16,894 bases of DNA from an archaeon (GTDB lineage: Archaea; B1Sed10-29; JAJSAI01), in contig JAJSAI010000003.1 in assembly GCA_024274695.1 (NCBI GenBank), forward strand, positions 1-16,894. The letters are read 5' to 3'. Positions 1-16,894 of the stretch are shown here, in pieces. A program made the translations under genes and the position numbers. The notes under the pieces are model-generated. The model saw only the letters and a list, made by a program, of their open reading frames with translations. It was not told the DNA's origin and searched no databases. Numbering within the stretch: the stretch's first letter is position 1; every line of letters starts with the position of its first letter.

Positions 1-30
1 AGATGAGCTTTTAGCATGATTTTTTGAAAG

Positions 31-1011
31 TCATTCTTGAGCCGGGATCACGCTGAACTCTTTTTCTACCGTCGTCCTAGTGCCTTTGTACTCGTACGGT
101 ACCACCACCTTGTACGTTCCAGGTCCTATTTGCCTGACCTCGCACGAGTACTGGCCCGTGAGCACGTAGTACGTGCCGTCCCACACCAGCGTGCTGTTCA
201 CAAGGTGGGGTTCCGTTTGTCTTGGAGGTGTCTTGATGGTCACTCCCCCTTCCTTGCAGACGGTCAGACCCCAGGGAACCAGGAGCGCTTCCCAGGACCC
301 GTTCACCAGCTTGTATATAGTAACTTCAGAAAATTCGGGCGGGAAGTCTATGATGGTCACGGGCTTGTCTGAGTAGTATGCTATGGTTATGTTCTCCCCC
401 TGCTTGTAAGCGTCCTTGTCCAAACGCAGTTTTAGGGGTGGCTCGGTTGCAGGAGTCCGGAGAACGTTGAACTCTTTTGCCACGGTAATTTCTGTGCCTT
501 TGTATTCATAAGACACGGCTACCTTGTACCGCCCGGGTTCTATTAGTCTGGGCTCGCACGACTCGGAACCAGCAAAACCGTAGTACGTGGCGTTCCAGAC
601 CCTTGTCACGTTCACCTGCTCGAGCGGGCAGGAGGGCTTCTGATTAGGCGCTCCGCTTAGGGGAATCGTTCTGACGATCGTCCCGTTGACGCATTTAGTG
701 AGCAGGTCTGGAAGAACGAGCTCCTTCCAGGAATCGTTCTCGAACCTGTAGACCTTGAACTCTGCGGCCCTTGCAATGTACGGCGGCCCGCATCTTTTCA
801 AGGGCGCATCAGAATAGTACGAGATTCTTATATCCTCTCCGTAGAGGTACTCTTCCTTGTCCAGTGATAAGTGCATTATGGGGTACCCGGTTTTATTGCT
901 CGAGACCTGCTCGGCTACAGGAGCAGGTGAGGTAATGTTTCCCGCAAGGTATCCGGTAGCGAATCCTGCTGCTATTGTGAGTAGGATCAAGAGCGCGTGA
1001 ACTGCTTTCAT
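31..1011 (-). CDS. Membrane-anchored/secreted protein with two tandem Ig-like (BsuPI-like) domains
   Basis: N-terminal hydrophobic helix. Clear internal duplication: LSLDKEEY..GEDI.ISYYSD...W.ATYY...PGRYKVAVSYEYKGT..V.KEF vs LRLDKDAY..GENI.IAYYSD...WDGTYY...PGTYKVVVPYEYKGT..V.KEF. Many N-x-S/T sequons. TTTATAT about 25 nt upstream of the ATG. Confidence 0.75.
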   Translation of the reverse strand: MKAVHALLILLTIAAGFATGYLAGNITSPAPVAEQVSSNKTGYPIMHLSLDKEEYLYGEDIRISYYSDAPLKRCGPPYIARAAEFKVYRFENDSWKELVLPDLLTKCVNGTIVRTIPLSGAPNQKPSCPLEQVNVTRVWNATYYGFAGSESCEPRLIEPGRYKVAVSYEYKGTEITVAKEFNVLRTPATEPPLKLRLDKDAYKQGENITIAYYSDKPVTIIDFPPEFSEVTIYKLVNGSWEALLVPWGLTVCKEGGVTIKTPPRQTEPHLVNSTLVWDGTYYVLTGQYSCEVRQIGPGTYKVVVPYEYKGTRTTVEKEFSVIPAQE

Positions 1012-1092
1012 GCTTTAGCATAGTATTTGGTGAATATAAATACCTTTGGTTTTGTTTTGGTGGCCGGCAAAAAAGCGCTAGCAGACTCTTGT

Positions 1093-1566
1093 TCACATGG
1101 TGTTGGTTGTCTGCTCGTCTGCGGGTTCCAGGGTTATGTAGTATTCCTTGTGCTCCAGGCCCGTGAACTCGTACCTGATCCCGTGCGCGCAGTTGCATGT
1201 TGTTACAGGCCCAGGGGCCCTTGTCCTGAAGTAGAGCTTGAGGTTGTTTCCCTGCAGTGAGTAGTCTCCAGTGATTACTACTCCCCCGCAAAAGGTCTTG
1301 ACAAACCCTTCCACCACGAGCGTGTTTCCTTCCCAGCGGCTGGACAGGATCCCGTACTTGGGCGGAGTGTAAGGATTCATCCCTGCACAGCTGTTCTCGT
1401 CGACCGAAAAGTTCATGGAAACCTTCCCGGCGGCCGCGTTAGCAGGAGAGACGTTTGCGGGAGTGGCGTTCGCGTGAGCGACGTTGCCCTGGCCTTGAAC
1501 GCATCCCTGCAGCGAGACTAACACCGCGAGCGCGAACAAAACCACGAGAGCGTTCCTGACCCTCAT
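1093..1566 (-). CDS. Putative lipoprotein-like secreted protein
   Basis: Basic N-terminus, hydrophobic stretch, then LQGC lipobox-like motif. Ala/Asn/Pro linker with sequons, then a beta-rich domain with 4 Cys. TATAAT about 25 nt upstream. Confidence 0.7.
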   Translation of the reverse strand: MRVRNALVVLFALAVLVSLQGCVQGQGNVAHANATPANVSPANAAAGKVSMNFSVDENSCAGMNPYTPPKYGILSSRWEGNTLVVEGFVKTFCGGVVITGDYSLQGNNLKLYFRTRAPGPVTTCNCAHGIRYEFTGLEHKEYYITLEPADEQTTNTM

Positions 1567-1659
1567 GTGTTCGTGGTATTCAGGAAAAAATTATATCTCT
1601 TTCTGTTTTTTCGGCCGGGCCCCAAAACCTTCTTATTGGTGAGACAGCGTAACAAAAAC

Positions 1660-2406
1660 ATGGGATCTAAGTTCGTTGACGTGTACTCTCTTCCCCCAGT
1701 GCCCAACGTATGCGACCAGATCCTGAGGGAAGTGGTAAGCCTCCCAAAGGTGAGCATGGCACACGTTATCATGGACTCAGGCAACGTTTCCTTGTGGCAC
1801 AAGCACTCCCGGATGACTGAAGTGTACTTCATTCTAGAGGGAGAGGGAATCTTATATCACGGGAGCAGGGCAATGCGGGTCAGGAAAGGCGCGTACCTCG
1901 TGATACTCGCAGGAACTCCTCACAAACTCAAGAACACCGGGAGCACGAGGCTAGAGCACCTTGTTTTCGCAATCCCTCCCTTTGATCCTGAAGACGTGAT
2001 CCTGTTAGACGAGAAGCCTGAAGAGTTCCAAGAGCACGAGTTCAGGCAAGAGAAAGAACCGATAACAGCGCTTGACGGCGCCCTTGTTTACGAGCTCATG
2101 ACCCCAGAAGAGAGAAGAAAGTACGACGTGGCGCTGGCGGTCGGAATCCTGCCAAGGGCGAGAAAGGCTATTCCCCACTATCACAAGAAGAGCGAGGAGC
2201 TGTACTATATCATCTCGGGACAGGGTAAGGTCAGGATAGGAGAAAAAGAGTATCCTGTAAAGAAAGGTAGTCTAGCGCGCATTCCTGTGGGCGTTGTGCA
2301 CGCGCTTGAGAACACGAGCCAGGACAAGGATCTGGAGGTCTTGTGCGTTTCATCCCCGGCGTACACGGATGGGGACTTCATAATCGCGGAAAAATCAAAA
2401 CCCTGA
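1660..2406 (+). CDS. Tandem cupin (bicupin) protein
   Basis: Two cupin motif sets: HKHSRMTEVYFILEGEG...PHKLKN and HYHKKSEELYYIISGQG...VHALEN. Start moved from 1567 to ATG 1660, which lies about 25 nt after an AT-rich TATA-like element. Confidence 0.85.
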   Translation: MGSKFVDVYSLPPVPNVCDQILREVVSLPKVSMAHVIMDSGNVSLWHKHSRMTEVYFILEGEGILYHGSRAMRVRKGAYLVILAGTPHKLKNTGSTRLEHLVFAIPPFDPEDVILLDEKPEEFQEHEFRQEKEPITALDGALVYELMTPEERRKYDVALAVGILPRARKAIPHYHKKSEELYYIISGQGKVRIGEKEYPVKKGSLARIPVGVVHALENTSQDKDLEVLCVSSPAYTDGDFIIAEKSKP

Positions 2407-2412
2407 CCGCAG

Positions 2413-2475
2413 AATTTACGGTAAACCGTAAATTTTTAGGCCAATTTTTTACACAAAACCGTAAACATTTATAAA
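2413..2475. repeat. Left double-palindrome repeat (TTTACGG-N4-CCGTAAA x2) ending in a TATA box
   Basis: Perfect palindrome AATTTACGGT-AA-ACCGTAAATT at 2413-2434, a degenerate second unit ending CCGTAAA at 2459-2465, then TTTATAAA at 2468-2475. Confidence 0.85.
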
Positions 2476-2495
2476 CAAATGGTTCTTATTCTTGT

Positions 2496-3707
2496 GTGAT
2501 GGATGGGCTGGACGCATACTACCTTAACCGGTTGAATGTTGCTAGAAGCCTGCTGGAGAAGACAACGCGCTTTAGGAAAAGGCTTGTCTTCCAGGAGTTG
2601 TTGGACAAGGTAAAGAACGAGCCGTCTGTCGGGATAGTTGGACTCAGGGGAGTGGGCAAGACCACGATGATGTTGCAAATGCTTCCCTTGTTCAAGGACG
2701 GTTTCTACTTTTCAGCCGATTCTTTAGTAATACGAGGGTTGGGCCTGTACGAGTTCCTGGAATACTTGCACGCGAGAGGGCACGGGACCGTGTTCGTTGA
2801 CGAGGTCCACTACTATCCCGAATGGAGCAGGGAACTTAAGGCAGCGTACGACGATTTTGGCATGAAACTCGTATTCACTGGCTCGTCCAGGCTTTCGATG
2901 GAGGCAAGGTCAGAGATGCTGCGCAGGGCTGCGGTGCACCATGTTCCCCCTCTGTCGTTTCGGGAGTATCTGCACCTCTACCTAGGAACAGAGTTTGAAA
3001 AGCTTTCTTTGGAGGATATCCTTGACACAGGAACACGGAAAACAGTCTTGGCAAGATTGTCAGGGTACGCTCGCGAGCTGGACAACTTCCTCGCGTACGG
3101 CGGGCTTCCTTTAGGACTGGAATCAAAGGACCCCACAAGATACCTTGGAGTCATCCGCAGAGTAGTTGATGAGGACATCCCTGCTGTCAGGAGAGTGGGA
3201 GCAGAATTCAGGACTGCAGTTTACAAGGTCCTGAGGATTGTTGCTACGTCTCAGCCTGGAGAGATAAGCATTCACACTCTCTCCAAGGCCTCTGGAAAGC
3301 ATCCTGAAACGGTGGAAGACATTCTCCTTCTCCTGGAGTCCGCGGGAATACTAGTCAGGATACCGCCGTCCGGTCAGGGACCCAAAAGTGTGAGGAAGAC
3401 GGTCAAGCTCACGTTGACCGTCCCCTTCAGGTCAGTCCTATGCCACTCTTACGGAACTCATCCTAGCAAGGGGGCCCTGAGGGAAGACTTTTTCGTGCAC
3501 CACCTGCCGGGGGTCTCCTACTATGCTTCTGCAGGAAAACGGGCGCCCGACTACGTTTTTGATAGAATTGTGTTTGAGATAGGAGGAGCTTCCAAAACGC
3601 GGGCGCAGTTCAGGCAAGTTAGAGGGTATAAGAATTACCTCGTGATTGATGGGATGACCCTGGAGGAGCACAAGCTCCCGCTCGTGTTATTCGGTCTCTT
3701 ATGGTAA
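2496..3707 (+). CDS. AAA+ ATPase (AAA_14/DUF4143 family)
   Basis: Walker A GLRGVGKT, Walker B VFVDEVH, FTGSS, PLSFREY and YGGLP motifs, wHTH-like region, C-terminal PDY...FEIG and PLxLFG end. Start is GTG 2496 or ATG 2499. Confidence 0.88.
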   Translation: MMDGLDAYYLNRLNVARSLLEKTTRFRKRLVFQELLDKVKNEPSVGIVGLRGVGKTTMMLQMLPLFKDGFYFSADSLVIRGLGLYEFLEYLHARGHGTVFVDEVHYYPEWSRELKAAYDDFGMKLVFTGSSRLSMEARSEMLRRAAVHHVPPLSFREYLHLYLGTEFEKLSLEDILDTGTRKTVLARLSGYARELDNFLAYGGLPLGLESKDPTRYLGVIRRVVDEDIPAVRRVGAEFRTAVYKVLRIVATSQPGEISIHTLSKASGKHPETVEDILLLLESAGILVRIPPSGQGPKSVRKTVKLTLTVPFRSVLCHSYGTHPSKGALREDFFVHHLPGVSYYASAGKRAPDYVFDRIVFEIGGASKTRAQFRQVRGYKNYLVIDGMTLEEHKLPLVLFGLLW

Positions 3708-3767
3708 TTTTCAGTAAACCGTAAACTTTTGGAACATTTTTTACGGTTTTCCGTAAATATTTATAAA
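3706..3767. repeat. Right double-palindrome repeat, direct copy of 2413-2475
   Basis: AATTTTCAGTAAACCGTAAA, spacer, TTTACGG-TTTT-CCGTAAA (3740-3757), then TTTATAAA (3760-3767). Confidence 0.85.
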
Positions 3768-4308
3768 TGACTGTCCTTGTCTTGTGTTATACCCCTGAGT
3801 GCTTTCCTCATCTTGAACAGGAGACCTCCATCGAATTCAGGGTATGTGAGCTTCTTTTCCTTCTCGAGCCACCACGAACGTATCCTCTTACTTTCAGCGT
3901 GTTGCCCGTTTTTCATGACGATCCTGCAGGAGGCCTCGTACTCGTACCATTCCTCACCGTACGATTTGCGGCTGTTTCCCGTCTTTCTTATTGTGATCAC
4001 CGTCAATTTAACGTCTTTTATATTCTTGTTTATCCTTTTCAGCATCTCCCCGAGCATACTGGAGTAAGAGGTTATACTGCGCGTGATGCACTCATCGCCC
4101 AGTTCAGGAGGACGTATTACTCTTCTGACAAGATCAATTCTACCGTGGTTATTTTTTTCTCCCGCATTTTCTCGGTCAAGTGTTCCATGACATAATCCCG
4201 CAGGACAGGATCGTAATTCATCAAACTCGTGAAACTGTGGGCTATGTCATGTGCTACTCCAGTCAGCCTGCTCATTTCATCAACCTTTGCTAACCGGTCC
4301 TTTTTCAT
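3761..4308 (-). pseudogene. Hypothetical protein apparently split by a 1-nt frameshift (ORFs 4117-4308 and 3761-4057)
   Basis: The frame of the downstream ORF is open far upstream of its Met and overlaps the upstream ORF. One extra A in the A7 run (T7 at 4152-4158) would join them as ...MREKKNNHGRIDLVRRVIRPPELGDECITRSITSYSSMLGEMLKR... Confidence 0.45.
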
Positions 4309-4840
4309 CGTACTCCTTTTTCAGGATCCCGTACCTGACGAGATCGTGCCACCGGCCGTTTTTGCGGTAGCATTCCCGGTCAACGCCTTCCTTCGTGAAC
4401 CCTGCCTTTTCCAGGACCCTTGCCGAGGCAGTGTTCTCCTTGAACGTCCGGGCGTACACTCTGTGCAGTTTCAGGTTCTTGAACGCGAACCCCAGCACTA
4501 ATTGGACGGCTTCCGTGGCCAGTCCCTTGTTCCAGTAGTCTTTCCTTATCCAGTACCCTACTTCCGCGTTCTTGTTCTCCTTGTCTATCTTGAACAGGCC
4601 AATGCTTCCAGCCAACCTGCCTGTTTCTCTGGAGACTATCGCGAACGAGTATACTCTTCCTTCGCGGAAGTTCCTCTGCTTTTTTCTTATGTTCTTGACC
4701 GCTTCCTCTACTGTCTTCGGGATCCTGAGGCTGGTGGTCCACCTAGTCACGCTCGCGTTGGCCATCTTCACGAGTTCTGGAGCGTCAGAAGCCTTCCAGG
4801 GCCTTAGAATAACCTTTTCCCCAACAAGATCTGTCTTCAT
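4280..4840 (-). CDS. GNAT N-acetyltransferase, RimJ/RimL family
   Basis: VILRPW, AEVGYWIRKDYWNKGLATEA, LHRVYA, NTASARVLEKAGFTKEG motifs. Confidence 0.92.
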   Translation of the reverse strand: MKTDLVGEKVILRPWKASDAPELVKMANASVTRWTTSLRIPKTVEEAVKNIRKKQRNFREGRVYSFAIVSRETGRLAGSIGLFKIDKENKNAEVGYWIRKDYWNKGLATEAVQLVLGFAFKNLKLHRVYARTFKENTASARVLEKAGFTKEGVDRECYRKNGRWHDLVRYGILKKEYDEKGPVSKG

Positions 4841-4853
4841 CCTTTTCTAGTAA

Positions 4854-4894
4854 CAGTCAATCAGGTTTAAATTGTTTCGGAAATTAATTGACTG
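4854..4894. promoter_or_regulatory. Probable bidirectional promoter for the GNAT and ASCH genes
   Basis: Palindromic TTTAAA (4866-4871) lies about 26 nt from both divergent ATGs and is flanked by the inverted repeat CAGTCAAT (4854-4861)/ATTGACTG (4887-4894). Confidence 0.55.
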
Positions 4895-4897
4895 CTG

Positions 4898-5281
4898 ATG
4901 AAAGCCCTTTCAATCAGGCAGCCGTGGGCCGACCTGATCGTGGACGGCAGGAAAACGATAGAGACCCGGAAGTGGAACACGGGCTACCGGGGCTGGTTCT
5001 GGGTCCACGCCAGCAGGAGCGTGGACTGGAACGCGTGCAAGAGGTTAGGGATTACTCCAAGTGCTGCTGGAACTGTTATCGGGAAGGCTTTCCTCGAGAG
5101 CGTGAAAAGGTACGAGACAGAAGAGGAGTGGGATGCCGACAGGAGCAGGCACCTTGCTTTGGGAGGAATGCCCAGGAAGCCCATGTACGGGTTTGTTATC
5201 TCCAGGGCAGAAAGAGTTCCTGCTGTCCCTGCCAGGGGCAAGCTTGGCTTCTGGGAATGGGAAATAGGGAGAGAAAATTAG
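4898..5281 (+). CDS. ASCH domain protein (ASC-1 homology)
   Basis: KALSIRQPWADLIVDGRKTIETRKW...YRG..WVHAS and C-terminal PARGKLGFW signature. Confidence 0.92.
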   Translation: MKALSIRQPWADLIVDGRKTIETRKWNTGYRGWFWVHASRSVDWNACKRLGITPSAAGTVIGKAFLESVKRYETEEEWDADRSRHLALGGMPRKPMYGFVISRAERVPAVPARGKLGFWEWEIGREN

Positions 5282-5408
5282 ATTAGAGTAGGCTCTTGTA
5301 CTCTTCCAGCCCTTGCTCTAGTTCAACTTCTTCCTTGGATATTGGTATTATCTCTTTGCCGCCCTTGATCTTGAAGTGCTTGATTGGTTTGTCCTTGTCT
5401 TGCTGCAG

Positions 5409-5430
5409 GAAAAGAGAATAAAAAAAGTGG
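5409..5430 (-). terminator. Oligo-T terminator of the nrdD-nrdG-micro-ORF transcript
   Basis: Minus strand reads CCACTTTTTTTATTCTCTTTTC just after the micro-ORF stop. Confidence 0.45.
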
Positions 5431-5436
5431 AGGATT

Positions 5437-5484
5437 TTATTTGCCGTCGAACTCGTCCAGGGTGGTTTGCCTTTCGTCATCCAT
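5437..5484 (-). CDS. 15-aa micro-peptide MDDERQTTLDEFDGK with a PIP-box-like motif
   Basis: Manual translation. Shine-Dalgarno AGGAGGTG (5500-5493) 8 nt before the ATG, QxxLxxF motif, followed by a T-tract. Confidence 0.6.
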   Translation of the reverse strand: MDDERQTTLDEFDGK

Positions 5485-5511
5485 TCGAGTCACACCTCCT
5501 TCCAATTTTTT

Positions 5512-6183
5512 TCACGCTCTTATTTCGGTGTCAGCAGCTCCTTTGACAATGGTCTTGAACTCGTACAGGGTGTCTATGGAGTGGGGTTTCGCGTGCTTCA
5601 TCTGGTAGCTTGTCTCGGGCCTGAACTGTTGTATGTAGTACTTTCTGGCTCCTCTCACGAGCTCCCTGATTTTCATGAAGTCCTCTTTCCCTAGCTCTGG
5701 GTAGGCGGTGGTCCTGAACTCGTACGCGATCCCTGACTCTCTGATTATTTTCATGGTCTCGAGTATCTTGCTCGTGTCCACGTGCACTTGGGTTATTTCA
5801 TCATACTTTTCCAGGGGGCCTTTCACGTCCATGGCAATGTAGTCCACGACCCCTTCTTCTATTGCTTTTTTCACGACCTCTGGGTTGGACCCGTTCGTGT
5901 CCAGTTTGATCTTGTATCCTATGCTCTTGAGTTTTTTCATGAACGGGATCAGGTCAGGCTGGAGGGTGGGCTCTCCGCCCGTGATGCACACAGCGGTCGC
6001 GATCTTTTTCCTGTGCTCCAGTTCTTCCAGGAGTTCCTGCTCGTCGTAGGCTTGGTTCAGGTTGAACAGGAATGGGTTGTGGCAGTACTTGCACCTGAAG
6101 TTGCATCCCACGGTCGCGATGGTTATCGCGACTTCTCCGGGATAGTCTATAAGGCTTGTCCACTGCACTCCTCCAATCTTCAT
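5512..6183 (-). CDS. nrdG: Anaerobic ribonucleotide reductase activating enzyme (radical SAM)
   Basis: SLIDYPG, GCNFRCKYCHN, ITGGEPTLQ, KLDTNGS, DYIAMDVK, YEFRTT motifs; directly downstream of nrdD. Confidence 0.93.
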   Translation of the reverse strand: MKIGGVQWTSLIDYPGEVAITIATVGCNFRCKYCHNPFLFNLNQAYDEQELLEELEHRKKIATAVCITGGEPTLQPDLIPFMKKLKSIGYKIKLDTNGSNPEVVKKAIEEGVVDYIAMDVKGPLEKYDEITQVHVDTSKILETMKIIRESGIAYEFRTTAYPELGKEDFMKIRELVRGARKYYIQQFRPETSYQMKHAKPHSIDTLYEFKTIVKGAADTEIRA

Positions 6184-6189
6184 CCTGTA

Positions 6190-8316
6190 TCATCCTCCTT
6201 TGTTCGCGGGAATTTCGAACGCTTTCCTCTGCGCGAATTCAGCCTGTTTCCCGTCGTTCCACTGTTGTACTGGTCTTATGTACCCCACGATCCTGGAGTA
6301 CACTTCTGTCCTGGCCCCGCACTCCGGGCACTTGAAGTGTTCTCCTGCGATGTACCCGTGGCTCGGGCACACGCTGAATGTGGGGCTGATCGTGTAGTAC
6401 GGGAGCCTGTAGTTTTCTGCGATCGTCCTCACGAGCTTTTTGGAGGAATCTGGGTTGGGAAGCCTTTCTCCAACGAACACGTGAAGCACTGTTCCTCCAG
6501 TGTACTTGGTCTGCAGTTCGTCCTGCAGTTCCAGGGCCCTGAACAGGTCGCTGGTGGCGTACACTGGGAGCTGGGATGAGTTCGTGTGGTACGGTTCTGC
6601 GCCTTTCTTCCACTCGTTCTCGTTCGCTACTACCAGTTTGGGATAGTATTTCTTGTTCAGTCTGGCGAGCCTGTAGGATGTTCCTTCTGCAGGGGTTGCC
6701 TCGAGGTTGTACATGTTTCCTGTGGCTTCCTGGTAGTCTGCCAGCCTGTCCCTCATGAAGTCAAGTGTCTTTCCAGCGAGTTTTATTGCTTCTTTGTCGG
6801 TCAGGTCTTTTCCTATGAGGTTTAGCATGGCCTCGTTCATGCCCACGAGCCCGATTGTGCTGAAGTGGTTTGACCAGTACTCTCCTGTGGCCTCCTTTAT
6901 CTTCCTCAGGTAGAATTTCGAGTACGGGTACAGTCCTTTCTCGGTGAACCTTTCTATGACCTTCCGTTTTATTTCCAGGGATTTCATGGCAAGGTCCATC
7001 ATGTCCCCTATCATTTCCAGGAACTCGGTCTCGCTCTCGGCAAGGTACCCGTACCTCGGGAGGTTGAGGGTGACGACCCCGATGGATCCTGTGAGGGGGT
7101 CTGCCCCGAACAGGCCTCCCCCTCTTTTTTTGAGCTCTCTCTTGTCAAGCCTTAGTCTGCAGCACATGCTCCTGGCGTCGTCCGGTCTCATGTCAGAATT
7201 AACGAAGTTGGCGAAGTAGGGGATGCCGTACTTTGCGGTCATTTCCCAGAGCGGGTCAAGGTCAGGGTTGTTCCAGTCAAAGTCTTTTGTTATGTTATAA
7301 GTTGGGATGGGGAAGGTGAACGGCCTGCCCTTGGCGTCCCCTTCTATCATGAGTTCTGCGAACGCCTTGTTTATCATGTTCATTTCTTCCTGGTAGTCCC
7401 CGTACGCGGTGTCCAGGAACTTGCCTCCTAGGATTGCGGGAATGTTCTTCAGGTTCTCAGGAGGCTCCAGGTCCATGGTTATGTTGGTGAAGGGAGTCTG
7501 GAATCCCACTCTTGTGGGCACGTTCACGTTGTACAAGAACTCCTGCAGGGCCTGTTTTACCTGCTTGTAGTTCAGGCCGTCTCCCCTGACGAACGGGGCT
7601 AGGAGCGTGTCAAAATTGCTCACGGCCTGGGCGCCTGCTGCTTCTCCTTGCAGGGTGTAAAAGAAGTTGACCAGCTGGCCGAGGGCGCTTCTCAGGTGCT
7701 TGGCGGGCTTGGTTTCAACCTTGCCGGGGACCCCCTTGAACCCTGTTATCAGGAGGTCCTGCAGGTCCCAGCCCACGCAGTAGGCCCCAAGGATGCTTAG
7801 ATCATGAATGTGGAAGTCCCCGGTCTCATGGGCCTTGGCCATTTCCGGGGAGTAAATCTTGTTCAGCCAGTAGTTTTTCACCACGATCCCGGAAATGTGG
7901 AAGTTGAGCCCCTGCAGGGAGAACGTCATGTTGCTGTTTTCTCTGACCCTCCAGTCGTTCTCGTTAATATAGTCGTCTATTATCTTGACGTCCTTGAATA
8001 TCCCCGCGAATTCTCTGATGTTCTGGTGCTGTTTCCGGTAGAGGATGTACGCTTTGGCTAGTAGGGTGTGCCCTGCCTTGACGAGCACGTCTTCCACCAC
8101 GTCCTGGATTTCTTCCACGTCCACTACCCTGCCGGGCGGGTACTTTTGGTTAAGTTCCAGGATCACCTTGTCTGAGAGGGCTTTCGGGTCCTGGTCCCCA
8201 TTAACTGCCTTGACTGCCGCGGCTATCGCGTTGGTTATCCTGTTCTGGTCAAACTCTACTATCTTCCCATCCCTTTTCCGGACAAAATTAACGTGATTCT
8301 CGATCTTTTCTGCCAC
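6190..8316 (-). CDS. nrdD: Class III anaerobic ribonucleoside-triphosphate reductase with N-terminal ATP-cone
   Basis: ATP-cone VRKRDGKIVEFD, HIHDL, SMCCRL finger loop, EATPAEG, Zn-ribbon CPSHG..CPECG, glycyl-radical loop SRIVGY. Start is probably GTG 8316 (6 nt after GGAGGT) rather than 8367; ATG 8322 is an alternative. Confidence 0.96.
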   Translation of the reverse strand: MAEKIENHVNFVRKRDGKIVEFDQNRITNAIAAAVKAVNGDQDPKALSDKVILELNQKYPPGRVVDVEEIQDVVEDVLVKAGHTLLAKAYILYRKQHQNIREFAGIFKDVKIIDDYINENDWRVRENSNMTFSLQGLNFHISGIVVKNYWLNKIYSPEMAKAHETGDFHIHDLSILGAYCVGWDLQDLLITGFKGVPGKVETKPAKHLRSALGQLVNFFYTLQGEAAGAQAVSNFDTLLAPFVRGDGLNYKQVKQALQEFLYNVNVPTRVGFQTPFTNITMDLEPPENLKNIPAILGGKFLDTAYGDYQEEMNMINKAFAELMIEGDAKGRPFTFPIPTYNITKDFDWNNPDLDPLWEMTAKYGIPYFANFVNSDMRPDDARSMCCRLRLDKRELKKRGGGLFGADPLTGSIGVVTLNLPRYGYLAESETEFLEMIGDMMDLAMKSLEIKRKVIERFTEKGLYPYSKFYLRKIKEATGEYWSNHFSTIGLVGMNEAMLNLIGKDLTDKEAIKLAGKTLDFMRDRLADYQEATGNMYNLEATPAEGTSYRLARLNKKYYPKLVVANENEWKKGAEPYHTNSSQLPVYATSDLFRALELQDELQTKYTGGTVLHVFVGERLPNPDSSKKLVRTIAENYRLPYYTISPTFSVCPSHGYIAGEHFKCPECGARTEVYSRIVGYIRPVQQWNDGKQAEFAQRKAFEIPANKGG

Positions 8317-8492
8317 GAGCATACCTCCTATCAGTTCTTCTAACCAGTCTGGCCCCGGCAGGGGCATAATAGAAAGAGACCTTTAGTTCTTATATTCTTC
8401 GGTTAAAACTCCGAACAAAAAAGATTTTGTTGGTTAGAATGCAATAAGTTTGGCTGATTAAGTTCATCACACGCCCTGCCCGCAGGGCCTGG

Positions 8493-8535
8493 GAAAGGTT
8501 TATAAACGCTTATGGGAAAAGATTATAAACCTTTC
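8493..8535. promoter_or_regulatory. Face-to-face BRE-TATA elements forming a 13-bp inverted repeat
   Basis: GAAAGGTTTATAA (8493-8505) and its exact reverse complement TTATAAACCTTTC (8523-8535). Confidence 0.6.
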
Positions 8536-8591
8536 GCTGTAAACCCTTGCTTTTCCCTTGAGAGGATAAAAAATAGGGGGTGTGTCATCGC

Positions 8592-8813
8592 ATGGGGAAC
8601 ATGAAGAGGATAGGAAGGGCTGTTTCTATTTCTGACGGCAAGCTCGTGGTCAAGACCGAAAGACTCGTTAAGATAGGGAGCGAGGTCTTCGACGACGCGG
8701 GAAGGCACATAGGGACAGTAGTGGACTACTTCGGTCCGACCATGGGACCCTACGTGCTCGTGAGCCCCAAGAAGGATCCTGCTCCTCTGGTGGGCCAAGA
8801 ACTGTACGGATGA
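8592..8813 (+). CDS. gar1: H/ACA ribonucleoprotein subunit Gar1
   Basis: IGSEVFD...IGTVVDYFGPTMGPYVLV motif and conserved position upstream of tfb. ATG 8592 follows a GGGGTG Shine-Dalgarno. Confidence 0.85.
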   Translation: MGNMKRIGRAVSISDGKLVVKTERLVKIGSEVFDDAGRHIGTVVDYFGPTMGPYVLVSPKKDPAPLVGQELYG

Positions 8814-8823
8814 AGGTGATTGC

Positions 8824-9822
8824 TTGCCCCGGAAAAAATCGTCCCCGAAAAGCAAGACGAAAACCGCTGCTAAGACCAGGACAGGAAAGAGAGAAAAAGA
8901 GGCAGAACCTGCTCCTGGAAGGCCCGTGTGTCCTGAGTGCGGGAGCACTAGGATAAGAAGGGACTACACCCGGGGAGAAGTGTACTGCGAAAAGTGCGGT
9001 ACCGTGATCGAGGAGAACATCATAGACTCGGGTCCGGAGTGGAGAGCGTTCGACGCTAGCCAGAGAGAAAAGAGGGTCAGGACCGGCGCACCCATAAGAT
9101 ACACTCTTGCTAACAAGGGGCTCTCGACAGAAATAGACATGTACTACAGGGACTTCAGGGGAGTCAAGATAAGCGCAGAGCAGAGAGCTGCAGTAACCAG
9201 GATGAGGAAGTGGCACAAGAGGACCAGCGTCAGCAGCAGCATGGAAAGGAACCTCACAGTGGCCTTGAACGAGCTGGAAAGGATCTCAAGCCTTCTAGGC
9301 CTATCCCCAAACCTCAGGGAAGCGGCAGCGCTCTTGTACCGGAAGGCCGTCTCCAAGGGGCTGATAAGAGGAAGGCTCATAGAATCAGTAGTGGCGGCGG
9401 TCGTGTACATTATATGCAGGCAGTACAACATCCCAAGGACCCTTGACGAGATCGCGGAAGTAAGCGGGATGTCCAAGAAAGAAATAGGGAGAGTCTACCG
9501 GTTCCTGAAGGCTGACCTGGGAATATCCATGCCCTTGACAAACCCAGTCCACTACGTGCCGAGGTTCGCTTCAGAACTAAAGCTGTCCGGGTAAGTGCAG
9601 GAAAAGGCAATACAGATCCTGGAAGAGGCCATAAAGAAGGGCCTGATCTCGGGAAGAGGGCCTACGGGCGTCGCGGCAGCCGCAGTATACATCGCAGGAG
9701 TGATGATGGGAGAGAGGAGAACACAGAAGGAAGTGGCGGACGTGGCGGGAGTTACAGAAGTCACTATCAGGAACAGGTACAGGGAGCTCAAGGAAAAGCT
9801 CGGTTTAGACATTCCAGCATAA
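8824..9822 (+). CDS. tfb: Transcription initiation factor IIB, interrupted by one in-frame TAA at 9592-9594
   Basis: Zn ribbon CPECG..CEKCG, B-reader GPEWRAF, two cyclin repeats and [23 protein letters not shown]. The ORFs 8824-9594 and 9595-9822 are in the same frame: [18 protein letters not shown]. Confidence 0.95.
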
Positions 9823-9924
9823 CCCTCCAAACCCCTTTTTAAACCAATCCAAGGAAACCTGTTTTTACCACCAGCCAGGGGTTAAGAGAAAGTTTTTTAT
9901 ACTCTTCCGGGCCCTACTATTATT

Positions 9925-9996
9925 GCCCGACAGGGGAATGGCTGGACTGCGAGTGTACCTCAATACCTGGGGGCAGGGCACGTCCCTGCCCTTTCT
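9925..9996 (+). ncRNA. Candidate structured small RNA
   Basis: GAAAG-TTTTTTATA (about 9887-9901) about 24 nt upstream, GC-rich body, hairpin GGGCAGGG-CACGT-CCCTGCCC (9971-9991) followed by TTTCT. The next gene has its own TATA-like element. Confidence 0.35.
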
Positions 9997-10054
9997 GCTC
10001 ATCTTCTCCTGCTGGAAAACGTTTTTATTGAGCTCGCCCTTCTTCTATCCTTGA

Positions 10055-10822
10055 ATGGGCTTCAGGATAATGGAGAAAGACAAGGAGAAGATTGTTAACG
10101 CGCTCACGAGCAGGATACTCTCTGATTTTGAGAAAGTTGACAAGAAGGCTGCAGAGTACCTGAGGAACCTGCTCCGAGAGGGTAGGGTGTTCTTCGTGCT
10201 CAACCCCAAAACAGAGGTCCTGAAAAGAGAGATACTCCGGACCAGGTACGGGAACATAGTCTCAGAGACCCACGGGCTCACGACCACGTACTACCTGCCA
10301 GGGTCCAGCACTCCCTTGGTCCACTTTATCGCTCTTCCTGAGGAAAGGCTTTTCGAGAAAAGGAACGGGAAAATAATGCTGAAGGTAAAAGGAGTGAGCA
10401 CTCTCGTGCACGAGCTTTCCCACATCATGTACCCTCCTGAAAAGGCTGACAAGATAGTCTCCAGGGTGCTGGGCAGGGACTGGCTCAAGATAGAAGGGGG
10501 TGCTCGTAAAAAGCTGGCCGCAGAGGCGATCGCTGACGTGATCACAGTAGACTTTCTTCTCAGGTACGGTAGAGAAAAAGAAGCGAGAGCATACCTTTCC
10601 GGGAGAAAGCTTACAAAGGGCCTGAGGAAAAAGCTTGTGGAGAACGCGCTCAAGCAGGCCAGAAAAAAAGAAAAGGAGAAGTACGCGGCAAGATGGAGGG
10701 AGTTCATGGCAAGGGCCAGAGAGCCCAAGGTCAAAAGCCCGCGCTTGCTCCCGGGCGGGAGAAAAGAAGGCGCGAAAAGAAAGGCTAAAGCAGGCCTTCT
10801 GAGAAGACTTCTCAGACGCTGA
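10055..10822 (+). CDS. Hypothetical basic protein with HExxH zincin-like motif
   Basis: TLVHELSHIMY with a downstream helix containing Glu (AEAIAD); Lys/Arg-rich C-terminal third; TTTTTATT about 25 nt upstream. Confidence 0.7.
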   Translation: MGFRIMEKDKEKIVNALTSRILSDFEKVDKKAAEYLRNLLREGRVFFVLNPKTEVLKREILRTRYGNIVSETHGLTTTYYLPGSSTPLVHFIALPEERLFEKRNGKIMLKVKGVSTLVHELSHIMYPPEKADKIVSRVLGRDWLKIEGGARKKLAAEAIADVITVDFLLRYGREKEARAYLSGRKLTKGLRKKLVENALKQARKKEKEKYAARWREFMARAREPKVKSPRLLPGGRKEGAKRKAKAGLLRRLLRR

Positions 10823-10883
10823 AAATCCTGGGAAGCGCCTTCCCCCCTACTTTTTTATTTGCTCTAATCCCTTACTAATACTC

Positions 10884-13073
10884 ATGAACAGCACGCTCAA
10901 ACTCTTCTTGGCGCTTTCGCTGGCCATGGCCAACGCGCTCGCGTTCCAGGAGGATTTCTCAAGCTGGAGTCAGGGCACTCCTGCTGGCTGGAGCAAGCCA
11001 TACTACCAGGAAGGAGACTGGAGCCAGTACAACGAGAGCGGACTGTACTACCTGTGGCTCCTGGACAACAGCACAGCCACAGACTATGCATTGATGCATG
11101 ACTTCCCCTACACTCCCAGCGATTCCTTCGTGATCCAAGCGCGGGCCAGGCATCTGGCAGGGTACAAAGGAATAATCTTCATGCTCCCTGATTTCAAGAT
11201 CTCCCTATCATTCCAGGAAATGGAAAACGCAGGGGTTGACGTGAGCAAGTGGCATGAGTACACTGTCGTGTACAACGGGAGCAGTTACAACGTTTACGTG
11301 GACGGGAGAAAACTGAAGACGAAGAACCTGGAAACGCCAATGACCGGGAACCCGGACTACAATGGGAAGATATGGGTATTGTACTCGACCACCTCCGCGG
11401 AATCAGAGGCCCTGATGGACTACATCCTGTGGGAAAAGGCAGAAGACTGGAACGGCCTGTTCCTCGAGCCAGACTGTTCCGCGCAGCCTGACGAGAACGG
11501 GTACGTGAAACTAAGCGCCCGGACGGGCTGGCTTGCTCCAGACGGGAACGTTTACTGCAACAAGGTCAGGGTGACCGCCGCAGGCCAGGATCTCAAGAAA
11601 ACAAGCCCTGAATGTGTGCTCTCGAGGTACGTTTTCCTTCCTGCGGGAGGAGTTGTTGACTTCACGGCATCCTCTGACTCAGGAGGCGAGAAAACCGTCT
11701 CCTGCTATTATCCTCCCTCGCCCGCGAGCTTTTCAGTGGACATCCTGTCCCCCCAGGACGGGGCAGTGCTCCTCCCAGGCCAGGCGAGCGTGAAGGCGTT
11801 CTTGTACCTATCAGGAGAAAAACTCTACTCCGGAACAGCAGTTGTAACGGTCTACGACTCCCAGGGGAACGCGGTAGAGTCAAAAGAGCTTGACAGGAAA
11901 CTCGGGACATTCATAGGCACAGTATCCCTCTCCGAAGGAGAGTACACCCTCACGGTAACAGGAGAGTACGAGGGGCTCTCTGCGAACGCTAGCGTGAGGG
12001 TCACGGTCTCCAGCACTCAGACCAACGCCACCACGCAGCCTGGCGTCACCGCAGGCAATTGGACCGTGGACGTGATAACCCCAAGGCCAAGGGAAATAAG
12101 GCCAGGTATTGTCCCCGTGCAGGTCAAGCTCACTAACCCTGAAGGCTTTAGGACCACCAAACCAGACCTTGAACTGACCGTTTACAGGGACGGGGAAGTG
12201 CAGGAGCAGAAGAAAATGCAGAAGGGCCCGTACACTTACTTCACGACCATCAACGCCACGCTCCCAGGATCCTATTCCTTCGGGTTCACTGTGGTCTCTG
12301 ATGGGGTCACAGTCCAGATTGGCACAACACCAGAAAAAGCAGTCAACGTTACAGGCCCGAGCCCCTACAACGCGACCCCAGGCAAGCTGAGAATAGACAT
12401 TTTCAGCCCCAGGCCTGACGTGTACGCGCTTAATTCCACCATAATGGTCCGGGCCACGGTCTACTACGAGGACCAGATAACAGGAAACGCGAGGGTGAGG
12501 CTCTATTTCATGGGCCAAGAGCACAACATGTCGTACGAGGAAGGAGACTATGTCTACCCCCTTCCACTGCTCGAGGAAGGAGATTACTCCGTCAAGATCT
12601 TCGCGGACTACAACGGGTACACCGCCACCGAGGGAGTGGACTTCCAGGTAAGCAGCCACTACCTCACGATAGAAATCGTGTCACCAAGGGCCCAAGAGTA
12701 CGTTGACCAGGGAGACAAGATCCCCTTGAAGGTCAACGTGTACGACGAGAAGGGAGACCCTGTCATCGGAGCGTTCGTGACAGCAGACCTTGTGGAGGCC
12801 GACGGCCGGACGCACACCTTCCAGTTGTACCAGTCCGCGGCCACCAAGACATACTCCACAGTGTTCTATCCTAACGTGGAAGGAGTCCAGAGGATAACCT
12901 TCACCGCCTCAAAGCCAGGCTACGTGCCCGCGGCAGAAGACTACAAGTTCGAGGTCATCATGAAAGAAAAAGAAGTCCTGCCCGTGGAAGTGGACATCAG
13001 CACAATATACCTGGTGATAGGAATCGTGGCCCTGCTCATACTGATAGCAGCGCTGGTCAAGCTCGTGCTATAG
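10884..13073 (+). CDS. Large cell-surface glycoprotein: ConA/LamG-like domain, Ig-like repeats, C-terminal TM anchor
   Basis: Signal peptide ending ALA-F; FQEDFS...KWHEYTVVY...VYVDG...MDYI lectin-fold pattern; four repeats starting V/I-D/E-I/V-x-S/T-P (DILSP, DVITP, DIFSP, EIVSP); hydrophobic C-terminus. Confidence 0.8.
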   Translation: MNSTLKLFLALSLAMANALAFQEDFSSWSQGTPAGWSKPYYQEGDWSQYNESGLYYLWLLDNSTATDYALMHDFPYTPSDSFVIQARARHLAGYKGIIFMLPDFKISLSFQEMENAGVDVSKWHEYTVVYNGSSYNVYVDGRKLKTKNLETPMTGNPDYNGKIWVLYSTTSAESEALMDYILWEKAEDWNGLFLEPDCSAQPDENGYVKLSARTGWLAPDGNVYCNKVRVTAAGQDLKKTSPECVLSRYVFLPAGGVVDFTASSDSGGEKTVSCYYPPSPASFSVDILSPQDGAVLLPGQASVKAFLYLSGEKLYSGTAVVTVYDSQGNAVESKELDRKLGTFIGTVSLSEGEYTLTVTGEYEGLSANASVRVTVSSTQTNATTQPGVTAGNWTVDVITPRPREIRPGIVPVQVKLTNPEGFRTTKPDLELTVYRDGEVQEQKKMQKGPYTYFTTINATLPGSYSFGFTVVSDGVTVQIGTTPEKAVNVTGPSPYNATPGKLRIDIFSPRPDVYALNSTIMVRATVYYEDQITGNARVRLYFMGQEHNMSYEEGDYVYPLPLLEEGDYSVKIFADYNGYTATEGVDFQVSSHYLTIEIVSPRAQEYVDQGDKIPLKVNVYDEKGDPVIGAFVTADLVEADGRTHTFQLYQSAATKTYSTVFYPNVEGVQRITFTASKPGYVPAAEDYKFEVIMKEKEVLPVEVDISTIYLVIGIVALLILIAALVKLVL

Positions 13074-13079
13074 AAACAA

Positions 13080-14612
13080 CCTTTTAGCGGTTTATTCTGG
13101 TTGCAAAACCCTTTCATCTCCCTTTAATATCTAGTTCTTTTCATGAAAGTAACGGATCTAAAGGGATTTAAAAATAAATATCCTATTTTAGGGGAAGAGT
13201 ATGTTTTGCTAAGGGAACCTACAGTTGGAATAATTTATTCCCATAAAAGAGCAGAGAGTGTAGCAGAACTTAATCCCCCCTTATTTTTTATATTAAGCAG
13301 ATGTCAAGGCAAACAAACGTTCGAAGATATTTTTGAAGAGTATATGAAGGTGTTTGGTGTAAAAAACAAAAGAACTGCATTAGAAAAAGTAAGTTTAACT
13401 TTACTTACTCTTTCTGGAGAGGGGATCATTTCTTTTAGAACATGTCCTACAGAAGCTTCTCCAGATCAGTTCAGGATAACTAAAAATTTTAATTTGTATT
13501 CTGTAAACATTGAAATTACCAGAGCGTGCAACCTCCGTTGCAGACACTGCTTTAATAACTCTGGCAATCCCATGCCAGATGAACTTACTACTCGCGAATG
13601 GATAAAAGTGCTGGATATTCTTAAGAAAAAAAGGGTTCTCTCTTTGACATTTACAGGAGAGCCCTTTGCCAGAGAAGACTTTATTGAAATTCTGGCTTAT
13701 GCAGCCTCAAACTTTGATGTATATTTAATGACAAACGGAACAGTTATTGGCGATGATGACTGGTTTAATTCATTAAGTGATAAACAAATAGAAGCATTAA
13801 AAAAAGTAAAAACATTTCAGATATCATTAGATTCGCCAGCTCCCGAGATAAATGATAAGTATAGAGGTAGAGGGTGTTACCAGAAAGTAATCTCTGCGTT
13901 GGAGAGAATAAAGGAATGGGATTCTTTTATTATAATTTCATCAACTATAACCCAAGAAAATAAGCATATGATTCGGGATATGGAAAGATTAGCTGCAAAG
14001 TATAATGCTAGATTAACCTTTGGTGCTTTAGAGTACAGGGGACGGGCAGTTTCACCTGAATTTAAAAACCTTCTTTTAGACGAGACGATAAAAATAGAGG
14101 GGTTAGAAAACAAGCCAGTATATAGTATTCCAAAAGGTGCTACAACGGCATGGTGTAATATGATAAAAGGATATTATACTATAAGACCTAATGGTTACAT
14201 AAAACCTTGTTTAATGCCAGATGATATGTTTGCGGAGTTGGACCCGCGGCTTTATAATTCGGTATCTATCTTTGAACTAGAGAATAAAAGCATTTAAGAA
14301 ACAGAATTTTTTAAGTTGATAAAAGTTCCTTTTCAGTTTATTCCGACAAAAGAGACATGTAAGAAGTGCAAGTATTTGGAAGGCGTCTGTAGAGATTGCG
14401 GACTAGCTCCTTATTATATGAGTTTAAAAAATAAATGTATGAATTGGAGGTGAGGTTTCTATGGATGTGTTTCCGAAGATAATTTGGACCGATGGGAGAA
14501 TTACTGACAGAAATTTGGTAGTAAGGTCAGAATGCGGAAATAAGCCTTGTCATGGTGGTTGCAGTGCCGGAGATTTAGAATTCATCTTCCAAAAAATGGG
14601 TGAAAGGAAATA
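13080..14612. other. AT-rich island, probably horizontally acquired
   Basis: About 30-35% GC by eye (18/60 in line 13141) with A/T-ending codons, against roughly 50% or more GC in flanking genes. Confidence 0.75.
13143..14453 (+). CDS. RRE(PqqD-like)-radical SAM-SPASM peptide maturase, interrupted by one in-frame TAA at 14295-14297
   Basis: N-terminal ELNPPLFFILSRCQGKQTFEDI PqqD-like segment, CNLRCRHC, TNG, QISLDS, and C..I.PNG.IKPC. The same frame continues 51 codons past the TAA: ETEFFKLIKVPFQFIPTKETCKKCKYLEGVCRDCGLAPYYMSLKNKCMNWR, ending at TGA 14451-14453. Confidence 0.88.
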
Positions 14613-14613
14613 A
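14461..14613 (+). CDS. 50-aa Cys-containing peptide, candidate RiPP precursor (MDVFPKIIWTDGRITDRNLVVRSECGNKPCHGGCSAGDLEFIFQKMGERK)
   Basis: Manual translation. GGAGGTGA Shine-Dalgarno overlaps the maturase's distal stop, the ORF fills the gap exactly, and its stop overlaps the next start (TAATG). Confidence 0.75.
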   Translation: MDVFPKIIWTDGRITDRNLVVRSECGNKPCHGGCSAGDLEFIFQKMGERK

Positions 14614-15635
14614 TGGTAACATTAAAAGGGATCCCGGCTAGTCCGGGAATTTTTGAAGGGGATGCGGTCAAGTTTTCAGGAGAGGAGAGCGCGGAGAAGG
14701 TGGACAAGCGCAAGGTTCTTGTTGGGAAGAAATTCTGGCCGGATCACACGCAGATCTTGACGAAGGCAGGGGCAATCGTGGTTGAAAAGGGAGGGCTGCT
14801 CTCTCACGCGGCGATCATAGCAAGAGAATTCGGGATACCCTGCGTCGTGGGGGTAGAAGGGATTTCACAGCTGGTGAAAGACGGGCAGGTAATCAGGGTC
14901 AATGGAGACGAGGGCACGGTAGAGGTTCCTGGAGGAAGGCAGGTTGAATCTTGGGAGGGTCCAGAGTACATCTACTATAATCTGGAGAACTTAAGGGACG
15001 AGGTGGTTAACAGTACACCCGTGGTTTATGAAGAGTATGATGGAAAAGTATACGTGTATTTTGACTACAAAACCGAGAAGAGTGAACGGGAGAAAGTGCT
15101 CAGAATACTGCGGAAACGCTTTGACGGAAAGCAGGTGGTGGCTGGCAGGGCAAAGCCTCCTGCAATAACCCCTGAAAAATACTACATTTACTTCTTTTTC
15201 AAGCAGGCCATGGAAAACCCTGAGTTCAGGGAGATGTTTTTTGAAGCAAGAAAAGCCGCTGATAATCCTGATCCTCAGGTGATCTCTGCCCTGGCTGAAA
15301 AGGCCTTGAAAAATGCTGTGAAGTACTATCTGAAAGCTGCTGAGATGGGGTCCGAAAAACTGCTTGTTCTTGCAGGAGAGTACGAGTCCACGATTTGCCA
15401 TGAATACTTGGCCAAGAAAGCCTTTAAGAAGCTCCGGGAAACAGTGGGACTGACTAGAATAAGAGAGATAGCGTTGAAGGTAGACAGGGGAGAAGAGTGT
15501 GTGAGCAAGGAGTGCAGACTGTACAAGCTGTTCAAGCGCCTGCTCAATACTCCGGACGAAAAAATAACCTTCTACGGGGTCTCCTTGGCAGAAGCCAAGC
15601 GCAGGGCCAAGGAAAGCGTGGGCAGGCAGTCATGA
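14613..15635 (+). CDS. PEP-utilising enzyme mobile (phosphohistidine) domain fused to an unknown C-terminal domain
   Basis: LKGIPASPG..EG, AGAIVVEKGGLLSHAAIIAREFGIPCVVG, VNGDEGTV. The remaining roughly 230 aa are unrecognised and largely helical. Confidence 0.85.
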   Translation: MVTLKGIPASPGIFEGDAVKFSGEESAEKVDKRKVLVGKKFWPDHTQILTKAGAIVVEKGGLLSHAAIIAREFGIPCVVGVEGISQLVKDGQVIRVNGDEGTVEVPGGRQVESWEGPEYIYYNLENLRDEVVNSTPVVYEEYDGKVYVYFDYKTEKSEREKVLRILRKRFDGKQVVAGRAKPPAITPEKYYIYFFFKQAMENPEFREMFFEARKAADNPDPQVISALAEKALKNAVKYYLKAAEMGSEKLLVLAGEYESTICHEYLAKKAFKKLRETVGLTRIREIALKVDRGEECVSKECRLYKLFKRLLNTPDEKITFYGVSLAEAKRRAKESVGRQS

Positions 15636-16679
15636 CAGGCTGAGCACGATCTCCCTGACCTCTTCGAACCCTGCGTTGGTCAGGATCCCCTTCCCGGTGA
15701 AAGGAGATTTCACGGCCCTGAAGCCCTTTTCCCGTAGCGCGCGTATGACCTTCTCCGTTTTGGGAGCGCAGATCTTGTTCTTTTTTGCCAGGTAGTGCAG
15801 GTCAATGTAAGGGTCTTTGAAGTCAAGGTCTTCCCAGAGTTTTCCGAGATAAGTGGGGCCTATTATTTCAAGCCTGCTCCCGCACACGGGGCATTTCTCC
15901 TGCCAGGACAGGCCCGCGTACGGAACGCGTTTCCGGTAGTCGCACTTTTGACAGTACTCGTAGTACCCCACATCCCTTTTCAGGGCCCTGCTCGAGGTCT
16001 TGGCCCAGCCGACGTGCACCGCGAAAACCCTGTAGTAGTGCTGGCGCGCGTACGCGTAAAACGGTAACAGACAAGCGTCTTCTTTCATTCCTTCCCTGAG
16101 GACGGCGTACGCAAGGTTTCTGACGCCAAGTTCTGGGTAGAAGCTGGTCTTGACTCCTCTGACCCCGTACCTCCTGAGCAGGACCTCTGGGAAGGTGGCG
16201 CTCAGGGCTCCCGTGTCAGTGGCAGTGGCAAAGATCATGCTCCCCTTTCCCTTCAGGCTATTTACCGCGGCGGGCAGGAAAGAAATAGGGGAGCCGAAGG
16301 GGTCTATGTCAACCACGTCAAAAGGCCTTTCCTCTAAGAGGAATACTCTCGCGTCCCTGCGGAACACTCTCACGTTAGCATTGTTTATTTCCGCGTTCTT
16401 TTTCATCAGCTCTACCGCCAGGGGGTTGTGATCGTTAGCGTAGACTTCTGCTCCTGCTTCCACAGCGTACCTGACTGCTCTTGCTCCCGTGCCTGACAGG
16501 CAGTCCGCCACCCTGTACTCTCTGCCTTCCCACTTGGCTTTCAGCAGGGACACTGAAATATCCCTGTCTTCCTCCATCACGGGGTTGTAGAAAACGGGGG
16601 CGTCGTACTTGCTGCCGTACTTCTCGGGATCCGGAACGAAAAGGATAACCCTGCCCTCTTTCCTTTTGGTGAGCTTCAT
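15630..16679 (-). CDS. trm1: tRNA (guanine-26-N2)-dimethyltransferase
   Basis: VFYNPVMEEDRD, DCLSGTGARAVRY, DIDPFGSP, TATD, ELGVRNL, HYYRVF, CxxC..CPVCG, GPTYLG motifs. Confidence 0.95.
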   Translation of the reverse strand: MKLTKRKEGRVILFVPDPEKYGSKYDAPVFYNPVMEEDRDISVSLLKAKWEGREYRVADCLSGTGARAVRYAVEAGAEVYANDHNPLAVELMKKNAEINNANVRVFRRDARVFLLEERPFDVVDIDPFGSPISFLPAAVNSLKGKGSMIFATATDTGALSATFPEVLLRRYGVRGVKTSFYPELGVRNLAYAVLREGMKEDACLLPFYAYARQHYYRVFAVHVGWAKTSSRALKRDVGYYEYCQKCDYRKRVPYAGLSWQEKCPVCGSRLEIIGPTYLGKLWEDLDFKDPYIDLHYLAKKNKICAPKTEKVIRALREKGFRAVKSPFTGKGILTNAGFEEVREIVLSLS

Positions 16680-16894
16680 TCGATTATCTCCGCAGGGATC
16701 CTTTCCGCGGGCAGGTTCCTGCTGAACTTTGCTCTGACTCTTCCTTTGTTCCCGTGGGCAGCGAGCACTGTGCCAGTGACCCTCTTGTCCTTTCCAACTG
16801 CCGCGACTATCTTCTTTCCAACCAGTTTCAGGGCAGTCTTCCTGTCCTTTACTCCTTCAACCACGACTATGACATGGTTAGGGTTATTAGTGTG
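16676..16894 (-). CDS. rpl35ae: 50S ribosomal protein L35Ae (5' end outside window)
   Basis: Frame is open to the window edge: HTNNPNHVIVVVEGVKDRKTALKLVGKK...GTVLAAHGNKGRVRAKFSRNLP. Overlaps the trm1 start (ATGA). Confidence 0.9.
   Translation of the reverse strand, partial: HTNNPNHVIVVVEGVKDRKTALKLVGKKIVAAVGKDKRVTGTVLAAHGNKGRVRAKFSRNLPAERIPAEIIE

Follow-up and report, generated by a model that had tools for sequence, protein, structure and literature searches.

A probable 15-codon micro-gene with a PIP-box-like C-terminal motif follows nrdG in an archaeal class III ribonucleotide reductase operon

The window analysed here is a stretch of 16,894 nucleotides from a Micrarchaeota-type (DPANN) archaeon (assembly GCA_024274695.1, contig JAJSAI010000003.1), in which a micro-ORF forms the third and last cistron of a minus-strand nrdD-nrdG operon for anaerobic ribonucleotide reductase (RNR) (Table 1). 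The genome under study is referred to as G000, its congener as G001 and a metagenome relative as L055. Direct reading of the minus strand bears out the arrangement given by the first-pass annotation, with a Shine-Dalgarno sequence, an ATG, a micro-ORF and a T-tract all present 3' of the nrdG stop codon (TGA, 5514-5512). The Shine-Dalgarno sequence lies 8 nt from the ATG (5484-5482); a strong 6-mer Shine-Dalgarno sequence is found upstream of 18 of the 550 long ORFs of G000, against a background of 0.34%. Also as annotated, the micro-ORF shares the frame of nrdG with no further stop intervening (EIRA-stop-KKLEGGVTRMDDERQTTLDEFDGK-stop), and the same arrangement is seen at all three loci.

Table 1. 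Features of the nrdD-nrdG-micro-ORF locus (positions in the window)
Feature	Position	Strand	Description and basis
nrdD	6190..8367	-	First cistron; class III (anaerobic) ribonucleoside-triphosphate reductase with N-terminal ATP-cone; Pfam NRDD 2.6e-197, ATP-cone 8.1e-23
nrdG	5512..6183	-	Second cistron; radical-SAM activase; Pfam Radical_SAM 7.1e-28 and Fer4_12
nrdG/micro-ORF spacer, 27 nt	5485..5511	-	A6 (5511-5506), TTGGA, then Shine-Dalgarno AGGAGGTG (5500-5493)
Micro-ORF	5437..5484	-	15 codons and TAA (5439-5437); product MDDERQTTLDEFDGK, 1.8 kDa, net charge -4.5
PIP-box-like core	5446..5469	-	Q6-T-T-L9-D-E-F12-D13; regex match and co-fold contacts
Pyrimidine-rich tail	5408..5436	-	AATCCTCCAC-T7-ATTCTCTTTTCC; T7 at 5426-5420; read from sequence
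Start-less open frame	5281..5408	-	Ends in KPIKHFKIKGGKEIIPISKEEVELEQGLEEYKSLL-stop; neighbouring element, outside the micro-gene

The spacer itself contains no T-tract, the sole T-rich tract being downstream of the micro-ORF and not of nrdG. This pyrimidine-rich tail is likely to be the archaeal oligo-T terminator of an nrdD-nrdG-micro-ORF transcript, and C-then-T-rich tracts with TTTATTC are also found 3' of the micro-ORF in G001 and L055. A search for sequencing runs listed none, which speaks neither for nor against expression. RNA folds at the locus are no better than those of shuffled sequence (z 0.02, 0.59 and 1.17), and the sole Rfam match, a microRNA family, had an E of 0.55 and fell short of that family's threshold. 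A scan for bacterial-type promoters and terminators was uninformative, giving 7 terminator-like sites where 5.7 are expected and none at the site of the micro-ORF.

Standard gene calling overlooks the conserved 15-codon frame and calls in its place an overlapping, non-conserved ORF of 65 residues (5283..5480, minus strand, +1 frame over the micro-ORF). This ORF matches no Pfam family, has no homologue and its frame is lost in G001, so it is not regarded as a gene. Over its final 57 nt (5281-5337) the start-less open frame further downstream shares 81% identity with G001, where the frame is interrupted by a stop and a 55-nt deletion; it has no homologue in a 5.8-billion-protein collection and no Pfam match.

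The predicted product resembles the PCNA-interacting (PIP) motif in spacing and position. The glutamine of position 1 is present in all three peptides (Q6 in G000 and G001, Q8 and Q16 in L055), as is the aliphatic residue of position 4 (L9 in the former two, I11 and I19 in the latter), and the aromatic residue of position 7 is F12 in G000 and G001 and Y22 in the second of two tandem motif copies in L055, the first copy having Ala. The motif ends 2 residues from the stop in G000 and G001, where Gly-Lys follows, and directly at the stop in L055, which has no G-K. This agrees with a published account in which the archaeal PIP motifs of solved structure all lie at the extreme C-terminus (PMC6881253). 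The second aromatic residue is missing, as the first-pass annotation had pointed out: all three peptides carry Asp at position 8, where eight client tails of the host read F, L, M, C, F, V, L and A. Judged by its sequence, the peptide is therefore PIP-like and not a canonical PIP box.

The host tails were taken from a scan for Q..[LIVM]..[FYW] within the last 20 residues, which is matched by 18 of 1838 G000 ORFs of at least 100 aa. Eight of the 18 carry the motif at the very end; seven of these are Fen1, Nre, PolB, RNase HII, NucS, PolD-DP2 and a DEAD/ResIII helicase, and the eighth is an unannotated protein. NrdD is without the motif over its whole length. The tails PQKKLSDYC, PQKTLSHFL and PQKRIGDFA are similar to PQKSIDDYD of L055. 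The peptides of the three loci have net charges of -4.5 to -5.5, as opposed to +0.8 to +4.8 for the last 15 residues of the eight client tails, and the PCNA of G000 is itself acidic (pI 4.71, net charge -12.4), which speaks for either weak binding or another, basic partner.

Within a single genome such a micro-ORF proves little, because about 1.7 ORFs of this kind are expected by chance. G000 contains 5875 ATG ORFs of 10-40 aa, 290 with a Shine-Dalgarno-like site and 34 with Q..[LIVM]..[FYW] in the last 14 residues; the two properties coincide in 2 ORFs, the micro-ORF after nrdG and an internal Met within a helicase gene. Taken in G000 alone, the micro-ORF is thus not beyond chance, and it is conservation, as read from the sequence comparison, that lifts it above chance.

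A scan of relatives for the same arrangement, as the first-pass annotation had suggested, found it in G001 and L055, whose NrdG proteins are 91% and 60% identical to that of G000 (NrdD of L055 is 72% identical over residues 422-719). The G001 product is MDEDRQSTLDEFDGK, preceded by the Shine-Dalgarno sequence GAGGTG; in L055, nrdD and nrdG are followed by TAA, 30 nt containing GGAGG, an ATG opening the 23-residue MSDDGPRQTTIDDAPQKSIDDYD and a T-rich tract, so that Shine-Dalgarno sequence and ATG are kept at all three loci. Between G000 and G001 the micro-ORF differs at 7 of 48 nt, 6 of them at third codon positions; four changes are synonymous and the others are D/E, E/D and T/S swaps. First and second positions thus account for a single change in 32 sites, and third positions for 6 in 16 (Fisher p=0.0036). 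Across the two nrdG genes 71 of 224 third positions are changed, as are 38 of the 79 four-fold sites (48%), so that a neutral sequence would be expected to be far more scrambled than the micro-ORF is. The substitution pattern is that of coding sequence and demonstrates, at the level of sequence, purifying selection in the lineage of G000, G001 and L055.

The distribution is narrow. For 104 nrdG loci, 200 nt or more of sequence was available downstream. An ATG micro-ORF starts within 60 nt in 28 of them, has a Shine-Dalgarno sequence in 5 and in addition a PIP-like end in 3; these are exactly the three closest loci, and none of the 101 more distant ones qualifies. The known instances are three loci representing two independent lineages. 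No closer relative was found in GTDB species representatives, JGI metagenomes, IMG/VR (10 NrdG loci, every one at most 46% identical) or the 5.8-billion-protein collection. A PDB sequence search with the 22-residue frame as query gave no match at E up to 10, and tblastn of the 15-mer and of the start-less frame against G000 found no paralogue. The pattern Q-x-T-L-[DE]-[DE]-F-[DE]-G-K was found GTDB-wide in 24 stretches, 23 of them bacterial; the single archaeal one (L039) has the same sequence as part of the G001 contig and adds no new instance. Pattern scans by taxon covered 18 genomes of the order, 31 of the class and 31 of the phylum, and beyond G000 and G001 returned matches in G008 and G015 that fall within a frame of 739 aa or an MCM-like one of 686 aa. 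Matches in G028 are similar in sequence to those of G008 and G015, and one match in G005 reads SQFTIEEF.

One PCNA gene was found in G000. Its 248-residue product, supplied with a 100-row alignment, was co-folded with the 15-mer and gave ipSAE values of 0.83, 0.83 and 0.82, the best of 3 controls reaching 0.10, these being values of model confidence and not measurements. In a calibration made up of chains of at least 30 residues, 58 of 80 solved complexes attained the mark applied, as did 2 of 110 mismatched pairs. At least 88% of contacts are common to the runs, partner pLDDT is 75 or more, and residues 3-14 of the peptide contact PCNA residues 40, 43-47, 124-128, 225-226 and 241-248. The predicted position is the canonical PIP pocket under the interdomain connecting loop, although the score may stem from likeness to the many solved PIP-PCNA complexes.

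Several other explanations of the locus have to be weighed against a selected micro-gene. The micro-ORF might have no function and be what is left of the 5' end of a decayed gene formerly downstream of nrdG, such as a thioredoxin-fold redoxin, retained by chance or for a role as RNA or terminator. This would fit the start-less, partly conserved frame downstream that has decayed further in G001, the finding that an ORF of this kind is within chance expectation in one genome, and the bacterial pattern matches, of which 20 of 23 lie within frames of 62-1326 codons and the other 3 in frames of 22-31 codons; in one tested frame, an AhpC-TSA/Redoxin protein, the motif falls within the domain. However, the TAA after Gly-Lys is common to G000 and G001, so that any truncation would be older than their split, and the changes since then are almost confined to third positions while the four-fold sites of nrdG came to differ at 48%. 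L055 has a relative at the peptide level without G-K and with the motif duplicated. Neither the start-less frame, itself without homologues in the protein collection, nor read-through translation of G000 and G001 (with X at the stop) matches a Pfam family at E up to 10, and on the latter ground the redoxin stub was rejected. The genes 3' of nrdG in more distant relatives look, by eye, HIT-, LigT- and aminotransferase-like and not like redoxins, and the folding and Rfam results above speak against a role as RNA. We therefore consider a leftover improbable: the truncated gene raised by the first-pass annotation could describe the origin of the micro-ORF but not its present state under purifying selection. 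A read-through or once-fused NrdG tail is very improbable. On occasional suppression of its stop, NrdG would gain KKLEGGVTR-MDDERQTTLDEFDGK and the activase would thereby be anchored to PCNA, and the frames do agree at all three loci, where the spacer measures 27, 21 or 30 nt with a 6-nt indel between G000 and G001; such agreement by chance is expected in about 1 in 9 cases and is not compelling. The stops are TGA, TAA and TAA and share no leaky context, the spacer peptides (KKLEGGVTR, KKRCETK and PPKKIRRNEK) are not conserved, and the Shine-Dalgarno sequence and ATG are kept with proper spacing. NrdG terminates, as its homologues do, at the usual ...[IV]R[GA]x position of the family, and no fused NrdG occurs among the best 120 relatives listed (221-285 aa; 223 aa in its own cluster and 225 aa in L055). 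Of the two possibilities put forward in the first-pass annotation, the tethering tail is thus not supported, and the stand-alone peptide is favoured by the retained Shine-Dalgarno sequence and ATG, the in-frame selection, the host-like motif and the predicted complex. It is also extremely improbable that the peptide is a RiPP precursor with the directly adjoining radical-SAM enzyme as its maturase. The enzyme is a 223-residue NrdG-type activase beside its NrdD substrate, with Radical_SAM and Fer4_12 only and no SPASM or peptide-recognition domain detected by Pfam; the peptide lacks Cys and is not organised into leader and core, and no such peptide is found at the 101 other nrdG loci.

The remaining explanation accepts a real, selected micro-protein but assigns it a partner other than PCNA, with an acidic tail and near-terminal aromatic (LDEFD, IDDYD) binding a basic pocket elsewhere. 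Candidates would be NrdD, NrdG, a second RNR, or an SSB/RPA-type or polymerase surface, the comparison being with the R2 C-termini of class I enzymes or with the tail of bacterial SSB. The evidence for selection applies equally to this reading, and the acidic charge facing an acidic PCNA, the Asp at motif position 8 and the location in an RNR operon are consistent with it, as is a 696-codon frame of G000 that matches Ribonuc_red_lgC. Against it, a mimic of an R2 tail would have no evident protein to dock on, since the 91%-complete genome yielded no R2 subunit; the three peptides share the Q-x-x-[LI]-x-x-[FY] spacing with one another and with the PIP tails of the host, and the PCNA co-fold, a prediction, passed its controls. 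On balance a partner other than PCNA seems rather unlikely.

Our results suggest that the micro-ORF is very probably a real, selected protein-coding gene, the argument being one of sequence conservation. The case for PCNA as the partner of its product is evenly balanced, and that for a real micro-gene whose product also binds PCNA falls just short of even. The product is most likely a free-standing weak PCNA ligand: a short linear motif resembling the PIP box, Q-x-[ST]-[LI]-D-[DE]-[FY]-D, at the C-terminus, which would dock in the PIP pocket of the single PCNA, where the tails of Fen1, PolB, PolD, RNase HII, NucS and Nre would also dock. Lacking an attached enzyme and a second aromatic, and being strongly acidic, the peptide would act as a weak, concentration-dependent competitor for clamp sites. 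Since the dose of peptide would follow expression of the class III RNR operon, clamp occupancy may be tied to the programme of dNTP synthesis, with a brake or a release both possible. In logic, though not by ancestry, this would resemble the Spd1-PCNA-RNR circuit of fission yeast. That the product is coupled to RNR in a regulatory sense is a tentative and somewhat doubtful suggestion, its basis being operon membership alone.

Among known systems the closest in motif are the archaeal C-terminal PIP boxes of Fen1, PolB, PolD, RNase HII and NucS, which have the same Q-x-x-[LI]-x-x-[FY] spacing at the C-terminus and the same predicted PCNA pocket. The micro-gene differs from these in consisting of the motif alone with no enzyme, in the Asp at position 8 and in having acidic rather than basic flanks. 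PIP motifs are known as appendages of enzymes, and a selected gene for the motif only, placed in a dNTP operon, would represent a regulatory module of very small size for the clamp. It would offer a directly testable case of how precursor supply might be coordinated with replication in a genome-reduced archaeon, and a parallel of independent origin to the Spd1 system of fission yeast. A different likeness is to the N-terminal L-x-D-F-x-G-K of AhpC-TSA/redoxin proteins, the string TL[DE][DE]F[DE]GK recurring inside such bacterial proteins; there, however, the motif is internal to a thioredoxin fold of about 120 residues, whereas here no fold follows and L055 lacks the G-K. The C-terminal peptides of class I RNR R2 subunits bind R1 and inhibit the enzyme as free peptides, and the micro-gene product resembles these tails in being short and acidic, in containing T-L-D and a Phe close to its end, and in being encoded together with an RNR. 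The operon is of class III, a class without R2, and the idea of an R2 tail was rejected with no R2 gene found in G000.

In Thermococcus kodakarensis, one report describes TK0808/TIP, a small protein of about 8 kDa, as co-purifying with PCNA1 (PMC2962436). Its size is roughly four times that of the micro-gene product, and it is not encoded in an RNR operon. The protein was later named an inhibitor of PCNA and is not known to use a canonical PIP box.

The first-pass annotation did not recognise such a link between RNR and the replisome as described. A link of this kind is not wholly without precedent in fission yeast, where Spd1 (Schizosaccharomyces pombe) is characterised as a small disordered RNR inhibitor with weak tandem PCNA-binding motifs in a competition-based system (PMC10939359), but nothing comparable was found for archaea or class III RNR. 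A literature search restricted to papers without their supplements returned none that connects RNR with PCNA in archaea or for class III, and none that describes a small ORF downstream of nrdG. The likeness to Spd1 lies in a small product tied to RNR, and the L055 peptide likewise has two tandem motif copies. Spd1 is much longer, acts as an inhibitor of class I RNR and is cleared by way of a ubiquitin ligase; Sml1, Hug1 and Dif1 are the comparators in budding yeast. Spd1 is eukaryotic and has no apparent sequence relationship to the micro-gene product, and the archaeal link to class III RNR is known from operon membership only. By analogy, the micro-gene could be a minimal archaeal counterpart of the Spd1-PCNA-RNR circuit, a 15-residue adaptor or brake supplied from the RNR operon, although we regard this as quite unlikely. 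Such a peptide might gate the access of PCNA clients by the capacity for dNTP synthesis, or might bridge NrdD/NrdG to the clamp and so bring dNTPs to the fork. If this reading is true, neither a free-standing gene for a PIP motif nor a link between clamp and RNR would have a precedent in archaea.

The nrdD and nrdG genes of this Micrarchaeota-type (DPANN) archaeon are followed by a third cistron, a 15-codon micro-ORF that has its own Shine-Dalgarno (SD) and ATG and encodes a peptide under purifying selection. The window is the entire contig C29 of an 825-kb, 32-contig, 91%-complete genome (G000). The nrdG TGA, strong SD, ATG, micro-ORF, T-tract and frame shared with nrdG, all described in the first-pass annotation, were read directly on the minus strand, with no stop other than the nrdG TGA intervening. 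The strength of the SD is unusual, its 6-mer core being found 5' of 18 of the 550 long ORFs in this genome versus a background of 0.34%. An A-run lies directly after the nrdG stop or within 6 nt of it here, in the congener G001 and in the metagenome relative L055, and forms on the opposite strand a T-run facing the convergent gene. In the +1 frame the micro-ORF is overlapped by a 65-aa ORF, which a public protein collection lists as the contig's own product; it has no homologue there and no Pfam family, its frame is not kept in G001, and it is probably a spurious gene call masking the real 15-codon gene. Upstream, the start of the TFIIB/TFB gene is overlapped on the opposite strand by a 141-aa ORF with no Pfam match; a miscall of either gene, or of the TFB start, is probable.

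Features of the nrdDG locus and its surroundings (window coordinates)
Feature	Position	Strand	Remarks
nrdD	8367..6190	minus	Pfam NRDD 2.6e-197 + ATP-cone
nrdG	6183..5512	minus	Radical_SAM 7.1e-28, Fer4_12; 6 nt after nrdD
nrdG stop TGA	5514-5512	minus	then A-run
SD of micro-ORF AGGAGGTG	5500-5493	minus	8 nt between SD and ATG
Micro-ORF start ATG	5484	minus	15 codons, MDDERQTTLDEFDGK
Micro-ORF stop TAA	5439-5437	minus	then AATCCTCCAC
T7 tract	5426-5420	minus	3' of micro-ORF and AATCCTCCAC
Convergent ASCH-domain gene	end at 5281	opposite to nrdG	faces micro-ORF side
65-aa ORF	5283-5480	minus	
57-nt segment	5281-5337	both	3' of convergent gene's stop
141-aa ORF	8523-8948	minus	
TFIIB/TFB gene	8824-9594	plus	

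Judged from its own genome by itself, the micro-ORF is not beyond chance. Of its 5875 ATG ORFs of 10-40 aa, 290 carry an SD-like site, and in 34 the PCNA-interacting peptide (PIP) pattern Q..[LIVM]..[FYW] falls within the last 14 residues; the expected number with both features is about 1.7 and the observed number two, the micro-ORF and a helicase gene's internal Met. Comparison across loci nevertheless marks it as a real, selected element, on account of the codon-position pattern in G001, the counterpart in L055 and the restriction to three of 104 loci; it is known from those three loci only, in two independent lineages. The 104 were the nrdG loci with 200 nt or more of sequence beyond the gene, drawn from 60 related genomes (giving 30 retained loci, one of them the window's own) and from the best 80 of 548 confirmed metagenome loci. 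An ATG micro-ORF starts within 60 nt of the nrdG stop in 28 of them, with an SD in five and with both SD and PIP-like end in three, exactly the window's genome, G001 and L055; a further scan covered 110 loci. The downstream scan proposed in the first-pass annotation found SD-led micro-ORFs with a PIP-like end in two relatives and none at the 101 other loci. Pattern scans were run at order level (18 genomes) and at class and phylum level (31 each). Among the matches inspected, only those in the window's genome and G001 are micro-ORFs, the ones in G008 and G015 lying within an MCM-like frame and a 739-aa frame; further matches came from G028 (like sequences) and, once, from G005. Searches of the GTDB species set, JGI metagenomes, IMG/VR and a 5.8-billion-protein collection gave no closer relatives, the next NrdG being at most 57% identical.

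In G001, the only congener in the species collection (NrdG 91% identical), the nrdG stop TAA is followed by a 21-nt spacer with GAGGTG and the ORF MDEDRQSTLDEFDGK, ending in TAA. Seven of 48 nucleotides differ, six of them at third positions; four of the seven changes are synonymous and the rest D/E, E/D and T/S swaps (third positions 6/16 versus first and second 1/32; Fisher p = 0.0036). Between the same genomes nrdG differs at 12/224 first, 11/224 second and 71/224 third positions and at 38/79 four-fold sites; at this divergence, DNA free of constraint should have changed far more, and with no bias by codon position. Among the best 80 of 548 metagenome loci, L055 is the closest relative (NrdG 60% identical; NrdD 72% over residues 422-719). 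Its locus reads nrdD 3' end, nrdG, TAA, a 30-nt spacer with GGAGG, ATG, MSDDGPRQTTIDDAPQKSIDDYD, TGA and a C-then-T-rich tract; its peptide holds two tandem copies of Q-x-[ST]-I-D-D, the second followed by Y-D. Beyond the micro-ORF, the 57-nt segment (L146 16491-16547 in G001) is 81% identical between the two genomes despite a 48% difference at nrdG four-fold sites; the changes in it follow no coding pattern, a stop lies inside it in G001 and the window's genome has 55 nt more upstream. In G001 an additional 261-aa gene (L146 16542-17327, minus) separates this segment from the ASCH gene; it is absent at window 5281/5282, implying an indel of ∼785 nt at the convergent junction.

Applied to the genome's full set of 1838 ORFs of 100 aa or more, the same pattern falls within the last 20 residues of 18 and at the very end of eight: Fen1 (QSSLSRWF), Nre (QPRLTKWLS), PolB (QTGLGKWMK), RNase HII (QKKLSDYC), NucS (QAKLEKYF), PolD DP2 (QKSLADFV), a DEAD/ResIII helicase (QKRIGDFA) and a 415-aa protein (QKTLSHFL). 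Since Fen1, PolB and other owners are expected PCNA clients, the terminal pattern is the host's PIP signature, and solved archaeal cases agree with this position (PMC6881253). The 415-aa protein (G000:C21:26816-28063, plus; L141), which matches no Pfam family at an E cut-off of 1e-5 and ends GGPQKTLSHFL, is a candidate unknown PCNA client. The micro-ORF peptides resemble the client tails in Q1, [LI]4, [FY]7 and terminal position, and PQKSIDDYD of L055 resembles the host PQK... tails. They differ in having Asp at position 8, which bears out the claimed absence of a second aromatic, and in net charge (-4.5 to -5.5, versus +0.8 to +4.8 over the final 15 residues in each of the eight client tails).

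The single PCNA found in the genome was co-folded, using a 100-row homologue alignment, with the 15-mer, alongside three controls. The structure prediction proposed at first pass favours binding (ipSAE 0.83, 0.83 and 0.82; best control 0.10), as model confidence for a chain shorter than any in the calibration, where the mark was attained by 58/80 solved complexes and 2/110 mismatched pairs, all chains having at least 30 residues. Contact agreement between runs was at least 88% and partner pLDDT at least 75. Predicted contacts join peptide residues 3-14 to PCNA 40, 43-47, 124-128, 225-226 and 241-248, which we take, from solved complexes, to be the pocket under the interdomain connecting loop and the C-terminal tail. 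As many PIP-PCNA complexes are already solved, the pass may only echo likeness to them; the predicted PCNA binding is plausible and model-supported, and would probably be weak. A real peptide with another, basic partner is a rival reading, favoured by Asp at position 8 and by the mismatch between an acidic peptide and an acidic PCNA (pI 4.71). As a search of the genome gave no R2 gene, mimicry of an R2 tail is unlikely, though a Ribonuc_red_lgC protein is present (G000:C24:21806-23212, minus; L144/L145; 696-codon frame). This second RNR is probably class II, in which case the 825-kb genome keeps two RNR classes.

That the micro-ORF is a read-through or ancestral tail of NrdG, the other option raised at first pass, would fit the nrdG frame kept in 3/3 loci across stop-free spacers of 27, 21 and 30 nt (window 5485-5514; L002; L055), but is not supported: the nrdG stops differ, the spacer peptides are not conserved, SD and ATG are kept, and no fused NrdG was seen among the 120 relatives listed. 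A dead 5' stub of a former gene is suggested by a start-less downstream frame (5283-5408), conserved in part in G001, where it contains a stop and has lost 55 nt, and by recurrence of the string TL[DE][DE]F[DE]GK within bacterial AhpC-TSA/redoxin proteins; however, the common TAA is older than the G000/G001 split, after which selection went on, the L055 peptide lacks G-K, and read-through translations match no Pfam family. Against an RNA element, predicted folds are no better than shuffles and an Rfam search gave nothing above threshold, while a RiPP precursor is disfavoured by an NrdG without maturase-type domains. The stand-alone peptide, the remaining first-pass option, is the best-supported reading, given the conserved SD and ATG and purifying selection on the peptide. 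Bacterial stretches matching the pattern Q-x-T-[LF]-[DE]-[DE]-F-[DE]-G-K number 23 (within L031-L054), eight with the form Q-[FG]-TLEDFEGK (L036, L038, L042-L045, L051, L054) inside frames of 213-309 codons; the one frame tested is an AhpC-TSA/redoxin protein.

A T-tract is absent between nrdG and the micro-ORF in 3/3 loci and present 3' of the micro-ORF. The stand-alone cistron would be co-transcribed with nrdDG on a transcript ending at this tract, and its peptide may occupy the PIP pocket of PCNA with low affinity. If it competes there with client tails, clamp occupancy would be coupled to how strongly the class III RNR operon is expressed. What is new here is a PIP motif that forms a separate gene within an RNR operon; its known distribution is narrow. 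Our literature search found nothing on an archaeal or class III RNR-PCNA link or on a small ORF after nrdG, and to that extent the first-pass view of such a link as undescribed stands; it does not extend to fission yeast, where Spd1 joins RNR and PCNA. Among archaea, Thermococcus TK0808 is a small protein associated with PCNA (PMC2962436). The nearest functional analogue of the proposed micro-ORF peptide activity is Spd1, a small disordered RNR inhibitor with two weak tandem PCNA motifs in a competition-based system (PMC10939359).

What the first reader, a model, noticed from the sequence alone, without database searches (positions are those of the whole stretch)
13143..15635. Candidate archaeal RiPP system: RRE-rSAM-SPASM maturase, hidden Cys peptide and phosphohistidine-domain protein
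Seen: three tightly coupled genes (Shine-Dalgarno overlapping the maturase stop; TAATG overlap). The first two lie in an AT-rich island, and the 50-aa peptide, missed by the ORF track, carries C-x4-C-x3-C (CGNKPCHGGC) after a 24-aa leader-like segment. Known: PqqD/RRE plus SPASM radical SAM enzymes modify adjacent peptides (sactipeptides, ranthipeptides, cyclophanes), and the SHAAIIARE His is the phosphocarrier of PEP-utilising enzymes. Inferred: a thioether-crosslinked and possibly phosphorylated peptide. I do not recognise this combination as a described family. No transporter or protease is visible in the cluster, and the peptide keeps a 16-aa tail after the last Cys.
Basis: partly seen in the sequence, partly recalled or inferred. 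Interest (0 to 1): 0.85.

Follow-up and report, generated by a model that had tools for sequence, protein, structure and literature searches.

The report
Archaeal peptide-modifying cassette with phosphohistidine partner
A small archaeon carries a rare three-gene cassette (a radical SAM peptide-modifying enzyme, here broken by a stop codon, a hidden 50-residue cysteine peptide and a phosphohistidine-domain protein), and pairing of such enzymes with phosphohistidine domains recurs across its relatives.

Summary
Window 13143-15635 holds an RRE-radical SAM-SPASM gene (in-frame TAA at 14295-14297), a 50-aa ORF with C-x4-C-x3-C, and a 340-aa protein with a PEP-utiliser swivel domain.

The same three genes, in the same order and with an intact maturase, occur in one other genome of the order (G008). 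There the peptide is 43% identical and keeps C..KPC.GGCSA. The congener G001 lacks the cassette: the two flanking genes abut.

The maturase family is tiny. Its best solved relative by sequence and by fold is the RiPP maturase SkfB. More distant clade members also sit next to short Cys peptides.

The window copy looks damaged: TAA is a normal stop in this genome, and one Gly of the GGE motif is missing.

New here: in the 31 genomes of the phylum, 12 of 29 non-dikinase swivel-domain ORFs are adjacent to, or fused with, radical SAM/SPASM genes, usually with a short peptide ORF beside them. The carrier His is invariant.

The chemistry (thioether, phosphorylation) is untested. I found no paper describing this pairing. 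Verdict: a new variant of a known kind; interest 0.68.

The parts
13074..15629 (.). Cassette as an indel relative to the congener G001.
   Evidence: In G001 the trm1 match (C13:7914-8954 +) and the surface-protein match (C13:8953-11118 -) abut. No flanking repeat beyond chance-sized ones and no tRNA in the window.
13143..14294 (+). Radical SAM maturase, first 384 codons: RRE-like N-terminal domain, the CX3CX2C motif (C129, C133, C136), and the first two SPASM cysteines.
   Evidence: PF04055 E 2.6e-22; PqqD only E 0.078. 42% identical to the intact G008 enzyme. 'TFT-GEPF' where 10 of 10 other family members have GG[ED].
14295..14297 (+). In-frame TAA inside the SPASM domain.
   Evidence: It aligns with a variable position in relatives. 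TAA ends 120 of 496 long ORFs of this genome.
14298..14453 (+). Continuation of the maturase frame: CX2CX6CX2C, one further Cys, then TGA.
   Evidence: By eye, about 43% identical to the G008 tail, with no frameshift.
14446..14453 (+). Shine-Dalgarno GGAGGTGA overlapping the maturase stop.
   Evidence: G008 has GGAGGT 7 nt before its peptide ATG.
14461..14613 (+). 50-aa candidate precursor peptide with a C-x4-C-x3-C core.
   Evidence: Single copy in the genome.
14613..14927 (+). PEP-utiliser mobile (swivel) domain with carrier His65.
   Evidence: PF00391 E 4.4e-22. Model matches pyruvate kinase C-terminal domain at Z 17.6 and rifampin phosphotransferase His domain at Z 17.2. His65 is invariant in 9 of 9 aligned domains.
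14928..15635 (+). C-terminal 235-aa domain of unknown family: a small beta/alpha unit followed by a helical bundle.
   Evidence: No Pfam or PDB sequence hit. Model block pLDDT 86-96 for residues 201-330. Only generic helical matches, Z 7.1 or less. Shared with the two G008 proteins and weakly with P0116.
10884..13073 (+). Upstream flank: 729-aa surface-type protein (not part of the cassette).
15630..16679 (-). Downstream flank: trm1 tRNA methyltransferase (not part of the cassette).
   Evidence: PF02005 E 3e-73.

Best explanation
This is a rare, compact RiPP-like cassette of a small (DPANN-type) archaeon.

Proposed mechanism:
1. An SkfB-like enzyme (RRE + radical SAM + SPASM) binds the leader of the adjacent 50-aa peptide (conserved PKI.W and RNL).
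2. It modifies the Cys-rich core C..KPC.GGCSA, most likely by Cys-to-carbon thioether cross-links. This step is inferred.
3. The third protein is a dedicated partner. Its swivel domain keeps the phospho-carrier His, and a private helical domain follows it. Its role (phosphoryl transfer to the peptide or enzyme, or docking and regulation) is inferred.

History of this copy: the cassette sits as an insertion between two housekeeping genes. Its maturase-plus-peptide half is compositionally foreign. The maturase is probably inactivated by a nonsense codon and a deleted Gly in the GGE motif.
For: Conservation of the unit:
- G008 has a 439-aa intact maturase (42% identical), a 48-aa peptide (43%) and a 349-aa swivel protein (about 34-35%), in the same order and tightly spaced, between different neighbours: an RNA ligase-like gene and an FtsJ-like gene.
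- The cassette is absent at the syntenic site of G001.

Enzyme class:
- HMMER against 1.84 billion representatives gives G008 at 897 bits and the window at 723. Eight proteins follow at 200-254 bits, then scores fall away gradually.
- The best PDB chain by sequence is SkfB, E 3.9e-46, covering profile positions 14-344.
- The G008 model (pTM 0.82) aligns to SkfB at Z 25.7 (331 residues, rmsd 3.9, model 20-413). It aligns to SuiB at Z 23.5 (353 residues, rmsd 5.1, model 16-421), N-terminal domain included.
- 4 of 10 family members hit Pfam PqqD, best 1.7e-10.
- Seven SPASM cysteines are invariant or nearly so.

Substrate type: more distant clade members sit beside short Cys peptides (L027, L028, L029, L006).

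Partner link:
- 12 of 29 swivel ORFs under 700 aa in 31 genomes are adjacent to (10) or fused with (2) radical SAM genes.
- His65, A67, R71 and E72 are invariant in 9 of 9 aligned domains.

Damage to this copy.
Against: - No chemistry was tested, and no complex prediction could be run.
- Pfam SPASM is not hit by the window or G008 enzyme; only 1 of 10 members hits it.
- The window's own PqqD hit is below threshold, E 0.078.
- Neither cassette has a protease or transporter gene beside it.
- The peptide core resembles the last SPASM motif (weak hits such as P0327), so a cluster-binding role is conceivable.
- GC3 jumps from 0.37 to 0.58 exactly at the peptide/third-gene junction, so the three genes may not share one history here.
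- G008 has a second copy of the 348-aa protein with no maturase or peptide beside it.
- Only two cassettes are known, so conservation rests on one comparison.
- The TAA could be an assembly error; no reads could be laid.
Confidence: 0.6

Rival explanations
1. The cassette is fully active in this organism. The TAA is a consensus or assembly error in the genome bin, or the enzyme works as two pieces, and the single-Gly GE motif is tolerated.
For: The frame after the stop stays open and about as conserved as the rest, with all five remaining cysteines in place. The peptide and third gene are intact, with good ribosome-binding sites.
Against: TAA is an ordinary stop here, ending 120 of 496 long ORFs and the peptide ORF itself. 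The stop splits the auxiliary-cluster cysteines. A second deviation (GGE) affects a position kept in 10 of 10 relatives.
Confidence: 0.2
2. The small ORF is not a substrate. It is a small cysteine-motif subunit (cluster-binding or adaptor) of the enzyme, and the true substrate is the swivel protein or another molecule.
For: The core resembles the C-terminal SPASM motif (weak hits of the peptide profile to SPASM tails, best E 0.003 among 416 proteins). There is no protease or exporter nearby. The swivel protein is the constant neighbour of such enzymes.
Against: The G008 enzyme already has a full set of seven SPASM cysteines. Three Cys with no conserved fourth ligand: H31 in the window is N in G008. 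Related enzymes have plainly precursor-like peptides beside them. The N-terminal RRE-type domain implies a peptide leader.
Confidence: 0.12
3. The whole island is a decaying remnant of a horizontally acquired element with no present function. The swivel gene's position is historical accident.
For: It is absent from the congener. The maturase half has foreign composition and two lesions. A composition break lies inside the cassette.
Against: The peptide and swivel genes are intact. The same order is kept in G008 at 34-43% identity, which implies long purifying selection on all three. The enzyme-swivel pairing recurs in at least five radical SAM lineages, including two fusions.
Confidence: 0.08

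Closest known systems
SkfB/SkfA (sporulation killing factor maturase; PDB 6efn, 'Structure of a RiPP maturase, SkfB')
   Same: Best sequence and fold match, N-terminal peptide-binding domain included (E 3.9e-46; Z 25.7). A short Cys-bearing peptide is encoded next to the enzyme.
   Different: NCBIfam rSAM_skfB scores 80.2 bits against a cut-off of 300, and only about 21-24% identity. Here there are seven SPASM-type cysteines, whereas I recall SkfB having a shorter twitch-type domain (recalled, not tested). The peptide lies downstream, the host is archaeal, there is a swivel-domain partner, and there are no export or immunity genes.
SuiB and CteB type RRE-radical SAM-SPASM maturases (PDB 5v1q, 5why)
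   Same: Same three-domain plan. The SuiB alignment spans model residues 14-421 at Z 23.3-23.5. CteB's entry title concerns thioether formation in sactipeptides.
   Different: 17-21% identity. The second cysteine motif is CX2CX6CX2C rather than the usual spacing (usual spacing recalled). Pfam SPASM is not hit.
CrpC/CrpA of Methanococcus voltae (PMC13692751; abstract and section 8 read)
   Same: An archaeal SPASM radical SAM enzyme with a predicted RRE that installs thioether (ranthionine) links on a neighbouring Cys-rich product.
   Different: According to the paper, CrpA is a large repeat protein and CrpC belongs to TIGR04463. That family is not among the best 25 NCBIfam hits here. The paper describes no swivel-domain partner in the parts I read.
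PEP synthase, pyruvate phosphate dikinase and rifampin phosphotransferase (swivelling phosphohistidine enzymes)
   Same: The swivel domain, with the carrier His and flanking A, R and E.
   Different: No ATP-grasp and no PEP/pyruvate domain in the protein. Each of four genomes checked has a single ATP-grasp domain, inside its PEP synthase. The C-terminal domain is private. An Atlas lead to the Rph fourth domain (0.88-0.89) was not borne out by profile comparison (probability 0.1).
Subtilosin A homologues in Thermococcus (bioRxiv 10.64898/2026.07.27.741052; passages read)
   Same: A sactipeptide-type three-Cys peptide with a radical SAM maturase in archaea.
   Different: According to the paper, those are recognisable sboA/albA homologues with transporter genes. 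The peptide here has no detectable relative besides G008.

Membership tests
RRE-radical SAM-SPASM peptide maturases | CX3CX2C radical SAM cluster motif and radical SAM core. | tested here: met
   C129, C133, C136; PF04055 E 2.6e-22.
RRE-radical SAM-SPASM peptide maturases | GGE-type SAM-binding motif. | tested here: not met
   The window has TFT-GEPF. G008 and the 9 other aligned members have GG[ED]. The motif's role is recalled.
RRE-radical SAM-SPASM peptide maturases | N-terminal RRE (PqqD-like) domain. | tested here: inconclusive
   The window's PqqD hit is E 0.078, below the cut-off. 4 of 10 family members hit PqqD, best 1.7e-10. The G008 model has four strands then three helices at residues 15-83 and aligns with the N-terminal domains of SkfB and SuiB. 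So the feature is met for the family and holds for the window only by homology.
RRE-radical SAM-SPASM peptide maturases | SPASM domain with seven auxiliary-cluster cysteines. | tested here: inconclusive
   Seven cysteines are conserved in the family and present in the window only across the TAA. Pfam SPASM is hit by 1 of 10 members and not by the window or G008.
RRE-radical SAM-SPASM peptide maturases | Adjacent precursor peptide. | tested here: met
   Conserved 50-aa and 48-aa ORFs.
SkfB equivalog (TIGR04403) | Score above the curated cut-off. | tested here: not met
   80.2 bits against 300.
Sactipeptides / ranthipeptides | Cys sulfur to alpha (or beta/gamma) carbon thioether in the product. 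| not testable with these tools
   Needs mass spectrometry or NMR.
PEP-utilising dikinases | Swivel domain with carrier His. | tested here: met
   PF00391 E 4.4e-22; His65 invariant; Z 17.2-17.6.
PEP-utilising dikinases | ATP-grasp nucleotide domain and PEP/pyruvate domain in the same protein. | tested here: not met
   Only PF00391 is found in the 340-aa protein. The single PPDK_N in the genome is in the 771-aa PEP synthase.
Rifampin phosphotransferase-like (Rph fourth domain, PF27448) | Homology of the C-terminal domain. | tested here: inconclusive
   Atlas feature score 0.88-0.89 for the G008 paralogue. hhalign against 15 PF27448-bearing proteins gives probability 0.1. The Pfam copy held lacks this model.

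The most novel reading that the evidence does not exclude
Stand-alone phosphohistidine swivel domains are a lineage-wide third component of radical SAM/SPASM peptide-modifying systems in these archaea. They would be charged in trans by the cell's single PEP synthase. They would then pass a phosphoryl group to the peptide or the maturase. That would couple radical peptide maturation to a phospho-relay, a tailoring or activation step not known for any RiPP class.
Probability: 0.25. Interest if true: 0.85.

Novelty: new variant of a known kind. Interest (0 to 1): 0.68.

Why it matters
Radical SAM/SPASM maturases with RRE domains are a well-known way of making cross-linked peptides. A phosphohistidine swivel domain as their regular partner is not.

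- I found no paper holding both terms, and no curated family covers the enzyme.
- If the partner transfers phosphate, this would be a new tailoring logic for ribosomal peptides.
- It would also be a first function for the many orphan swivel-domain genes of small-genome archaea.
- The finding shows that genome-reduced archaea keep and exchange peptide-modifying cassettes.
- The intact G008 trio is small enough (about 2.5 kb) for a direct expression test.

Tried and rejected
No co-fold exists.
- The look-up of sequencing runs: none was listed and no RNA holder was listed. The TAA could therefore not be checked on reads, and read laying was not used.
- Atlas look-up of the window protein failed.
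- Supplementary files were not requested. Tables S3/S4 of PMC13692751 may list related enzymes.

**Searches for more cassettes**
- Genome contigs gave only the G008 contig: 1 relative among 62 pattern matches.
- Metagenome contigs used a generic pattern. Of the 80 loci kept from 471, none held the peptide or the swivel gene.
- Viral contigs gave none for either protein.
- Plasmids gave only about 25% identical Firmicutes enzymes.
- 301 genomes of a sister phylum held only swivel-domain-level matches to the 340-aa protein.

**C-terminal domain of the swivel protein**
- No Pfam or PDB sequence hit.
- No homology to the linkers of the fused proteins.
- Foldseek and VIA gave only generic helical bundles.

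**Other**
- PADLOC: only generic radical SAM-core similarity to viperins.
- No meaningful flanking repeats.
- ARAGORN found no tRNA in the window, L022 or L023. My passing guess of a tRNA beside the G008 paralogue is dropped.
- The fused architecture found only itself in the 5.8-billion-protein index.
- The swivel-domain tree was a quick, poorly resolved one: 16 of 31 forks open.
Full report
**Setting.** The window is a whole 16,894-nt contig (C29) of an 825-kb, 32-contig genome rated 91% complete. The one named relative is a 'Nanobdellati archaeon' bin, so this is a small DPANN-type archaeon. Other genes in the window are ordinary: NrdD and its activase, TFB, a GNAT, a cupin protein and trm1.

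- The maturase frame runs 13143-14294, meets TAA at 14295-14297, and continues open to TGA at 14451-14453.
- GGAGGTGA (14446-14453) overlaps that stop, 7 nt before the ATG of a 50-aa ORF at 14461-14613. That ORF's core is CGNKPCHGGC, with 24 residues before it and 16 after.
- Its TAA overlaps the ATG of a 340-aa gene carrying SHAAIIARE.
- Windows between 13001 and 14600 are 34-37% G+C in a 51.4% genome.

**The cassette is conserved once, and is an indel.**
- Among 41 related genomes only G008 (same order, another family) has a close maturase: 42% identity, E 6.9e-87, with the next best at 5.7e-26.
- Directly downstream G008 has a 48-aa ORF and a 349-aa swivel protein.
- The peptides share 20 invariant positions, including P-K-I, W, R-N-L and C..KPC.GGCSA. 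The G008 ORF has its own GGAGGT.
- The G008 maturase is uninterrupted (439 aa).
- The neighbours differ: an RNA ligase-like gene and an FtsJ-like methyltransferase in G008, a surface protein and trm1 here.
- In the congener G001 those two flanking genes abut, so about 2.55 kb is inserted here or lost there.
- No flanking repeats or tRNA mark the ends.

**What the enzyme is.**
- Pfam finds the radical SAM core. NCBIfam gives only sub-threshold hits, best ScmE at 103 bits against a cut-off of 400 and SkfB at 80 against 300.
- An exhaustive profile search of 1.84 billion representatives gives the two cassette enzymes at 897 and 723 bits. Eight proteins follow at 200-254 bits (about 30% identity), after which scores fall away gradually.
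- The family profile's best solved relative is SkfB, E 3.9e-46, from profile position 14 onward.
- The G008 model (pLDDT 78, pTM 0.82) has four strands and three helices before the core.
- It aligns to SkfB at Z 25.7 (rmsd 3.9, 331 residues, model 20-413) and to SuiB at Z 23.5 (rmsd 5.1, 353 residues, model 16-421). Core-only enzymes start near model residue 105 and score 20.7 or less.
- 4 of 10 members hit PqqD.
- Seven late cysteines are conserved, although Pfam SPASM is hit by only 1 of 10 members.
- I therefore accept RRE-radical SAM-SPASM for the family.

**Relatives point to Cys peptides.** These four loci score 217-261 bits to the family profile.
- L027 and L028 have an upstream ORF ending in a Cys-Gly5-Thr-x-Cys core.
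- L029 has two Cys-rich ORFs and an ABC transporter. L006 has two paralogous two-Cys ORFs.
- None of these has a swivel gene.

**This copy looks damaged.**
- TAA ends 120 of 496 long ORFs here, so it is a true stop.
- It falls at a variable alignment column.
- The window alone has one Gly where 10 of 10 relatives have GG[ED].
- The tail after the stop is still about as conserved as the rest, so the lesion is recent or an assembly error. Reads could not be obtained.

**Composition.** GC3 is 0.283 for the maturase (lowest 1% of long ORFs), 0.32 for its tail, 0.37 for the peptide and 0.58 for the swivel gene, against a genome mean of 0.61. The break lies exactly at 14613. I cannot explain it. One possibility is replacement of the maturase-peptide half by a low-GC allele.

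**The third gene.**
- Residues 1-105 are a swivel domain: PF00391, and fold matches at Z 17.6 and 17.2 to the pyruvate kinase C-terminal domain and the rifampin phosphotransferase His domain.
- The remaining 235 residues model confidently as a small beta/alpha unit plus a helical bundle, with no significant relative.
- P0116, a 452-aa metagenomic protein, aligns through residue 238. It carries the end of an ATP-grasp domain before its swivel domain. The support beyond the swivel domain is weak (hhalign probability 12%).
- G008 also has a stand-alone paralogue, 58% identical to its cassette copy.

**A wider pattern.**
- In the 31 genomes held for this phylum, PF00391 gave 70 matches.
- I set aside the 41 that lie in open frames of 700 aa or more (dikinase size). 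That left 29.
- Of these 29, 10 lie next to a radical SAM gene and 2 are fused with one. The fusions are G002:C6 (swivel-radical SAM-SPASM) and G009:C15 (radical SAM-SPASM-swivel).
- The 12 are spread over 7 genomes and several radical SAM lineages that share only core similarity.
- This is a lower bound. Several of the other 17 sit on short contigs, one (G015:C56) was not fetched, and my radical SAM profile may miss divergent genes.
- As a rough estimate of my own: 309 radical SAM matches in about 24 Mb would put a radical SAM gene next to under 1 of 29 random genes.
- The carrier His and three flanking residues are invariant in 9 of 9 aligned domains.
- Each of four genomes checked has one ATP-grasp domain, in its PEP synthase.
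- In six of these loci a short acidic, aromatic-rich ORF lies just upstream of the enzyme. Three share a W-x-D-T-Y-x-D core.

**Literature.** No paper held 'radical SAM' with 'swiveling domain', or with 'PEP-utilizers' and 'archaea'. Broader searches listed only general RiPP and radical SAM work (listings only). I read the abstract and section 8 of PMC13692751 (CrpC/CrpA) and passages of a 2026 preprint on subtilosin homologues in Thermococcus. Neither describes this system.

**Verdict.** A real, very rare RiPP-like cassette whose enzyme class and peptide are well supported. The maturase is probably broken in this genome. The chemistry is untested. The phosphohistidine partner is part of a recurrent and apparently undescribed pairing.

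Noticed in passing
G000:C30 (L024 2056-6699): The same genome holds a tandem of two further pairs: a 606-aa radical SAM gene followed by a 103-aa swivel ORF, then a 69-aa Tyr/Trp/Asp-rich ORF, a 710-aa radical SAM/SPASM gene and a 130-aa swivel ORF.
   Followed up: partly
L138 3551-5414; L142 3012-5309; L123 2843-5125; L134 4883-7278: Modules of short peptide ORF, radical SAM, then swivel ORF. Three of the peptides share a W-x-D-T-Y-x-D core and an M-[KQ]-x-[FW]-x-V start. This looks like a second, commoner peptide family using the same enzyme-partner pair.
   Followed up: partly
L125 467-2434 (G002:C6); L122 3179-4795 (G009:C15): Single ORFs fuse the swivel domain with radical SAM and SPASM, in either order. 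A search of the 5.8-billion-protein index found the fused architecture only in the query's own record.
   Followed up: yes
window 14613: There is a sharp GC3 step (0.37 to 0.58) exactly at the junction of the peptide and swivel genes, inside an otherwise conserved cassette. Unexplained.
   Followed up: partly
L022 7246-8673 (-): A second radical SAM/SPASM gene (382 aa, Pfam SPASM 2e-13) with an 84-aa ORF downstream lies 1.3 kb from the G008 cassette. The 84-aa ORF has no Pfam hit.
   Followed up: no
L027 718-870; L028 662-781; L029 3240-3654; L006 625-954: Short Cys-bearing ORFs, conserved between contigs or paralogous, sit beside more distant relatives of the maturase. L029 also has an ABC transporter.
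   Followed up: partly
L023 4397-5443 (G008:C18): A stand-alone paralogue of the two-domain swivel protein, 58% identical to the cassette copy, has no maturase or peptide nearby.
   Followed up: partly
L138 5407-6809; L122 1732-3179: Two further ORFs (about 255 and 210-230 aa, no Pfam family) follow the swivel gene or fusion in both loci. Their C-terminal ends look alike by eye.
   Followed up: no
window 5512-8367 (-): An anaerobic ribonucleotide reductase NrdD (724 aa) with its radical SAM activase (222 aa). This ordinary radical SAM gene is unrelated to the cassette.
   Followed up: yes
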